Shown here: in pieces, positions 1 through 64,000 of the stretch | Position numbering within the stretch: the stretch's first letter is position 1 | Layout of the letters: the number at the start of each line of letters is the position of its first letter | Assembly (NCBI GenBank): GCA_019057815.1 | Contig: JAHLWR010000012.1 | Span: forward strand, 32,001 to 96,000 | DNA length: 64,000 nucleotides | Direction of reading: 5' to 3' | DNA from: Candidatus Heimdallarchaeota archaeon | GTDB taxonomy: Archaea > Asgardarchaeota > Heimdallarchaeia > Heimdallarchaeales > Heimdallarchaeaceae | Notes under the pieces: generated by a model | Seen by the model: the letters and a program-made list of their open reading frames with translations, nothing else | Database searches by the model: none | What the model was told of the DNA's origin: nothing | Translations under genes and position numbers: made by a program

Positions 1-1041
1 CCTTCATTAAAACTAAATGATCCAAAAGCTGCTTCTTTGGAACCTGTAGATATAGTCGACAAAGTTGAAGAAGCGATAGTTGCAGGTGAAGCGATAGATA
101 AAAAGATTCACGGTGTATCAGGTAATCTACTTCTTGCTGATGGTTTTGATTACTTTATCTCATCTTCAGGACACGAATTAATTTATCCTACGACAAATAT
201 AAGTACAACAATAAATATCGACGCTTTGGATCAAGGAGAAGAAAGTCGCTCAAACAGCACTTTTGGTTCAAGATTCCTCTCAAAGCTTGATATGGAAACT
301 GAATCAAAGGAAGTAGCAAAGAGAGCTGTACAAGGCTTAGGTGCTAAATCTATTGAACCACGAGAGTATGAAGTTATTCTTGATCATCAAGCAGTTGGGA
401 CTCTCTTATTTTTTGTTGGATATGCTACTTCATCACGTTTAGTTATCAATAGGGCAAGTTTTCTGACAGATAAAATAGGTCAACAAGTCTTTGATGAAAA
501 ATTCACTCTAATGAATGACCCTCATAATCCCGAGCACCTTGCATCTAGACCAATAGATGATGAAGGTCTTGCAACTCAACGATTTTCAGTATTTGAGGAT
601 GGTGTATTAAAGAATTACTCTTACTCACGTTTAGATGCTTCTAGAATGGGAGCTAAAGCTATGGGTACAGGATTCACTTTCATGGGTAATGCTATAGGTT
701 TTCCATTTGCTGAGACTATGAAAGCAGGAGATATAGCTAAAGAGCAGATGATCTCTGACATCAAAGACGGATTGTTGATAACTAATCTTCATTACACAAA
801 CTTCGTTAACCCTCCAGTTGGTTCAATAACAGGTATGTCTAAAGATGGTTTGTTTATAATAAAAGATGGAGAAATAGTTGGTTCTGCTAAAAATATGCGA
901 TTTACAGATGAAATTCCGAGAATCCTAAAAGAAATAGAAATTGGAAAAGAATTAAGGCAACCTGGCGGAATGATGGGTGGAAATATAGTTGCGCCTTTGA
1001 AAATAAAGAACTTCCGTTTCACAAGCCAAACTCAACACTAA
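1..1041 (+). CDS. TldD/PmbA family metalloprotease subunit (5' partial)
   Basis: Frame is open from base 1. PmbA-like C-terminal motifs IDDEG, EDGVLKNY and DGLFIIKDGEI...NMRF. Confidence 0.85.
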   Translation, partial: PSLKLNDPKAASLEPVDIVDKVEEAIVAGEAIDKKIHGVSGNLLLADGFDYFISSSGHELIYPTTNISTTINIDALDQGEESRSNSTFGSRFLSKLDMETESKEVAKRAVQGLGAKSIEPREYEVILDHQAVGTLLFFVGYATSSRLVINRASFLTDKIGQQVFDEKFTLMNDPHNPEHLASRPIDDEGLATQRFSVFEDGVLKNYSYSRLDASRMGAKAMGTGFTFMGNAIGFPFAETMKAGDIAKEQMISDIKDGLLITNLHYTNFVNPPVGSITGMSKDGLFIIKDGEIVGSAKNMRFTDEIPRILKEIEIGKELRQPGGMMGGNIVAPLKIKNFRFTSQTQH

Positions 1042-1204
1042 TTTTCTTTCTTTTGTTAATTTATAGCAACAAAGTCATGAATCCTTAATTATTTTTAATA
1101 TTCTTACTTTCTAATACCCATTGTTGCATTTTTTCTGATTCTATTTCTGAAAAAAGTATCAGTCCTTCAGACACAATCAACAAGACCCTATATAAACGCT
1201 AAAA

Positions 1205-2800
1205 ATGTTCAATAAAGCTTATTATAAGGATAAGATAGATTGTTTACTAATGACCTTAATCAATGAGACAGTTGTCATGGATTTTTATCTGAATCTTATA
1301 AAAGAAGACAAAATAAACTTCCTTATTGGAAAAGAAGAAGGAAAGAGACTAGTTATAGAAAAGATTTCCAATTTGGAAAAGAGTGAAGATATTCACGATA
1401 AAATACAGATTGCTAAAGATTTATGGAAGATACTTTTTGAAGTAGCAATGGAATATATAGATCCTGATAAGCAAGGTTATGACAATCTTTTTGCGTATTT
1501 TGATGAGTTTGTGAAGTTTGAAGAACTGATTTTCGCTTCAGACTCTTTTTACAGAGACCATACTCTTCACTCTCTCTGGGTGTATTTCCTAGGGGAGTAC
1601 TTTCACAAACGACCTGAATTTGACTATCTCTTCCAAAACCTCAATAGGCATCTGAAGGTTTCTGCTTTCATCTATCACTATTATCAACAATTAGAAGCTC
1701 CAAGTATTTTTGGAGAACTATGCAATTTGCTATCTAGAGTAGCAGAAGTTTTAGAATATGAAGACTCAACAAGATGTATTATAGCTCTTTGTCACGATCT
1801 AGGGTATCCTATTAAGAAAATAGCAAAGATTAACAAAGCTATGGGTAAGGTCCTTCCATATTTCTCTATCTCTAAATTTGGTGAATTTGATTTTCAATAT
1901 GAAACAGTTCAGCAGTTCTATATTGAAAACTTTCTAAACATTCTTTCTTTTGATATAAGCTTCGTCATAGAATATGGAGATTTCAGTTATGAAGAAAGGC
2001 AGTCAGTACAAAATTTAATTGATTTATTAAATAGCATCTCCGCTGATCTCTTCAATCTTCAAGATCCAAATGAAGAAGAGTTTCTAAAGCTGAAATCTTT
2101 GTTGAAGGAAACAACTGACAAGGAGAAAGATATCCTTCGAAGGATTTATACAATTAAAGGGTCTATGCCGAAAAATCTCTCAACCACTTTGAGATATTCT
2201 AATGATTTTGAGCATTATGCTCATGGAATTATGAGTTCATATCTTCTAATGAAGACTCTTAAATCTTTTTCAAATTTACCTATCACTTTTAGCAAGATTG
2301 ATGATATAGAGACAGATAACCTCAATATAGCCTCAGTAAATTCAAAGATGATTATTCTAAAGGCTATGGCAGATCATACTAGCCAAGAGTTTCAAATAGA
2401 AGATCTCACAAGAAATTCTGAAGTTCTAATTTTAATTGATGAGATAGAAGAATTTTCTAGAATTTCAAGAGCTGATCAATACAGACAGTTTGTTAATGAG
2501 TTTTGCAAAACAGATTTCGGTGTTAAAGATGGAGTGTTAAACATTGATTTCATTTTCGATGATGAAAATGTTGTAGGATTAGATCCTGAAATAACCTTCA
2601 AGGATAAATGCAGTAGATTTACAACAGTATTTAACACTAGGAACTTAGCAGAGCATCTTAAAATACGTTTTCGTAGTATTGGAAAATTGCCGCAAAACAA
2701 AAATGTCTACGAGCTTTTTATTGCAAGAGGAGAAGTAAAAATAAAAATTAATGATGAAGAAAAAGATTTAGCAGAGTATTTGAAAACCAAAGATGTTTAA
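1205..2800 (+). CDS. HD-domain-like metal-dependent phosphohydrolase
   Basis: Motifs RDHTLHS, ALCHDLGYP, HGIMSS and LILIDE. Start may be the ATG at 1250. Confidence 0.6.
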   Translation: MFNKAYYKDKIDCLLMTLINETVVMDFYLNLIKEDKINFLIGKEEGKRLVIEKISNLEKSEDIHDKIQIAKDLWKILFEVAMEYIDPDKQGYDNLFAYFDEFVKFEELIFASDSFYRDHTLHSLWVYFLGEYFHKRPEFDYLFQNLNRHLKVSAFIYHYYQQLEAPSIFGELCNLLSRVAEVLEYEDSTRCIIALCHDLGYPIKKIAKINKAMGKVLPYFSISKFGEFDFQYETVQQFYIENFLNILSFDISFVIEYGDFSYEERQSVQNLIDLLNSISADLFNLQDPNEEEFLKLKSLLKETTDKEKDILRRIYTIKGSMPKNLSTTLRYSNDFEHYAHGIMSSYLLMKTLKSFSNLPITFSKIDDIETDNLNIASVNSKMIILKAMADHTSQEFQIEDLTRNSEVLILIDEIEEFSRISRADQYRQFVNEFCKTDFGVKDGVLNIDFIFDDENVVGLDPEITFKDKCSRFTTVFNTRNLAEHLKIRFRSIGKLPQNKNVYELFIARGEVKIKINDEEKDLAEYLKTKDV

Positions 2801-2906
2801 AGCAAGGCATTATTTCTCCGTCTAATTGAAATACAGCTGTATCTGTTGATGTATAAGGACAACTTCGTTCTGAAAAAGCTTGTATAATTTCTGGGAGATA
2901 AAAATC
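2786..2906 (-). repeat. Diverged 121-bp copy of radical SAM gene segment 4398-4518
   Basis: Manual alignment gives about 18 mismatches and no indels. Reads FYLPEIIQAFSERSCPYTSTDTAVFQLDGEIMPCF versus LYLPEIIPTFSERSCPYVSTDTAIIRSDGEVMPCF. Confidence 0.9.
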
Positions 2907-3005
2907 ACTTATCATTTTTCTTTTCTTCTCTTTTCTTTTAGAAAATTTAAACCTCTTTTTTTAAATCAAATAAGTTGGTGCCATATTTCATTTTTTTGTA
3001 GTTAT

Positions 3006-3818
3006 CTATAGTCTTATGAACTTTTTACTGCCACAGTTTGTACACCCTATTGTTGAGCATTTAGAACAGGTGAATTTTCCACATTTTGAGCATTTTGAAC
3101 TTGCAGTGTTTCTACAATTCAAGCATTTTTTAGTGGTTAACTTAATTCGAATTTTATTCAATCCATATATAGCAGCAACAGATGCTCCCAAGCTTGCAAT
3201 AACTTTTAGTGCAGTTAGAAAACCTTTTCCTGCTGGTGAAGAATTAGTAGGGTCTTCTGTTTCTTCAACCATTAACTCTTCTATTTTCGCTTTCATAACA
3301 GGCCAAGTTTCTTCTGCACTAAAACCCACTCCACTCCAATAAATTTCTCTTTTTTGATCGATTATATAAAAAGAAGGAATAGATCCAGTTCCGTAAGCAT
3401 TATCTATTACGCCATCGGGATCTAAGCTGACTATCCAGTCCATTTCCGAATCCTGTCGAAATTGAGTTACTTGTGCTTGTGTTTCACTATTGTCTGTATC
3501 TATTGAAATAATTTGAAATAACTCACTCTGATACTTTAAGTGTAATTGTCTTAGATAGGGTAAAGCTACTGCACAAGGCGAACACCACGTTGCGAATAAA
3601 TCAAGAACAACTACCTTTCCAAGGAAACTACTAAGAGTATAAGAGATACCAGAATCAACATCTGTTACTGCAAAATTGGTTGCTACTTCTTTAAATATAT
3701 ACATCTCTGGGGTTAATATATTCTCTGTGAACGATTCTGTCTGTATTGAGTTGTATGAACTAAGAAATAATGGTAAGAGTATTACAATAAATAGAACGAA
3801 GGTTTCTTTCTTTACCAT
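3006..3818 (-). CDS. TlpA/redoxin family thioredoxin with TM helix and C-terminal Cys8 zinc finger
   Basis: Signal peptide, LDLFATWCSPC, GSIPSFYIID, a TM helix and four CxxC pairs. Confidence 0.8.
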   Translation of the reverse strand: MVKKETFVLFIVILLPLFLSSYNSIQTESFTENILTPEMYIFKEVATNFAVTDVDSGISYTLSSFLGKVVVLDLFATWCSPCAVALPYLRQLHLKYQSELFQIISIDTDNSETQAQVTQFRQDSEMDWIVSLDPDGVIDNAYGTGSIPSFYIIDQKREIYWSGVGFSAEETWPVMKAKIEELMVEETEDPTNSSPAGKGFLTALKVIASLGASVAAIYGLNKIRIKLTTKKCLNCRNTASSKCSKCGKFTCSKCSTIGCTNCGSKKFIRL

Positions 3819-3925
3819 AATTTAGGTAGATATTAGGTATTATTTCAATATTGCTTAAGAAAGAAGAGCAAGAGAACAAAAAAAATGGTTAAGAAAATTT
3901 ATGCATACATTTGTGTTATTTGATT

Positions 3926-4006
3926 CTCTATGCAACAGCAGGTTTAGCTGGAATAGGTATTGGAACATTCTACTTCTTTAAAGCACGTAAAATGAAAGTA
4001 GCTTAA
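3926..4006 (+). pseudogene. Orphan C-terminal membrane-anchor gene remnant
   Basis: Reads LYATAGLAGIGIGTFYFFKARKMKVA*, followed by a pyrimidine/T-rich terminator. No in-frame ATG. Confidence 0.5.
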
Positions 4007-4116
4007 TCCTTCCTCTTTTCTCCCTTTTTTTAATTTAAAGCAACAAAATAATCAAGTCAACTAATCATTCTGTATTAACCTGTTGATGTTGAAAAATAGC
4101 TTTATGGAAATTACTT

Positions 4117-5508
4117 CTACAACGGACATCTCGTTAAATTTAAGCTATAAGGGCATTCTGCACAGAAGGGTTCATTTCCCCAGCAATCTGAAGTATCTTC
4201 AATAACATAGAAACAGTTGCTACTAGAGAAAGAACAATTCCCACAGAAAGGAATGTTCTTGTTCATATCAACCATTTTGCTTCTAAATTGCTTATATCTC
4301 TTATCATTCCAAATTTCCATAAATGGTTTTTCATTAATATTTCCAAAAGAAAAAGATGACGATTCCCTTTTGTGTAAGCTTAGATGATAAGAATGATACC
4401 ATAGATATTTGAAGCAAGGCATCACTTCTCCATCTGAACGAATAATAGCTGTATCTGTAGATACATAAGGACAACTTCGTTCTGAAAAAGTTGGTATAAT
4501 TTCTGGGAGATAAAGATCCATACTATATTCTTTTGCAACTTTTTTACATCCCTTAAAGATTTCTCCTAGATTATGCAAAGAAGCGATTCTGCTTTTTTCA
4601 TTCATGTATAGAGGTATGTTTAAAAGAACGTTTTTTTCTTTAGCTCTTTTAAGTAATTCTTTATATTTGATAGTATAAGGTCTGTCTTTTGGTTTGATAT
4701 TCTCCTTTATCTTATATTGATTTTTGTATTCAATCTGCATTCTCTCTCCAAATTGCTCTTGAGTATATCCTAGAATGATATCCCAACCATCTTCACCTAT
4801 CTCTTCAAGAATGGGAAGTGCTTCCTTAGTAATCATAGTGTAAAGAATTTCATCTTTTAACTCATCAGTGTAAGGAAACAAATGACTTACGGAGACAAAA
4901 TCAACGCCTAATTCTCCAGAATTCTGAACTAATTTTATTAGCTGATTAGCATTTGATTTAAAAACTACAGTCTCTATACTAACTCTGAATTGATGCCTTA
5001 GAGGATGCTCTAGAAGATATTTTATATTATCTACAACATTTTTTTCATCTAAACTATGTCCGATTCTTGTTTCTTGGGAATGGAATAGTGTTTCACATGA
5101 AAAACCGATTTCATCAACTAACCTTTTATCCATGATTACATCTAGTGTTTTCTGATTCAGCAGAGACCCATTTGTAGTGATAAATATCTTAGCTTCCTCA
5201 GGCATATGAGCACGAGCTATTTCGAGAAGTTTGATAAATTGAGGATGCATCAAAGGCTCTCCCATTCCGTAGAGTACCAGTCTATTAATTTCACTAAAGA
5301 CTGCTTTAGCTAGGTTTTCAAAATTTTTCAAAGAAAAAAAAGTCCTTTCTTTATCCTTCCACATTGAATGTAAACACATTGAACAGGAGTAATTGCATGA
5401 ATTCGTAGGTTCAATTTGGATTATCTTAGGGAAGCTAGTCATTAATATCACAAGAATGTGAAAAGAGAATATATACCTTTTTGATTTACCAGAATATATG
5501 ATCATCAA
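4117..5508 (-). CDS. Radical SAM/SPASM protein, probable tungsten-oxidoreductase maturase
   Basis: CNYSCSMC motif, GMGEPLMHP and a Cys-rich SPASM tail (CGNC...C...DCWGNEPFCAECPY). Divergent from aor. Confidence 0.8.
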   Translation of the reverse strand: MMIIYSGKSKRYIFSFHILVILMTSFPKIIQIEPTNSCNYSCSMCLHSMWKDKERTFFSLKNFENLAKAVFSEINRLVLYGMGEPLMHPQFIKLLEIARAHMPEEAKIFITTNGSLLNQKTLDVIMDKRLVDEIGFSCETLFHSQETRIGHSLDEKNVVDNIKYLLEHPLRHQFRVSIETVVFKSNANQLIKLVQNSGELGVDFVSVSHLFPYTDELKDEILYTMITKEALPILEEIGEDGWDIILGYTQEQFGERMQIEYKNQYKIKENIKPKDRPYTIKYKELLKRAKEKNVLLNIPLYMNEKSRIASLHNLGEIFKGCKKVAKEYSMDLYLPEIIPTFSERSCPYVSTDTAIIRSDGEVMPCFKYLWYHSYHLSLHKRESSSFSFGNINEKPFMEIWNDKRYKQFRSKMVDMNKNIPFCGNCSFSSSNCFYVIEDTSDCWGNEPFCAECPYSLNLTRCPL

Positions 5509-5625
5509 AAATGAAGTAATTAGTTTATCAAATAAAAATAGCTCTTAATTACAGCTTGATTTGTAACAAACTTTTTATTTTTCAATGAAATTTATTAAAT
5601 AATACACAAAAAAAAAGTGATTATT

Positions 5626-7458
5626 ATGAATTTTGGATATATGAATAAATGGCTAAAAATTAATCTAACTACAAGGGAAATAAAAGATTTCACTATCCCT
5701 GAAGAAACTTTACGAAAATATCTTGGAGGAAAGGGAATCGCGGTCTATTTCCTGTGGAAACATGGTAAGAAGCTTGAAGAAAAAGGTATAGATTTGAAAG
5801 AATTGGATGCACTTTCACCAGAAAATATGCTTATCTTCGCAACAGGACCTGCTACTGGAACAAAATCACCAAACAGTGGTCGTCATCATGTTATGGCTCT
5901 AAAATCACCTTTTACAGGATCAATAGGTTCTGGAAATACTGGTGGAAAATGGGGTGCTAAGCTTAAATTTACTGGTTATGACGGTGTTATTATTACTGGA
6001 AAATCAGAGAAACAAGTCTATTTGTCAATAATAGATGGAAAAGCTGAGCTTCATGATGCTGAAAAAATATGGGGAAAGAACTCCGTTGAAACATCAGAAT
6101 GGTTACGAAACGAACATAATCAATCAAAAGCTGGTGTGTCTTGTATTGGACCAGGAGGAGAAAACCTTGTTCCAATGGCAGTAATAATGAACGAAGAGCA
6201 CAGAGCTGCAGGTCGAACAGGACTAGGGGCTGTTATGGGATCAAAGAATTTTAAAGCTATAATCGTCGAAGGAAATGAAAAACCAAAAATCGCTAAACCT
6301 GAAGAATTCGAAGCTAAAGTTAAAGAACATGTTGAGAAACTAAAAGAAAATGGCGTAACAGGTCAAGGATTACCAACATACGGTACAGCTGTTTTAGTTA
6401 ATATTGTTAACCAAAGTGGGCTATTTCCGACAAATAACTGGCAAAAAGGTGTTGACCCAGATGCTGAAAAAATTTCTGGTGAAACTTTGACAGAAAAGTA
6501 TTTGATTGGCAAGAATCCTTGTTGGGGATGCGTTGTTGCTTGTGGTCGAAAAACAAAAGTTGATTCTGGAAAATACAAGATTGATTATACTGAAGGACCA
6601 GAATACGAATCTATTTGGGCTCTTGGAGCTACAACAGGAATCAATGACATGGGTGCAGTTATCAAAGCGAATGATAATTGTGATATCTATGGTATTGATC
6701 CAATAAGCACTGGTTCTACAATCGCTGCAGCAATGGAACTCTATGAGAAAGGCAAAATCCCCGATGAAGATATTAAAGGACTGGATCTTAAATTTGGCAA
6801 TGCTGACGCAGTAGTTGAACTATCAAGGATGACAGCTTTCAGAGAAGGATTAGGATATTGGATTGGTGAAGGATCAAAGAAATTATGTGAACATTACGGA
6901 GCACCAGACTTATCTATGCAAGTTAAAGGTTTAGAAATGCCTGCCTATGATCCTCGTGGAGCAAAAGGAATCGGATTAAACTATGCAACAGCTAATAGAG
7001 GAGGTTGCCATGTGACAGGGTACACCATTGCAGCGGAAATATTAGGAGATGTTGATAGATTTACTACAGAGGGTAAAGCTGGTCTTACAATAACTTTCCA
7101 AGATTTCACATGCATTGTAAATTCAGCAGTAAATTGTCTATTCTTGACATTTGCACTAGGTTTAGATGAATATGCTGAGATTATCGGTCCAGTAACAGGA
7201 TGGGATGTAACAGCAGAAGAACTACTGAAAACAGGAGAACGAATTACAAACTTAGAACGAATGATTATTAACAAATTCGGTATAACTGGTAAAGATGATA
7301 CTTTACCAAAGAGACTACTAGAAGAGAAAATGCCTGAAGGACCTTCTGAAGGGCAAACAGTCGACTTAGAAACTATGAAGCAAGAATATTACAAACTTCG
7401 AGGATGGGTAGACGGAATACCTACAGCAGAAAAGATAAAAGAACTAGGTTTAGATTAA
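5626..7458 (+). CDS. aor: Tungsten aldehyde:ferredoxin oxidoreductase
   Basis: Motifs AAGRTGLGAVMGSKN, CWGCVVACGR, GPEYE, YDPRG and NRGGCH. Confidence 0.93.
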   Translation: MNFGYMNKWLKINLTTREIKDFTIPEETLRKYLGGKGIAVYFLWKHGKKLEEKGIDLKELDALSPENMLIFATGPATGTKSPNSGRHHVMALKSPFTGSIGSGNTGGKWGAKLKFTGYDGVIITGKSEKQVYLSIIDGKAELHDAEKIWGKNSVETSEWLRNEHNQSKAGVSCIGPGGENLVPMAVIMNEEHRAAGRTGLGAVMGSKNFKAIIVEGNEKPKIAKPEEFEAKVKEHVEKLKENGVTGQGLPTYGTAVLVNIVNQSGLFPTNNWQKGVDPDAEKISGETLTEKYLIGKNPCWGCVVACGRKTKVDSGKYKIDYTEGPEYESIWALGATTGINDMGAVIKANDNCDIYGIDPISTGSTIAAAMELYEKGKIPDEDIKGLDLKFGNADAVVELSRMTAFREGLGYWIGEGSKKLCEHYGAPDLSMQVKGLEMPAYDPRGAKGIGLNYATANRGGCHVTGYTIAAEILGDVDRFTTEGKAGLTITFQDFTCIVNSAVNCLFLTFALGLDEYAEIIGPVTGWDVTAEELLKTGERITNLERMIINKFGITGKDDTLPKRLLEEKMPEGPSEGQTVDLETMKQEYYKLRGWVDGIPTAEKIKELGLD

Positions 7459-7462
7459 AAAC

Positions 7463-7493
7463 TTTTTTCCTATTTTTTCTCTTTTTTTCTTCT
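7463..7493 (+). terminator. Oligo-T archaeal terminator after aor
   Basis: Several T runs directly after the stop codon. Confidence 0.5.
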
Positions 7494-7533
7494 TAATATA
7501 CATTAAATTAAAAACTAGGAATGAGAACGTAAA

Positions 7534-7779
7534 TTGATGAAACTATATGTTAAAGTATTTGCGTCTTTAAGACAAAAGTATCCTGATATTAATGATTTTA
7601 ATCCATTGATAATTGATATTGAAAAAGGCACTAAAATTATAGATATAATAGAACTACTAGATTTTACTACAGATGAAGTTCACTTAATTCTTCTTAATGG
7701 AATCAAAGCATCTATAGACACTTCGATTGAAGGGGATGAGAGTATCTTATCCCTCTTTCCACCAATCGGAGGAGGATAA
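7534..7779 (+). CDS. MoaD/ThiS ubiquitin-like sulfur carrier
   Basis: VKVFASLR at the N-terminus and FPPIGGG at the C-terminus. Adjacent to aor. Confidence 0.88.
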   Translation: MMKLYVKVFASLRQKYPDINDFNPLIIDIEKGTKIIDIIELLDFTTDEVHLILLNGIKASIDTSIEGDESILSLFPPIGGG

Positions 7780-7821
7780 TCAACTGATTACCCAAGTTTA
7801 TCCAATTTCCCTCTTTTTACT

Positions 7822-8649
7822 TTAAGTTTCAACAAGATACGTCAATGAAATTTTCTTTTTAATCATTTTCGAAAAGAACTTGACAAATAATCCTGAAAGA
7901 CCTTTTGTGAGTGTTCGTAAAAGAATTCTGTTTTTCAATCCAGGCACAAAAATAGTCTTATCTTTTTTCAAAGCTTTGAGTGATAACTCAGCAACTTTAT
8001 CTGCAGTCATCCACATTCGCTTTGGGATAGTTGCTCGCTTAAAACCTTTTAACTCTTCAGAATTGTAAAATCCTGTGTCTACATATCCTGGACATAAAAC
8101 TTGGATTTTAACACCTGTGTTTCTTAATTCAGCTTGTAAGGCTTCTGAAAAAGTAATTGTAAAAACCTTTGTTGCATTGTATACCACATTTCCGAGTAGA
8201 GGTATTAATGCACTCATTGAGGAGACATTGATAATGAATCCTTTCTTTCTTTCAACCATTTTCGGAATTGCTACACGACAGAGGGTGAAGCAAGCTGTTA
8301 TATGAACATTGATCATTTCTTGTTGTTTATCTAATTCATTTCGAGTAAAATGACCACTTAAACCAAATCCAGCATTATTAATCAAAATTTCGAGATTATC
8401 TATTTTTGATACATAATCTTTCAGATTGTTAAGTTCTGACTGATTTGAAAGGTTAACTACTCTTATTTCAACTTCTTGGAGATATTCGTTTGATAACTCC
8501 TTAGATAAATCTTCTAATTTCTCTTTGTCTTTGTCTATCAGAACAAGATCGTATCCTTGGGATGCCAGATGTTTGGCAAAAGCTCTACCAACACCACTAG
8601 CAGCTCCTGTTATTAGTGATTTAGGATGGTTACTCAAATCCATACACAT
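7822..8649 (-). CDS. SDR family oxidoreductase
   Basis: Motifs TGAASGVG, NNAG and YNATK. Confidence 0.92.
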   Translation of the reverse strand: MCMDLSNHPKSLITGAASGVGRAFAKHLASQGYDLVLIDKDKEKLEDLSKELSNEYLQEVEIRVVNLSNQSELNNLKDYVSKIDNLEILINNAGFGLSGHFTRNELDKQQEMINVHITACFTLCRVAIPKMVERKKGFIINVSSMSALIPLLGNVVYNATKVFTITFSEALQAELRNTGVKIQVLCPGYVDTGFYNSEELKGFKRATIPKRMWMTADKVAELSLKALKKDKTIFVPGLKNRILLRTLTKGLSGLFVKFFSKMIKKKISLTYLVET

Positions 8650-8880
8650 TGCCTTATTCTTTAGAAATATATCGTTATTTAAGGATTTTATCGTTGAATA
8701 AAATTTAAAATCATATTAATATAATATAATAAATGCAATAATGAAACTTTTCAATATGTTGAAAAATAAGTTATTTATATCATTCAGCTCCATAATTATT
8801 TACTACAACCCATTTTGTCACAAAATACTTATAATAGAAATTTATAACGCGATTAGAATAAATATATTAAGGTAAAATTC

Positions 8881-9171
8881 ATGGTTTTTGAATTAGAAGC
8901 AGAGGAGATTATCCAGTTATTTTTCTGCAGTTCTGTTTTTCTTATTATTCTATTCAAATATAAAGATATTAAGTCCTTTCCTTCTTTCAAAATCATTTTT
9001 TCATGTTACTGTTTTCTTGTACTTGGAGTGTTTTTTGATGTACTTGAATCTTATTTTTTTCCGGATATTTTTAACATAATTCAGCATATATCCTATGCTA
9101 TAATGAGTCTCTTATTTTTAATCTGGGCAATTACTGTTCTATTGATCACTAAAAAGGAGGATATGAAATGA
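8881..9171 (+). CDS. Small 3-TM membrane protein, probable kinase partner
   Basis: Hydrophobic. ATGA overlap with the kinase gene, and resembles the kinase TM region. Confidence 0.65.
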   Translation: MVFELEAEEIIQLFFCSSVFLIILFKYKDIKSFPSFKIIFSCYCFLVLGVFFDVLESYFFPDIFNIIQHISYAIMSLLFLIWAITVLLITKKEDMK

Positions 9172-10178
9172 ATATTTTTCTTTCAATTAATGATTTATTC
9201 TGCTTGATTGTAAATTTACTTACAATAACTCTTATATTGTGGAAATGGAAGAAATTTAAGTATCGAAGTGTTAAAATATTAATGATATTATACCTTGCTA
9301 TAGTAGTTTTCCATAATTTAAGCGATTTCTTGGAATATTTTGCAGATATCCGCGTTCTAACAGCTTATGAGGATTATGTCCAAATAGCTGAACCTTTATT
9401 GTGGGGTTTCTTCGTTTTTACTCTTTTACTAGAGCGAGTAAACAAGAATCTTATTGAAAGTAAAGAGATTATTGAAGAAAAAAGCAATTATACTGATTTA
9501 CTCCTAGATATTATTTCACATGATCTTGCAAATTACAATCAAGTTATTAATGGCTATTTAACAATTCTAATGGAAGAGGATATAGAAGATGAAATTATTT
9601 TAGGTTTAATTCACAAAATTAAAAAATCTGTTTTAAATTCAGATTTGCTTTTTGATAATATACGAATTCTTAGTAAGCTAGAAATGCAAAAAATAGAGCA
9701 GAAAAAAATAGATATAATACCCATTCTCAAATCAGCAGAAGAAAAAGTCCATTTGATATATCCGAGTGTAAATTTCAAAATAAAAAGGAATTTTGAAGGA
9801 AAGAACTATTATGTTCTTGGAAATGAAATATTCGAAAATGTTGCCATAAATCTGCTAACTAATGCGATAAGAAATAAGAAGAAGAATCAAGACAAAATCA
9901 TAGTTGAGGTTGAAATTAAACAAGAGGATGAAGAAACAGTTATATCACTTATGGATCATGGTAAAGGAATATTAGATGAACTTAAGCTTAAGATTTTTGA
10001 TCGTTTTACAGATACTTCTCAAAAAAGTAAAGGTAGAGGACTAGGTTTATCAATATCTAAACGTATTATTGAAGGTCTAGGGGGAAAAATCTGGGTAGAG
10101 AACAGACCAGACTCTTTGCATGATTACTCTTCTGGTTCTGTGTTTAAGATAGTACTCAAATCTGCACACTCTAATTAA
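9168..10178 (+). CDS. Membrane sensor histidine kinase
   Basis: H-box ISHDLAN, N-box NLLTNAIR, DHGKGI and GLGLSI. Confidence 0.92.
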   Translation: MNIFLSINDLFCLIVNLLTITLILWKWKKFKYRSVKILMILYLAIVVFHNLSDFLEYFADIRVLTAYEDYVQIAEPLLWGFFVFTLLLERVNKNLIESKEIIEEKSNYTDLLLDIISHDLANYNQVINGYLTILMEEDIEDEIILGLIHKIKKSVLNSDLLFDNIRILSKLEMQKIEQKKIDIIPILKSAEEKVHLIYPSVNFKIKRNFEGKNYYVLGNEIFENVAINLLTNAIRNKKKNQDKIIVEVEIKQEDEETVISLMDHGKGILDELKLKIFDRFTDTSQKSKGRGLGLSISKRIIEGLGGKIWVENRPDSLHDYSSGSVFKIVLKSAHSN

Positions 10179-10219
10179 GTTTGAAATATTCAAAAATAAA
10201 ACCGAAAAGGGTATTCAAC

Positions 10220-10309
10220 ATGGTTTCAGTAGTGATTGTTGATGACATTGCAGATTTTATACGAAACTTATTACAGAGATTATATGACAACATGCCAATA
10301 GGTAGTTAA
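10220..10309 (+). pseudogene. Truncated CheY-like response regulator
   Basis: MVSVVIVDDIADFIRNLL covers receiver beta1-alpha1 only, with a stop after 29 aa. Confidence 0.6.
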
Positions 10310-10310
10310 G

Positions 10311-11101
10311 ATGGCTTTGAAATTAGAATTATAGGTCTTGGTTACATAGGTTCAGAGATAATTAGGAATCTATACAGTTTTAAACATAAAATTGAGCTTA
10401 ATGCAGTTTTTGATATAAAAAGGGATAAAATGGAAAAAGTAACTAATCTACATCCTAATGTCAGATTCATGTCTTTTATAACTGATTTCGATAATTGTGA
10501 TATTATAGTTGAATCAGCTACGCAACAAGTTGTTGAAACTGTTTTTGATAAGGTGATTCAATCTGGAAAGATTTTCCTTCCAATGAGTATTGGAGCTTTT
10601 ATTTCCTATGATAATCTTTACTTGAAATATACACAATTAGAAGAATCACAAAAAAAACTTATCAAACTACCATCAGGGGCTATAGGTGGATTTGATTGCA
10701 TAGACGCCTTAAACCTTGTAGGAATTCAAAAAGCTAAGTTGACTACTAGAAAACCACTAAATGTTTTTGAAAATCATAAATATGTTAAAGACCATGATCT
10801 GAAGCTTTCAGAGAAAGAAAAAACACTAATTTTTAAAGGAAACGCAAAAAAAGCTGCACAAATATTTCCTAGAAGTATTAATGTTGCTGCAAGATTAGCT
10901 CTTTCAACTGTAGGTTCAGAACAAACAGCTGTAGAAATTTACTCTGATCCGTTAATAAATAAGAACATTCACGAAATAGAAATAAGCTCAGATGTTGGAG
11001 ATTATAAATTTTCTTTCCAAAATAATCCTTCACCTACAAATCCAAGAACAAGTTGGTTAGCAGCATTATCCATATTAGAAGTTCTTGGAAACATGATTTG
11101 A
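10311..11101 (+). pseudogene. nadX: L-aspartate dehydrogenase with a 1-nt frameshift near the start
   Basis: Motifs SGAIGGFD, FPRSINVAA and NPRTSWLAALS. The Rossmann segment IIGLGYIG lies in the long frame, but the ATG at 10311 (MALKL) is one base out of frame at ~10326. Confidence 0.75.
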
Positions 11102-11283
11102 ATTTATCTGTTTCAAAGCTATACCTAAGAGAAAAGTAATTGATAGTTGATATCTATAAACTCCAAGTCTCGAAGATTCCTGAAAAGCTAAGAAAGCTAT
11201 AAAGGAAGAAAAAAGAAGAAAAGAAGAGAAGCTATAATGAAATAGCCTAGTTTGAGAGAAAATTTAACTTCAAATTTTTTCGT

Positions 11284-12150
11284 TTACTTTTTGACTCCTA
11301 CAACTGTGATACTTTGAACTAGTTCGTTAATGTTTTCTAAATCTTCTGAAAATATTAGATCATCCTCGGGTAAAGTGCTAGCAATTTGTTCAATTTCCTC
11401 TGTAGGTGTAGAAGTCTCTTCTACTATTTCTATATCTTTAAATCCTGCATTCATAATATATTCTAGATACTTATCCTTTAGTACAGCTCCAGCAACACAA
11501 CCAACTAACGCTGTTTTATTATTTTTAATAGACTTAGGAAGTGGTTTCAATAGAACCAAATCAGAGATTGTTATCTTACCATCTAGCTTCAATACTCTAT
11601 AAGCTTCATCAAACACTTTTTGTTTTTCAGGTGAAAGATTGATTACGCAATTAGACATAACTAAATCCACAGAATTATCTGCTGCTGGTATATTTTCTAT
11701 TTCTCCAAGTCTGAATTCGACATTTGTGTAATTGTTTATTTGTGCGTTTTTTCTAGCTAAATCAATCATATCTGGTGTCATATCAATTCCAATAACTTTA
11801 CCTGTTTCACCTACTTTTCTAGATGCAAGGAAACAGTCAAAACCAGCTCCAGAACCGAGATCTAATACAACATCTCCCTCTTCTAATCCAGCTATGGCTG
11901 TAGGATTTCCACAACCTAAACCAAGATTGGATTCTTCTGGAACGAGATTCATTTCATCTGATGAATAACCAATACTTTTGCTAATATCTCTAGGAGAAGA
12001 GCTACAGCAACTAGAACTTTCGCTTGTGTCTCTCGAAGAAGAACCACAACAACTAGATTTTTTTTCCTCTTTTTCTATATTAACTTTGTTTGAACGAGCA
12101 ACTTTAGCATAAGCATCCCGTACAGTCTTTCTAACTTCACTATTTTCCAT
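11284..12150 (-). CDS. arsM: Arsenite S-adenosylmethionine methyltransferase
   Basis: Motifs LGLGCGNP, LDLGSGAGFDCF, SNCVINL and GCVAGA. N-terminal CC motifs. Confidence 0.92.
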   Translation of the reverse strand: MENSEVRKTVRDAYAKVARSNKVNIEKEEKKSSCCGSSSRDTSESSSCCSSSPRDISKSIGYSSDEMNLVPEESNLGLGCGNPTAIAGLEEGDVVLDLGSGAGFDCFLASRKVGETGKVIGIDMTPDMIDLARKNAQINNYTNVEFRLGEIENIPAADNSVDLVMSNCVINLSPEKQKVFDEAYRVLKLDGKITISDLVLLKPLPKSIKNNKTALVGCVAGAVLKDKYLEYIMNAGFKDIEIVEETSTPTEEIEQIASTLPEDDLIFSEDLENINELVQSITVVGVKK

Positions 12151-12160
12151 TATTATACCT

Positions 12161-12442
12161 CTATTCTGCAAATATTTCTTTCATGACAGGATTGAGAGTG
12201 TCCTTAACCACAATGTTAAATTTATCAGTTTTATACAGGCAAATACCTGCTATTTCACCCTTTGATTGAAGTCTAACAACAACAAGTTTAGTTCCTTCGG
12301 TTAAACCTGCGTCTTTTCTTAGATCCCGAGGAAGTACAATTTGTCCCCGACTATCAATTTGAACTATTCCTTCGATTTCGCAGCAACTAACAGCTTTATC
12401 TTCTGATGAACAACATTCTTCAGTTTCTTTACTATCATTCAA
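12161..12442 (-). CDS. AbrB/SpoVT-like DNA-binding protein with CC pairs (HgcC-like)
   Basis: CCEIEGIVQIDSRGQIVLPRDLRKDAG. TTG start after a GGTGA RBS. Confidence 0.75.
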   Translation of the reverse strand: MNDSKETEECCSSEDKAVSCCEIEGIVQIDSRGQIVLPRDLRKDAGLTEGTKLVVVRLQSKGEIAGICLYKTDKFNIVVKDTLNPVMKEIFAE

Positions 12443-12490
12443 ACCTATCACCTTGAGTAAACAAACATTAGTGGATAGATATAAGGTTGT

Positions 12491-12517
12491 CGAAATTTCC
12501 GAAATTTCCGAAAATTC
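12491..12517. promoter_or_regulatory. 3 x 9-bp tandem repeat upstream of the TATA box of the arsM operon
   Basis: CGAAATTTC CGAAATTTC CGAAAATTC, next to minus-strand CTTATAT. Confidence 0.5.
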
Positions 12518-12586
12518 AGCATTATCTACTTGAAACAATTTTGAATTCTATAATTAGACTTTATCTAAGTAAAAAAAGTAAGAAAA

Positions 12587-12650
12587 GTCAACAGTTAGCT
12601 TGATAAGGGATTCCTTTTGTCGAAAGAAAAATTCGACTTAGTTTTGGTTA
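12587..12650. repeat. Dispersed GTCAAC-hairpin repeat, copy 1
   Basis: GTCAACAGTTAG...GTCGAAAGAAAAATTCGACTTAGTTTTGGTTA. Confidence 0.8.
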
Positions 12651-12876
12651 GAGGAGCACGGATTCTTATGGGTTATATGATTTCAATAGCAGATTGATGA
12701 TAGATTTCGTTAAGCAGATTGTGGGGGAGCAAGAATGATTTTGTCTTTGCGTGGAGACTTTTTTCTAGAAAGATGCTACTATTCTAAAAATCGTTTAAAA
12801 TGGCTCATTCTTCAGTTCAATCATCTTGAAAGCTAATCAAGAAAATTATTAAAGGACAGCGTAATACATTATTGAG

Positions 12877-13503
12877 TTACTTACTTTTATGACTCTTAAA
12901 TCTCTCTCCTGGTTCAACAATCAATATATCGTTTTTCTCAAGTTCTTCGTAAGCATGGTTTTCTTGAACTAATGGTTTTTTGATTCTCTTCCATCTAAAT
13001 CTTATTTTTGATCTATAAATTATATTCATGATTTCATAGATTCCCGATTCAATATCATTCATTTTATTTTGTAATTTTTGTTCAAAATCATCTACAGGAT
13101 TTCCGCTAAGGTCTTTCATAATAATTTCATTGATTTCTTTATATGCATAGTAGATTTTATTTATTTTTTCACTATTTTGCGTAGATATTTTAAGCAGAAT
13201 ACTCACTTTATTTCTTAAAATATCCAAATCTATCTTGAAATTTGTGAGAGATAACTTTATTTTTTCACGTAAAGGTACTTTTAAATTAATTTTGTTCTTA
13301 TTTGATCTCTGAATAATCCATTGATTAACAAGAGATGTTAAATTTGTAATTCTTCTTAATAATTTGCATGTTTCTGTCAATAACGATTTTACTGTTCTTA
13401 GTGTATGTTGCTTTCTCTGATATCGATTAGCAATACAACCCGCGATTAGGGCAGCAATTATAGTACTTCCACCTATAATTATACTAGGCAACCATTCAAC
13501 CAT
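12877..13503 (-). CDS. Hypothetical protein, N-terminal TM plus helical domain
   Basis: ORF is open to 13560. Likely start MVEWLPSIIIGG. Confidence 0.6.
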   Translation of the reverse strand: MVEWLPSIIIGGSTIIAALIAGCIANRYQRKQHTLRTVKSLLTETCKLLRRITNLTSLVNQWIIQRSNKNKINLKVPLREKIKLSLTNFKIDLDILRNKVSILLKISTQNSEKINKIYYAYKEINEIIMKDLSGNPVDDFEQKLQNKMNDIESGIYEIMNIIYRSKIRFRWKRIKKPLVQENHAYEELEKNDILIVEPGERFKSHKSK

Positions 13504-13581
13504 AAGTTCACCTTCAAAGCCATAATTTAAGAGTTTAAAAATCTTCTCAGAAATCGACAAGAGATATTTCTTTTTTTCCAG

Positions 13582-13638
13582 GTCAACAGATAGTTATATA
13601 AGGGAATCATTTTGAAAACTTCGACTTAGTTTTGGTTA
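13582..13638. repeat. Dispersed GTCAAC-hairpin repeat, copy 2 (internal deletion)
   Basis: GTCAACAGATAGTTATATAAGGGA...TTCGACTTAGTTTTGGTTA. Confidence 0.8.
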
Positions 13639-13904
13639 ATAAGTGAAAAGGGTAAAGAATGGAGTAAAAAAAGATTTAGTGACCCCAATATTAAAATCTT
13701 TAATTGTCCTACAAGTGAAGTACAATTCCTCATACAAAGATTCTTCCAATGCAATAGTTGTGAAAAAAAAGTCTCCAAAGAAGAATTATCTCAAATTATT
13801 AAGGAATTGATTATTTTTAATTGGATATGCTAGCATGTGGTGAATGTCAACAGAATAAAAGCGTGTAATGTAGAATATCCTCTTACTACCAACTATTATC
13901 AAAA

Positions 13905-14852
13905 TTATTTCATGAAATTAGATTTGAGTTTCTCATAAGGAATATTGTTAAATGGGCAAACTTTGATGCAGATACTGCAACCAAATTCATTGACGAAATG
14001 TGGCATACATTTTGTATTCTCAATATGAGTTATTCTACCACTCGAATGTTCTATAGCTTCATCGTATATCGCTCCACCTGGACATTCTTTTATACAAAGA
14101 CGGCATTGGTCACAATAATCACTTACCCAAGTATGTTCATTGTTCTCACTAAATGGCAAATTTTCTATACTTGTATAAACAGCAGTAAGTCGAAACCTTG
14201 GACCATATTCAGGGGAGATCATTATTCCAGAGTACCCAATCCAAGCAAGTCCTGCTCTTTGGGCCATAGGAGGGTAGAGAGCTGCTCCCATCAAAGGATG
14301 ACCTGCGTGTGCAGAGAAACCTTTCTTACGAAGAAAACGTGAGATTTTATTTGATATGATTCCTAATTCATCATAGGTTCTCATAACTTCATGTTGACAA
14401 TTTAAGCTAGGTGCTGTATCTATCTTATCCTTTTGCATTTCAAATCCTAGAACAATAGCATTTGGATGAAGAACAGCTTTATTTTTGAAGACTAATTGTT
14501 TAGAAAGTTTTGCAAAACCAATCAATCCTGCACCTTTCTTTTCAGCAAAATCCTTTAATTGTTGAAGCTCTGCCGCTGTAATTTCCTTTTTTGGATTTTT
14601 CGGATTGTTTTTCAGTGTATTTACAGTTTTGAACTCATTTCGAAATATAGAAACCATAGTAGGTATGATTTTCAGTCCAAATCCAGTTCGTTTACCATAT
14701 TTTGAACCTTCGATCATTAATTCATATCTAGCAGGGGAATCTTCGCTATATTTGAGAGTGCTATCGAGCTTCGATAAGTCATTCTCTTTCTTAAAGAGTT
14801 TTCCCATAATCTTCAAAATTGATTTTTCTTGAAATTTATCCATTAAAATCAC
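13905..14852 (-). CDS. QueG/reductive-dehalogenase-like 4Fe-4S dicluster protein
   Basis: Motifs AQRAGLAWIG, SPEYGPRFRL, CDQCRLCIKECP and CSICIKVCPF. Confidence 0.8.
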   Translation of the reverse strand: MILMDKFQEKSILKIMGKLFKKENDLSKLDSTLKYSEDSPARYELMIEGSKYGKRTGFGLKIIPTMVSIFRNEFKTVNTLKNNPKNPKKEITAAELQQLKDFAEKKGAGLIGFAKLSKQLVFKNKAVLHPNAIVLGFEMQKDKIDTAPSLNCQHEVMRTYDELGIISNKISRFLRKKGFSAHAGHPLMGAALYPPMAQRAGLAWIGYSGIMISPEYGPRFRLTAVYTSIENLPFSENNEHTWVSDYCDQCRLCIKECPGGAIYDEAIEHSSGRITHIENTKCMPHFVNEFGCSICIKVCPFNNIPYEKLKSNFMK

Positions 14853-14966
14853 ATTATTACAAGCAAAATATATGACTTAAGTATATACCTTACCCTTTTA
14901 AATTTAGCTCAGACTTTTACTTTACTGTTCTTACAAGATTACATACAAAAAGAATATGTAAAAAAC

Positions 14967-14990
14967 TGACTAAATCTCTGAATTTAGTCA
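14967..14990. promoter_or_regulatory. Perfect 9-6-9 inverted repeat, candidate operator
   Basis: TGACTAAAT ctctga ATTTAGTCA. Confidence 0.45.
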
Positions 14991-15041
14991 CAAACACTCA
15001 AGAGCTAGGACAAGTAAAATCTCTTGAAGGTAGATTGATTG

Positions 15042-15101
15042 AAGATTTCTGTAATGTAACTAATTATTGGGTAGTTGATGCAAGCAAAGATAATATCTAT
15101 G
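15042..15101 (+). repeat. 60-bp direct repeat, left copy
   Basis: 54/60 identical to 15759-15818. Confidence 0.9.
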
Positions 15102-15186
15102 TTTTTTTCTTCCTGAAATATCAAACGTATTATTAATAGTCGTTTCAATAATAACAACTAACTGACCCAATTAGTCTAAAACTATT

Positions 15187-15729
15187 TTATTTCAATTTGG
15201 TTTCTACATATTGAAATATATCATCATAAAGTAGTTTTGCATAAGCTTCATTCATGACTTGTACTGGTAATGGTTTATTATCCATATCTATTGAAATCTC
15301 TTTATCACACCACTTGACTGGTAATATCTTCAAATCATTATCTCTGAAACCTAATCTGAAATCATGTTCTAAACAATTTCTAATGATACGGGTAAAATCA
15401 TACCAATTAGCTTTTTTCAATTTGGGTAATTGATTAGTTTCCTTAGCATAAAATTTAGCTGTCTCAAAAGTGTCTTTAATGAAACTTCTAAGAATTGATT
15501 TCATGTGCTCTGTTAGTATTTTTTCTTTCTTTTCTTTAGACATTAGTATAGCTTTCATTGGTTCTAAATTAAATGAAACTTTAGCTTCTGGGAACTTTAG
15601 GTTCATTAGATCTATCTTACTTGGAATTTTCTTAGAATCGGAATTTTTTATTAGATATCCTCCTAAACAACCAACTATATAGTTGTTAAATGCTGTTCTT
15701 AACGGTCCTAAAACATACTCTTTGTTCAT
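15187..15729 (-). CDS. Hypothetical protein with HEPN-like Rx4H motif
   Basis: Helical protein containing IRNCLEHD. Confidence 0.55.
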   Translation of the reverse strand: MNKEYVLGPLRTAFNNYIVGCLGGYLIKNSDSKKIPSKIDLMNLKFPEAKVSFNLEPMKAILMSKEKKEKILTEHMKSILRSFIKDTFETAKFYAKETNQLPKLKKANWYDFTRIIRNCLEHDFRLGFRDNDLKILPVKWCDKEISIDMDNKPLPVQVMNEAYAKLLYDDIFQYVETKLK

Positions 15730-15758
15730 TCTTCTAGCATATAGAAAATTTACTTTTT

Positions 15759-15818
15759 AAGATTTCTGTAATGTAATTTATGATTGGATTTTTGATGCAA
15801 GCAAAGATAATATCTATG
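15759..15818 (+). repeat. 60-bp direct repeat, right copy
   Basis: 54/60 identical to 15042-15101. Confidence 0.9.
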
Positions 15819-15906
15819 ATGCTGTTAAACCACAATCTCAATGAGGATAATTGTGTATCAATGTTAGAATTTAGCCTTGAAGTTACTCTAACATATTTTT
15901 GACCGA

Positions 15907-17298
15907 TCAATTCAACTTTTGTGATGCGGTTCTAGGAATAATTTGTCCTGTTCCTGCTTTTGCAGTTATCTTACCATCTTCGTAGACTACATACCCACGT
16001 CTAATAGTTACTCTAGGCCATCCTGTGTATGATTGTCCATTATAAACAGAAAATCCTGCTTGGGAGAACATATCTTCATCTCTAATAACACGTTCTTCAT
16101 CCAAATCCCAAAGAACAAGATCAGCATCAGAACCAATCTGTATAGTTCCTTTTCTTGGATAGAGACCAAACAGTTTTGCTGTATTCGTTGATGTCAATTC
16201 AATAAACCTTTCTAATGTAATTTTTCCGGAAGCAACTCCTTTTGAGTATAACATTGGCAACATTACTTGAAGTTCATTTATTCCTGGAACTAATTTGTTA
16301 ATATTGAGTTCAGGGTTCAGTTTTTGATCTCGAGTGTGAGGTGCATGATCAGTTGCAACTGTATTTATTGAACCGCCTTTCAATCCCTTCCATAGTGCCT
16401 TTACATCTGATTTTTCTCTTAATGGTGGTTGAACAACATAAAGTGCCCCTTCCGGTTCGAGATATTTTTCTCGAGTTAGATAGAGGAAAATTGGTCGTCC
16501 TTCAACAAATACTGGAATATTCTTAGTTTGAGCTTTTTCACAAATATTGAGAGCCTGTTCTGAAGAAAGATGAACAATATAAATAGGCGCTCTAGTTGAA
16601 TTGGATATATCAACTGCTTTTTGTGTAGCAACCGATTCTGATTTCACAGGTCTACTATCAGCATAATGCTTTAATGATTCTTTCCCATCTTCAGTCATCT
16701 TTTCACAAGTTGTTTTAATGATCTCATTATCTTCACAATGTATCATAGAGAGCATTTCATTATCCTTTGCAGCTTGAATTGCTTTTATGTACATTTCCTC
16801 ATTAGCATCATAATCATTCGTAACCATGAAGATCTTAATAGTATTACATCCCTTCTCCATCAATTTGGGTATTTCTCGAATGGTTTCATCTGTTGGGGTG
16901 AATATTACTGGGTGGATAATGAAGTCAGCTATTGCATGCTCAATAATCGATTTCGTTTCCCTTTCAATAGTTCCTAATGGGGTTTCCTTTCTATCAGGAA
17001 CTGAAATGCAACCAAGAGTAGTTATTCCTCCAGCAATTGCTGCTTTTGATCCACTCTCAAAATCATCAGACCATCGGAATTCCTCTGAAACATAAGCAGG
17101 TAATGAGAGATGAACATGTGGATCTATTCCTCCTGGCATAATTACTAAATTTCCAGCATTAATCTCCTTTGCTGATCCAGAAGTAGTTTTTAATTCTTGA
17201 CCGATTTCATTGATTTTTTCATCAATGATTCGAATATCTGCTTTGATACGTCCAGTTTCAGTAAATATCAAACCATTACGGATTACTATTTCGCTCAT
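15907..17298 (-). CDS. Dihydropyrimidinase/hydantoinase
   Basis: Motifs PGGIDPHVH, GGITT, IHCED, VHLSS and TDHAP. Confidence 0.85.
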   Translation of the reverse strand: MSEIVIRNGLIFTETGRIKADIRIIDEKINEIGQELKTTSGSAKEINAGNLVIMPGGIDPHVHLSLPAYVSEEFRWSDDFESGSKAAIAGGITTLGCISVPDRKETPLGTIERETKSIIEHAIADFIIHPVIFTPTDETIREIPKLMEKGCNTIKIFMVTNDYDANEEMYIKAIQAAKDNEMLSMIHCEDNEIIKTTCEKMTEDGKESLKHYADSRPVKSESVATQKAVDISNSTRAPIYIVHLSSEQALNICEKAQTKNIPVFVEGRPIFLYLTREKYLEPEGALYVVQPPLREKSDVKALWKGLKGGSINTVATDHAPHTRDQKLNPELNINKLVPGINELQVMLPMLYSKGVASGKITLERFIELTSTNTAKLFGLYPRKGTIQIGSDADLVLWDLDEERVIRDEDMFSQAGFSVYNGQSYTGWPRVTIRRGYVVYEDGKITAKAGTGQIIPRTASQKLN

Positions 17299-17414
17299 AT
17301 AAAACCCACCAATTTCATAATAGGATTTAGACTATTAAACAAATTCGTCTATTTTAGTTATACAATTCCTAGTTTCTTCCTTTCTTCTTCAGTATATAGG
17401 TTTTTACCTCCTAA

Positions 17415-17451
17415 TTAGGTTGATTAAGAGCGATAAGCGCATAAATAGCAT
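17415..17451 (-). repeat. 37-bp copy of 18712-18748 (5' part of the TrmB-like gene)
   Basis: 35/37 identical. Confidence 0.8.
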
Positions 17452-17963
17452 CTACATGGTTGTTTTAAATTCCATAATTAGACGTATACAAATAAAAAAA
17501 TAAAAAAGGAGAAATCTATTGAAGAATTCTAGATTGGTATTACGTTATTAACAATTACTGTATCATTAAGGGGATATTAATAACGTATGGATTTAGAATT
17601 CTTGATTCTTACACCGATATATCTTCTTTCTTTGCTGTATCGAGGTCAGAATTAATATAATGAACTAGGTAATGAGCTACACAGTAGCATTTCCCGTTTA
17701 TAGTATGAATTAGATGTCTATTAGTGGCGTATCCACAGTAACTACATATCGTTTCTTCTTGCATTTGGTCATCTTCAACGAATTTAATTAGTTGACTAAT
17801 AGAAAAATGATATATAAAATTATTTATATATTTCCTTTAATAACTATAGAAAGTTTTCAATATATATCACTCTTTGATTATAGAAAGTTTTTTCGAATAA
17901 GAGCGAAGGAAGATGGGAAATTCTTGAATTCACCTTCATATTTGAGAGTTTTTCTAGATGAAA

Positions 17964-18785
17964 CTATTTCTCCACTAATTCTAAGCCTAAACTGTGTAAA
18001 CTAGCATAAATACTGTTATAAAGTTGAATTTGGAAGTGAAGAGCAATCGGGTGTTTTATATTAATTAAAGCAGGAGGGAAATCTTCAAGGGATGGGAAAG
18101 AGATGTTAAGTGAACTTCCAGTTGCTTCTGCTAGATCAACATCAGCAAAAAACATACTTGGTCGTTTAAACAATAATTCTTTGAACCCTTCAGTATTAAG
18201 CAATTTCTTGATGGGAGGAATTTTCTTTACCCTACCATTTGCTGCTAGCTGATAAATTACTATGTTTGTAGAAGTTTTTTTTCGGTCTTCCAAAAGTCCC
18301 ATTAGCATTGCTTCTTCAGCAGGATTGATTAGAAGAATTATAACATTCTTTTGAATATTCTCAATTACACCTTTTAATCCCGCATAAACAGCTTTTTCAC
18401 CTTCAAAATATGAGAATAAATCCTCAACATTTCTTGTTCGTTGAAATCTTTTAGTTTCTTCAAAATACTTTGCTGCTGAATCTGCTTTCATAAGAACTTG
18501 AGATTTAAGAGAATCCAATACGATATCGTAAGGTACTGCAGTAAAAGTGTCAGGTGATCCTTCCTTGATTTGTCTTGTTACAAATGTCTTTTCTACCAAA
18601 CTATTGAGATAACCATAAATTTTGGGTTGGGCAATATCTGCAACTCTAGCTATATCTGAAGCTAGAGAAGAATCTGAACCGTAGAGAGCTACATAGGTTC
18701 TTGCTTCCCATTTAGGTAGATTAAGAGCGATAAGCGCATTAATAGCATTTTCCTTTGAATAGGAATGGGAAGAGAGGTTTGTCAT
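17964..18785 (-). CDS. TrmB family transcriptional regulator
   Basis: N-terminal wHTH EARTYVAL...ASDIARVADIAQPKIYGYLNSLVEK. Confidence 0.85.
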   Translation of the reverse strand: MTNLSSHSYSKENAINALIALNLPKWEARTYVALYGSDSSLASDIARVADIAQPKIYGYLNSLVEKTFVTRQIKEGSPDTFTAVPYDIVLDSLKSQVLMKADSAAKYFEETKRFQRTRNVEDLFSYFEGEKAVYAGLKGVIENIQKNVIILLINPAEEAMLMGLLEDRKKTSTNIVIYQLAANGRVKKIPPIKKLLNTEGFKELLFKRPSMFFADVDLAEATGSSLNISFPSLEDFPPALINIKHPIALHFQIQLYNSIYASLHSLGLELVEK

Positions 18786-18795
18786 CTTTTTACCT

Positions 18796-19989
18796 CTAAT
18801 CTTTCATCCTATTTCTTACAGTCAGTATAGCTAGAACAAAGAACAGTAAAGCCATACCTGCTACTACTAGGAAGTCTACCCAGAGTTCTTTGAAACCCCA
18901 ACCTTTCAACATTACTCCTTCAAATAGATTGATTCCATAGGTTAGCGGAACTATTTTGGAAATAGGTTGTAACCACACAGGCAGACTATTAATTGGAACG
19001 AGCATCCCACTAAGAGCCATACTGGGTAATGCAGTTAAAGGAGCGAACTGTATAGCTTGGAGTTCATTTTCAGCGAAATTTGAAAGAAAAACTGCTAGAA
19101 AAACATGAGCTAATCCAAAAAGAAAAGCGACTAGAATAAGCATAAAGAAATTTCCACGTACTGTCGCTCCAAAAGCTACTACTCCTACAAGCAAAATCAC
19201 AGCAATCATTGAAGCAGCTATAGCTAAAAGTGATATAACATAACCTGTTAATCTTTCAGCTGTAGATAACGGTGTGGAATAAAGCCTATCTTCTGTCCCC
19301 ATTATCCTCTCTCGAGTAACTGTAAGTGTACCGATCAGAACTAGTAGAAAGGTTATAACAAAGCCCATTACAGCAGGTATACCTACATCATATCCTGTGA
19401 ATTGTGCTCCATCAAAAGCTAAAATTTGCTCTACTTCTATTCCAACATCACCAATTATTTGACTCAAAGAATCATGTATAGCACCTACAATACTTGCTCG
19501 AATAGGTGGCTTTGTAGCATCCAAATACAGTTTAATTGTAACTTGGGTAGTTATTCCTTGAGTAATATTGAAAATAGAATATGAGAAATCCTCTGGAATG
19601 TGAACAACAGCAAAATAATCGCCGTTTTCTACATTTTCTATATTCTCCTCATATATTCCATAAGTCAATTCAACTCTTTTATCGTTATCAAGAGCATTAG
19701 TGATATTCTGTCCTACATCGAGTGTGACGTTTCCAACAAAGGGTATTTCAACTGAATATCCAACATCCTGGTTATCTAGAATAATTGGAAGATTAACAAT
19801 TTCCCCACTTAAGGTTAGACCGAAAATTACCATAATAACAGCAGGAATAACCAACATCATACCCATAGTACGTCTATCTCGTCGGAACATGTTCAAAACA
19901 CGTAAAGCAACAGATAATGACCTTCGAATAGAAAAACGACTTATTTTTTCAACATTATTATTCGGCTTTTTACCATTATGCATCGACAA
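18796..19989 (-). CDS. ABC-2 type transporter permease
   Basis: Motifs RRDRRT, TRERIMGTEDRLYSTP and LSGMLVPI. Confidence 0.9.
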   Translation of the reverse strand: MSMHNGKKPNNNVEKISRFSIRRSLSVALRVLNMFRRDRRTMGMMLVIPAVIMVIFGLTLSGEIVNLPIILDNQDVGYSVEIPFVGNVTLDVGQNITNALDNDKRVELTYGIYEENIENVENGDYFAVVHIPEDFSYSIFNITQGITTQVTIKLYLDATKPPIRASIVGAIHDSLSQIIGDVGIEVEQILAFDGAQFTGYDVGIPAVMGFVITFLLVLIGTLTVTRERIMGTEDRLYSTPLSTAERLTGYVISLLAIAASMIAVILLVGVVAFGATVRGNFFMLILVAFLFGLAHVFLAVFLSNFAENELQAIQFAPLTALPSMALSGMLVPINSLPVWLQPISKIVPLTYGINLFEGVMLKGWGFKELWVDFLVVAGMALLFFVLAILTVRNRMKD

Positions 19990-20731
19990 TCACCCCGTTA
20001 CTTAATAGAAGGAATATTTCCTCAATGGATTCCACATTATACTTTGCTTTCAGCTCCTGCGGTGGACCTTCTTCAATAAGCTTTCCAGCTCTCATAAGAC
20101 CGATTCGATCAGCTCTTTCAGCTTCGTCCATTACGTGAGAAGTTAGGACTAGGGTTATGCCTTTTTCTTTAAGAGAATTGAAATATTCCCAAAAGAATGT
20201 TCGAAGAACAGGATCAACACCAACAGTAGCTTCATCAAAGAATAAGAGTTTTGGAGAATGTATAAGAGCGCAAGCAATACTTGTACGTCTTTTCATCCCA
20301 CCTGAAAGATTTTTTACTAGAGTTTTTCTCTTATCTTCAAGTCTTAATATCTTAAGTAATTCTGAAAAGCGTTCTTCAAATTCAGGTTTCTTCATTCGAT
20401 ATAATCGAGAGAAGAAGCGAACATTTTCTTTTAAAGTTAAATCACTATAAAGAGAATATTCTTGAGGAGCGACACCAATATAATTAGAAGTAGTTCGACG
20501 ATTTTTGGGAACAGAATAGCCAAAAACGCTTATTTCACCTGAAGTAGGATAGAGAGCTCCTATAATCATATTGAGAAGAGTGGTTTTACCTGAGCCATTT
20601 GCACCAATAAGTGCATAAATTTCACCTTTTTTGATCTTGAAATTTAATCCATCTACTGCTTTAACCTTGCCTGTTTTGTAGACTTTGACTAAATCCTTAG
20701 TTTCTATTACATAATCACTTGTTATAGACAT
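19976..20731 (-). CDS. ABC transporter ATP-binding protein
   Basis: Motifs GANGSGKT, LSGGMKRR and DEATVGVDP. Confidence 0.93.
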   Translation of the reverse strand: MSITSDYVIETKDLVKVYKTGKVKAVDGLNFKIKKGEIYALIGANGSGKTTLLNMIIGALYPTSGEISVFGYSVPKNRRTTSNYIGVAPQEYSLYSDLTLKENVRFFSRLYRMKKPEFEERFSELLKILRLEDKRKTLVKNLSGGMKRRTSIACALIHSPKLLFFDEATVGVDPVLRTFFWEYFNSLKEKGITLVLTSHVMDEAERADRIGLMRAGKLIEEGPPQELKAKYNVESIEEIFLLLSNGVIVDA

Positions 20732-20751
20732 CTTATCATCACATCTAAGAA

Positions 20752-20794
20752 GTAGTAGTACAGCCAAATATAAAAATGTTTTTCATACTACTAC
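20752..20794. promoter_or_regulatory. Inverted repeat bracketing the TATA box of the ABC-TrmB operon
   Basis: GTAGTAGTA-N25-TACTACTAC encloses minus-strand TTTTATAT. Confidence 0.55.
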
Positions 20795-21117
20795 GAAAAA
20801 GAGCAGTTTCTAAATTGTATTCTATGTGAATTGCAGGCGATTTTAGAAAATTCAATGAAAACAAATGTAACAGATATTGAAAACTTTGTACTAGAAGTAT
20901 AGGAAACATATTTTCAATTTGAGTATAAAAAATTGCTCTCTTTATATTTGACATCTATATATAGTATATAGAAAACAATGTTTGTCATATTATATGCTAA
21001 TAACCTTTGATTGAAATATTTATATATAATCAAACATAGGATGTAATTGATTCACAATCAAATATGAATATGTAATAGGAAGTAGTATTAAGATACACTA
21101 AGAAGTGAGATGATAAT

Positions 21118-22923
21118 GTGAAAAAAGCGAAATACATATCAATATTTCTTATAATCAGTTTTTTTTTATCATCAGCAAATTGTGAGGGTATAGAACCACA
21201 AGATCCATTTTTCTATCTAAATTTACTGTCACCTTATACTTGCTGTGCTAACCCTGCATTATATGGATGGGCATTGCTAATGGAAGAAGAATTGCCAAAA
21301 ATAGGGATTGGGATCGATATTAATAAACTAACTGGATGGGGAAGCATTTACTCAAGAACATGGGAATATCCAGTAGGAGAACAAGGATATCATGACTACA
21401 TTCCTACATATGAAGAAGGTGGGTTCGACATCTTCTTCGTAGGATGGTCATGGGGATTAGATTGGGATCCAACAGGATTGTTTGACACAGCTAGTATAGT
21501 TCCAGCTGGTTACAATATGTATCAATACAGTAATCCTGTTTACGATAGCGTACTTCTACAATACACTTCTGAACTTGATGTAGATGCTAGAATTCCTCTA
21601 GCCAAACAATTGCAACAGATCCTCCATGAGGATCTTCCAACAATCACCCTCATCTATCGAAGATCACTCTTTGGATTCTCTGAAACTCTTGAAGGCTATG
21701 ATAAACTGTTAATTGCAACATCCTCATTACGTGCTGAAAATTGGGATGATACAGATGATCATATCGTCAAATATGCATTACCTGTAGAATTATCTGAATA
21801 TAACACTTTCGTCCAAGAATCATATTATGATGCTCAATGGATGGCTGCTGTATATGGTAGTCTATATGCCAGAGCTCAAGATACAAGATTTATGGAACCC
21901 ATGATTGCAGATAGTATGCCTACAGTAAGTGAAGACAGCCTACAATTCAATGTTACAATTGACGCAGTTGCTAAATTCAGTAATGGAGACCCAGTACTAG
22001 CTGAAGATGTAAAATACACTTATGAACTACACATGACTCCTTCTGTAGCTTCGAGTGCATATGTTTATCTAACCTCATTCTTCGAAAGCAATGACTCTAT
22101 TGTCGTTATTGATGATACAACTATTCAATTCAACTTGAAACAGCCTTACTTCTTAGCTACATCGTTGTTCTCATACCAAATTATTGATAAATCTCTTGTT
22201 GAACCATTGTTTATTGCTCAAGGAGCTAATCTCTTCAACCTTAAACCCATAGAAACAGTTGGAGGAACAGCTTTAGTCACCTCTTGTGGTCCATTCATAC
22301 TAAGCGAATATAGTACAGTAACCAGTACTGCAACACTCGTTCCAAACCCATATTGGCATGGAATAACACCTGCATTAACTCAACTAATCTTCACCTGGAT
22401 TGCTGGTAAAGACTCAGCTATAGCTGAACTTGCCGCTGGTACAGTTGATATTGTTGACTCTCGATACTCACCAGTTCCTGATGACTATGCTGATGTTGTA
22501 GGTGTCGACGCCATATTAGTTAAAGTTCCTTGTACACAAGAAATGGCTTTGAATCTTAAAAATCCAGTTTTTGGTACTGGAGAACTCACACCTTTAGGTA
22601 CAGCTGAAGCAGCGAAAAACATTCGTAAAGCTATTAGTCATTCTGTTCCTCGTGAGAATATTTCTGAGATTCTTGGAGGTCTTGTAGCTCCCGCTTCCAA
22701 TCCAATGCCTGACGCATCAGTCGGTTTTGATGACACACTAGAACCTTATGCCTATGACATAAATCTTGCTCTTTCATACATGGAATTAGCTGGGTATCAT
22801 GTAACAAGTTCTACAACTACAACAACAACAACAAATAAGGTGCCAGTTGGAAATCATACGATTTTATTAATTAGTGTTCTAGCTCTAACGTCAGTACTAA
22901 CCATAAGAAGAAGAAAACAATAA
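21118..22923 (+). CDS. ABC peptide-binding protein, family 5, circularly permuted and C-terminally anchored
   Basis: Motifs KFSNGDPVLAEDVKYT, SCGPF and IRKAISH. Thr linker, TM helix and RRRKQ tail. Confidence 0.88.
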   Translation: MKKAKYISIFLIISFFLSSANCEGIEPQDPFFYLNLLSPYTCCANPALYGWALLMEEELPKIGIGIDINKLTGWGSIYSRTWEYPVGEQGYHDYIPTYEEGGFDIFFVGWSWGLDWDPTGLFDTASIVPAGYNMYQYSNPVYDSVLLQYTSELDVDARIPLAKQLQQILHEDLPTITLIYRRSLFGFSETLEGYDKLLIATSSLRAENWDDTDDHIVKYALPVELSEYNTFVQESYYDAQWMAAVYGSLYARAQDTRFMEPMIADSMPTVSEDSLQFNVTIDAVAKFSNGDPVLAEDVKYTYELHMTPSVASSAYVYLTSFFESNDSIVVIDDTTIQFNLKQPYFLATSLFSYQIIDKSLVEPLFIAQGANLFNLKPIETVGGTALVTSCGPFILSEYSTVTSTATLVPNPYWHGITPALTQLIFTWIAGKDSAIAELAAGTVDIVDSRYSPVPDDYADVVGVDAILVKVPCTQEMALNLKNPVFGTGELTPLGTAEAAKNIRKAISHSVPRENISEILGGLVAPASNPMPDASVGFDDTLEPYAYDINLALSYMELAGYHVTSSTTTTTTTNKVPVGNHTILLISVLALTSVLTIRRRKQ

Positions 22924-22982
22924 TAATGTCTTTTTTTCTTGTTTTTTATTTTCAAATTGCTATTTTAATATGAAAGAATTTT

Positions 22983-23249
22983 AGATTCTTGTAGATACTG
23001 CTTATACTTAGAACTTAATTCATAAGAAAAAGGAAATTAAAGAATCATTAAGATGTAGTAATAACCTCAACTTCTATCTGTTCAACATCCTTTGTTAGGG
23101 GTAAAATCTGTTCTGACCCCCTTTCATCAATAGTATAGTCAATATCATCTTCTACATTTCTCATCGAATTATTAATCCAAGAAAGACCTAAAAATAACAA
23201 CCCTAGAAGGGCAGAAAAAGCGAATAGCTATTCCATCTTAGCATATTCA
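22983..23249 (-). pseudogene. Diverged duplicate of the MFS gene 3' end and downstream flank (25604-25871)
   Basis: Reads ME*LFAFSALLGLLFLGLSWINNSMRNVEDDIDYTIDE. Many synonymous changes and one in-frame TAG. Confidence 0.9.
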
Positions 23250-23319
23250 ACAATCTTAAGATATACACAATATTAAAAAAATGTTCGATTTTAAGTTTCA
23301 TTGCGAAGAAGGAAGAGTA

Positions 23320-24027
23320 TTAAGTCTCTAACAGTTTTATACCTTCAGTAAGTGCTCTTTTAATGAATACATTATCATATTTCATACGTTCTATTTCTTT
23401 AATAGTATATGGAAAGATATCAACAGGTATTGGTAAAATCATAAAGAAATCTTTTAGTTCAGGAATTCGATCAAAGAATCTTTCTTTATCACTATCTTCT
23501 AGAATTATGAGTACATCTGCATCACTATATAAACCATAATCTCCTCTAGCTATTGAACCAAAAAGAATTATTTCTTTAGCTCCCTTTTTTATTTGAATTT
23601 CCTTTGCTATACTTCTTAAATCAGCTATAATGCGTACTCTATTTCTGTAAGCTCTCTCTACAGAACTTAATGATCTCTTCTGCATTTTCAACCGCCTCTT
23701 TCGCTTCTTGTTCCGTAAAGTAATCTTTTGAGCACCAACTTCAAAGCTATTTGGATATCGAGTTGGAATATAGTATTTATCAAGTTTTTTTGCTAAAAAT
23801 ATAATATTATCAGGAATTGTTAAATCAGCCTTTAGAACGCTCAAGGATCTACTTATAGCATGACTCCAACAGTCTATTTTGAAATGAAGACATAAAGCTT
23901 TTATTCCCATTTCACTTGATTGTTGTGCTAGAAAACAAACACCATCAAAGAAGTTGCCTTTTAAACTCCATCTTGCTTGCTCTAGAATATGTTCAGCTTG
24001 AGCAAACCAATCTTTTGATCTATCCAT
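23320..24027 (-). CDS. HEPN-MNT toxin-antitoxin pair fused by a frameshift
   Basis: HEPN motifs FLAQQSSE, SHAI and YIPTRYPN. MNT motif LFGSIARGD-SDAD, with its own ATG at 23685. The native HEPN tail KDYFTEQEAKEAVENAEEIIKF is in another frame and ends at 23639. Confidence 0.85.
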   Translation of the reverse strand: MDRSKDWFAQAEHILEQARWSLKGNFFDGVCFLAQQSSEMGIKALCLHFKIDCWSHAISRSLSVLKADLTIPDNIIFLAKKLDKYYIPTRYPNSFEVGAQKITLRNKKRKRRLKMQKRSLSSVERAYRNRVRIIADLRSIAKEIQIKKGAKEIILFGSIARGDYGLYSDADVLIILEDSDKERFFDRIPELKDFFMILPIPVDIFPYTIKEIERMKYDNVFIKRALTEGIKLLET

Positions 24028-24382
24028 TATTATCTATGTTACCTATGAATCTATCTTATATAAATTTGGTTGATTTTAATCCTTATTTCGAGAAATCAAG
24101 GTTCTTTCTGTTAATGTTGGGGTATCTTCTTTTTAGTAATAATTGCTCAATAATTGAAGAGGATATTACTGATAAGATAAATAATGTCCTTGAATCTTCT
24201 GGTTATAAATAGGATAGCGATAGATGTCAATAAGTTATTTACCAAAGGAAAACAGTGTATTCACATATTACAACTAGTTCCACTGTTACCCAGACATTAG
24301 GTTAAACTCGCTTAAAGTAATAATCTTTACTATTTACTCTTCTTCTAAACACGAATAAAGCTGTAATAAGAGAAATTAGAAG

Positions 24383-24455
24383 TTATCACTATCTTCTAGA
24401 ATTATGAGTACATCTGCATCACTATATAAACCATAATCTCCTCTAGCTATTGAAC
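24383..24455 (-). repeat. Exact 73-bp copy of the MNT active-site segment 23486-23558
   Basis: Base-for-base identical. Confidence 0.92.
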
Positions 24456-24485
24456 TTCTCCACATCTCAATCAAATATTTTCTTA

Positions 24486-25109
24486 TCATTTCGTATGATA
24501 TATCAAAAGCATAATTGCAATTATTACGATATAACAATAGTAGTTAAATAGAAACAGTCTTTGCCAAAGACCTGATCTTTTGAATTTAGGTTTTTTAGTT
24601 CGGAGAAACAAAAAGAAGAAAATGATTCCTGCAATTTGAGTAATTATTGAAATGATGAGCATCCAATTCACCATAGCGGTAACTAGAACAGATGGTAAAA
24701 TGAGTAGAGCTAAATATCCCAACCCACCAAATATTCCATGAATCTTACATGATGTACTTTCTTCATGACCTTTTGGATCTGCGGGATACAGCCCTGATAC
24801 CACACCAGCTCCAATCCCAAAAATCGCTATTAAACTCGCTCCAGCAATACTAATTCCCCTTGATCCCAAGAAGAAGGAATCTAAAGCAAAACCACAACTA
24901 AAAATGATAAAAGAAATCCCCCAAAAAATTCACCAGAATGTGAAAATGCTGGTGAAAGGGCTTTTTTTACAACCAAGCTTGCTCATAGTATCTTCAATAT
25001 GACTATAATTTGGATAAAAAGAACCCAAAATAAAAGTAATTAAGAAGTCTCCTAAACACGCAAGAATACCCAAAGATGCAGCAATTGAAATAAAAATATC
25101 AGAACCCAT
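24486..25109 (-). pseudogene. DUF998 family membrane protein with in-frame TGA
   Basis: Motifs YPNYSHIEDTMSKLG, IHGIFG and GLWQRLF. TGA at 24930-24932 in the context FW*IFW. Confidence 0.75.
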
Positions 25110-25210
25110 TCATGATTTCATTTCTGGTGTTATATTAAAGAGTTTCTTTTTTATGTTTTCAGATATTGAAGTTATATTGATTTCAGATGCTTACATGCTA
25201 ATTTTTCCCC

Positions 25211-25542
25211 ATTTTTCCCACATTTCTGTTAGATTTTTATAGGTAAGTCTAATATAAGTACTGTCTTAAGCCAATGGCTTTAGACAAAGTAGAGTCATCT
25301 GCTTACACCCGGAGCTGGAGTGAGAGCCTAAGGTTCTCAATAACATAGTCTTCAGTAATGAGTCCCGGAGAGGAGATGAACCCTCTCACCTCCGCTAACA
25401 CTGTGTGTTGGAGGTGTAATCCCAGAGCTTGAAGCTCCCCCTACGCTACTGCTTGATGCGATGCGACCTTAAACGTTCTTGGGTTGGGAAGAGTCCTCAA
25501 AATTATTCGTCACTACCCTTAAGTGGGTAAAGTGGGAAAAAT
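25211..25542 (+). ncRNA. Unidentified structured non-coding element (ncRNA or non-autonomous mobile element)
   Basis: About 50% GC, no long ORF, many hairpins with G-U pairs on the + strand, and an 11-bp terminal inverted repeat. Confidence 0.6.
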
Positions 25543-25572
25543 AACTCATGTATAACAATGCATAATGGTCTA

Positions 25573-25586
25573 GTCAACAGATAGTT
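25573..25586. repeat. Truncated GTCAAC repeat copy
   Basis: GTCAACAGATAGTT is identical to the starts of the copies at 13582 and 46419. Confidence 0.6.
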
Positions 25587-25666
25587 TCATTATGAAGAAA
25601 ATCAGATTCCTGTAGATGCCACTTATGTTTAGAACTTAGATCATAAGAAAAAGGGAATTAAAAGTA

Positions 25667-27013
25667 TTATTCAGATGTTGGAATAACCTCAGCTTCTTTC
25701 TTTTCAACATCCTTTGTAGAGGGCAAAATCTGTTCTGACCCGCCTTCATCTATAGTATAATCAATATCATCTTCAACTTTTCTCATCGAAGTATTAATCC
25801 AAAAAAGACCAAGGAATAGCAATCCTAGAAGGGCAGAAAAAGCGAATAAATACTCCATCTTAACATATTCAGCTATGAAACCTGATAATAACATCCCTGC
25901 TGGTGCTGTAAATTGAGCTATAGTTAGTCTAACAGACATAACTCTGCCTAATTTGTCTTTTGGAACTATTGTTTGCCAGATTGTTTGGCTGGATATGTTT
26001 GCAACAGGGTTGGAAACTCCGACAACTAGCATTCCTAAACCCATAAACCAAAAAAGACCATTAGGGGTCAAAGATGCGATTAAGGATCCTATAAACATGA
26101 AAAGAATACCGATTGCTACACCATTTACCTTTTTCTTGAAACCTTTCCATATTGTAAGTAATAACGATCCAGCTATTGTTCCAACGTTTAAGAAAATAAA
26201 GACAAAAGCTAGATTTGTTTCATCCCCTCCATGAGTAGAATAGACAAACAAGTTAATCAGTGTAAACATTGGCATGATAAAGAAGTTTGCAGCTGTGAAT
26301 GAACCTAAGAGTGGTAAAAGACCCTTCTTTTTGCGAATGAATTGAACTCCTTCTTTCATCTCGGATATAAAAGATGTTTTTTCTATTTTTTCTTTTGTCT
26401 GTTTTACAACTTTTGGTATAGTTATGAAAACTAATGGAATAATGGCAGCTCCGAATGTTATTGGCTCGATCAACATAATTAGATGAATGGGTATTGTAGC
26501 GTATAGGAAAGCTGCAGTAACTGGACCAACCACAAAAACAGCACTTATAAAAAGAAATTGAAAGCTGTTCATACGGTTTAGATGCTTTTTTGGTACCATT
26601 ATTGGGATTATTGTTTGAAGAGCTGGTTGCTGGAATGCTTGAAACGCACCTCTAATAGCAATGAAGAATAGCAATAAACCTACACCAACTTTGTCGAATT
26701 TGAAAAGAAATAGAAGAACAACAGTTACAGCAGCTTGCATGAAATCTACAAAACCAATTAAAAATTTCAGATTAAGACGATCTATTAAGACTCCAGCGAT
26801 TGGAGTAAGTAAAACTGTTGGAATAAAACCGATGAACAAAGATAAAGATAATAACATAGGACTTTCAGTTTCGACTGTGATCCACCAAGCTATTACAAAT
26901 TGAATAATACTCGAACCAAAAAGTGAAACTAATTGTCCAGAAAAGAAGAACAAATATCCCTTAAGGTTTGAAGTTTCTTCTGTATGATTATTGGAATTTT
27001 CTAGCATTAACAA
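25667..27013 (-). CDS. MFS transporter (DHA3/macrolide efflux-like)
   Basis: Motifs GQLVSLFGS, AGVLIDRLN and QTIVPKDKLGRV. About 12 TM helices. Confidence 0.9.
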   Translation of the reverse strand: MLMLENSNNHTEETSNLKGYLFFFSGQLVSLFGSSIIQFVIAWWITVETESPMLLSLSLFIGFIPTVLLTPIAGVLIDRLNLKFLIGFVDFMQAAVTVVLLFLFKFDKVGVGLLLFFIAIRGAFQAFQQPALQTIIPIMVPKKHLNRMNSFQFLFISAVFVVGPVTAAFLYATIPIHLIMLIEPITFGAAIIPLVFITIPKVVKQTKEKIEKTSFISEMKEGVQFIRKKKGLLPLLGSFTAANFFIMPMFTLINLFVYSTHGGDETNLAFVFIFLNVGTIAGSLLLTIWKGFKKKVNGVAIGILFMFIGSLIASLTPNGLFWFMGLGMLVVGVSNPVANISSQTIWQTIVPKDKLGRVMSVRLTIAQFTAPAGMLLSGFIAEYVKMEYLFAFSALLGLLFLGLFWINTSMRKVEDDIDYTIDEGGSEQILPSTKDVEKKEAEVIPTSE

Positions 27014-27132
27014 ACACCGGTTAATATTCTACAACTATAGAGAATACCATCTACAAAGATATATAAATGTTTCGACATCCTTAGCAACAGACTTATATGT
27101 TGTACACGAAAACATAATAATCAAGGAATGAA

Positions 27133-27834
27133 ATGGTGGGAAAATTGGAGTATCATGATTCAATTATTTATGAAGAGGAAACAATAAAAATACTGAAAGA
27201 TGCAAAGTACTTGGAATTATTAAATGATGCGAAGTATTCACCGATTTTTATAGCTCTCCGTAAAGGTCCATTAACCATTAAAGAACTGGAAACGGAGTAT
27301 AATTCAATCGTTAGAAAAGACATAAAGAAAATGAACCTTGAAGATTCTGAGAAAAAAGAATTACAAGAAAAAATGTTCAGGAAAGACAAAACGCTTTACA
27401 AATACATGAGCAAACTACGAAAAAGTGGTTTAATCGTTGAAGCAGGGAAAAGATTTAAAGTTGGTCAGACAGCCGCAGAGACGCTTTTTGGGCGTGCAGC
27501 AAAATTATACCTTATGGATGACAAATCTGAAAGAACGTTCTCTATGGATGAAGATAAGAAGTATCTCTCGTTTTTTGCTAAACTTATTAGCTTAATCAAT
27601 GATAGTTCAAAGGTTTCTGTGGGTTGTTTAGCAGAAGTTATGACTAACTTTCTTACACAGATTTCTGAGGAAACAGAGAAAATATTTAAGACATATTCCA
27701 AAGAAATAACAGAATTTGCATCAGACATGTCTTTTTCAGATATATACAAAACACTAAAGGGACTAAATATGTTCCTTTTTATACGAAATGCTTCTAATTT
27801 TGAAGAAATGCTTGAAAAATGTATTAAAAAATAA
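27133..27834 (+). CDS. Winged-helix transcriptional regulator-like protein
   Basis: LRKGPLTIKEL...TLYKYMSKLRKSGLI. Divergent from the MFS gene. Confidence 0.6.
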   Translation: MVGKLEYHDSIIYEEETIKILKDAKYLELLNDAKYSPIFIALRKGPLTIKELETEYNSIVRKDIKKMNLEDSEKKELQEKMFRKDKTLYKYMSKLRKSGLIVEAGKRFKVGQTAAETLFGRAAKLYLMDDKSERTFSMDEDKKYLSFFAKLISLINDSSKVSVGCLAEVMTNFLTQISEETEKIFKTYSKEITEFASDMSFSDIYKTLKGLNMFLFIRNASNFEEMLEKCIKK

Positions 27835-27901
27835 GTTTAGTTAGAATTTTGAAAAATATGAAAGATTATAAATTAGTTATAAAATACTTAACTAGATAAG
27901 A

Positions 27902-28465
27902 ATGGACCTTTTTTCCAGAATCGCCAACCGATACGAGAATATAGTTGGATCTTTTGATTATGAGAAGCTTAGAGATTTCTTTCCTATAAATTCCGAAGAT
28001 ATAATTTTAGATCTTGGTGGCGGTACAGGTCGCGTATCTATATTTCTTAAAGAAGAAGCTAATGACTGTTTAATTTTTGATAGGTCTTTTGAAATGCTTC
28101 AACAGACTAGAAAGCATAGAAACGATTTCCTACTCGTTCAAGGAAAAAGTGAATCATTGCCTTTTCGAAAGAACACTTTTGGTCAGATATTTATTAACGA
28201 TACTTTGCACCATGTACAAAATCAAGAAAAAACTTTGAATGAATGTAACGCTATTCTCTTAAAACAGGGTCAACTGATTATTAGAGAGTTTGATAGAAAA
28301 TATTTTTGGAATTTATTATTAATCCTTTTTGAAAAGATAATGCGTTTTAAAAGCAAATTTTATTCACCAAAAGAATTGCAAAAATTGTGTGAAGAACTTA
28401 ACTTAGAAGTTTATTATAGGAGACCTAGTAAGGCTACATTTGTTTTGGTAGGTCAGAAGAAGTAG
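27902..28465 (+). CDS. Class I SAM-dependent methyltransferase
   Basis: Motifs ILDLGGGTG, SESLPF and DTLHH. Confidence 0.88.
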   Translation: MDLFSRIANRYENIVGSFDYEKLRDFFPINSEDIILDLGGGTGRVSIFLKEEANDCLIFDRSFEMLQQTRKHRNDFLLVQGKSESLPFRKNTFGQIFINDTLHHVQNQEKTLNECNAILLKQGQLIIREFDRKYFWNLLLILFEKIMRFKSKFYSPKELQKLCEELNLEVYYRRPSKATFVLVGQKK

Positions 28466-28552
28466 ATAAGCATCAGATCTTAAACACGTAGTATTTTTAT
28501 AAAGTAAAAAAAGAAAAACGAAGAAAGAAATCACAAATAAGAAGTGTAACAA

Positions 28553-29050
28553 TTGACAACTAAGAAAACACATCCATCTTTGGGTTTAACACTTTTGAAG
28601 CAGTTTAAAGAAGAATGGGGTATGATTAAGCAAGGAATCAATATAATTCCCGATGATAAATGGTCTAAAGTGAATAATGATTGGAGTTTCTCATGGACCG
28701 TGCATCATATTATAGAAGCAGCTGATTTCTATTCTAGAAGTACAGCTGATGGGATGAAATGGGGATCAATAGCTAATATTGACTGGGACAATGATTCAAA
28801 AGAAATAATAGAAAAAAAGAAATCAAAAGTGACTAAAGCGGAATTACTTAGTTACACAGAAGAAGTCGGTAAGAGATTATCAGAAATTTTGAAAAAATTA
28901 AGTGATGAAGAATTAATGAGGAAGGATGGTTTTGACTGGTTTGAATCAATCTTTGAAAAACTAGTTTATTTATTAAGACACAATGCACATCATATAGGGG
29001 AATTAGCTAGAACACTCAGAGAATGGGATTGTGAAAGAATAAAATGGTGA
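28553..29050 (+). CDS. DinB family protein
   Basis: Motifs VHHIIE and LRHNAHHIGEL. Confidence 0.8.
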   Translation: MTTKKTHPSLGLTLLKQFKEEWGMIKQGINIIPDDKWSKVNNDWSFSWTVHHIIEAADFYSRSTADGMKWGSIANIDWDNDSKEIIEKKKSKVTKAELLSYTEEVGKRLSEILKKLSDEELMRKDGFDWFESIFEKLVYLLRHNAHHIGELARTLREWDCERIKW

Positions 29051-29218
29051 GTAGATTGATACTCATAAATTATTAGTTTACAAAACGTAAAATGGCATTT
29101 CACATATATAAATCAGTTTTTCGATAGTAATCAATGTATTTTTTTTTGATTAAGTTTATATTATAGTTTACCTACTCTATTGGTACAACATTTAATTACA
29201 AAATAAAAGGTTTCTAAA

Positions 29219-30067
29219 ATGAAAAAATCTGCTATATCAATAACATTATTATTTCTTCTTTTATTCAGCTTGTTTACCGTAAGCACAACACAAGCAATGG
29301 ATGAACCGGATGAATGGTTTTTCTCTGACGACCTAGTTCCTGGAAGGGAATTTAGTTGGAAATTAGAAAAATTTGAAGGCTTTGAAACTGGAGGACTAGA
29401 TATAACACTTGATGATCAAATGCAAGAAGGAGATTTTTTAAAAGTGAAATTCCTTCAAGATCCAGATGATATAGGTATAGATAATCCATTGGAACTTTTC
29501 ACTACTAGTGAAATGTGGGGAGAGTTTTATATAAATGATAACATAATTACAACTAATGCGTCAGATATATTATTGTTTCAAGTTGGTGTAACAGAGTATT
29601 TATCAATAATGTTCACAATGCTCTTTATGCCAGTCACGATTATATATGGGAACACTACCGAAAATTTCTTTGAATTGGCAGTAGAGGATGAATTTTTTAC
29701 TGATTTTTCTACTTCAATCAATGGTATGTCTTCTTCTTATTCTTTTGCTTTAAATAAAGACCTTTTCATTTCTAAATCTGAAAGTCATGCAGATTATTCT
29801 GAAGGAGATATGTCAATAAAATTTGATGTCTCAACTGAAATTAGTTTTCACATATATCTTGGTATTTTGTATAAATATCAAACGGATATTAGTATGGAAT
29901 TTACAGGGATACCAGATTCTGAAGATGTTTTTACAGAAACACATATGATTTTTAAAAGTACTGAAACTGCTTCTGGTGATGGTATTACTATACCTTTTAA
30001 TTGGTTCTATGGTGTTCTTGGATTCCTCCTAATTGGATTAATAGCTAGTATTATAAAAAGAAGATAA
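29219..30067 (+). CDS. Secreted acidic protein with C-terminal anchor
   Basis: Signal peptide. C-terminal IPFNWFYG, TM helix and KRR. Confidence 0.7.
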   Translation: MKKSAISITLLFLLLFSLFTVSTTQAMDEPDEWFFSDDLVPGREFSWKLEKFEGFETGGLDITLDDQMQEGDFLKVKFLQDPDDIGIDNPLELFTTSEMWGEFYINDNIITTNASDILLFQVGVTEYLSIMFTMLFMPVTIIYGNTTENFFELAVEDEFFTDFSTSINGMSSSYSFALNKDLFISKSESHADYSEGDMSIKFDVSTEISFHIYLGILYKYQTDISMEFTGIPDSEDVFTETHMIFKSTETASGDGITIPFNWFYGVLGFLLIGLIASIIKRR

Positions 30068-30114
30068 ATCTTTTTCTTTCTTTTTTTGTTAAAACTTCTT
30101 AAAACAAGGTAACA

Positions 30115-31395
30115 TCAAGATTTATCAGTTTCTCTTAAATATCTACACACATCTTTGTATGCTTTCTCTTCAAGATTCTTTAGTAACACACTTTTTTTCT
30201 CTTGTAGATATTCTTCAATGTAAGGAACTGTGGTTTTTCCTAAATGCAGTTTCTTCCTTTCTAAATCATCCATTTCTAAAAGATCTTTTGTATACGTATT
30301 TAGAAAATTAGCAGTTTGATTCAACTCTCGTATTTCTAATTTTGAGCTTTTAACAAAGAATCTTTTAAGATATTCGATTCTATGCAATAATTCAGATAGC
30401 TTAAGATTAGTTCTAATTCTCCCTTCTGGAACATATCGCTTAGCTGTGTAATCTATCTCTAATTCATGTCCTTTTTTATATCCCTTAATCTCTGGCCATA
30501 TTAACCCCATTTCCTTGAATTTCTCATAATCCAAATTGCCATATTTATTGTTATTTCCATATAACAGCTCATATTTTGGTAATAAATCAGGAAAATGTTC
30601 TTTGACTGTATTCATGAATTCATTTTTATTCTTTCCTGGTTTTAATGTAAGACCCCAACAATAAACGAATTCTGCTCCTACATCTTTTGCTGTTTTGTAA
30701 ATTGCATTCATATTTTCATCTGTATCACCTAAAAATGGTAGAGTGGGATAGAAATAGATCCCTGAATGAATCCCTTCTTCTCTTAGTATCTCTATTGCTT
30801 CGAATCGTTCTTGAGAAGTACTAGCTCTTGGTTCGAATATCTTCTGCTCTTTTTCATCATTTAATGTTATTGTAAAGCTTGCACACGCATAACTTTCTTC
30901 ATTGATTTTTTTAAGAAGATCTAAATCCCGTAGAATGAGATGGCTTTTTGTCAGAAAATAGACAGGAAACTTGTAGTCATACGCTATCTGTAGAAGCTTC
31001 CTAGTCATTTTTACTTCCTTTTCAGCTGGCTGGTAGACATCACAGACTCCTCCTCCAATAAACAAAACGAATTTACCAGGTTGATTTGAACTAGCTGAAT
31101 CTCGTAAAGAGGGAAAGAAGTCGACTAAAGTGGAAGTCCTTTCGCGTTTTGAAGGAAAAAAACCTTTTTTCTTAAGATACTGTTCGAGTAATTGAGGAGC
31201 GTTAATCTTAACTTTTATGCGATTGGCAAAATCATCGTGCATGTAATAACCTTCAGATTTACCATCACAATATTTGCAATCATGGAAACATCCTTGATAA
31301 GGATTGAGATATGCTTCTGACCAAGAGAAGAGCGATGTTCTTGAAGTTCGTATTAATGATTTTGCTTCATACTCTTCAATTATCATTATAACCAC
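30115..31395 (-). CDS. Radical SAM protein (SplB/Rv2578c-like)
   Basis: Motifs NPYQGCFHDCKYC, DVYQPAE, LTKS and FEPRAST. Confidence 0.85.
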   Translation of the reverse strand: MVIMIIEEYEAKSLIRTSRTSLFSWSEAYLNPYQGCFHDCKYCDGKSEGYYMHDDFANRIKVKINAPQLLEQYLKKKGFFPSKRERTSTLVDFFPSLRDSASSNQPGKFVLFIGGGVCDVYQPAEKEVKMTRKLLQIAYDYKFPVYFLTKSHLILRDLDLLKKINEESYACASFTITLNDEKEQKIFEPRASTSQERFEAIEILREEGIHSGIYFYPTLPFLGDTDENMNAIYKTAKDVGAEFVYCWGLTLKPGKNKNEFMNTVKEHFPDLLPKYELLYGNNNKYGNLDYEKFKEMGLIWPEIKGYKKGHELEIDYTAKRYVPEGRIRTNLKLSELLHRIEYLKRFFVKSSKLEIRELNQTANFLNTYTKDLLEMDDLERKKLHLGKTTVPYIEEYLQEKKSVLLKNLEEKAYKDVCRYLRETDKS

Positions 31396-31516
31396 TTTAC
31401 CTTTTCTTCTTACAATAGTTTTGAATATTTAAGAGCTTATTCTATACAAATGAGGAGTTATAAAATGCTAGCTATTTACACTATTGATAAACTTGCTTAA
31501 AAATAGTCTAAATAGT

Positions 31517-32095
31517 TTAATAATCGTCCGATTCTAGTTTTTCTTTCTTGTCTTTGATGACAATCTGTTCAACCAATCTTGTGAAAACAATATCAACATT
31601 TTCTCCTGTTAAAGCTGAAGTTTCGATGTATGGGACCTCATATCCCGACCAAACACTCAATTCTTCAGCGTATTGTTTTCCATATTTAGGAAGCATCGTT
31701 TCTTTGTTACTTCGAAGATCTACTTTATTTCCAATCAAAACAATTGGTAATCTTTTATTCTTATTGTTACTTACTAATTCTGCAATCCAGTTAGGTAGTA
31801 ATCTGAATGTTTCAATTCTTGTTAAGTCGAATAAAACAAGAGCACCTCTACAGCCTCTATAGTAAGCTTTACGAATGTCTTTGAACAAAGGTTGACCTGC
31901 AAGATCCCAAATAAGCAAATTATATTGGATATTGTTCAAGCTGATTTTTTTAGAAGCGAAATCTGATCCCATGGTTAGAATATAGTCTTCTTTGAAAGTT
32001 TCACCTAAAAACGTCCGTCTTAGAGAGGTTTTACCTACACTACCTTCACCAAGCAAGGCTAGCTTGAATTTGTATTGAATCAATATTAACACCAA
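31517..32095 (-). CDS. Rab-like small GTPase
   Basis: G motifs GEGSVGKT, WDLAGQ, NKVD and ETSAL. Also YYRG. Confidence 0.93.
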   Translation of the reverse strand: MVLILIQYKFKLALLGEGSVGKTSLRRTFLGETFKEDYILTMGSDFASKKISLNNIQYNLLIWDLAGQPLFKDIRKAYYRGCRGALVLFDLTRIETFRLLPNWIAELVSNNKNKRLPIVLIGNKVDLRSNKETMLPKYGKQYAEELSVWSGYEVPYIETSALTGENVDIVFTRLVEQIVIKDKKEKLESDDY

Positions 32096-32172
32096 GCAAT
32101 TTTCAAATATTCTTATATTTAGCTAAATAAAGAGTTTTTGGCTTTAATTAGTGAATTAAGCTATTTTCAAAA

Positions 32173-32739
32173 CTATCGCGATTCAATCTCATCTTCATAA
32201 GTTTGCTTCATCAATTGCTCGGTTAGAGTCTTAAAAGCAGGTTCAACATTATCACCATTTTGAGCAGAAGTTTCGATATAAGGGATTTTAAAGCCACTCC
32301 AGATACTAAGTTGCTCAGCGTAATCTTCTCCAAAACTACTTGGGATAGTTTTTATAATAGAACCTCTTAAATCTGATTTATTGCCTACAAGAACCATAGG
32401 TATTTTTTTATTTTTATTATTATTTAGTAGAAGTTCCTCTATCCATGAAGCAAGCATTTGAAAGGTATCACCTCTAGAAAGATCAAAAACCAGTAAAGCG
32501 CCTTTAGTTCCCCTATAGTACGCTTCTCTAACCTCTTTAAACCTAGTTTGACCTGCAAGATCCCAAATAACAATAGTGTATTCAACATTATCAAGGATGA
32601 TTCTTTTTGTAGCAAAGTCAGCCCCAATTGTCATAGCATAAGATTTCTCAAATGACTCTCCTAAATATTGTCTACGAAGACTAGTTTTTCCAACAGCGCC
32701 TTCACCAAGCAAAGTAACCTTGAACAATTTATGTTCCAT
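32173..32739 (-). CDS. Rab-like small GTPase
   Basis: Motifs GEGAVGKT, TIGADF, WDLAGQ, NKSD and ETSAQ. Confidence 0.93.
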   Translation of the reverse strand: MEHKLFKVTLLGEGAVGKTSLRRQYLGESFEKSYAMTIGADFATKRIILDNVEYTIVIWDLAGQTRFKEVREAYYRGTKGALLVFDLSRGDTFQMLASWIEELLLNNNKNKKIPMVLVGNKSDLRGSIIKTIPSSFGEDYAEQLSIWSGFKIPYIETSAQNGDNVEPAFKTLTEQLMKQTYEDEIESR

Positions 32740-32919
32740 ATAAACACCCTACTTCTACTGTAAATTGTCAATCAATAATAAGTAGGACAGTCATAATATA
32801 TAAATTTTTGTTCATTACAAAGATGCAAAAAAACCTGTAAAAAATACTACTATTAAAAATAAATACATATTGAACATACATATGAAAAAGAATATTAATA
32901 CAAGATAAAAATTAATCAC

Positions 32920-33393
32920 GTGTCACAGAATGTTAACAGTGAAAATCTTGAGTCTTGCATTGAGTCAGGCCAATCTAATTGCATCAGAGATTTTTGCCTT
33001 GAGTATATTGACAATTGTGATTTTTCTAGTAGCTATCAAATTGATGAAGTCTGTACAAAAGGTAATACTAAACTCTTCTGTGGATATTTTAAAGGAGTTT
33101 ATGGTCTAATAGAAATAGAAAATATTGGATTATATCCTATAGAAGTTGAACATATAGAAAGCCATCTTATTCCAGGTATTAGAGAAAGGATACAACATCT
33201 TCCAAGAAGAAAAGGGATGGATAACTTCAATTATGAGACAACTGCAAATGGAATAGTAATCCGTTTTTACGTAATTGTGAGCGGTGATAGACCAATAAAA
33301 GAAGAGCTGGTTAAGTTAGTTGATGATCTATCTCCAGCACTTGAATTTTTAACAAAATATATAGAAGGAGTAATAATTAGGAGAGATAAATAA
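32920..33393 (+). CDS. Hypothetical protein
   Basis: 157-aa ORF with a Cys-rich N-terminus. Confidence 0.6.
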   Translation: MSQNVNSENLESCIESGQSNCIRDFCLEYIDNCDFSSSYQIDEVCTKGNTKLFCGYFKGVYGLIEIENIGLYPIEVEHIESHLIPGIRERIQHLPRRKGMDNFNYETTANGIVIRFYVIVSGDRPIKEELVKLVDDLSPALEFLTKYIEGVIIRRDK

Positions 33394-33487
33394 AAACAGC
33401 TTACATATCACAAGTCCAATTTCACAATAGAGCAAAGTGAAAACTCTAGTGATTAAGAGATTAATGTTTAGATTACAGATTTACACA

Positions 33488-33622
33488 TCATCTGGAAGTA
33501 AATTGAGATATCTTATCACTTCCTATTAATATCTCCTCTTTAATTTCACTTCCTACCACTTCATCAACGCATCTAGAAAAATTTTTTAGCCAGTATTTAT
33601 CAAAATCGAAATCTTCTGACAT
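33488..33622 (-). pseudogene. Truncated DUF6144-like paralog (44 aa)
   Basis: MSEDFDFDKYWLKNFSRCVDEVVGSEIKEEILIGS resembles the N-terminus of 33648..34421. Confidence 0.65.
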
Positions 33623-33647
33623 TTTTCTTCTTCCCCGTTAAAAGCTT

Positions 33648-34421
33648 CTATTCCTCTTCTTTTTTAATATCCTTTGGTAAATGAATAATAAAATCACATG
33701 TGTTATCTCCGTTAAGAATCGACTTCACCATTTCTATTTCCAATGGTTGTTGAACAATTCTTTCCCAGAATTTCTTATAGAATCCTCCACTACATTCGCA
33801 GAATAATGGTGAAACATCTACACCTGTGTTGATTGAGTTTCTTATCCATGGACAGTGACAATACAATTTTCTTTTTTCCTTCTCATCATTAGTTTGATTG
33901 TATTCTGTAGAAGAATGAGGTACTTTTTGTATGTAGATTTTACTCCCTTTTCTTACGCCTGATTCAATTAAAGGATTATTCTTAACTAATTCTAGCGTTT
34001 TTGCATCAACATTCCAGAATCCTTCTTCATGAGCTTTTTTATGTAGTTTGACTGTGATAGTATGGTTAAGTTTTAGTACTTCATCTATATCTTTTGTTTC
34101 GTTAAACTTTTCTGATAATTGATCGAAGATTGGACCAGTGAGTAAACACCCACAATCATTCAGAATTCCCTTTCTTTTAATATAATCTTCAATTGACGTT
34201 TCAAGTCGTTCCATTGCACCTTTAAGCCATCGAGCTTTTTCTTCAGGAAGGGATTTATTAGAAAGATGACTCCATTCACCCATTATTTCTGTTCTTAATT
34301 TTTCACCAACTTCTTCATCTAGATGTTTTGAGAATCTATCCTCTAACCACATCTTTATGAAATCTTTATCTTTTGAAACACCTTCTTCACCAAAATCTTC
34401 TTCTGTAATCATAATCACCAT
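33648..34421 (-). CDS. DUF6144-like (V4R-related, Cys-containing) protein
   Basis: Motifs CGC, YCHCPW, FCECSGGF and SILNGDNTCDF. Confidence 0.75.
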   Translation of the reverse strand: MVIMITEEDFGEEGVSKDKDFIKMWLEDRFSKHLDEEVGEKLRTEIMGEWSHLSNKSLPEEKARWLKGAMERLETSIEDYIKRKGILNDCGCLLTGPIFDQLSEKFNETKDIDEVLKLNHTITVKLHKKAHEEGFWNVDAKTLELVKNNPLIESGVRKGSKIYIQKVPHSSTEYNQTNDEKEKRKLYCHCPWIRNSINTGVDVSPLFCECSGGFYKKFWERIVQQPLEIEMVKSILNGDNTCDFIIHLPKDIKKEEE

Positions 34422-34620
34422 TTAGTCTTTCCTGATCTATCTTTGTTGTCTAATTCTTAGAAATGCTACAATAAGAAAAGTTGAAACATTTATTTACTTT
34501 ATCTCCAACAATAAATTATTATTCTTATTTTATGAGAACGATACTTATCTTAAGATAAAAGCGGCTATGTTGCGAAATACTTGCGTTTATTAGAAAAAAA
34601 GAAATGAGAAGAAAAAGAAA

Positions 34621-34658
34621 TATTCTGAAATAGGGAAATAGATACCAAATAAATTTTT
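34621..34658 (-). repeat. Diverged copy of the last codons of gene 35319..36233
   Basis: TATTCTGAAATAGGGAAATAGATACCAAATA versus TATTCTGAAATGGGGAAATAGATATCAAATA at 35320. Confidence 0.75.
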
Positions 34659-34791
34659 TTCTTTTTCTTAAAGTGAATACACTAATTAGTGCTAGGAGCA
34701 CTGAATAAATGATTGTATATAGAATATAATGAAAACACAAATAAAAAATTACTCATTACTTCAAAATGTTTCTAACTAATTTTAAATTAAG

Positions 34792-35274
34792 CTAGCTAGT
34801 TCTTTTTATCGTAAAATTACAGCTCTTTCCTCCTCTTAACACTGTTTGATTGATTTCCACCTCAACTTCATTACCAAAAATAGTTTCGAAGTTTTCTTTT
34901 AACCAATTTATTGAACAGTTGCATAATATTGGTGAATCAGTCAATTCAAGAGCTACTAATGGACAATAGCATTTATTGTAAGAAGCTGAAATTTCTTTAT
35001 CAGAAATCTTGGTATATATTTCTGAACCCATTTTTTCGTTTAAAACTTTGATTAATTTATCCATATCTCCTTCTACTTCTTTCCAAGTATCTTCAAATAA
35101 TGTTTTTGCATGAGCTTGAGCACATGCTCGACCTGACATTTCAAGAATTTGTTTTCTAGTTTTTTCATCATCAATTTTTTTAATACCTTCCATTAAACCA
35201 TTAATCCAAGAGCTAATAAAATCTTTAACCCAAATATCCCATTCAGATACTTGTTCATCTTCATTCATAAGCAT
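34792..35274 (-). CDS. DUF6144-like protein
   Basis: Motifs GRACA, KCYCPLV, LCNCS and TVLRGGKSCNF. Confidence 0.75.
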   Translation of the reverse strand: MLMNEDEQVSEWDIWVKDFISSWINGLMEGIKKIDDEKTRKQILEMSGRACAQAHAKTLFEDTWKEVEGDMDKLIKVLNEKMGSEIYTKISDKEISASYNKCYCPLVALELTDSPILCNCSINWLKENFETIFGNEVEVEINQTVLRGGKSCNFTIKRTS

Positions 35275-35318
35275 GTATAGAATGATAATATTATATATTT
35301 TTTGTAAAAAAAAAGGAA

Positions 35319-36233
35319 TTATTCTGAAATGGGGAAATAGATATCAAATAGTATTTTTTCTCCATCTCCTTCTTTGTTTGTGTTTTGTTCAAGACATTGA
35401 TGAGATGCTAAGTTGTATTTATTGCTCTCTTTCACCCAATCATAGAGATTTTTCCAAACTTCTCCAAGTTTATGAACTCCTTTACATCTAGATACGACAT
35501 ATAGGCTTCCTTCGAATTCTTTTATGTTAATATCGTCGTCTACTTCAAAGTCTAGAGGTAAAGAAACCCAAAACTCATAACCATAAGGATTGTCTTTGTC
35601 TACAAGAAATTCTTTTGTCTCTTTGATATATTTAGGATCAGGGTTATTAAATCCAAAGATCTTGAATTTAGGATCTTCGAATATTCCTCTAGGTTTAGCC
35701 CAGTTTCCTAGTTTTTTAGATGCTTTTTCCTCTGGGTTTCCTAAAAATTCCCCCATCGCATGAAATGATGCTACTTTCATAGATGGTAATTTCACAATTC
35801 TAAATTGTTCGCTTTCGTTCATTTTTATCCCACTGCTAGTATTTGTATATCTTTGAATCATCGCTTCATAGCGACGACTTATAGCTTCCAACCTTTGTTG
35901 TTCTCTCATTTTAATTTCTAAGAAAACTTTTGATGACGATCTTAAGATATCTTCTCCATCTTCAGAAACTCTGTATAGTCCTCGGTCTATTTTTTCAACT
36001 AACACTTTTTCGAGTAGTTGATTAAGATGGTTAGCTAGAGTTGTTTTAGGTATATTCATCTCATCTTGAAGGTTCTTGAATTCCTTTTCTTCTACTAGAA
36101 GCCGTGCAAGGATTTCAAGACGGATAGGGTTATCTAGTGCTTTATGAAGGTCAGCTAATTCTTGAAGAGATTCAAGAACAAATAGTTTAAGGTCATATTT
36201 CGAATTCAAAGGCTGGTCACTCATGATAACCAC
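35319..36233 (-). CDS. ArsR-type wHTH plus GyrI-like effector-binding regulator
   Basis: Motifs KALDNPIRLEIL, TLANHLNQL, FGFNNPDP and YGYEFWV. Confidence 0.82.
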   Translation of the reverse strand: MVIMSDQPLNSKYDLKLFVLESLQELADLHKALDNPIRLEILARLLVEEKEFKNLQDEMNIPKTTLANHLNQLLEKVLVEKIDRGLYRVSEDGEDILRSSSKVFLEIKMREQQRLEAISRRYEAMIQRYTNTSSGIKMNESEQFRIVKLPSMKVASFHAMGEFLGNPEEKASKKLGNWAKPRGIFEDPKFKIFGFNNPDPKYIKETKEFLVDKDNPYGYEFWVSLPLDFEVDDDINIKEFEGSLYVVSRCKGVHKLGEVWKNLYDWVKESNKYNLASHQCLEQNTNKEGDGEKILFDIYFPISE

Positions 36234-36438
36234 ATTTAGAATTATTATAAACCTAGGTCGTAGAACACTGGAATTCTGGTATTCTGGAATTTATGAACAT
36301 TGTAATATATATATTACAAATAATAAACTTTATGCGGATATTTTTGGTCAAACTAAATACTTTTATTGACTTCTTAAAAACTACGAGCGATGAAAAAAGG
36401 GTTTATTATAATTCCTTTTAATTGTCAAGAAGTGTGTT

Positions 36439-37674
36439 GTGATTAATATGCATGAAAAAGTCAGTGAATCTGCAGAAGAAAACAAGAAAATTATTAAGAG
36501 ATTGATAAAAAGGTTACATGAGGGAGAAGATCCTGCTAAAGTCAAAGAAGAGTTCAAAGAAGTAATGAAAGGACTTACTCCACTTCAAATCTCACAAGCT
36601 GAAGAATTATTAGTAAAAGAAGGAATGCCAGCAGAAGAGATGTATCACATGTGTGATGCACATCTGGCTGTTTTAGAAGAATCATTGAACGATGACATAA
36701 ACATAGCTCCTGAAGGACATCCAATTAACATTCTTATGCAAGAACATACAATGGTTTCAAAATTTGCAAATGAATTAAGGGAGTTAGCTTTAGATGTTAA
36801 GGATAAGCAATCATTTACAGAGATAGTAAAGGAAAAATGGGATAAAATTGTAAGCATTGTTAATCACCTTAAAGCTTCAAAAAGTCATTACTTACGCGAA
36901 GAAAATGTTCTTTTTTCCTATCTAGAAAAACATGGTATCACACAACCTCCCAAAATTATGTGGATGGAACATGATAAAATAAGAGAAACAGAAAAAGATT
37001 TATTCTCACTTATTGATAACAGAGAAAATTCTGATTTCAAAGATTTCACAGATAAACTATATACTAATGCGCATAGTTTAGCAGAGCTTCTTGTAGGACA
37101 CTTCTCAAAAGAAAATAAGATATTATTTCCAACAGCTTTACAAGTATGCTCTGAAAAGGAATGGAAAGAAATAAGAGAACAATTTGATGAAATAGGTTAT
37201 TGTTGTTTTACTCCAGAACTACCAAAACTTGAGACAATCGAGGAGCAAAAAGTTCCATTAGCAACAAAAGATAACAATCTGATCGATTTTGGCACAGGAA
37301 CTCTAACAATTGATCAACTAAAAATGATTTTTGAACATCTTCCTATAGATATAACATTTGTTGGAAAAGATGATACAGTTAAATTTTACAGTGAAGGACC
37401 TAAAAGAGTATTTGTTAGAACGCCATCAGTAATTGGCAGACATGTGTCCAATTGTCATCCAAATAAGAGTGTAGATAAAGTTTTAGAAATAGTTGAAGGA
37501 TTCAAAGAAAAAACTCTTGATTCAGCAGAATTTTGGTTAGAAGTTGGAGGAAGAATGATCTTCATTCGCTATTTCCCTGTTAGAAACAAAGAAGGGGAAT
37601 ATCAAGGTGTGCTAGAAGTTACGCAAGATATAACAGAAATAAGAAAAATAGAAGGAGAAAAAAGACTCCTCTAA
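36439..37674 (+). CDS. DUF438 / hemerythrin / PAS domain protein
   Basis: Motifs MCDAHLA, HYLREENVLF, MWMEHD and NCHPNKS. Confidence 0.85.
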   Translation: MINMHEKVSESAEENKKIIKRLIKRLHEGEDPAKVKEEFKEVMKGLTPLQISQAEELLVKEGMPAEEMYHMCDAHLAVLEESLNDDINIAPEGHPINILMQEHTMVSKFANELRELALDVKDKQSFTEIVKEKWDKIVSIVNHLKASKSHYLREENVLFSYLEKHGITQPPKIMWMEHDKIRETEKDLFSLIDNRENSDFKDFTDKLYTNAHSLAELLVGHFSKENKILFPTALQVCSEKEWKEIREQFDEIGYCCFTPELPKLETIEEQKVPLATKDNNLIDFGTGTLTIDQLKMIFEHLPIDITFVGKDDTVKFYSEGPKRVFVRTPSVIGRHVSNCHPNKSVDKVLEIVEGFKEKTLDSAEFWLEVGGRMIFIRYFPVRNKEGEYQGVLEVTQDITEIRKIEGEKRLL

Positions 37675-37829
37675 GTTTTTTTCTTTATGGTTGGTTTTTT
37701 CAAGATAATCCTTATTTAAACAATCTACCTCAAGTGCAAGACATGTTCAGTTTTTTGAATAAAGTACTTTTTTGGTTATTTAGCAACATTTTTTATAGTT
37801 AAATTTTTTTTATATTCGAGCTAGTTAAT

Positions 37830-38333
37830 ATGAAAAAAATGACTGAAGAAAATCTAAAATCAGCATTCGCAGGCGAAAGTCAAGCTTCTATGAAGTACAC
37901 TCTTTTTGCAGATATTGCGGAAAAAGCTGGAAAAACAAATATTGCTAAACTTTTCAGAGCTACCGCTTACGCTGAACGAATTCATGCCATGAACCATTTG
38001 AAAGTTCTTAAAGGGATAAATGATTCATCTGAAAATTTGCTTTTAGCAATTAACGGAGAAAAATTTGAAATTGAAGAGATGTACCCTGCATATATTGCTG
38101 TTGCAGAAGAACAAAGTGAGGAAAAAGCTACTCGAACATTTAGATGGGCTCTAGAAGCTGAAAAAGTTCATAGTGAACTTTACATAGAAGCTAAAGAAGC
38201 TGTAGATGATGATAAAGACATTGATATAAACAAAGTCTATATATGTCCTGTATGTGGATGGACACACGTAGGAGAACCTATAGATAAGTGTCCTATTTGT
38301 GGTCTTAAATTCGAGAGATTTAAGGAATTCTAA
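37830..38333 (+). CDS. rbr: Rubrerythrin
   Basis: Motifs AFAGESQA, ERIHA, EKVH and CPVCG...CPICG. Confidence 0.92.
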   Translation: MKKMTEENLKSAFAGESQASMKYTLFADIAEKAGKTNIAKLFRATAYAERIHAMNHLKVLKGINDSSENLLLAINGEKFEIEEMYPAYIAVAEEQSEEKATRTFRWALEAEKVHSELYIEAKEAVDDDKDIDINKVYICPVCGWTHVGEPIDKCPICGLKFERFKEF

Positions 38334-38375
38334 TTAACACTTATATATCTAAAGAAAAACATATTATTTACTTAA

Positions 38376-39500
38376 ATGACTAATACAAAATTGAGTCAAG
38401 AGTTGAATTATTTATTAGGTTTGATAAAGGATAAAGAAGTTAGATTCAAAGTTACTATCTCTATTATTCTAGGCCTTGCAGGATTTGGTTTAAACTTCTT
38501 TCCTATTAATTTTTACTTTGAATTTCATAAAGCTAGTTATTTATTTGGTTTAGTTTTTCCAATGGTTGTAGCTCTTGCATGGGGTTGGAAATATGGTTTA
38601 TTGTCAGCAACGCTTGGAATGGGTTGTCAAACAATGTGGTTTCTCTGGTTGGGATCCAGTGGTTATGGACCTTTTGTCTCAGTTCCCCTTTTTACTTTAT
38701 GGGTAGTTTGGCATGGGTGGTACTCTGATCAACGTAGAAAGAAAGAAGTTTTAAATAAAGAAATAAGATGGTTCAATCCTTATCTTGTAGAAATACCTTT
38801 TCGAGCATTTAACACTATTATTCTTTATACTGTCTTTCGATTGATATTTCTTCTAAATCCCGCTCCATGGGCACCAGATTTACCTAGTCAGATTGTTCCT
38901 CTTTCTTTCGTAAATTTTGTTGTTTTGAAGGAAATAATCAATGGTTTCATAACAGTACTAATTGCGGATGTCATTCTAAATTTAGAAATTATCAGAAAAA
39001 TGCTAAAGTTAGAAAGAAAGGAACTTCAGAAAAATACAAATTACATTATCAGTTTTTCAATCTTGTTGGGAATTTTATTATATATATCTGAAACATTTAT
39101 AGTTTATTCACTTGAATATAAAGATCAGATTTCGTTATTAGATTTCTTAGTTTTAGATGTACCGACTGCTCATTTGCTTGTTCGACTTATAACTTTACTT
39201 ACTTGTATGGGTGGAGGATTGCTGATTTCAATTTTCATACGTAAACAACGAGAAAGTGAAGAAGCAGAAAGAAAAGCTTTATCTCAAATCGATAAGAATA
39301 TTGACCAGTTTTCGATTTTAGTGGATCAAATTAGAAACCCATTACAAATCATACTTAGTTCTTTAGAATTAGAAACTGAAAATTTGAAAGATACAATCAT
39401 TACACAATTAAAAACGATAGAAGAAATAATTATACAACTGGATGAAAGAACGCTTGAGTCAAAAAAACTAAAAGATTTTCTACGAAAAGAAATGGGATAA
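38376..39500 (+). CDS. Multi-TM sensor protein with degenerate HisKA-like tail
   Basis: Many TM helices, then DQIRNPLQII. No ATPase domain. Confidence 0.65.
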   Translation: MTNTKLSQELNYLLGLIKDKEVRFKVTISIILGLAGFGLNFFPINFYFEFHKASYLFGLVFPMVVALAWGWKYGLLSATLGMGCQTMWFLWLGSSGYGPFVSVPLFTLWVVWHGWYSDQRRKKEVLNKEIRWFNPYLVEIPFRAFNTIILYTVFRLIFLLNPAPWAPDLPSQIVPLSFVNFVVLKEIINGFITVLIADVILNLEIIRKMLKLERKELQKNTNYIISFSILLGILLYISETFIVYSLEYKDQISLLDFLVLDVPTAHLLVRLITLLTCMGGGLLISIFIRKQRESEEAERKALSQIDKNIDQFSILVDQIRNPLQIILSSLELETENLKDTIITQLKTIEEIIIQLDERTLESKKLKDFLRKEMG

Positions 39501-39603
39501 AAAAATCATAAGGCATTAATATCAAATAGACAAGTTTTATAGTTCTGCTCATGTTTTTTTACAGATTTACATACTCTTTTTAAATAAACTAATATAATTC
39601 TGT

Positions 39604-40089
39604 TTGAGTTTTATGCAAGAGATTAGAAGAAAAGAAAAAGCTATCATAGAAACATTAGAAATGAAAGAAATTCTCTCAAATGCAAAATATATCACCATTG
39701 CTATGTGTAGCAATAACGAGCCCTATTTAGCAACTTTAAGTCATGGTTATGATCCTGATAGTAACGTGATTTATTTTCATTGTGCAAATGAAGGAAAAAA
39801 AATAGACTTTATGAAGAAAAACAAGGTCGTTTGGGGGCAAGCACTAATTGATAAAGGCTATGTTCCTGGAAAATGTGACCATCTATACGCAACTACTCAA
39901 TTTCGTGGGAAGGTTTCCTTTATCAACGATTTTGAAGAGAAAAAGAATGTTCTAATTAATATGATAAGGAAACTTGAAGACAATCCTAAAGAAGTAATCA
40001 ACGAACAAATAACAGAAAAAGCTGTTAAGCGCGTCTGTGTAGGAAAAATAATAATAGATTATATGAGTGGAAAAGAGTCTAAAGTTTGA
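39604..40089 (+). CDS. Pyridoxamine 5'-phosphate oxidase-like (NimA-type) flavin-binding protein
   Basis: Motifs IRRKEK, EPY and IYFHCANEGKK. Confidence 0.85.
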   Translation: MSFMQEIRRKEKAIIETLEMKEILSNAKYITIAMCSNNEPYLATLSHGYDPDSNVIYFHCANEGKKIDFMKKNKVVWGQALIDKGYVPGKCDHLYATTQFRGKVSFINDFEEKKNVLINMIRKLEDNPKEVINEQITEKAVKRVCVGKIIIDYMSGKESKV

Positions 40090-40151
40090 GAAAATCTCTG
40101 TTTTTAATTCTATTTTTATAAAAAAGAAGAAGTAAAAAGGGATTATAAGGT

Positions 40152-42020
40152 TTAAATTTTCCTTTTTACAGTTGTTGCTAATGCTGCTAGACTTAATATA
40201 CTGAGTGTGGCTATTAAGACGTTTGGAGCGTCAATACCAAGCGTTTTATCATCTGTTTTAGTTTCCGTACTTTCTCCATCTTCAGAGACGTTTAATTCTA
40301 GAATCAGCTTAGATGTGTGACCTGAATAATCATCAAGTTTGATTTCGAGTATGTATTTTCCTATAGCATTAATGTGGTTATCTACAATAAAATCCCAAAT
40401 CATTCCATCATAGTAACTTCCACTAGCTATTTCAATAGTATCAAGTAACACTTGGAAATTTCTTGGATCATCGTCTTTGAATTTGTAAGTAAGTATCTTT
40501 CCTGATTCAAATTCATAATCCATTATTCCATCCGGACCGTCAATTATTGGCTGCCCTGGTATAGGACCATCACCAACGTCTACTATTACAGTTTTATTGA
40601 GATAGATACCGGATGTGTCCCAGAATTCAAACTGATATTCGAATGTCCCTGGATATTCAGGAGGGTGATGTAACCAGAATGAACTATTACCATAACCTTC
40701 AAACCAATCCCAATGATCATATTGATTGCTGTAACCATCAAACCAAACACGGTAGATTTGTACTGCCCACTGTGTATCTGAAAAGACCATGTATTCTTGA
40801 TCTAAATGCTTCCATTCTTCAACTTTAAGATAATCAGGTCCTTCATACCATGTAGGCCAATCAGGGATAACTAACCTATTATCGATAATATCAACACACC
40901 ACGTTGAGTTATGATTTGGTTCAGCATCTTCGTAAACAACTAGTTCTATATGATATCGGAAGTAAGTCATATAATACTCAAATTCAGATATTGGAATGTC
41001 AATCATATAGTGACCATTAGAATAATAAAACACTCCTAGAAACTCCTGGTTTAGGTAATATTCCACTGTGATATCGTTTGACCAGTCATAAGTGTCAAAC
41101 TCGAGTGTTATTAAACTTGTAGTATCATCTATTGTGAAGTAGTTATTCCATAGTAGAAGTTGAGGAATATCAGCATCAATTACAGGATAGTAGACATTTG
41201 TGCACTCGTAAAGATTCCATTCTCTTTCTTCGCACCAGAATCGTGATTCTTCACGCTCAATATATTGTGCAAGCTCCGTACTATATTCATAGAAGTTACC
41301 AGTTTCTGTCCTATCTTCTTTTTCGAGATATTTGATCATCATCCCCGTGTTAGGATCGATATAGTATTCGTAATACTTTTCTTCAACAGAAGTCATAGTA
41401 TATTCGATATCAAAACACCAGTTAGTCCATGTATTTGTCCAAGTAGTATAGTAAGAATAATGATCCACATAGAGTTCTTGTTCAATTCCATTGAGTGTGA
41501 AATTTTCCCAGTGAGAACTACTGTAGCTAACCATATTGAAATTGTTAGGTGCATCAAAATTCAAAGTACCGTTGAATACATCGAGATATTCTTCTTCATA
41601 CCAACTCCAATTAATATTCATGTATTGCATATCTTCATATTTTCCGTCTTCAACCCATGTGTCAGCCATATAATCATAGGAGTACCATTCATCACTCCAA
41701 TATCTGTAATCCTCATAATAGGTAGCTGTATGTTCTGCAAAAACATAATACTCATCACCACTCTGAATATTATAACTACACATTACAATATCATGCGCAC
41801 TACTTGATCGAACGTTCTTGTGATCGTGTACTTTTTCAGTTGGAGTATTAGGTAATTCGCTGAAATTTTCTGCTTCATACCAATTGAAATCTATTTTATA
41901 CAATATCATATCGTTAGTACCTATGATTTCATAAGCATCTACTGTTGTTTGTAACAGTAAACTGCTTCCCAGAACTGTTGTTAATAATAATATAATAACT
42001 ACAAACGAATTTTTTTTCAA
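40152..42020 (-). CDS. Secreted Tyr/Trp/acidic-rich surface protein with C-terminal anchor
   Basis: Signal peptide, beta-rich Ig-like C-terminal modules, TM helix and KRK. Confidence 0.7.
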   Translation of the reverse strand: MKKNSFVVIILLLTTVLGSSLLLQTTVDAYEIIGTNDMILYKIDFNWYEAENFSELPNTPTEKVHDHKNVRSSSAHDIVMCSYNIQSGDEYYVFAEHTATYYEDYRYWSDEWYSYDYMADTWVEDGKYEDMQYMNINWSWYEEEYLDVFNGTLNFDAPNNFNMVSYSSSHWENFTLNGIEQELYVDHYSYYTTWTNTWTNWCFDIEYTMTSVEEKYYEYYIDPNTGMMIKYLEKEDRTETGNFYEYSTELAQYIEREESRFWCEEREWNLYECTNVYYPVIDADIPQLLLWNNYFTIDDTTSLITLEFDTYDWSNDITVEYYLNQEFLGVFYYSNGHYMIDIPISEFEYYMTYFRYHIELVVYEDAEPNHNSTWCVDIIDNRLVIPDWPTWYEGPDYLKVEEWKHLDQEYMVFSDTQWAVQIYRVWFDGYSNQYDHWDWFEGYGNSSFWLHHPPEYPGTFEYQFEFWDTSGIYLNKTVIVDVGDGPIPGQPIIDGPDGIMDYEFESGKILTYKFKDDDPRNFQVLLDTIEIASGSYYDGMIWDFIVDNHINAIGKYILEIKLDDYSGHTSKLILELNVSEDGESTETKTDDKTLGIDAPNVLIATLSILSLAALATTVKRKI

Positions 42021-42205
42021 TAAGAACCACCAAATAGAACTAGTGTCTTCTATGTATTTAAGAATTGTTGAAGAGGTATCAATCAGATTAAAGTGTCTTT
42101 TAAGCTAGTATATTCGAGATTCTACAGATACTTATTTTATTTCATATGTGTAATTTTTTAGAGAGGTTAAGTTTTTAATAAAGCTGACAACATCTTATAT
42201 TTACA

Positions 42206-43069
42206 ATGAAAGTTAAGTTAGTAACTGATTCGACAAGTTGTCTTACAAAGGAATTCTTAGAAAAAGAAAATATCTCCTATCTAGAATCTGTTCTTATGAT
42301 AGATGAAGTAGGTCATAAAGAACTTACTGAAATAGACAGAAATAATTTCTTACCTTCTCTGAAACATTTGGATCCCTATCCAACAACAAGTCTTGCTAGC
42401 CCTCAGGATGCATTAGATATCTTTGAACAAGCAAAGGAAGAAGGATATGAAGATATTTTGTATATTGGGATATCGCCCAATATATCCAATCAATTCAATT
42501 CTGCTAAAATAGCAGCTAAGAAAATGAAGGATAAAGCAAATATTCACTTGTATCAATCAGGTTTAATGGGTTCATCTCAGGGAATGATGGTTTATTCAGC
42601 TTGGAAATTACAGCAAAAAGGAAAATCTATTGAAGAGATTGTAAAATATCTAGATTCAATAAAAGAAAATGTTTACACAATTGGTATTTCTCCTGGTTTT
42701 GATAGTTTATTCAAAACAGGAAAGATAAAAAAAGGCGTAGGCATAACAGTTATTGCATCTGTATTACAGTTAAAACCCATCTTTGAGATAAACTTAGATC
42801 AAGGAGTCGTTGGAATTGGTGGAGGTGTTGGAAATAGGGGCGCTCTTAAGAAACTGATAAAGAACATAGAGGAAAAGACAGACGCTAATATTACTTATGA
42901 TCTTTTACTTTCTAATGCTTTTGCTCCTGACATGCAAAAGAAAGCAAAGAAAGAAATTCAAAGAGTGCGTGATATCAAAAACATCATCTATGGTGAAATT
43001 CCTCCTGTGATTGCATGGGCAATTGGGAATAATAGTATAAAAGTGGCTTTAGCCCCTACTATAGATTAA
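42206..43069 (+). CDS. DegV family fatty-acid-binding protein
   Basis: Motifs LVTDSTS, PTTS and LKPI. Confidence 0.88.
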   Translation: MKVKLVTDSTSCLTKEFLEKENISYLESVLMIDEVGHKELTEIDRNNFLPSLKHLDPYPTTSLASPQDALDIFEQAKEEGYEDILYIGISPNISNQFNSAKIAAKKMKDKANIHLYQSGLMGSSQGMMVYSAWKLQQKGKSIEEIVKYLDSIKENVYTIGISPGFDSLFKTGKIKKGVGITVIASVLQLKPIFEINLDQGVVGIGGGVGNRGALKKLIKNIEEKTDANITYDLLLSNAFAPDMQKKAKKEIQRVRDIKNIIYGEIPPVIAWAIGNNSIKVALAPTID

Positions 43070-43144
43070 GATAGAATACTTACAGAATAATATTATTCCT
43101 TCTAACTTTTTTTAAATATCTAACTTCTTTTCTTTTTATATTAA

Positions 43145-45631
43145 CTAAGTCACTCCTGTCTGTCTTAATTCATCAGCTAAATTCATTTTCTTGATTTTTC
43201 TCATTATCATATACGTTGCTAACCAGAGTGAGAAGAACGATACTAAAAGAACAATAGGCCATGCATATCCAGGAATTGTTGTAGGCATGTAGAAGGTATC
43301 GCCTATAATATAATCCATTGACCAAACATATGTCAAGTATCCAAATGGTATGGTTAAAATTAGACTTATTGTGCTTAGAATCGCATTTTCCCAGAATATC
43401 ATGTTTCGCAAATACTTCGTTTTAGTACCCATTGCTTTAAATGACAGAAAATCCTGATGTCTATCTACAAAAGCCATGTACATCGATTGAAAACTAAACA
43501 TTACGCCAATTAGAATACCTATTCCCAAGAATAGAACCATAATTCCTAACAATGCTTGAATCATACTGAATACAGACTCTCTAACTATTTCTAATTCTGT
43601 CCACATCGCTACATTAAATCTATCTTCAAATTCTGCTCGAATTGCCTGTAAATCTGCTTCATCATTTACTGTAAAAATTGCTCCATTAACCCAATTATCT
43701 GGAATTCCAAAGAGATTATTTACATTACTCTCTTGAAATGATTCATAAGTCCATAATACCGCATAATCCATCAACTCTCCTACTAATCCTGTTACAGATA
43801 CGGAATAATTACCAAGAATTCCAATTTCAATCTCATCACCTATTTTTATGTCATACTTCCCCGCAATGGTGTTACCAAGTAATACTGATTCCTTATCTAA
43901 ATCAGAATTTTGTTCGAATTCTCCTTTGATTACATTGAAATTTCTTAGAGTAGAGTTTTGTTGATAACATGCTAATTCTGTCCAACTCAGTAATTCATTA
44001 TTATGAATGATTTTTGTATATATACTAACAAATACTTCATAGTGACTAACATCTTTTAAAACTTCAGGATTACTTTCTTCCATAAAATTTTTGATATTAG
44101 TAATTGAAACAGGGGTTTCAAAGACTACTTTTATATCATATGTATTATATACAGTAAAATTATTCCCCATCACAGCAAAGACGTTATTAACCATAGCTAA
44201 TGAGTTGACAAGGAAAATCATTGAAGTAATCAAAGCAACGATGGTTATCAAACTCTTTCTCTTCTTAAGAAATACTTCTCTTAATGGAACAACCATATGA
44301 ATGGATTTGAATAAAGGAATCCATCCAAGCATTCTTTCAGCTACTGATTTGCCTGTTGTTTTAATCCTAGTAAACACTACACTCATAGCTTCCTTTGGTG
44401 TTGCAGACGAAATTGATAGAGCACTAAAAATGGAACCAAGAAAACATATTGTTATAGTTATAACTCCTCCATAAACAAATTCTAAGACAGGAATTGTCAG
44501 AGCTATCTGGTGAAATCCATACATACTTGTCGTTAATTTAGCCATACCGATTGCTAATCCATAAGCTAAAGGAATACCTATTATTATACCGAATGAGCTT
44601 AAGATAAGAGTTATACTTGAATAATGTAAAAGAATTTTACCTTTTTTAGATCCCAGTGAAAGAAATAAACCAATATTCTGTCGTTGAGCATTAATCATCT
44701 TGCTTAAAGTATTGAAAATGATAACAACAGAGATAATCAGACCGATAATACCAAAAATTGTTCCCATTTTGTCAACAGCACCTACATCACTTTCAAACAT
44801 CTTATACTCTGCTGTCTCATCAAAAGGCACAAACTTCAAGGCATTTGGAGAGATGCCATTCGAGGTTAAGTAGGAAGAAATCCCATCTGCTGCAATTAGA
44901 ATCATATCCCTATTAAACCGTTCATCAACTGTAAATAACAATTGATTGACCAAATTTTGTCCTTCAAACAGAAAATTCTGTGCTGTTTGAAGATTAATCC
45001 AGATAATTGCCATATTACCAAAAAGGGGTAAATTCGTTACTTCATCAACTATATATGAGTAGTAAGAATCCTGTGCAATTCCCTTAATTGTGAAATTGGT
45101 TGTTTCTGCTGGAAATGTTATTGAAATCTCATCGTTCAAGCTCACATTTTGTCCAAGAAATTTAATTGCCCTACCAGCAAAATGAGTTTCAACTAAACAA
45201 CTTGTATTTGAATCTAAAATGGTTGATTCATCACCAATTTCTGATGATTTTTCTTCGATAACTAGTTGATTTAGCTGATTTGGAAAATTAACACCGATAA
45301 CTACTGCAGGGAACTTTTCTCCTTTAAACTGTATCTCAGTCATGAAGTGAATTCTGCTTTCAATACGATCTATGGAAAATTCATCAAGAAAACTCGAATT
45401 AGTTTTAATTGTAGAAACATTAGTGTTTTCTAATGGTTCAGAAAAAGAAAATATTCCATCAGCAACATTATAATATTCTTGATTGAGCTCATAAGTATTA
45501 AATAAGACAGGCTGACCTGCTCTCAAACCTGATAACAGAGTAATAGAAATTGCTATAACTAAAACTATTGAAATTGAACGAAGCTTGTTCCTCCAAATTT
45601 CCCGAAAGAGCTTCTTAGTCATAATTTTCAT
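43145..45631 (-). CDS. FtsX/MacB-like ABC permease
   Basis: Duplicated FtsX domains (QRQNIGLFLSLG and FKAMG). Confidence 0.85.
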   Translation of the reverse strand: MKIMTKKLFREIWRNKLRSISIVLVIAISITLLSGLRAGQPVLFNTYELNQEYYNVADGIFSFSEPLENTNVSTIKTNSSFLDEFSIDRIESRIHFMTEIQFKGEKFPAVVIGVNFPNQLNQLVIEEKSSEIGDESTILDSNTSCLVETHFAGRAIKFLGQNVSLNDEISITFPAETTNFTIKGIAQDSYYSYIVDEVTNLPLFGNMAIIWINLQTAQNFLFEGQNLVNQLLFTVDERFNRDMILIAADGISSYLTSNGISPNALKFVPFDETAEYKMFESDVGAVDKMGTIFGIIGLIISVVIIFNTLSKMINAQRQNIGLFLSLGSKKGKILLHYSSITLILSSFGIIIGIPLAYGLAIGMAKLTTSMYGFHQIALTIPVLEFVYGGVITITICFLGSIFSALSISSATPKEAMSVVFTRIKTTGKSVAERMLGWIPLFKSIHMVVPLREVFLKKRKSLITIVALITSMIFLVNSLAMVNNVFAVMGNNFTVYNTYDIKVVFETPVSITNIKNFMEESNPEVLKDVSHYEVFVSIYTKIIHNNELLSWTELACYQQNSTLRNFNVIKGEFEQNSDLDKESVLLGNTIAGKYDIKIGDEIEIGILGNYSVSVTGLVGELMDYAVLWTYESFQESNVNNLFGIPDNWVNGAIFTVNDEADLQAIRAEFEDRFNVAMWTELEIVRESVFSMIQALLGIMVLFLGIGILIGVMFSFQSMYMAFVDRHQDFLSFKAMGTKTKYLRNMIFWENAILSTISLILTIPFGYLTYVWSMDYIIGDTFYMPTTIPGYAWPIVLLVSFFSLWLATYMIMRKIKKMNLADELRQTGVT

Positions 45632-45634
45632 AGG

Positions 45635-46366
45635 TTACTCATCTCTTATTTTCTTAGTTTGAGTAGGATATGGATGGTTGTCGATTTTTTCTATTTTACC
45701 CATTTTAAGATGATACACTCGTTCAGCATATTGAGTTATACTCAAATCGTGAGATACAACTATTAGAGTGGTTCCCTCTTCTAAGTTAAGATTTCTTAAT
45801 AATTCAGCTATTTTTTGCCCAGTAACATAATCTAGATTGCCTGTTGGTTCATCTGCTACGATTACTAAGGGTTTCTTAACCACTGCTCTAGCTATTGCAA
45901 CTCTTTGCTGTTCTCCTCCTGAGAGCTGACTGGGAAATCTGTATTCCTTGTCTTCTAAACCTACTTTTTTTAGCATTTCAAACGACCTTCGTTTGATCTC
46001 TTCGTTATCTTTAATACCTTGAAATTCTAAAGCTAAACCAACATTTTCCCAAGCTCTAAGACTAGCTACAATATTGAAAAATTGAAAAACCCATCCTACG
46101 CTTGTTCTTCTATAAGTGTTCATTTCATCACTATCATATTTAGAAATTGTCTTTCCTGCAACTTCCACTTCACCTTTTGTTGGATAATCTATACCACCAA
46201 TCATATTAAGCAAAGTGGTTTTACCTGCACCTGAAGGACCAAGAACACAAGCAAATTCGCCTTTTTTTATTTCTATATCTACACCATTTAAGGCAAAGAC
46301 CTCTGTCTCGCCGAATTCAAAAGAGCGTACAAGGTTTGTAGTTTTAACCATTATATCATTGACCAT
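45635..46366 (-). CDS. LolD/MacB-like ABC ATPase
   Basis: Motifs [22 protein letters not shown] and DEPTGNLD. Confidence 0.92.
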
Positions 46367-46418
46367 TAAATCACTACTAAGTAGATTGTATGAATAGCTA
46401 TAAATAAATCCTATTGCA

Positions 46419-46478
46419 GTCAACAGATAGTTATAGAAAGGTTTCTTTTTGTCGAAAGAAAAATGCGACTTAATTTGT
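46419..46478. repeat. Dispersed GTCAAC-hairpin repeat, copy 3
   Basis: GTCAACAGATAGTTATAG...TTTTGTCGAAAGAAAAATGCGACTTA. Confidence 0.8.
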
Positions 46479-46679
46479 TTTTCAGCGCAGGTTGTAAATA
46501 GAACCTGATAATCTTCTCTTTTTAATGATATTTCTAAGTCAAACATGAGGGCTTTTGATTTTATTTGAACGTTCTACATTTTTTGAATACTTTTATAAAC
46601 ATAGCCGATGATAATATTCCAACAAGCTACTGATTTATTACAGAAATTAGAGAAGTTTCAAAGAATGAAGTGTGGTACA

Positions 46680-47288
46680 ATGAGTGAAAAGAGTATTACT
46701 ATAAAGATGCTTGATTTGGTTAGCGATCCCATCAAGATAGAAATTTGGGATGAAATCCAGCGTGGAGTCAATTTAACAGCAAAAGAATTAAGTAAAAAAC
46801 TTAATCTAAAAAAGACAAATATTTACTATCATCTCAACCAATTAGAAGAGAGCAGATTAATTGTTTCTGAGAACCATATCCTTCCAGGAAAGAATCTTTT
46901 ACAAAAAACGTATAAAATCAATGAAGAAATTTACAGCCCGAAAGAATTTAAGGTTAGAAGGGAGTTATATGAAACCCAAGAGAGAATGAGAGAAGCTTTT
47001 CTCTTTCAGTATTACATAGTTGTGATGCATCTCAATAGGAAAATTTTACAAGTATCTGAAATGACCAATGAAGAAGTTAAGGAATTAATAAAACAGGATA
47101 AACATAGTTATGCTAAAGTTCATTATATTAGAGATAATGATGTAGCTCTTGTTAGAGAGACATTTGATGTGTTGGTTTCCGCAATTACTGAAAAGCATAG
47201 GGAAGATACATCTCCAACCGGAATCTGGGAAGAAATAACACATGCGATGATACTAGGATTATTACCAATGGAGGAGGGCGTGAAATGA
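46680..47288 (+). CDS. ArsR-like wHTH regulator
   Basis: DPIKIEI...TAKELSKKL...IYYHLNQLE. Confidence 0.8.
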   Translation: MSEKSITIKMLDLVSDPIKIEIWDEIQRGVNLTAKELSKKLNLKKTNIYYHLNQLEESRLIVSENHILPGKNLLQKTYKINEEIYSPKEFKVRRELYETQERMREAFLFQYYIVVMHLNRKILQVSEMTNEEVKELIKQDKHSYAKVHYIRDNDVALVRETFDVLVSAITEKHREDTSPTGIWEEITHAMILGLLPMEEGVK

Positions 47289-48007
47289 TAGAAGATACTG
47301 TTCTAACCAAAACTAAAAGATTTTTTAGAAAAAACGATTTAGTCTTTCGTGCTACTTTTATAGTTATTCTTATCGTTGCAGCAGTTTATAGTTTTTTTCA
47401 AAGGGATAGTTTACTTCGAATTATTACCATCTTAGCCATTTGTACAATGGTTGCTTCTTTTCTCTCTCACTATGTTATCAACTACCTCTATGGTGAAGGT
47501 TACAAACTTGCTAATGTTCTAAATGAGATCCTTTATCTGTTTCTTGGTATCCCAATCATGCTTATTGCTATAGGTTATCTTCCGATTAGTATCTACATTC
47601 TCTTTTCTGCTATTGAGGAAGCTAGTAGGATTGTTCCTATTTTAATAGCTATCATGGTCACTTTACAGATTTTTTCCTTTATCTACATTCTAAGACACAG
47701 AGGGAAGGAAGAAGGAAGAACTATTATTCAGCTGATCAAATATCTATTTGATTTTAAGACCAGAGCAGAAGAACAACGAACGCACAAAGAACAATCAGAG
47801 AAGATTGATGAATTTTATTCAGGAGTTAGTAAAGTGAAAAAGAGGGTTAAGACGATGATGGTGGAAAGTCTTGTTGATTTTGGGGAATATGATTGGAAGA
47901 GTAACCGAGGGATAAAACTAGAAAAACGTGTTTGCTGGAACTGTAAAACAGTTAATGAGGGAGATTCAATAATCTGTGAAAAGTGTGGATGTAAACTTGA
48001 AACTTGA
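47285..48007 (+). CDS. Membrane protein with C-terminal zinc ribbon
   Basis: Four TM helices, then CWNC...CEKCG. Confidence 0.65.
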   Translation: MIEDTVLTKTKRFFRKNDLVFRATFIVILIVAAVYSFFQRDSLLRIITILAICTMVASFLSHYVINYLYGEGYKLANVLNEILYLFLGIPIMLIAIGYLPISIYILFSAIEEASRIVPILIAIMVTLQIFSFIYILRHRGKEEGRTIIQLIKYLFDFKTRAEEQRTHKEQSEKIDEFYSGVSKVKKRVKTMMVESLVDFGEYDWKSNRGIKLEKRVCWNCKTVNEGDSIICEKCGCKLET

Positions 48008-48048
48008 TAAAACAAGTGATAAGGTGAAGAATAGGGAATGAGTTCACT

Positions 48049-50193
48049 CTATTCAACACTACGAATTGAATGTCCTTTGTAAATTACTTTATCAAACGCA
48101 AGTCTTCTCATTTGAGGTTGAGTGTTTATTTCTTCATAGTAGTGTGCAGCTAATCCTACTGTTCTGCCAAAAACAAAAATCGCTTTTGCTAGTTTTGGAT
48201 CTATATCCATATCTGCTGTAATCGCACCTATTACTCCATCTACGTTTATTGGTAGGTTCATACCTCTTACACGAAATAGAACATCACTAACCATTTTTGA
48301 AACTGTAACACAATCTTTTGCATAACCTGCTTCCTCTGCAAGTTGCCAAAGAATATCTTTTCTAGGATCTTGTGTATGTATACGATGACCTAATCCTTCA
48401 ATTCTCTTTCCTGCCTTGATTGCACTATTCATCATTTCAAAAGTAGACTCTTCTAGTGGGATATTTTTTTCTTTTGATTTGTTAACGACTGATAAGAAAA
48501 ATTCTGCAGCTTTTTGCCCAGCTCCACCATGAACATCAGTTATTGCTTGAATTCCTGCGGAAAGAGCTATTTCATAAGGTGCTCGAGTTGATGAGAGGAC
48601 TAGTGTTGCTTGAGCAGAAGGAGGTGTTATCCCATGATCCACACAAGCTGTAATCATTGCTTCTAGTAATCTAACTTTTAATGAACCTGGTTGTGCTTCC
48701 CCAACTAGCCCTAGATAAATCAAGTCAGCAAAAGATACATCAGTATCTTTCACACTGTTTAGCACTTCTAGATTATCTTGAATAATCGCTAGATACTTCA
48801 CCATCCTTCCTAGAGTATAAGCTACAACTTTAGATTCATCAGAAACTGAGCTCGCGTAATTAGATAACCGTTTATCAATTTGTAAAAATGTACCGAGCAT
48901 TTTTGATACATCAGGACTTTTTGGAACTCCATCATAATTAGGGAATTCTTCTCTTATAGCATTTTTAGCGATTTTTTCGAGCTCAATTATTTCTTCTTCT
49001 GTGTCTGCAAATTCTCCCCGTTGTAACAGATACAATGTTTCTAACAACCCTTTTTTAGCAATAATTTCTTGCAAGGGATATCCTCTTATCATTATGTTAT
49101 TAGGCATCACATTTGTAATTAGTGTCCCCCATGTTTTTTCTGGAGGTTTAGCATTCCATTTATCACTCATTTTCTTATAATAATCGTCAATTTTGAAATA
49201 TATACGATTTAACTTGGATTTCACAGTATCAATTAAATCTCTCTGATGGTTAACGACATCAACATCAGCTTTTTCTAAAGCTTCTTTCTTTGAAGAATAC
49301 GTTCCATAACTTTGACCTGGTGCTACTACAGCTCCAGCATGACCCATAGTTTTTCCTTCTGGTGCATTTGCACCTGAAATCAATGCAACTATGGGTTTAG
49401 GGTATTTTTCGGGGTGAGAAAGCATATCTTGGGCAAGTAATTCTTCTTGCATTCCACCTATCTCTCCAGCGATTACTACTAAATCGGTGTTTTCGTAATT
49501 CATCACTAGTGAAACAAGATCTACAAAACGTGAACCAATTGCTCCGTCCCCACCAACACCAAGAACACCATTTTGCGCAATCCCTGCACTTGCTAAAGCA
49601 TCAGATAAATGATATAGAATTGCACCGCTTCGTGAAAGTATGGTTACACCTTTAGGTCCAATCTTCCCCTCTTTTTGTTCAGCTTGAAAAATATCCGGAA
49701 GCATCCCCACTTTAATTCCTTCAGGTGGAAAGATAATCCCAGGAGTGTTCCCACCAAATAATATCGTTTTATATTTTCTAGCCACGACTAAGATGTCTCT
49801 TACGTCTTTTAACGGAATGAATTCAGATATCAAAACTACAATAGGTATTCCTGTTCGAATTACTTCGATTGTTGCATCTTTTGCAGTTGAATAATGTCTC
49901 CAAATACTAGCTATTGCAATATTAGGATGCTCTATTATCGCTTCTTTTGCAGAATTATAAACAGGAACAGTTTCGTGTACTGTCCTACCTCCCTTTCCTG
50001 GAGCTACTCCACAAGTGACATCAGTTCCATATTCCATCATAAGTTGCGCATGTCTTGTTCCTTGTCTCCCTAGACCAACAATCATAGTTTCAATTGTTTT
50101 TGATTCCGAGATCTTACTGGCAAGTTCTGGTCTAACCTTCTTGATTAGATAATGAAGTAATCCTTGTTCTGAACTTAATTTTTCAATTGCCAT
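48049..50193 (-). CDS. ATP-citrate lyase alpha-like: SucD-type domain fused to citryl-CoA lyase/citrate synthase domain
   Basis: Motifs SRSG and MGHAGA (phospho-His). Lyase-domain motifs DHGITPPS, HGGA, GLGHRIH and NVDG. Confidence 0.85.
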   Translation of the reverse strand: MAIEKLSSEQGLLHYLIKKVRPELASKISESKTIETMIVGLGRQGTRHAQLMMEYGTDVTCGVAPGKGGRTVHETVPVYNSAKEAIIEHPNIAIASIWRHYSTAKDATIEVIRTGIPIVVLISEFIPLKDVRDILVVARKYKTILFGGNTPGIIFPPEGIKVGMLPDIFQAEQKEGKIGPKGVTILSRSGAILYHLSDALASAGIAQNGVLGVGGDGAIGSRFVDLVSLVMNYENTDLVVIAGEIGGMQEELLAQDMLSHPEKYPKPIVALISGANAPEGKTMGHAGAVVAPGQSYGTYSSKKEALEKADVDVVNHQRDLIDTVKSKLNRIYFKIDDYYKKMSDKWNAKPPEKTWGTLITNVMPNNIMIRGYPLQEIIAKKGLLETLYLLQRGEFADTEEEIIELEKIAKNAIREEFPNYDGVPKSPDVSKMLGTFLQIDKRLSNYASSVSDESKVVAYTLGRMVKYLAIIQDNLEVLNSVKDTDVSFADLIYLGLVGEAQPGSLKVRLLEAMITACVDHGITPPSAQATLVLSSTRAPYEIALSAGIQAITDVHGGAGQKAAEFFLSVVNKSKEKNIPLEESTFEMMNSAIKAGKRIEGLGHRIHTQDPRKDILWQLAEEAGYAKDCVTVSKMVSDVLFRVRGMNLPINVDGVIGAITADMDIDPKLAKAIFVFGRTVGLAAHYYEEINTQPQMRRLAFDKVIYKGHSIRSVE

Positions 50194-51507
50194 TTAATTA
50201 CCTCCACCTTGTTTTAGCTCTTTTTTAACTTTGAAACCATACTCTATTCCATCTTTAATGACATCAGCCATAATTTTCTGATTTCCAATAATAATATGCA
50301 AATCTTTCAAAGGTTCAGGAGTCTCTCTTTTAGCTCTTTCAAAAAATGCTCGAGCTGCAGCAAGGTCTGTCCCAACCATACGTCCAAATACAGGTATCAT
50401 TCTTTTGTTTTTCATAAATCTGTCCCTTAATGACATAATTAATCCTTGAATAAAGATATCACAGCTAGATATACCACCAAATCGGCTAGTTATGATTAAA
50501 TCAGCAGCAGGGTGATCCATCAATATGTGAAACATATCTGCAACTTTACTAAGTGATGGTCCTCCACCGCTATCCATGAAATTTATAGGAATAACATTAC
50601 TATCGAAATAACGATTACCAATATTTACAACTTCATCAATTGAAAAAATCCCATAACCAGCACCACCTGGGACTAAACCTACATACAACTTGTCCTTTTC
50701 TTTAACGAAATTTACAGGTTCACTAAGCAAATCAAGGTAGGGAAAACCTATCTTATAGGCTAACGCTTCAAACTGTGTCTGTTCAGCCACATCGTGTCGT
50801 TTACTATTAGGGTCAATACTTATGGATTTTAACATTGGAGCTTGCCTATACAAACTGTTATCATCAAGTACTAGTTTTGCATCTGCTGCGATTATTTTGT
50901 TATCTTTAGTTAAAATTAATGGATTTATTTCACAAACTTTTGCTTCAACTTGTTGGAACAATGAAAAAAGTGAGCATATGGTTGTTTTTAATTGATTATC
51001 AAGTGCTATTAAATCTGGATTCTTTTTGATTAAAAAGTCAACTGCTTCTTGTGCTATCGAATCAGGTAGAACTTTGGAATTATCAAGAATTGAAGTTTTC
51101 CATATTTCTTCTGGTTTTGTTCGTGCAATTTCCTCGATATCAATACCACCGCTTGCAGAGGTAACTATAACTACATCAAAAGTTGCAGGATCTGTAGTAA
51201 CTGATAAATAAATCTCACTAGCGATATCTATTGCTTCTTCAAGTAGTAATTTATCGATTGGGTAGCCATGAATCGTCAAATCCAACATTTCACTAACAAT
51301 CTGCTTAGCTTCATCTGAATTATCAGCTTTTTTTATCCCCCCAGCTTTACCTCTTCCACCTATCAGTACCATTGCTTTAATCATTATTGGGAAGTTTAAG
51401 GTTAAAACCTCTAATTCCTCTGTAGTTTCGATTACTGCAATTTGTTTTGGTATGGTAAGTCCAAATTTTTCGAAAATTTGTTTTGCTTCATGTTCATATA
51501 ATTTCAT
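50194..51507 (-). CDS. ATP-grasp CoA-ligase beta subunit (SucC/AclB-like)
   Basis: Motifs MKLYEHEAK, GGRGKAGG, EINPL, DAKLVLDDN and NFMDSGGG. Confidence 0.88.
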   Translation of the reverse strand: MKLYEHEAKQIFEKFGLTIPKQIAVIETTEELEVLTLNFPIMIKAMVLIGGRGKAGGIKKADNSDEAKQIVSEMLDLTIHGYPIDKLLLEEAIDIASEIYLSVTTDPATFDVVIVTSASGGIDIEEIARTKPEEIWKTSILDNSKVLPDSIAQEAVDFLIKKNPDLIALDNQLKTTICSLFSLFQQVEAKVCEINPLILTKDNKIIAADAKLVLDDNSLYRQAPMLKSISIDPNSKRHDVAEQTQFEALAYKIGFPYLDLLSEPVNFVKEKDKLYVGLVPGGAGYGIFSIDEVVNIGNRYFDSNVIPINFMDSGGGPSLSKVADMFHILMDHPAADLIITSRFGGISSCDIFIQGLIMSLRDRFMKNKRMIPVFGRMVGTDLAAARAFFERAKRETPEPLKDLHIIIGNQKIMADVIKDGIEYGFKVKKELKQGGGN

Positions 51508-51519
51508 TCTCTTTCCCTT

Positions 51520-53370
51520 CTAACTTGAGTATAGTTTTTGGTAATATTTGATAAGTCCTCCAGCGTTGAAAATTTTCAATAATTCTTCAGGGAGTTTTGG
51601 AAAATCATAGGTTCTGTCCCCATTGATTAGTTTCCCATTTTCCAAATCAACCGATGTTGGAACATTTGAATCAAAATTTTCCACAAATTCTGGATGAACA
51701 ATAATTGGTAATCCTTGATTTATTGCAGAACGGTAAAATATTCTAGCAACCGATTTGACAATTACTGCTTTTACGCCTGCAAAAGCTAATCCTACTGCTG
51801 GATGTTCCCTAGATGACCCGCTACCAAAATTAGCTCCAGCAATAATGATATCATCTTCTTTAACTTGAGAAGCAAAAGCTTCATCTAATCCTTTGAATAA
51901 GTGAGGAACAATTTTATCCCCGTCAGCTGATTTGATATCGTAAGTCAAATTACCTGCGAACATTTGGTCTGTGTTAAAATCATTAACATCACAATAATTC
52001 CAAACATTATTTTTGTATCTGCCATCATCTGATGCTATAACTATCGTTTTCTCCACTTCATCTTTGGGTTGGATTTTTATCTTTGTTTCCTTTTTCTCCA
52101 AAGCTAGAGGTAGAAAATCTCGAGGGTCAACAATTTTACCAGCAATTGCAGAAGCAGCTATAGTAGCAGGAGATGCTAAATAAACTGATGATGCTTTATT
52201 TCCCATTCTCCCTAGAAAATTTCTATTTGCAGTAGAGATTACGTTAAAACCATCTGCTGGTATCCCTTGTCCTTTTCCTAAACATGGACCACAACTACAT
52301 GAAAGAATCGTAGCACCTGCTTCGACAAAAGTATGTATTGCTCCTTTATTCAAGGCTTCTAGATATATTTCTTGAGATGCTGGAGCAACAATAAATTGCA
52401 CTCCTTGTCTAACTTTCTTTCCTTCCAAAATTATAGCAGCTATTAGAAAATCATCTAACCTAGCATTTGTGCATGTTCCTAAGAAAGCTTGATCAACAGG
52501 TATTTCACCAATCTTTGATATTAATTGTATATTATCAACTTGATGTGGAATCGCAACAAGAGGTTCTAAATCATCTAAAACAATTATAATCTCACGGCTG
52601 TAAATAGCATCTTCATCAGCCCAATATAATCCCTCTGCTGGGAATTCCTTTGTTGGATGTTTTTCTTTCAACCAATTGAGTAGGATTTCATCTGGAGGAA
52701 AAATTGCTGTTTTGGCACCCATCTCCGATGCAAGGTTTGTTAAAGTCATTCGTTCAGAAACGCTTAGTTTTTTCACTCCATCTCCGTGAAACTCTATTGC
52801 TTGATAGTTTGCACCTGATGCACTTATAAGATTCATAAGCCATAAAGCGATATCTTTAGCATATACTCCTAAAGATAGCTTCCCTTTCAAAACGACCTTA
52901 ATAGTTTCTGGGACTCTGAACCATGTTTTCCCAGTTAACCATAACCCAGCTGTTTCCGTTCTATCGATTCCCGCAGCAAAAGCTGAGAAAGCTCCACTTG
53001 TGCAAGTATGCGAATCAGAACCTACAATTAACATACTAGGTAATGCATGATTTGACATTAGTTGATGACATATCCCACGTCCTTCATCATAGAAGTTGTC
53101 GATTTTTTGATCAGACACTAATTTTCTAATACTTTGGTGATCATTGGCAATCTTTGCACTCGTCGGAGGTGAATCATGGTCTAGAACAATAACCAAACGA
53201 TTGGGATACTTAATATTTTTTCCACCCATTTTCTGAAATGTCTTTACAATTGATGCTGAATTATCATGAGACATAATCAAATCTGGTTCAGCATAAATTA
53301 TATCTCCTGCTTTAACTGGTTGTCCCGACTTGTTTGAAAATAATTTCTCTGAAAATGTTTTTCCACTCAT
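51520..53370 (-). CDS. Fused LeuC-LeuD type aconitase/homoaconitase
   Basis: Motifs GSDSHT, GTCTNAR and CGPCLG, followed by NTDQM and NFGSGSSREH. Confidence 0.88.
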   Translation of the reverse strand: MSGKTFSEKLFSNKSGQPVKAGDIIYAEPDLIMSHDNSASIVKTFQKMGGKNIKYPNRLVIVLDHDSPPTSAKIANDHQSIRKLVSDQKIDNFYDEGRGICHQLMSNHALPSMLIVGSDSHTCTSGAFSAFAAGIDRTETAGLWLTGKTWFRVPETIKVVLKGKLSLGVYAKDIALWLMNLISASGANYQAIEFHGDGVKKLSVSERMTLTNLASEMGAKTAIFPPDEILLNWLKEKHPTKEFPAEGLYWADEDAIYSREIIIVLDDLEPLVAIPHQVDNIQLISKIGEIPVDQAFLGTCTNARLDDFLIAAIILEGKKVRQGVQFIVAPASQEIYLEALNKGAIHTFVEAGATILSCSCGPCLGKGQGIPADGFNVISTANRNFLGRMGNKASSVYLASPATIAASAIAGKIVDPRDFLPLALEKKETKIKIQPKDEVEKTIVIASDDGRYKNNVWNYCDVNDFNTDQMFAGNLTYDIKSADGDKIVPHLFKGLDEAFASQVKEDDIIIAGANFGSGSSREHPAVGLAFAGVKAVIVKSVARIFYRSAINQGLPIIVHPEFVENFDSNVPTSVDLENGKLINGDRTYDFPKLPEELLKIFNAGGLIKYYQKLYSS

Positions 53371-53383
53371 TACTCCTTCCTCG

Positions 53384-53896
53384 CTAAAATTCTGTTTTTT
53401 CCCCCAGTTCGAGTAAGCCACCTGCTTTCATGATGTCAATTACTGGTTTAGGGATAGATTTACATTTCATTGCTGTTCCTTTGTTTTCATTGGAGATCAT
53501 AGCATTACTAAGATCGATTTCCAAAGTATCATTGTCATCTATTTTGAACTCTAGAATTCCTGGAGCTTCAATTAACAGTAAACCTGCATTTACAGCGTTA
53601 CTATAGTAGATGGGACCAAACGATTCTCCAATAATCGCTTTGATTTTGTGAGCTAAAAATCCTGTTACAGCTTGTTGTCTGGTTGACCCTTTACCAAAAT
53701 TCTTACCGACAATCACTATTTTGTTTTCATTGTTCTCTTTCCCAAACGATTGATGTCCAGGAAGATTCCCAAAAATATGTGGTTTAATTTCTTCTGGATC
53801 ATGAATTGTTAACAATGATTGATGAAATATCTGATCTGTATCAATGTCATCAACTCTTATTATTTTTACTTGACCATTAATTTTCTCTTCACTCAA
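53384..53896 (-). CDS. LeuD/HacB family small subunit
   Basis: Motifs DDIDTDQI and NFGKGSTRQQA. Confidence 0.88.
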   Translation of the reverse strand: MSEEKINGQVKIIRVDDIDTDQIFHQSLLTIHDPEEIKPHIFGNLPGHQSFGKENNENKIVIVGKNFGKGSTRQQAVTGFLAHKIKAIIGESFGPIYYSNAVNAGLLLIEAPGILEFKIDDNDTLEIDLSNAMISNENKGTAMKCKSIPKPVIDIMKAGGLLELGEKTEF

Positions 53897-55186
53897 TTAT
53901 TCATCACCCATTTGCTCATATTCTTTTATTGGAATAGCTATCTTACCTTCGATAGCAGATGCTGCAGCAACTACAGGACTGGCTAAATAGACATCTCCTG
54001 GACCGATTTTTCCCTGAGTGTTTCTATTCCCTGTTGTTATAGAAACGGTTGTCTTACCTCCTGTTAGACCATATTGTCCCTTTGCACATGTCGAACAACC
54101 AGCACCAAAGAAGTTGCCACCAGCTTCTAGAATCGTGGTCATAGTACCATCAGCATTTAGAGAAACAAAGTCTTCTCGAGTAGCTGGAATAAGTCCTAAA
54201 CGTACATTAGGATTAACTTTTTGATTCTTTAAGATTCTAGCAGCTTGCTGAAAGTCTAGAGTAGTACCATTTGTACAGGAACCAATAACAATAGAGTGTA
54301 TTTCAGTTCCTACGACCTCTTCAATTGGTTTAACATTGTGTGGATGTGGAGGACAAGCCAAGTATAAACCTAAATCCTGGATATCAATCATTATTTCAGA
54401 AGAATAATTAGCATCTTCATCAGCTGAAATCGAATCAATTTCAATATTGAATTGTTTATAGTAGTCGGCTGTTATATGATCAGGAGCAACAAAACCTATG
54501 GATCCAGATGCTTCGGTTATTAGTGAACACAGAGTTACTCTTTCTTCTATGCTTAATCTAGATATTATCTCACCATGAAATTCAACTGAACAACCTGTAA
54601 TTCCATATTCATGCAACTGCTTCAGTACATAAAGAGCAAGATCTTTTACAGTAGTTGGCCATTTATAATCTCCTTTCAACTCAACTTTAACTGTTTCAGG
54701 AATTTTTATCCAATATTTTCCTGTTTTAACAGCAAAAGCTAGCATTAAATCTCCTGCTCCTTGTCCCAAAATCCCTAATGCTCCTAATAGATTATAATGA
54801 CTATCAGCACCAATAACTATATCGCCAGGAAGAGAAAGCCCTCTTTTAAATAGTAAATGTGACCCAATTCCTGATCCCAAATCTGTAAGTTGAATGTCGT
54901 GTTTTTTGGCGAAAACGCGCAGTTTTTCTTGGTCTATCGCATGTTTAGGATCATTGCCATAAGGGTAACAATCAGGTGTAAAAATAATTTTCTTATTATC
55001 AAAAGTTTCTGATCCCGGATAATGTTTTTCGAATAAATCGATTACTTGAGGACCAGCATAATCTCTAGCTGTTACAAGATCTAGATTAACCCAAACGATA
55101 TTACCAGGATAGATTTCTTCATCTGAACTCTCAGTATGTTTTCTAATGATTTTCTCGACTAAAGTAAATCCTACCATTTCTTCCAT
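53897..55186 (-). CDS. LeuC/HacA family large subunit (divergent)
   Basis: Motifs GADSH, GSCTNG, CSTC and YLASP. Confidence 0.88.
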   Translation of the reverse strand: MEEMVGFTLVEKIIRKHTESSDEEIYPGNIVWVNLDLVTARDYAGPQVIDLFEKHYPGSETFDNKKIIFTPDCYPYGNDPKHAIDQEKLRVFAKKHDIQLTDLGSGIGSHLLFKRGLSLPGDIVIGADSHYNLLGALGILGQGAGDLMLAFAVKTGKYWIKIPETVKVELKGDYKWPTTVKDLALYVLKQLHEYGITGCSVEFHGEIISRLSIEERVTLCSLITEASGSIGFVAPDHITADYYKQFNIEIDSISADEDANYSSEIMIDIQDLGLYLACPPHPHNVKPIEEVVGTEIHSIVIGSCTNGTTLDFQQAARILKNQKVNPNVRLGLIPATREDFVSLNADGTMTTILEAGGNFFGAGCSTCAKGQYGLTGGKTTVSITTGNRNTQGKIGPGDVYLASPVVAAASAIEGKIAIPIKEYEQMGDE

Positions 55187-55245
55187 TTCCCCTTTTTTTA
55201 AATAAGTTATATCCTTTTTGAAATGACATCGTACTGCTACAAAAA

Positions 55246-56382
55246 CTAATTTAGTTCTGCTATTTTTTTACAAATAGCTTCTGCCATTCCCGAAGTTGTT
55301 GTAACTCCACCCATGTCATATGTACGAGCTTTTCCTTCTGCAATAACTGCAGCAACAGCATTTTCTATCTTTTGAGCTAATTCATTTTCACCCAACCAAT
55401 CCAACATCATTTTAGCTGCAAGAATAGTAGCAATTGGGTTTACTTTGTTCATCCCTACATATTTAGGTGCTGAACCATGAGTTGGTTCAAAGACTGCGAA
55501 TTTTTCACCTATATTACCAGAACACGCAAATCCTAGCCCTCCTATCAGTTGAGCAGCTAAATCAGAAATAATATCACCAAACATATTAGAAGAAACTAGA
55601 ACACCATAATTCTGAGGATTCTTAACTAACCACATAGCCATAGCATCGATGTTGGTTTCCCATAACTCAACGTCTTCATAATTTTCAATCAATTTTCGAG
55701 CTTCTCTTATCATCATTCCGCTTGTTTCTCTGATAACATTCGGTTTTTCCACTACAGTAACAGTTGGATAAGCGAATTTTTTAGCATAGTCCATACTAGC
55801 TTTTAAGATGCGTTGAACTCCATCTCTAGTAAAGATTCTTGTTGAAATAGCTACATCATCTAAGTTCGCTTCAGCAAATCTTTTAGCTTTAGGGTGGTTC
55901 TCAACAATAGTTTTCATAACTTCATCAGGTACTGGGTGCCATTCAATTCCTACATACAAACCTTCAGTATTCTCACGGAAAACTACTAAATCGATATCAT
56001 CACGGAAATTTAATGGGTTCCCAGAATAAGCTTTGCATGGGCGTAAATTGACATACAAGTCAAACAGCTGTCGTAGTTTAACAATTGGGCTAAAATAAAC
56101 TAATCCTTTATCTTGTAATTCAGGTATCAATTCCTTAGCAGCTTCATCTTTAGGTTTTGAAGTAATAGCACCAAATAAGGAACAAGTTGATCCTTTTAAT
56201 AAATCGATAGTTCTGTCAGGTAAGGGGTTGCCTTCTTTGACCCAGAACTCCCAGCCAATATCACCATAAGTGTATTCAGCTTTTTCACTAAAACCTACAG
56301 CATCAAGAACATTGATAGCTGCTTCTATAGTATCTTTACCAATACCATCGCCTGGTAAAATCGCAATCTTATATTTACTCAT
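55246..56382 (-). CDS. Isocitrate/homoisocitrate/isopropylmalate dehydrogenase family protein
   Basis: Motifs PGDGIG, RENTEGLY, NMFGDIISD and EPTHGSAP. Confidence 0.92.
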   Translation of the reverse strand: MSKYKIAILPGDGIGKDTIEAAINVLDAVGFSEKAEYTYGDIGWEFWVKEGNPLPDRTIDLLKGSTCSLFGAITSKPKDEAAKELIPELQDKGLVYFSPIVKLRQLFDLYVNLRPCKAYSGNPLNFRDDIDLVVFRENTEGLYVGIEWHPVPDEVMKTIVENHPKAKRFAEANLDDVAISTRIFTRDGVQRILKASMDYAKKFAYPTVTVVEKPNVIRETSGMMIREARKLIENYEDVELWETNIDAMAMWLVKNPQNYGVLVSSNMFGDIISDLAAQLIGGLGFACSGNIGEKFAVFEPTHGSAPKYVGMNKVNPIATILAAKMMLDWLGENELAQKIENAVAAVIAEGKARTYDMGGVTTTSGMAEAICKKIAELN

Positions 56383-56405
56383 TATAACATTCACCCTTTT
56401 TTTAG

Positions 56406-56969
56406 TTATTTAGTTTCAAATAATTTCTTGATTGGAGCAAAACAAAGAAAATCACATCGGCTAACTATTTCAACTTCTGGTAATCTGTCAATTTTGTCTC
56501 CTTCCTTACTGTGAAAAACTATTGCTTGACGCACAACTAAAGGTAAATCAAACTCATAGACTATTTCCAATCCTTGTGCAGGATGTCTTATCCGTTTTCC
56601 AGCAATGGTTTGTTTGATGTTTCCAGTTGAGTCTTTTTCGTATTCAACAAACTTTCCAACGTCATGCAGTAATGCTGCAGCTATTAATTCATCTCTATTC
56701 AGTTTATCTCCCAATCCTAACATCTCATATCTTTCATATGTGGCTATACACATTTGAGTAACTGCCCTGATATGATCAATAATGTTTATTTTTGGTGCTT
56801 TACCTTCTCCAATTAATTCAGGTATCAATAATGTAAATGGAATTGTTCTTATCTCCTCTTCTTTCCATCCACCTAAATTAATCGCTTTCTCAAGAGATTT
56901 AGCAACTTTTTTTTGCAAATCAATATTTTTAATCTCTTCTAGTTCAGGAAACAGGTTTTTTATATCCAT
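56406..56969 (-). CDS. HD domain protein
   Basis: Motifs IDH, LLHDVGK, RHP and FHS. Confidence 0.85.
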   Translation of the reverse strand: MDIKNLFPELEEIKNIDLQKKVAKSLEKAINLGGWKEEEIRTIPFTLLIPELIGEGKAPKINIIDHIRAVTQMCIATYERYEMLGLGDKLNRDELIAAALLHDVGKFVEYEKDSTGNIKQTIAGKRIRHPAQGLEIVYEFDLPLVVRQAIVFHSKEGDKIDRLPEVEIVSRCDFLCFAPIKKLFETK

Positions 56970-57129
56970 TATTACCAACCTCTAATATCACTTTGTCTGT
57001 ACAAATTAAGAAACGATAATTATCTCAATTTATACAAGTTTTTTTAATGTAAAAGTATTTTTAATGAGTTATAATTAAGCATTTTGCTACGACTTCTTTT
57101 TTTAAAGATAATATAATTTTGAGTATTGA

Positions 57130-57606
57130 CTATTGTTTTTTATATAACAAAATATCTCTTTTTGTTTTCGCATAAATTAACCACAGCATAATCGCGGAAA
57201 AGAGAGCTAAACTAACATAAATCATAGTTAGTGATAAGTTGATTAAATTATCTACATCATCGAAAGTTAATATTCCTTTAGAAAAATATTGAGCAATAAA
57301 ATAAAAAATAATCGACTGAAAGCAAGGTAGCACTGCTAAAAAGACAATTCTTTCTTTTAATGTAATAAATAGAAATATTGACAGAAACAAACATGCAATC
57401 GATAAGAGAATTGAAAAAACTAGTCTTAATTGATAGTTAACATCTAAATTAATATGATAAACTCCTATTACGTTGTGTGAAATCATCAGATTGAAATTAA
57501 TAATTACAGAAAATATTGGTGTAATAATCAAACTAAACGTAAAAACCGAAATAACAAATATCTTTCCTGCTTTAGAATTCTGGAAGTATTCTTTAAATCG
57601 ATTCAT
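57130..57606 (-). CDS. Hypothetical membrane protein
   Basis: About 4 TM helices. Confidence 0.6.
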   Translation of the reverse strand: MNRFKEYFQNSKAGKIFVISVFTFSLIITPIFSVIINFNLMISHNVIGVYHINLDVNYQLRLVFSILLSIACLFLSIFLFITLKERIVFLAVLPCFQSIIFYFIAQYFSKGILTFDDVDNLINLSLTMIYVSLALFSAIMLWLIYAKTKRDILLYKKQ

Positions 57607-57657
57607 TAAAGGATGGAGAAGATTTTGAAATATATACTTTGTTATCTCTTTATTGTA

Positions 57658-57819
57658 CTACTTTTTAAACGTGTTTTCCTTTCGTTTTATAGTGAAAGAA
57701 TATTTCTCATTATCTAGCCATGGGCAACTAGAACAGTCACTACAACTGCTTTTGCAAGATCCTCTTGAGACGAAAATCCTTATGAACCATCTTCGAATCA
57801 TTTGCAATTTAATTTTCAT
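57658..57819 (-). CDS. Small Cys-rich protein after feoB (53 aa, absent from ORF track)
   Basis: MKIKLQMIRRWFIRIFVSRGSCKSSCSDCSSCPW..., starting 4 nt after the feoB stop. Confidence 0.65.
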   Translation of the reverse strand: MKIKLQMIRRWFIRIFVSRGSCKSSCSDCSSCPWLDNEKYSFTIKRKENTFKK

Positions 57820-57823
57820 ATTA

Positions 57824-59908
57824 TTACCCCATAACAAGTACTAACAGATGATAAACAATAGTCGTTATTATTGTGGTTAATATTAGTGGATAGAAAAAGC
57901 CTAAAGCTGTAAGTTTCCAACTTCTTGATTCTGATTTCATTGTAGCTATTGTTGCAAAACAAGGAGCATAAGTCATTTGAAATATCAAGAAAGATATAAC
58001 TTGAGGAATGGTCCAAGCAGCTAAAAGAGCTGAAACAATGGTACCTCCTGAAGAATAAAGAATACCTAGAGCAGATATTATAACTTCTTTTGCACCTATC
58101 CCGAAAGCTAAAGGAACAATCATTTTCCAATCTAAACCCATCATGGGATAAGTAACATATGCTAAACCCCTTCCTACATACCCAATAATAGTTTTTTCTG
58201 GGACGACATTAAATGGTATATTGCTAACTATCCAGATAAGGATTGATGCGATAAAAATCATCGTTCCAGCTTTTATCAGAAAAATTCTGGTTCTTTCCCA
58301 AGTAAGATAACCAATATTTCTGAATCTTGGTCTACGATACTCAGGTAGTTCAAGAATCAAGGGTAGCTTTTCTTCATTTTTCCTGAAAAAGGATGCAAGA
58401 AAAGCTGTTATCAAGACAAAAAATATGCTTAAACCGTAGAGAAGCAATAAGATAATAGCAGCTAACCAAGGTTTAAAGAAAATACCTGTTATAAAAGCAA
58501 GCACTCCTAATCTTGCTGCACAAGGAATAAATGAATTCGCTAGTATCATAATTTTGCGATCACTTTCATTCTTGATTGTTCGCGTAGCCATAATTCCCGC
58601 CACGTTACACCCAAAACCCATTATCAGACTTAAGAATGCAGTTCCTTGTAGACCAAATTTTCCCATTACTTTATCCATTAAATATGCAGACCTTGCTAAA
58701 TATCCTGAATCTTCTAAAATGGCAACTAAAGTATAAAAAATCGCGATTATAGGGAGAAAGAGTAGAACTGCACCTATTCCTGCTATAACACCATCAACTA
58801 TTAAACTATTCAGAATTGCTGGAGAATTAACATTGAGTAATAATGACGATATCCAATTTGCAAATTTACTAACCAACCAGTCCATCCCTTCAAGTATCGG
58901 ACTTGACAAATAGAAAGTTATTAAGAAGAAAATAGCGTAAATTATTATAAGGATTGGAAAACCCCAAAATCTATGTAGGACTATTTTGTCTACTTTGTCG
59001 CTTTTCTTTTCCTGAAATTCGCTTAGACCATAAACTGATTTAGAAAGAATTTGTTGAATAGCACGATATTTTCTTTTAGATATCTCAGATGAAGGAATGT
59101 AATCCTCTGTCTCTTTAAAGTGTTCAATCTTTTTTCTAACATTAGAAAGATCATATTCTTTTTCTAGTTCTGTTAGTATACTTTCGTCTCCTTCAAGTAC
59201 CTTAAACGCTAACCACTCGGTGGGGTAGTTTATCAGAACATTTCGATCATCAATTTGTTTTCGTATACTTTGAAGCATTAATTCAATTTTTCTCGGATAA
59301 ACTACTTTCGCAGGAGTAAAATGGTATTTTTCTGTGTGCAATGTGTCATATAAGAATTTTTTAAGTGATATGTATGACATATCATCAAAAGCACTAACTA
59401 ATACAACAGGAATACCTAACTGCTCTTGCAATTTGATTCTATCTATAGTGATTCCTTCTTTATCTGCAATATCCATCATATTTACAACTAAAGCTACATT
59501 TGAGGTCAATTCCATTGTTTGTAAGGCTATAAATAATGTTCTTTCTAATCTAGAAGCATCAACAATGACACAAACTAAATCAGGTTTTTCTTCAATAACA
59601 AACTGCCTTGTAATCAGTTCTTCTTCAGAACGAGCTGTTAGAGAATAAGTTCCTGGTAAATCAGTTAATGAAAAATACTCATCTGAAAGAATAAAATGTC
59701 CCTCTTTTTTCTCAATAGTCTTACCTGGCCAGTTTCCGATGTGTTGATGACTCCCTGTTAATCCATTGAAAAGAGAGGATTTTCCCACATTAGGATTACC
59801 TAAAAAAGCAATACGATGCTCTATCCCATGATCAATCTTAGTAGGATCGAATCTAGTTCTATGGTGAAACTTACGTCCTCTTCCTGAAAATCTTCTCTTT
59901 CCGTGCAT
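57824..59908 (-). CDS. feoB: Ferrous iron transporter B
   Basis: Motifs GNPNVGKS, NWPGKT, DLPGTYSL, GFGCNV and PCAARL. Confidence 0.95.
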   Translation of the reverse strand: MHGKRRFSGRGRKFHHRTRFDPTKIDHGIEHRIAFLGNPNVGKSSLFNGLTGSHQHIGNWPGKTIEKKEGHFILSDEYFSLTDLPGTYSLTARSEEELITRQFVIEEKPDLVCVIVDASRLERTLFIALQTMELTSNVALVVNMMDIADKEGITIDRIKLQEQLGIPVVLVSAFDDMSYISLKKFLYDTLHTEKYHFTPAKVVYPRKIELMLQSIRKQIDDRNVLINYPTEWLAFKVLEGDESILTELEKEYDLSNVRKKIEHFKETEDYIPSSEISKRKYRAIQQILSKSVYGLSEFQEKKSDKVDKIVLHRFWGFPILIIIYAIFFLITFYLSSPILEGMDWLVSKFANWISSLLLNVNSPAILNSLIVDGVIAGIGAVLLFLPIIAIFYTLVAILEDSGYLARSAYLMDKVMGKFGLQGTAFLSLIMGFGCNVAGIMATRTIKNESDRKIMILANSFIPCAARLGVLAFITGIFFKPWLAAIILLLLYGLSIFFVLITAFLASFFRKNEEKLPLILELPEYRRPRFRNIGYLTWERTRIFLIKAGTMIFIASILIWIVSNIPFNVVPEKTIIGYVGRGLAYVTYPMMGLDWKMIVPLAFGIGAKEVIISALGILYSSGGTIVSALLAAWTIPQVISFLIFQMTYAPCFATIATMKSESRSWKLTALGFFYPLILTTIITTIVYHLLVLVMG

Positions 59909-59940
59909 TGAAAAACACCACGTTTGGATTGCTTTAAATT

Positions 59941-60174
59941 TTAGTTTTCAGATATAACCTCAATTTTTGCAGCTAATCCTCTACCAATTGCAACTCTGGT
60001 TCCTTTGATCTCTACTATCACAGGACCCTCATCATTTTTTAGGATCTTGATTTTTTCATCTTCAATAATTCCGAGATCAGATAAGTAATTACGTGCCCTA
60101 AAACCTGCAATAATTCGCTTTATTTTTAAAATGACATCTTTATTGGCATCACAGAGCGTTCGTGTCAGTTGCAT
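59941..60174 (-). CDS. feoA: Ferrous iron transport protein A
   Basis: LSDLGI...GPVIVEIKGTRVAIGRGLAAKI. Confidence 0.9.
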   Translation of the reverse strand: MQLTRTLCDANKDVILKIKRIIAGFRARNYLSDLGIIEDEKIKILKNDEGPVIVEIKGTRVAIGRGLAAKIEVISEN

Positions 60175-60210
60175 CCACTTCAACATCATGGGAACCATGG
60201 TTATTATAAA

Positions 60211-60232
60211 ATTTTTGGATGTGTCCAAAAAT
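60211..60232. promoter_or_regulatory. Palindromic operator upstream of feoAB (DtxR/MntR-like)
   Basis: ATTTTTGGA tgtg TCCAAAAAT next to the TATA box, plus an extra half-site at 60234. Confidence 0.6.
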
Positions 60233-60406
60233 TATTTTTGGATATAAACGCATTCTGTCCAAATTTCAGTTCAAAATGCTTTATTAAAAATTACAAGTTT
60301 CAAACAATTTCTAAAATCTTTATGTTCGGTAAAATAGAATTTTTGATGTTTTTTCTTTTAACAGAACAGAACAGAACAGAAGTATCTCCCCTTTTGTAGG
60401 GGTATT

Positions 60407-61471
60407 TCATACTTCCCATTCAACAATTGGTACCTTGAAAATCATTCTTATACCAGTTATTTTTCCAGCCCGTTTGATATCTTGAAGTTTTAATCTCATT
60501 CGATATTTATCGAGAAGACTATCAATGACGATAATGTCTATCTTTTTATTTTCTGTTTCATGTGAAGAGGTAATTTCTCTTTTCTCTTCAAGACTTAGCT
60601 GAACACCTTCTATGTGAAGAACTATTCTTGCTTCTTCCATTGTTGGAGCGTGAATATTGATTTCAACTACTATAGGCTTTGTTGTATTCTCTGTTCTATA
60701 TTCTAACATTTTTATCATTAAATTGACAAATACTCGATATGTAAATTCATCTCCTGCTACAATATAGTTACTCATTTTATTTATTTCAATAGAGAGACTT
60801 GATGAAAAGAAGTTTTGAATATATCGTATGGCATGATTCATTATATCAGCTATTTTTTGGTTGACTAGTGGCTTAGAAGTATCCATAATCCCTAATATTT
60901 TCGCATTTTGGATTAAATAAATACTTTTGACAGTTACATCTCTCATTCTTTGATGTATTTGATTAAAGGTAGTAGCATCTAATTTATCCATCTCATACAA
61001 ACGTTTAATCATATCAAGGTATCCTATCTCGGTATGCATTTTATTTAACAAGTCGTGTCGTAGAAGAGAGTTTAACAACTGACCTCTGCTTTCTGAATCT
61101 ACAATCTGGAGAACATCTCTACAAATTAGAACAAACAGAACTTCTTCTTCAACTTTGATTAATGTTGCAGAGATATCAAATGGTATGAGTATTTTCTCTG
61201 TTGTTTTTATATTAAAACGCTCTATTTCTTTCCCATTAGCTATAACATCATCGCAGAAACCTTTGAAAGTTTTTGGCATCTCTAAGAAATTCGTGAATTT
61301 CTTCTTTCGCATATTTTTTAATGTTAAACCCAGATAACGACAAGCAAGAATATTGGCTTCATAAATTTGATAATCCTTATTGATAAAGAGTATCATATCC
61401 AAGCTTTCTTGGAATAGGATATCAAATGCTTCTTGCAATAAATTAATGTCAGTTTCTGGATTCATACACAT
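60407..61471 (-). CDS. PAS domain protein with degenerate histidine-kinase core
   Basis: PAS domain and H-box LRHDLLN. No G1/G2 boxes. Confidence 0.65.
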   Translation of the reverse strand: MCMNPETDINLLQEAFDILFQESLDMILFINKDYQIYEANILACRYLGLTLKNMRKKKFTNFLEMPKTFKGFCDDVIANGKEIERFNIKTTEKILIPFDISATLIKVEEEVLFVLICRDVLQIVDSESRGQLLNSLLRHDLLNKMHTEIGYLDMIKRLYEMDKLDATTFNQIHQRMRDVTVKSIYLIQNAKILGIMDTSKPLVNQKIADIMNHAIRYIQNFFSSSLSIEINKMSNYIVAGDEFTYRVFVNLMIKMLEYRTENTTKPIVVEINIHAPTMEEARIVLHIEGVQLSLEEKREITSSHETENKKIDIIVIDSLLDKYRMRLKLQDIKRAGKITGIRMIFKVPIVEWEV

Positions 61472-61540
61472 TTCACGCTATAATTAACAAATTTACTATA
61501 CATAATATCATAAAAAGATTTCGAATTAGTTCTTTTTTCA

Positions 61541-62074
61541 TTAATACCACACCTTCTTTAATTTTAACCAATAACCAAGTATATTTGATATAAAATGAAC
61601 TAGAGGAGTTAACGTAATTAAAATTATGAAAAAGAACCAAGGCGTAGGTAAAATGAAAGGCCAAGCAAATAGCAACCCTATTACCATCCACGATCCTTGA
61701 TCATAGAGAATTAAAGGTCCTCCTGGCTTGATATCTAGTCTTCGTTTAATAAATGCACCCATCAAATCAGCAGTATGATCACCAAGACTCATAAAAAAGC
61801 CTATATACCAAGGAAAATTGACGAAAATACCTTTTTTTTCATCCATCAGATACCAAAGAATTACTCCAGTTAATGTACCAACTACTATTCCCCAAATAAT
61901 GCCTTTCCAAGTTTTATTATCTCCAAATAACCTTCTACCATCTTTGAGAGTTTTCCCTAAGTCTACTGGTGTTTTCCCTCCACCCAAAAGATGTGCTGCA
62001 GTGTTGCATAGATATATAGGTAGCCCAAAGACAAAAGCATAGAATACATTCAACCATGATGCAGACGGGTACAC
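61541..62074 (-). CDS. carS: CDP-archaeol synthase
   Basis: Motifs PVDLGK, DGRRLFGDNKTWKG, AFIKRR and LKLKKVWY. Confidence 0.92.
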   Translation of the reverse strand: MYPSASWLNVFYAFVFGLPIYLCNTAAHLLGGGKTPVDLGKTLKDGRRLFGDNKTWKGIIWGIVVGTLTGVILWYLMDEKKGIFVNFPWYIGFFMSLGDHTADLMGAFIKRRLDIKPGGPLILYDQGSWMVIGLLFAWPFILPTPWFFFIILITLTPLVHFISNILGYWLKLKKVWY

Positions 62075-62183
62075 ATTCTTAATTGTATGTTGTTACTAAT
62101 AAATTTTTTTGTTGGTCGAAATAGAGAAAAAGATATTAAGGTAATCATAAAATAGAAATATAGACTGCTTCAAGGGGTTCAAC

Positions 62184-63092
62184 TTGAGTCTTCAACAGAA
62201 AAGAAAAAAAATTGAGTACGAGTGCAATCTTTGCAGAAAAACAAGGGTTCTCTATATCCTTCCTGCATTACACAAGAATGTTGATGATAAAGGGTATATT
62301 GAATATGTTGATGTTCACCAATGTCGAAACGAGCTAATCACTGCAAATATCATCTATGTTGATAGAAGCTTAACTGTGAGATCTCAAGTTCCTGTAGATG
62401 TCGGTGATGATCTCAGTTCTAAACAAATTAATTCTCTAAACATTCCATCACCCAAGAAAGTTGGTTTTCAAAAGTGTGAAATTACTCCAATGAAGGATTT
62501 TAGAAGAAAGAATTTGAAGGGTATTTATATTAAAGATAAGCTTAGACAGTGTGATTTTAGCTTAAAAAAGAAAGGGGATGGAAGAGAAATAAACATCCTT
62601 TCTGAGTTGAAATTCATTGAGATTAAAGCAGTTGTTGCAAAAAGTGTAGATGTCGACATTGCAACAGAATGGTTTAAACAGATAGCTTCAATTCTAGAAG
62701 CGATTGTACTTCTCGACAATGAGATGTTAGCTTTTCTGATTACTTATTTAGATCCTAAGCTACCTTCTCTCACATCAGGGGATACTATAATTGAAATTGA
62801 TTATATTCTGCACGCGAAAAGCTCCTTTCCTAAATCATCACTCAAATCTTTTGCTATTTTTCGAAGACAGTGGAATAAAATTAGTGAAGGAATGGGTAGT
62901 AAAGACTTTAGCATATATGAAAAACTAATCACTTATTGTATCGGAAATCAACATAAAACGCTTCTAGATATCTTTGAGAAAGCAGAAGAAAATATGAGTT
63001 TTGTAGATTTTGTCACTGCTATGCAGCAGCTATCGATGTTAGGGATGTTAAATATTCGAAAAGTTGAATTTTTCACAGTGAAGGAAGTTTAG
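62184..63092 (+). CDS. Hypothetical protein with N-terminal zinc-binding motif
   Basis: CNLC...HQC, with a possible C-terminal wHTH. Confidence 0.6.
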   Translation: MSLQQKRKKIEYECNLCRKTRVLYILPALHKNVDDKGYIEYVDVHQCRNELITANIIYVDRSLTVRSQVPVDVGDDLSSKQINSLNIPSPKKVGFQKCEITPMKDFRRKNLKGIYIKDKLRQCDFSLKKKGDGREINILSELKFIEIKAVVAKSVDVDIATEWFKQIASILEAIVLLDNEMLAFLITYLDPKLPSLTSGDTIIEIDYILHAKSSFPKSSLKSFAIFRRQWNKISEGMGSKDFSIYEKLITYCIGNQHKTLLDIFEKAEENMSFVDFVTAMQQLSMLGMLNIRKVEFFTVKEV

Positions 63093-63143
63093 CTGCTCTT
63101 TTTTTCGCAACAATTATAAGAGACTTAACTGTTTTTCTAAATA

Positions 63144-63242
63144 ATGTATGTACCCAGCCATCTGGACAGTTTTCAAGAATCAGTAATTCGTGAGATGACG
63201 AGAAAAGCAATTGAGAATGATGCAATTAATCTTTCACAAGGT
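63144..63242 (+). pseudogene. 5' remnant of a class I PLP aminotransferase
   Basis: Reads FQESVIREMTRKAIENDAINLSQG, then loses similarity. Confidence 0.7.
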
Positions 63243-63366
63243 ATGCATATTTTCCTTCCTTGTAAAGGTATGAAGTCTGCTTCAGTATCACCTTTCCTCC
63301 AATGTCCTTCTTTCATCCAATTGTGATGTAAGACCATCCTATTTGTTAGAGCTAGTAAGAGAGCAG
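63243..63366 (-). pseudogene. Internal remnant of a D-2-hydroxyacid dehydrogenase
   Basis: Reads ALLLALTNRMVLHHNWMKEGHWRKGDTEADFIPLQGRKICI, cut just before the GxGxxG motif. Confidence 0.6.
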
Positions 63367-64000
63367 TTATTGTTTTGAAAAATAATTCAATCCTTCGCGT
63401 TTTTTGATAGGAATAATAACCATTAATCCAATCAATAGAGTAACTAAAGTGGAATAAGGCAAAGTAGATGTTGGAGTAGTTTCCTCAGGAAAAGTAAAGG
63501 TTGTATTAGCACCATTATGAGTTATTAGAATATCAGAACCATTAACAGCAATTTCTGAGATAAAATGATGGTAATTGTGTTGTTCTTCATAGTCATCAAG
63601 ATGCATCCAAACGGTGTAGTTACCGTCAGGAAGAGCCTCTAAAGTATCATTCACGTCGAGGGTAAACCATAGCGTTCCTTCAGTAATTCCAGGATTAATT
63701 GTGTGGTTGGTAAAAAGAGGCATAAGAGCATTAGGTCCCCCTAACTGACCAACATATTGTTCATTCTCAAATGAGAGATTTCCAAATATATAAACAAGAC
63801 AAGTGTTTGGGGTGAGAATATACAACGTTCTACCAGATGGATTGATAATCTCACTACTACATTCGAACTCAAAGAAAGTCCAATTAGGATAAGTTTCTCT
63901 ATAAGTTATTTCGGGGGGAAGAACTATTTCTGTCATACGAGTATATATTGTATGTTCAGAAACAGTTGCATGAGGTAGTGACAAAGGGATAGAAAGAATG
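63367..64000 (-). CDS. Secreted protein with C-terminal anchor (5' partial)
   Basis: Frame is open to the window end. Thr/Pro linker, TM helix and KKR. Confidence 0.65.
   Translation of the reverse strand, partial: ILSIPLSLPHATVSEHTIYTRMTEIVLPPEITYRETYPNWTFFEFECSSEIINPSGRTLYILTPNTCLVYIFGNLSFENEQYVGQLGGPNALMPLFTNHTINPGITEGTLWFTLDVNDTLEALPDGNYTVWMHLDDYEEQHNYHHFISEIAVNGSDILITHNGANTTFTFPEETTPTSTLPYSTLVTLLIGLMVIIPIKKREGLNYFSKQ

What the first reader, a model, noticed from the sequence alone, without database searches (positions are those of the whole stretch)
25211..25542. Unidentified ~330-nt structured RNA-like element with alternative folds
Seen: about 50% GC (counted over 25261-25500) in an AT-rich background, with no long ORF. 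Terminal IR ATTTTTCCCAC/GTGGGAAAAAT. Hairpins at 25229-25252, 25262-25286, 25321-25339 and 25387-25416, plus GAGCT-tga-AGCTC and TACCC-N6-GGGTA. G-U pairs favour the + strand, and a TTTTATA box at ~25235 could drive it. A mutually exclusive long helix is also possible (25303-09 with 25413-19, and 25313-26 with 25383-96). The GAAGCTCCC...GGGA...GTCAC tail loosely recalls IS200/IS605 tnpB right ends and omegaRNA. Inference: either a new ncRNA class or a non-autonomous guide-RNA-bearing element travelling with a TA module.
Basis: partly seen in the sequence, partly recalled or inferred. Interest (0 to 1): 0.78.

Follow-up and report, generated by a model that had tools for sequence, protein, structure and literature searches.

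The report
Gene-less TnpB guide-RNA mini-transposon
The structured, GC-rich 330-base island is a 353-base miniature jumping element of a Heimdall (Asgard) archaeon that has lost the TnpB nuclease gene of its 1.75-kb parent and keeps only the two mirror-image ends, the promoter and the folded guide RNA (omegaRNA); elements of this kind are already known.

Summary
In detail: a GC island (0.515 against about 0.30), no ORF, and a fold z-score of -4.7 on the + strand. It is not a new RNA class.

- **Copies.** It is one of 6 short copies (about 353 nt). The same genome also holds 5 long copies (about 1.75 kb) that carry a 492-aa TnpB.
- **Origin.** The short form is an internal deletion. It fuses the left end, with its conserved TATA box, to the last 66 nt of tnpB plus the 218-nt right end.
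- **True limits.** The element runs from 25197 to 25549. It sits 3' of CAT and ends in CAT, and has 27-nt inverted ends.
- **Mobility.** A same-genus genome has empty sites for two of the copies.
- **RNA structure.** The right-end RNA fold is conserved in clades whose TnpB is only 42-46% identical. 28 of 38 pairs show double-sided changes.
- **Most likely function.** A promoter-driven, stand-alone omegaRNA is loaded in trans by TnpB from the intact long copies and guards its own insertion site. This step is inferred.
- **Not supported.** The "TA module" link fails: the HEPN-MNT gene lies 1.2 kb away and outside the element.
- **Unusual points.** The ends are inverted repeats, RuvC-II has Gly in place of Glu, and no cognate transposase was found.

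The scan reached the same reading before on other copies and families in this genome. Verdict: new member of a known kind.

The parts
25194..25196 (+). Target trinucleotide CAT on the left flank (insertion point 3' of it; candidate TAM core)
   Evidence: 15 of 15 distinct insertions of this clade have CAT here, and position -4 is never T. Empty sites in G157 keep a single CAT.
25197..25224 (+). Left-end inverted repeat, made of two tandem ATTTTTCCC(C/A) motifs
Evidence: It mirrors the right end. Relatives have a different sequence that is again mirrored.
25229..25252 (+). Left-end hairpin holding the archaeal TATA box TTTTTATAGG (25234-25243). This is the tnpB promoter in long copies; the predicted start is near 25264.
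   Evidence: The box is conserved in all short and long copies and in Heimdallarchaeum relatives. The start site is inferred from the usual 25-30 nt spacing between TATA box and start.
25260..25261 (+). Deletion junction: the left end, up to just before the tnpB ATG, is joined to the last 66 coding nt of tnpB
   Evidence: Alignment of short against long copies. The same junction is found in MITEs of another genus.
25263..25331 (+). Remnant of the last 22 codons of tnpB plus its stop (TAA at 25329-25331). This is the 5' part of the omegaRNA region.
   Evidence: tblastn matches aa 471-492 at 91% identity. The stop is placed from the long copies.
25261..25549 (+). omegaRNA scaffold (the right end of the parent element)
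   Evidence: 85-90% identical to the 3' end of the long TnpB copies. Fold z = -4.7.
25356..25549 (+). Scaffold core with covariation support. Helices: P1 25358-63/25544-49; P1b 25364-67/25533-36; P2 25370-74/25494-98; P3 25381-83/25486-88; P4 25388-93/25410-15 and 25397-01/25405-09; P5 25418-21/25482-85; right-end hairpin 25514-18/25525-29.
   Evidence: Covariance model R1 recovers distant relatives end to end. 94.8% of cells are paired, 28 of 38 pairs have double-sided changes, and the score is 0.337 against 0.128 for shuffles. A hand table of P1-P3 agrees.
25523..25549 (+). Right-end inverted repeat, ending AACTCAT. The last 6 nt are the 3' strand of helix P1.
   Evidence: the base after CAT varies: G, A, C or T.
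25550..25569 (+). Putative guide: the flank transcribed next to the scaffold. It differs at every copy.
   Evidence: Flanks diverge immediately after CAT in all copies. The guide role is inferred from how known omegaRNAs work (PMC10055086, PMC10691335).

Best explanation
Window 25197-25549 is a 353-nt miniature, gene-less derivative (MITE) of a 1.75-kb TnpB-only insertion element of a Heimdallarchaeon.

Shown:
- An internal deletion removed the tnpB ORF from just before its ATG to 66 nt before its stop.
- The left-end promoter (TATA box at 25234-25243) therefore now sits directly in front of the right-end non-coding RNA.
- That RNA has a conserved, covarying fold whose last helix ends exactly at the element boundary, as in TnpB omegaRNAs.
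- The element is, or recently was, mobile. It always lies 3' of CAT.

Inferred:
- The promoter transcribes a stand-alone omegaRNA of about 290 nt that reads into the flank and picks up a guide of about 16-20 nt.
- TnpB made by the three intact long copies (contigs C40, C10, C39) loads it in trans.
- The complex cuts the vacant site (CAT plus the right flank) if the element is lost, so that recombination restores it.

The enzyme that moves the family is unidentified.
For: **Repeat family**
- 6 short and 5 long copies, plus one right-end fragment.
- Long copies encode a 492-aa protein matching Pfam Cas12f1-like_TNB (48.8 bits, above cut-off) and NCBIfam guided_TnpB (73.7 bits).
- Three long copies are intact and two are frameshifted.
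- The deletion junction is mapped.

**Mobility**
- Ends and the CAT target are defined.
- Two copies have empty sites in same-genus genome G157.
- The same MITE form occurs in another genus.

**RNA structure**
- Model R1 finds the right ends of clades with 42-46% TnpB identity over their full length, with ends equal to those defined by hand.
- Covariation is far above the shuffled and slid controls.
- G-U pairs fit the + strand only.
- Within the gene-less copies alone, paired columns vary less than unpaired ones: 8 of 76 against 43 of 117, Fisher p = 5e-5, and 295 of 300 pair cells are kept.

**Promoter**
- The TATA box is conserved across clades.

**Literature**
- Mobilised stand-alone omegaRNAs work in trans with compatible effectors (PMC10691335).
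- PATE elements often encode omegaRNAs used by TnpB made elsewhere (PMC10055086).
Against: - There are no expression data, so the RNA's 5' and 3' ends, its loading and any cleavage are untested.
- The TnpB clade has Gly in place of the RuvC-II Glu. Activity rests on the published inference that such 'rearranged' sites are active.
- The right end also ends in CAT, so avoiding self-targeting needs a TAM longer than CAT. Position -4 is A, G or C in the flanks against T in the right end, which is only suggestive.
- The shared deletion junction can be explained by descent alone.
- The covariation alignment was fitted to the model's structure.
- No transposase with matching ends was found.
Confidence: 0.8

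Rival explanations
1. It is a purely parasitic MITE. The 290-nt right end is kept only by descent or as a cis site for the unknown transposase, and no functional guide RNA is made from the short copies.
For: All short copies share one deletion junction, which fits a single origin. There are no expression data. The inverted repeats alone could suffice for mobility.
Against: The promoter is retained and placed right at the RNA start. Within MITE copies, paired positions are about 3.5 times less variable than unpaired ones and 98% of pairs are kept. Stand-alone omegaRNAs are known to act in trans.
Confidence: 0.13
2. It is a host-domesticated guide RNA. The copy at this locus supplies a guide for a TnpB-based regulatory or defence role and does not serve transposon maintenance.
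For: Exapted TnpB systems with long 3' RNAs are described (PMC10691335). The RuvC-II Glu is missing.
Against: The element is multi-copy with insertion polymorphism and intact ends. The guide position is simply the local flank. The Gly substitution is clade-wide in mobile copies.
Confidence: 0.04
3. It is a new stand-alone structured ncRNA class, or a decayed CDS, unrelated to mobile DNA.
For: No Rfam family matches and the fold is strong.
Against: 11 copies have precise ends. A TnpB-bearing parent exists, empty sites exist in a relative, and only 22 codons of CDS remain.
Confidence: 0.01

Closest known systems
Mobilised stand-alone omegaRNAs of OMEGA systems (Altae-Tran et al. 2021, as summarised in PMC10691335) and PATE-like protein-less IS200/IS605 elements that encode omegaRNAs (Meers et al. 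2023, PMC10055086)
   Same: A gene-less, multi-copy mobile unit that keeps the transposon ends and the guide-RNA scaffold. It occurs in the same genome as effector-bearing copies, and TnpB is expected to be supplied in trans.
   Different: The host is an Asgard archaeon. The ends are 27-nt inverted repeats, not asymmetric hairpin ends. An archaeal TATA promoter is fused to the RNA. The partner TnpB has a Gly at RuvC-II. No cognate Y1 TnpA was found.
IS1341-type (tnpB-only) members of IS200/IS605 and their archaeal MITEs
   Same: The parent carries tnpB alone, with the omegaRNA overlapping the 3' end of the gene and ending at the right boundary. Insertion is next to a short fixed motif.
   Different: IS200/IS605 elements lack inverted terminal repeats. 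Here both ends mirror each other, and the mirror co-evolves between clades. The genome's own IS605 has unrelated ends.
IS607 family (serine TnpA plus TnpB)
   Same: A short shared sequence (AT/CAT) at both junctions would fit crossover at a core dinucleotide. IS607 TnpA genes exist in this genome.
   Different: IS607 has no terminal inverted repeats (PMC6188088 abstract). No serine TnpA lies in or beside any copy, and the ends of the resident IS607 elements are unrelated.
DDE (IS630)-linked TnpB elements
   Same: Symmetrical, inverted ends around a tnpB (PMC10691335).
   Different: No DDE_3 transposase was found in this 95%-complete genome. The junction is CAT, not TA.

Membership tests
TnpB omegaRNA | Encoded at and overlapping the 3' end of tnpB and ending at the right transposon boundary | tested here: met
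   In long copies the homologous region starts about 70 nt before the tnpB stop and ends at ...AACTCAT, where the flanks diverge.
TnpB omegaRNA | Conserved secondary structure supported by covariation | tested here: met
   28 of 38 pairs have double-sided changes. The score is 0.337 against 0.128 for shuffles (0 of 500 reach it) and at most 0.10 for slid controls. The alignment was fitted to the model.
TnpB omegaRNA | Variable guide immediately 3' of the scaffold, matching the vacant site next to a TAM | tested here: inconclusive
   The flank is different at every copy and CAT is invariant 5' of the element. Guide use and the TAM cannot be tested here.
TnpB omegaRNA | Transcribed and bound by a catalytically competent TnpB | not testable with these tools
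   Three intact TnpB genes exist. RuvC-I Asp and RuvC-III NADxN are present, and the RuvC-II Glu is replaced by Gly across the clade.
MITE (non-autonomous deletion derivative) | Short, without ORF, sharing both ends with a longer coding element, multi-copy, with insertion polymorphism | tested here: met
IS200/IS605 (IS1341 group) | No terminal inverted repeats; asymmetric subterminal hairpins recognised by a Y1 TnpA | tested here: not met
   The ends are 27-nt inverted repeats. No Y1 TnpA lies beside any of 44 related loci. The ends of the resident IS605 are unrelated.
IS607 | Serine TnpA in the element; no inverted repeats and no duplication | tested here: not met
   No TnpA in the element. 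Inverted repeats are present. The resident IS607 TnpA genes belong to elements with other ends.
IS630/DDE-linked TnpB | DDE transposase partner and a TA duplication | tested here: not met
   PF13358 was not found in the genome. The junction is CAT.
Any Rfam 15 family | Score at or above the family's gathering threshold | tested here: not met
   0 matches on the window. The best sub-threshold hits in the region have E above 2.

The most novel reading that the evidence does not exclude
This Asgard-restricted TnpB clade has RuvC-II Gly, co-evolving inverted ends and an invariant CAT junction. It may move by a route not yet described for TnpB elements: an unrecognised transposase acting in trans, or TnpB-dependent mobility. 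If so, the promoter-plus-omegaRNA MITEs would be its minimal mobile unit. No cognate transposase was seen in this genome, beside 44 related loci, or as larger units bracketed by the inverted repeats in two closed Heimdallarchaeum genomes.
Probability: 0.15. Interest if true: 0.75.

Novelty: new member of a known kind. Interest (0 to 1): 0.38.

Why it matters
- It explains an orphan "structured RNA" as a guide-RNA-only mini-transposon.
- It gives a covariance model and exact boundaries for an Asgard TnpB/omegaRNA family.
- It supplies a ready test set: three intact TnpB genes, six natural stand-alone guides and a CAT-adjacent target. These can be used to ask whether RuvC-II-rearranged archaeal TnpBs are active and use guides in trans.
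- The inverted ends and the missing transposase are the only features that go beyond what is described.

Tried and rejected
- **Rfam:** searched at gathering and permissive thresholds; nothing found.
- **tRNA/tmRNA:** none.
- **SRP or RNase P RNA:** considered from the size; excluded by Rfam and by the copy number.
- **Y1 TnpA as mobiliser:** two genes are present, but they sit in an IS605 with unrelated ends.
- **Serine recombinases:** six found. Three are true IS607 TnpA, but their elements have different ends. The other three are stand-alone.
- **Cas1 as transposase:** the C18 gene lies beside a CRISPR array, and no TnpB or matching inverted repeat was found within 8-9 kb of any of the three Cas1 genes.
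- **IS630-type DDE:** none found.
- **Loose end-motif scan of the genome:** mostly noise, with no extra unit carrying the same ends.
- **Plain MAFFT alignment across clades:** it mis-registered the helices, so a covariance model was used.
- **cmsearch with filters off:** it gave noisier local hits and was not used for counting.
- **K-turn reading of the conserved AUGA/GAG internal loop:** considered and dropped, because it does not fit the consensus.
- **Orthologous empty site for the window copy itself:** not recovered, because the G157 contigs break there.

Full report
**Observation.** The region is a GC island: 0.515 in 25300-25499 against about 0.28-0.33 on either side. It has no ORF above 33 aa. 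It has a 14-nt terminal inverted repeat. The + strand folds far better than shuffles (-112.6 kcal/mol, z = -4.72), while the - strand gives z = -2.63. Rfam 15 gives nothing at gathering threshold on the whole window and only chance-level hits on the region. There are no tRNAs.

**It is a repeat with a coding parent.**
- The window is G000:C36:32001-96000. The 332 nt recur in full on contigs C38, C9, C24, C1 and C37, at 92-97% identity.
- On C30, C40, C10, C26 and C39, positions 51-332 match at 85-89%, and positions 3-53 match about 1.45 kb further upstream. C27 holds a right-end fragment.
- The long units (1741-1753 nt) carry one gene of 492 aa. It is open in C40, C10 and C39 and frameshifted in C30 and C26.
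- The gene product matches Pfam Cas12f1-like_TNB above cut-off. It matches NCBIfam guided_TnpB over nearly its whole length, although below that model's cut-off. Cas12f and TnpB structures are the best PDB matches.
- Aligning short against long copies shows a clean internal deletion. The short form keeps the left end up to just before the tnpB ATG, and resumes 66 nt before the tnpB stop. tblastn sees aa 471-492 at window 25263-25328.

**True limits and mobility.**
It starts on the left at the CAT at 25194-25196 (the element's first base is 25197) and ends on the right at AACTCAT, 25543-25549.
- The base after the right CAT varies among relatives (G, A, C or T), so the element ends at CAT.
- In 15 distinct insertions the left flank always ends in CAT, and position -4 is never T.
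- The same-genus genome G157 has uninterrupted sites for the C38 and C1 copies, each with a single CAT. So the element moved recently.
- This result does not separate a 3-bp duplication from insertion 3' of CAT by an element that itself ends in CAT.
- The same short form, with the same junction, occurs in another genus (G154, G151, G204).
- The two ends mirror each other over about 27 nt, each built from two ATTTTTCCC-like motifs.

**Organism and family.**
- Named homologues of the TnpB are all Asgard: Heimdallarchaeota at 42-90% identity and Thorarchaeota at about 38%.
- 53 of 201 sampled genomes of the phylum have a match.
- In Heimdallarchaeum (two closed genomes, TnpB about 45% identical) the elements again start at (C)ATG and end in ATCAT.
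- They again have inverted ends, but with a different sequence (TTTTTTACGTAA), so the two ends co-evolve.
- In those closed genomes, convergent pairs of exact matches to the 12-nt core lie 1.83-1.88 kb apart, the size of the TnpB-only unit.
- The TATA box TTTTTATAGG upstream of tnpB is conserved in all clades.

**The RNA.**
- RNAalifold on 24 close copies predicted a long-range helix between AUGAGU (25358-63) and the last six bases ACUCAU (25544-49).
- In Heimdallarchaeum this pair reads AUGAUU/AAUCAU.
- Two further helices, P2 and P3, flank a conserved AUGA/GAG internal loop and change on both sides between clades:

| Helix | This clade | g3 clade | Heimdallarchaeum |
|---|---|---|---|
| P2 | GAGGA/UCCUC | CGAGA/UCUCG, CAAGA/UCUUG | UCGUG/UGCGA |
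| P3 | CCC/GGG | UCC/GGA | GUC/GAC |

- A covariance model was built from 17 close copies of the 194-nt core with eight helices. It recovered the right ends of the distant clades over the full model, and the ends were identical to those I had set by hand.
- On that 31-sequence alignment, 94.8% of cells pair (shuffles 81.9%). 28 of 38 pairs have double-sided changes (shuffles 13.7). The covariation score is 0.337 (shuffles 0.128, 0 of 500 reach it; slid controls at most 0.10).
- The caveat is that the alignment is fitted to the model.
- Frequent G-U pairs fit the + strand.
- The local hairpin 25388-25415 has compensatory changes at all six pairs of its outer stem.
- Among the eight gene-less copies alone, paired columns vary in 8 of 76 cases against 43 of 117 for unpaired columns (p = 5e-5), and 295 of 300 pair cells hold.

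**Mechanism.**
- Shown: the architecture (ends, promoter, RNA scaffold ending at the boundary), the parent TnpB, mobility and the CAT target.
- Inferred: the TATA box at 25234-25243 starts transcription near 25264, which is at the deletion junction.
- The short element would then make only the omegaRNA plus a flank-derived guide (25550 onward).
- TnpB from the intact long copies would use this RNA in trans to cut the vacant CAT-plus-flank site and favour restoration of the element.
- This follows the homing model of Meers et al. (PMC10055086). It also follows the report that mobilised stand-alone omegaRNAs work in trans (PMC10691335).

**Open points.**
- The whole TnpB clade has Gly where RuvC-II Glu should be. 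RuvC-I Asp and RuvC-III NADxN are intact, and the genome's canonical IS605 TnpB does have the Glu.
- This matches the published "RuvC-II rearranged" type, which is predicted to be active through an alternative Glu.
- The mobilising enzyme was not found. No TnpA lies beside any of 44 related loci.
- The genome's two Y1 TnpA genes belong to an IS605 with unrelated ends.
- Three genuine IS607 TnpA genes exist, but in elements with other ends.
- No IS630-type DDE was found, and none of the three Cas1 genes has a TnpB or a matching inverted repeat nearby; the C18 gene lies beside a CRISPR array.
- Inverted ends exclude ordinary IS200/IS605 and IS607 membership. In the literature they are reported for DDE-linked TnpBs.

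**TA module.** The only candidate is a HEPN-nucleotidyltransferase fusion at 23320-24027 on the - strand. It lies 1.2 kb outside the element, with a DUF998 gene in between. It is not repeated with the other copies.

**Comparison and verdict.**
- The element works like the known stand-alone or PATE-type omegaRNA elements and is a MITE of an IS1341-like TnpB-only unit.
- It fails the no-inverted-repeat criterion of IS200/IS605 and IS607.
- Earlier notes of this scan on other copies and families in this genome reached the same reading. I re-tested the CAT target, the ends, the parentage and the cited papers myself.
- It is a new member of a known kind. The one unexplained aspect is how the family moves.

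Noticed in passing
window 24486-25109 (- strand): The DUF998 membrane-protein gene next to the element reads through in one frame except for a single in-frame TGA at 24930-24932. It may be a pseudogene, a sequencing error or a recoding site.
   Followed up: partly
window 22963-23249 and 25585-25871: A direct repeat of about 288 nt (84-86% identical). The right copy covers the 3' end of the MFS transporter gene. The pair brackets the HEPN-MNT gene, the DUF998 gene and the MITE. Model R1 gave a chance-level hit inside the left copy.
   Followed up: partly
window 23320-24027 (- strand): A single 235-aa protein fuses a HEPN domain to an MNT-type nucleotidyltransferase domain, a toxin-antitoxin-like pair in one chain.
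   Followed up: no
L057 (G000:C9:56170-56526) against L078 (G157:C7:3896-4312): At the C9 copy the MITE replaces 417 nt of coding-looking sequence that G157 still has. The deletion runs between two CATG sites, so the MITE is associated with a gene deletion.
   Followed up: partly
L008:1712-3190 and relatives (P0001-P0116): The whole Asgard TnpB clade has Gly in place of the RuvC-II catalytic Glu (VVVGFP / VSIGK / VAIGR). Asp in RuvC-I and NADxN in RuvC-III are kept.
   Followed up: partly
G000:C27:145985-148548; G000:C9:67903-68538; G000:C18:45-701: Three IS607-family serine TnpA genes. One is followed by a 652-aa TnpB-like ORF that Pfam does not recognise. Two sit at contig ends and share a left end that starts GGGGTGACCAAC.
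   Followed up: partly
P0119 (736 aa, Heimdallarchaeota): A relative of this TnpB is fused to MarR/TrmB-type HTH domains. This may be an exapted regulatory TnpB.
   Followed up: no
G068:C1 and G015:C1 (e.g. G068:C1:499114-499129): The perfect 16-nt palindrome TTTTTTACGTAAAAAA, built from the Heimdallarchaeum end motif, occurs about 7 times in G068 and once in G015, away from full elements.
   Followed up: no
G000:C19:25557-25574; G000:C37:4489-4506; window 47227-47244: Isolated sequences that look like right ends of sister families (for example TGGGAAAAATAATTCATG). They hint at further related elements in the genome.
   Followed up: no

Follow-up and report, generated by a model that had tools for sequence, protein, structure and literature searches.

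In Hydrogenobacter thermophilus, the citryl-CoA synthetase CcsAB and the citryl-CoA lyase Ccl (6hxq, 6hxp) form citryl-CoA with ATP and then split it by Claisen cleavage, the same two-step chemistry that we propose here for an archaeal gene cluster. The ATP-citrate lyases (ACL) AclAB/ACLY (Chlorobium 6hxj, Methanothrix 6hxi and human 6hxh) resemble the cluster in their two chains, in the fusion of a SucD-like part with a citrate-synthase-homology (CSH) domain and in their phosphohistidine, and canonical Asgard ACL operons, ordered aconitase-AclB-AclA-IDH, follow the same logic. Other non-canonical two-chain candidates for citrate cleavage are the Planctomycetes-type fused CCS/CCL, which has a ccsB-ccl fusion and has been presented as an intermediate linking CCS-CCL to 'type II ACL' (PMC5459899), and type II ACL itself, reported in Magnetococcus and tubeworm symbionts (PMC6783814, PMC3522073) and comparable here by description only.

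The window analysed is a 64,000-nucleotide stretch of a Candidatus Heimdallarchaeota archaeon (contig JAHLWR010000012.1), in which seven minus-strand genes share one orientation. The first-pass annotation of co-oriented genes with gaps of 0–59 nt was confirmed by the ORF listing, and the domain content of the seven proteins by Pfam and NCBIfam profiles. The successive spacings from the HD gene to the alpha chain are 11, 59 and 0 nt, a 38-nt overlap, and 12 and 0 nt. Placing the start of the fused hydratase at Met18 (53370), its probable start and the point at which orthologue alignments set in, would turn the overlap into a gap of 13 nt. The AT-rich intergenic region 5' of the HD gene (56979..57129, minus strand; 151 nt, 26% GC) may act as an archaeal promoter: it contains a TATA-like TTGTATAAAT at 57037-57028, and GAGGT precedes the ATG of the HD gene, both read from the sequence. 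Operon conservation was examined, and the identical seven genes occur in identical order in all eight family relatives whose loci were inspected; the module is found again in Thermoplasmata and Bathyarchaeia, and also in many bacterial phyla for which MAGs are the sole source. Because the order is conserved in these relatives and the module recurs across phyla, the clustering is not a matter of chance.

The seven genes probably work together as a single module for the interconversion of 2-oxoglutarate + CO2, isocitrate, citrate, and acetyl-CoA + oxaloacetate. The earlier suggestion of a self-contained route from a 2-oxoacid and CO2 through an iso-acid and a citrate-like acid to acetyl-CoA and an oxoacid is plausible. 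In the proposed mechanism, the beta chain would make up, together with the N-terminal half of the alpha chain, an SCS-type ligase that uses ATP to phosphorylate His285 and converts citrate through citryl-phosphate to citryl-CoA, which the fused C-terminal citrate-synthase-fold domain would cleave to acetyl-CoA and oxaloacetate. In reverse, acetyl-CoA and oxaloacetate would be condensed and the thioester energy conserved as ATP. Two LeuCD-type Fe-S hydratases would stand in for aconitase, possibly each taking one of the two half-reactions, dehydration or rehydration, and a LeuB/HICDH-like dehydrogenase would replace isocitrate dehydrogenase.

The beta chain (50194..51507, minus strand; 437 aa) is an SCS-beta-like ATP-grasp protein (ATP-grasp_2/Ligase_CoA; PF08442, 150 bits). 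The alpha chain (48049..50193, minus strand; 714 aa; CoA_binding, Ligase_CoA and Citrate_synt) consists of an SCS-alpha-like CoA-binding/phosphohistidine domain (~30–335), in which H285 of the GHAGA motif is invariant, and a lyase domain (~345–714) with a full-length citrate-synthase fold. The AclAB-like architecture recognised at first pass, a fusion of SucD with a citrate-synthase fold accompanied by a separate ATP-grasp chain, is thus real by Pfam and NCBIfam. Both ligase parts are most similar in sequence to SucCD, with which they share GHAGA: in the PDB, the beta chain scores 169 bits with SCS-beta, 81 with the CCS large subunit and 44 with AclB, and the ligase part of the alpha chain scores 189 bits with SCS versus 103 with Ccs. 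Unlike SucCD, however, the module chains remain under the equivalog cut-offs (234.6 versus 370 for SCS-beta), carry a fused lyase and two family-specific inserts beside the substrate loops, and have an Arg before FGG; the beta chain is also under the cut-off of the ACL ATP-grasp profile PF24948 (44.8 versus 83). The family-specific loops PGGAGYG, NFMDSGGG and SRFGGISSCD are present and differ from those of SCS and ACL, as had been claimed, but in the alignment they are clearly SCS-derived (NFMDSGGG versus NFLDVGGG and RFGGISSCD versus IFGGIVRCD in SCS), and the Ccs/ACL-type loops GGGGS, NFTDIGGNP and GGTANNT are missing. That the acid-binding loops are SCS-like and not the citrate loops of ACL/CCS is an observation against citrate as the substrate.

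The same loops and the overall similarity would suit a second succinyl-CoA synthetase or another dicarboxylate ligase, with the lyase domain and the neighbouring genes belonging to an unrelated or different pathway, such as that of methylcitrate or another alkylcitrate. We consider this highly improbable, since a canonical SCS pair is encoded elsewhere in the genome, the scores lie far under the SCS equivalog cut-offs, and the Arg of (S/A)RFGGIS is common to the module family and its sister clade, both of which are always linked to CCL-type lyases. A ligase-lyase fusion would, moreover, be sensible only if the acyl-CoA formed by the ligase were the substrate of the lyase, and succinyl-CoA would not be cleavable by a Claisen-type lyase. 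The methylcitrate cycle does not fit a secondary-alcohol dehydrogenase step, because 2-methylisocitrate is, by established chemistry, a tertiary alcohol. We propose instead that the beta chain is a citryl-CoA synthetase large subunit and the alpha chain a small subunit joined to a citryl-CoA lyase.

The lyase domain, which is the only citrate-synthase-family domain of the genome, is closest in the PDB to the Hydrogenobacter citryl-CoA lyase (6hxp, 118 bits, as against 47 bits with the CSH domain of ACL) and has the active-site motifs DHG..PPSA, HGGA, GHR and NVD in common with it. Seven of the eight active-site residues of E. coli GltA are kept (H229, H264, H305, R314, D362, F383 and R387, corresponding to H520, H555, H603, R611, D652, F673 and R677); among them are the catalytic H/H/D and the oxaloacetate/citrate-binding Arg residues. 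At the eighth position, the module lyase matches the pattern seen in the assayed Hydrogenobacter CCL. In contrast to Hydrogenobacter, the lyase is fused to the small subunit and has ~90–100 more residues, amounting to a full citrate-synthase fold. The CSH domain of AclA spans only Pfam positions ~147–354, whereas the module lyase spans 10–354, and the GltA H264 position is Phe in the former and His in the latter.

Trees of the alpha chain, beta chain and lyase domain placed the module pair on the SCS/CCL side, with unfused SCS-like + short-CCL modules as the sister group. Canonical AclAB, which is found in other Asgard genomes, forms a separate clade grouping with Hydrogenobacter-type CCS-like genes, and joining the module family with AclB was rejected (AU test, p = 0.0002). 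The suggestion of an SCS-to-ACL evolutionary intermediate is not supported by this phylogeny, in which the module family occupies a branch parallel to ACL. The Planctomycetota/Armatimonadota fused proteins also differ from the module, being ~30% identical, having ACL-type loops and grouping with CCS/ACL. On sequence grounds, the citrate-splitting pair appears to be a functional ATP-citrate-lyase analogue whose ancestry, from the SCS lineage and a CCL-type lyase, is independent of AclAB.

The same 'long' lyase clade (support of 99) also has stand-alone members, found 1–20 nt downstream of citF at five Thermoplasmata/Methanomassiliicoccales loci, and in Bipolaricaulota citF is located within the full module. 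With TIGR01584, whose equivalog cut-off is 501, the three citF genes scanned scored 516–575 bits, and one citF-linked lyase is 68% identical to a fused Thermoplasmatales domain. No CitD/ACP genes were seen in the citF-lyase loci, and tblastn gave no citF match in the Heimdallarchaeon genome. The presence of CitF-type citrate CoA-transferase genes beside module-family lyases implies the same citryl-thioester intermediate as in CitDEF; unlike CitDEF, the module lyase has a citrate-synthase fold and is not CitE, and the Heimdallarchaeon version would rely on ATP and not on CoA transfer. As the substrate, citrate is more likely than homocitrate because of the retained GltA active-site residues and the position of same-clade lyases directly behind citF, and these findings disfavour the homocitrate or methylcitrate initially considered.

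The beta-decarboxylating dehydrogenase of the Iso_dh family (55246..56394, minus strand; 382 aa; PF00180, 300 bits) reached no NCBIfam equivalog cut-off. Its best PDB relatives are two, to which it is about equally close: a small NAD-IDH (6lky) and the homoisocitrate dehydrogenase of Thermus. Its catalytic residues are retained: R119, R129, R153, Y160, K230, D283, D307, D311 and S113 of E. coli Icd are kept, but Asn115, the gamma-carboxylate ligand in IDH, is Ile in all module orthologues. We propose that it acts as an isocitrate dehydrogenase/reductive 2-oxoglutarate carboxylase. Both hydratases retain the three Fe-S cysteines. The divergent, split LeuC-type large subunit (53897..55186, minus strand; 429 aa; PF00330, Aconitase) scores 361 bits against NF001614, under the cut-off of 385, keeps the E. 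coli LeuC cluster cysteines C347, C407 and C410, and is 32% identical to its fused paralogue. Its LeuD-type small subunit (53384..53896, minus strand; 170 aa; PF00694, Aconitase_C; TIGR02087) has GSTRQ in place of the canonical GSSRE, so that the catalytic Ser and Arg are retained. The fused LeuC-LeuD-type hydratase (51520..53421, minus strand; 633 aa from a GTG; Aconitase+Aconitase_C) has all four of the DSH, CTN, CGPC and GSSRE motifs and exceeds the cut-offs of NF001614 (499 bits) and IPMI_arch (488 bits), but not that of the aconitase model PRK07229 (395 versus 612 bits). An orthologue of this protein is the only aconitase-family gene in a Bathyarchaeia genome (G210) despite the presence of classical citrate synthase genes, and an aconitase function is proposed for it.

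The dehydrogenase and hydratases also bring in a homocitrate module, which would convert 2-oxoadipate + CO2 via homoisocitrate and homocitrate to acetyl-CoA + 2-oxoglutarate (the first half of the alpha-aminoadipate pathway in reverse) or would run forwards for lysine synthesis. Their best named profiles are homoisocitrate dehydrogenase (AksF2) and homoaconitase (HacA/HacB-type)/IPMI, which, like the Thermus enzyme among the top PDB relatives and the Ile at IDH Asn115, speak for homocitrate over citrate, as does the presence of two hydratases, the number of aconitase-family enzymes needed for fungal homocitrate isomerisation (PMC3556520). Some genomes (G133, G136, G178 and G196), Asgard genomes with canonical AclAB among them, carry the ligase/lyase pair beside canonical AclAB or citrate synthase, which would be redundant if both acted on citrate. 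Nevertheless, a homocitrate substrate seems improbable to us: none of the profiles reached its equivalog cut-off, the lyase has the very oxaloacetate-site residues found in citrate synthase and in the assayed citryl-CoA lyase, and citF genes of equivalog level are paired with lyases of its clade. To our knowledge, no enzyme of the citrate-synthase fold uses 2-oxoglutarate. LysX and DapA are absent from the Heimdallarchaeon genome, so lysine synthesis would not be served, and several genomes have no route to or from citrate other than the module.

The first gene encodes an HD-domain (HDIG) protein (56406..56978, minus strand; 187–190 aa; Pfam HD, 44 bits; TIGR00277) with a likely start ATG at 56969 in an ORF extending to 56978. 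Among 24 orthologues, H69, D106, H132, H156 and D176 never vary and H105 hardly does, and the AF2 model (pLDDT 94) has as its best PDB fold match only a generic HD protein (YhaM, TM 0.65). The gene adjoins lyase genes in most lineages, the citF-linked ones included; this association with the lyase is conserved, and the HD protein may have a role in the module. The proposed route assigns it no step, which counts against our best explanation.

In the 95%-complete genome (3.7-Mb assembly), the module genes are the only members of the citrate-synthase, aconitase and Iso_dh families, and the same holds for the complete bacterial chromosome CP070727. PF00682 had no match in the whole assembly, although it matched all 14 control genomes, so the reported lack of a LeuA/homocitrate synthase extends to the entire assembly. 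Within the family, a genome has either the full set of module genes or no gene of these families, whereas the sister families have classical CS + AcnA + IDH instead. Elsewhere, the genome encodes OFORs, FrdA/SdhA-like proteins and fumarase in addition to the canonical SCS pair. In several bacteria, a gene for an ADP-forming acyl-CoA synthetase (presumed acetyl-CoA synthetase) adjoins the module.

With regard to direction, the module chemistry is near-reversible, and the same enzymes and substrates could operate as an oxidative TCA branch from acetyl-CoA + oxaloacetate through citrate to 2-oxoglutarate, with the ligase/lyase as an ATP-conserving citrate synthase. The ATP-citrate lyase of Desulfobacter postgatei works in this manner. 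The family lacks citrate synthase while the remaining TCA cycle is apparently present, the sister families place CS+AcnA+IDH at the same metabolic position, and the lyase domain retains the full fold and catalytic set of citrate synthase. These arguments are not decisive for a reaction near equilibrium (about -8 kJ/mol for ACL; PMC13147460), and we regard oxidative operation as possible but unlikely. The cleavage (reductive) direction, in which 2-oxoglutarate, for example from glutamate, would yield acetyl-CoA/acetate and oxaloacetate, is favoured. Judged from its sequences, the module would add a variant to the known ways of cleaving citrate with ATP, one whose aconitase and IDH steps are non-canonical, and the seven-gene block is the archaeon's only possible route linking 2-oxoglutarate, citrate, acetyl-CoA and oxaloacetate.

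The seven genes of the module lie on the minus strand (56978–48049), with gaps of 0–59 nt and one apparent 38-nt overlap in the ORF listing that vanishes when Met18 is taken as the start of the fused hydratase. By Pfam and NCBIfam, their products are, in order, an HD/HDIG protein, an Iso_dh dehydrogenase, LeuC-like large and LeuD-like small subunits, a LeuC–LeuD fusion, an ATP-grasp chain resembling the β-chain of succinyl-CoA synthetase (SCS; 50194–51507) and a 714-aa chain of CoA_binding, Ligase_CoA (SucD-like) and complete Citrate_synt domains (48049–50193). The ORF listing and domain content thus bear out the co-oriented seven-gene cluster described in the first-pass annotation. All six module enzymes stay below the NCBIfam equivalog cut-offs. 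The window belongs to contig C36 of a 3.74-Mb assembly that is 95% complete, and the nearest protein relatives of the module are found in Candidatus Heimdallarchaeota MAGs. Upstream of the module is a 151-nt intergenic region with 26% GC and a TATA-like box, followed by a gene for a FeoB ferrous-iron transporter (57824–59908, minus strand; Pfam FeoB_N, Gate and FeoB_C) and a 95-aa ORF (59941–60228, minus strand). On the other side, an ArsR/MarR-type winged-helix regulator (46608–47288, plus strand) lies ~760 nt past the 3′ end of the module, with a 240-aa ORF in between. No pathway hint was seen in the flanking window genes (FeoB, ABC transporter, ArsR-type regulator), and scans of the window returned no Rfam or tRNA match. 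FeoB is perhaps a mere neighbour, yet two Fe-S hydratases are encoded next door.

The first-pass annotation had placed the ligase and lyase genes in the architecture of ATP-citrate lyase (ACL, AclAB), and at the level of Pfam domains this stands: as in AclAB and ACLY, the α-chain combines SucD-like domains with a C-terminal citrate-synthase-homology domain, and the ATP-grasp chain is separate. Unlike AclB, the window β-chain scores 44.8 bits against the ACL-specific model PF24948 (cut-off 83), where canonical Asgard AclB proteins score 124–258 bits (199–258 for complete genes), and its loops read PGGAGYG, NFMDSGGG and SRFGGISSCD rather than the GGGAS, NYGEYSG and GGIANFT of ACL. The β-chain matches SCS-β at 169 bits, the large subunit of Hydrogenobacter citryl-CoA synthetase (CCS) at 81 and Chlorobium AclB at 44; the corresponding values for the α part are 189 (SCS-α), 106 (AclA) and 103 (CCS small subunit). 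The ligase chains are therefore closer to SCS than to the Hydrogenobacter Ccs structure (6hxq), and, unlike in the Ccs system with its separate polypeptides, α and lyase are fused. They are also distinct from SCS itself, since both fall below its equivalog models (β, 234.6 bits versus a cut-off of 370; α, 208 versus 336) and the α-chain carries a 370-aa lyase domain that the stand-alone SCS α (~290 aa) does not. The GHAGA phospho-His motif of the α-chain is invariant.

The best PDB match of the lyase domain is Hydrogenobacter citryl-CoA lyase (Ccl, 6hxp; 118 bits), compared with ~47 bits for the citrate-synthase-homology domain of ACL. Like Ccl, to which it is related, it keeps the citrate-synthase catalytic His/His/Asp (H555, H603 and D652). 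When the active-site residues listed for E. coli citrate synthase (PMC13147460) were compared (GltA H229, H264, H305, R314, D362, F383, R387 and R407), seven of the eight were conserved. The eighth, R407, aligns with F700, with R696/R697 located 3–4 residues upstream, like the KR of Ccl; here, the family looks like the citryl-CoA lyase that has been assayed. The domain misses the NCBIfam cut-offs for citryl-CoA lyase (best NF004866, 196.9 bits versus 245) and, by far, all those for citrate synthase. It spans citrate-synthase profile positions 10–354, where AclA and the short citryl-CoA lyases (CCLs) cover ~147–354. The 330–380-aa citrate-synthase-like proteins of another Asgard family (f10) are unrelated (~25% identity) and show no linkage to ligase genes.

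Quick maximum-likelihood trees of the α domain, β-chain and lyase domain were congruent, and the window family was monophyletic with support of 99–100. Its sister is a group of unfused β, α and short-CCL modules from WOR-3, TA06 and Stahlbacteria, and in the α and β trees the two adjoin SCS. AclA and AclB form a distant clade, separate from the window family in all three trees; in the β tree, an Asgard Ccs-like trio and Planctomycetota-type fusions join the AclB clade. Forcing the family β-chains together with AclB cost 40 log-likelihood units (AU test, p = 0.000217, for a group named after seeing the tree). The ACL, Ccs-like and Planctomycetota proteins have the loops GGGxS, (Y/F)xEYSGNP and GGxANFT in common, whereas the window family and its sister carry PGGAG(Y/F)G, NFMDSGG and (S/A)RFGGIS. 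The alignment thus confirms that the β-chain loops match neither canonical SCS nor ACL, and identifies them as SCS-loop variants; two inserts private to the window family lie beside loops 1 and 2. These separate trees, the AU test and the loops show that the α–lyase fusion arose independently of the AclA fusion. Shared ancestry with AclAB is therefore not supported, nor is the proposal of an SCS-to-ACL evolutionary intermediate, the fusion being parallel and no stage towards AclA. Stand-alone ‘long’ lyases, with a full-length citrate-synthase-fold domain, interleave with fused ones in the lyase tree, so that fusion or fission must have been repeated.

The Asgard trio comes from a genome of the same order (G145; locus L077, G145:C66:1-4564) and consists of unfused β (416 aa), α (308 aa) and short CCL (265 aa), with the large subunit of Hydrogenobacter citryl-CoA synthetase as the best PDB match of its β-chain; Asgard archaea thus hold at least three citrate-cleaving designs. 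Canonical AclB (PF24948 above cut-off) was found in 43 of the 201 sampled Asgard genomes and in none from the window's family, and three genomes (G133, G136 and G172) hold both the canonical ACL operon and an SCS-like fusion pair. The canonical operon (L066–L073; for example L067, G127:C9:258000-270000) encodes a PRK07229-type aconitase (~650 aa), AclB, AclA and a ~400-aa isocitrate dehydrogenase (IDH). ACL homologues have been described in Asgard archaea and Bathyarchaeota, not as sister to eukaryotic ACLY (bioRxiv 10.1101/2022.10.25.513756; PMC11976288), as have a ccsB–ccl fusion in Planctomycetes (PMC5459899) and a sucD–citrate synthase fusion in Methanosarcinales, entered as Acl (PMC11237513). 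The literature search found canonical Asgard ACL and the Planctomycetes fusion, and no description or assay of the SCS-like family or the seven-gene module.

Both hydratases keep the three 4Fe-4S Cys ligands and the catalytic Ser-Arg of the small domain, the split small subunit having GSTRQ versus GSSRE. Only the fused hydratase passes NCBIfam subfamily models, the split pair falling under even those, and neither can be assigned to LeuCD, HacAB or aconitase at equivalog level. At what we take to be the YLRT/YLVM positions of the M. jannaschii enzymes, both small domains have idiosyncratic loops and lack the homoaconitase Arg. Bathyarchaeia and Bipolaricaulota have only a relative of the fused type and Aminicenantes and Eubacteriales only the split type, indicating that two hydratases are not obligatory; where both occur, they might divide the dehydration and rehydration steps. 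Several Thermoplasmata instead have AcnX genes nearby, with complete large and small subunit genes at loci with the fused ligase/lyase and the small subunit alone, beside the HD gene, at L134. The dehydrogenase has the catalytic Tyr/Lys, three Asp metal ligands and three malate-moiety Arg residues. Compared with the signatures of IDH (Ser113 and Asn115), IPMDH (Leu-Leu) and HICDH (Arg85), it shows Ser at IDH Ser113, Ile at Asn115 and Val at Thermus Arg85, the last aligned by eye, and it scores below every equivalog cut-off. The HD gene accompanies the lyase in most lineages, including the citF-linked ones. Five of the six residues of its H..HD..H..H..D motif are invariant and H105 is nearly so. 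The HD protein model (pLDDT 94) retrieved generic HD nucleotidase/nuclease folds only; the protein has no sequence relative in the PDB and only unnamed HD clusters in the protein atlas.

The seven-gene observation is real and conservation of the module is strong. The conservation check proposed earlier gave the same seven genes in the same order in 8/8 relatives with inspected loci from the window organism's own family (f1), and the arrangement recurs across phyla. A single citrate-synthase domain, a single Iso_dh gene and the two hydratases were counted in 18 of 21 other f1 genomes (phylum-level sample) and in 20 of 24 (order-level sample), and in f1 genomes with listed coordinates the Iso_dh and hydratase matches share a contig with the fusion gene. 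Four f1 genomes, two of them single-contig, are without all these families; sister families instead have classical citrate synthase, ~900-aa AcnA and IDH. A scan of species-representative genomes yielded 545 relatives. Among the best 80 of the 545, the order dehydrogenase–HD–hydratase(s)–β–α/lyase recurs in Borr- and Hermodarchaeota, Thermoplasmata and Bathyarchaeia and in numerous MAG lineages of bacteria, among them Eisenbacteria, Aminicenantes, Fraserbacteria, Bipolaricaulota, Deltaproteobacteria, WOR-3, TA06 and Stahlbacteria. In the complete bacterial chromosome CP070727, the module contains the only citrate-synthase-, Iso_dh- and aconitase-family genes. Bathyarchaeia G210 has classical citrate synthase genes, one ~4 kb from the module, and the module hydratase as its only aconitase-family gene. 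In one Thermoplasmata MAG the α/lyase gene is split into two ORFs (506 and 259 aa; L127:6001-8135), likely by a frameshift or assembly error; canonical AclA with an adjacent IDH is also present there.

Searching the whole assembly with the seven proteins (tblastn) revealed no additional Iso_dh-, aconitase- or citrate-synthase-family gene and a second, canonical SCS pair on C39 (32–36% identity); a family search likewise counted a single Citrate_synt domain. The genome has six 2-oxoacid:ferredoxin oxidoreductase α-type genes, two FrdA/SdhA-like genes and one class I fumarase. An HMGL-like gene (PF00682: LeuA, homocitrate, citramalate or Re-citrate synthase) was not found, with 14/14 controls positive, so the earlier statement that LeuA and homocitrate synthase are missing holds across the assembly. 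This rules out leucine synthesis or other 2-oxoacid elongation. Lysine synthesis by the AAA pathway with a non-orthologous homocitrate synthase is ruled out here because neither LysX above its cut-off nor DapA was found; a LysA-like match fell under its cut-off. Leucine and lysine synthesis are thus excluded as functions of the module in this organism, and the inventory leaves the module as the sole possible link between citrate-type acids and the remaining metabolism. The lack of LeuA-family, DapA and LysX genes at 95% completeness suggests leucine and lysine auxotrophy.

Gene linkage bears on the substrate. In Thermoplasmata/Methanomassiliicoccales, citF is translationally coupled to a stand-alone lyase from the clade of the window family, which follows it by 1–20 nt at five loci (L134:3663-6219, L136:2983-5575, L140:615-3207, L135 and L139), with no CitE or CitD seen at these loci, and in Bipolaricaulota citF is inside a full module. 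All citF genes scanned (from two of the five loci and from Bipolaricaulota) pass the TIGR01584 equivalog cut-off, and one citF-linked lyase is 68% identical to a fused Thermoplasmatales domain. CitF converts citrate to a citryl thioester; the same lyase would thus be fed by CoA transfer or by an ATP-dependent ligase, and citF with a stand-alone lyase would appear to be a citrate lyase design that works without ATP and has not been described. Several observations count against citrate: the profile matches are homoisocitrate/homoaconitase-like, although all under cut-offs; the dehydrogenase has Ile at Icd Asn115, albeit with Ser113 and every catalytic residue retained; there are two hydratases, as in the fungal homocitrate route (PMC3556520); and some genomes have the module alongside canonical enzymes. 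Linkage to citF, the invariant GHAGA motif and the 7/8 citrate-synthase active-site residues nonetheless point to citrate and disfavour the homocitrate substrate suggested in the first-pass annotation. Judging from sequence, citrate is probably the substrate, and homocitrate improbable.

In Myxococcota and ‘Enterobacterales’ MAGs, a stand-alone lyase precedes an ADP-forming acyl-CoA synthetase (ACD), a divergent β-chain of 495 aa and an α-chain. The bacterial variant at L141:431-11863 and L137:358-11954 comprises dehydrogenase, HD protein, two hydratases, stand-alone lyase, an ACD of ~715 aa, an ATP-grasp chain of 495 aa that is very divergent, and a SucD-like chain of 321 aa. In CP070727 the module is likewise followed by an ACD gene. 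Linkage to citF and to ACD suggests that citrate may be cleaved with formation of acetate. The ACL reaction is near equilibrium (table in PMC13147460), and the lack of any citrate synthase in f1 equally fits a role as an ATP-conserving synthase. We lean towards the cleavage direction. On these predictions, the module is best described as a putative system, evolved in parallel to AclAB, for ATP-dependent cleavage/synthesis of citrate, in which the aconitase and isocitrate dehydrogenase steps are non-canonical. More tentatively, it could be a third independently evolved ATP-citrate-lyase system that, with LeuCD-type hydratases, a LeuB-like dehydrogenase and an obligatory HD partner, would form an undescribed, horizontally mobile ‘alternative half-TCA’ replacing textbook enzymes in many uncultured anaerobes (Heimdall- and other Asgard archaea, Thermoplasmata, Bathyarchaeia, Aminicenantes, WOR-3 and others), with an HD step without counterpart in known citrate metabolism; we consider this possible but rather doubtful. 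One use of such a route might be fermentation of glutamate/2-oxoglutarate, by reductive carboxylation to citrate and then to acetate and oxaloacetate.

Asgard archaea are the nearest relatives known for the eukaryotic host, and to reconstruct their metabolism one has to recognise citrate synthase, ACL, aconitase and IDH. For genomes of the Heimdallarchaeaceae type, the four steps apparently all depend on proteins that databases call ‘succinyl-CoA synthetase alpha’, ‘citrate/2-methylcitrate synthase’ or ‘hypothetical’; given these names and the lack of a curated equivalog match, orthologue-based pipelines working from such names or models would probably record the pathway as missing or assign it wrongly. 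If the assignment holds, fusion of an SCS-type α-chain with a citrate-synthase-fold lyase gave ATP-dependent citrate cleavage at least twice. The window version keeps the full citrate-synthase fold and bears on the proposal of Verschueren et al. (2019), as cited in PMC11237513, that the ancestor of citrate synthase was CCL-like. It also sets the SCS-like Asgard system apart from canonical AclAB, for which a role as possible source of eukaryotic ACLY has been considered (PMC11976288; bioRxiv 10.1101/2022.10.25.513756). The spread of the module over numerous anaerobic lineages from sediments suggests that a so far uncharacterised carbon route is in wide use.
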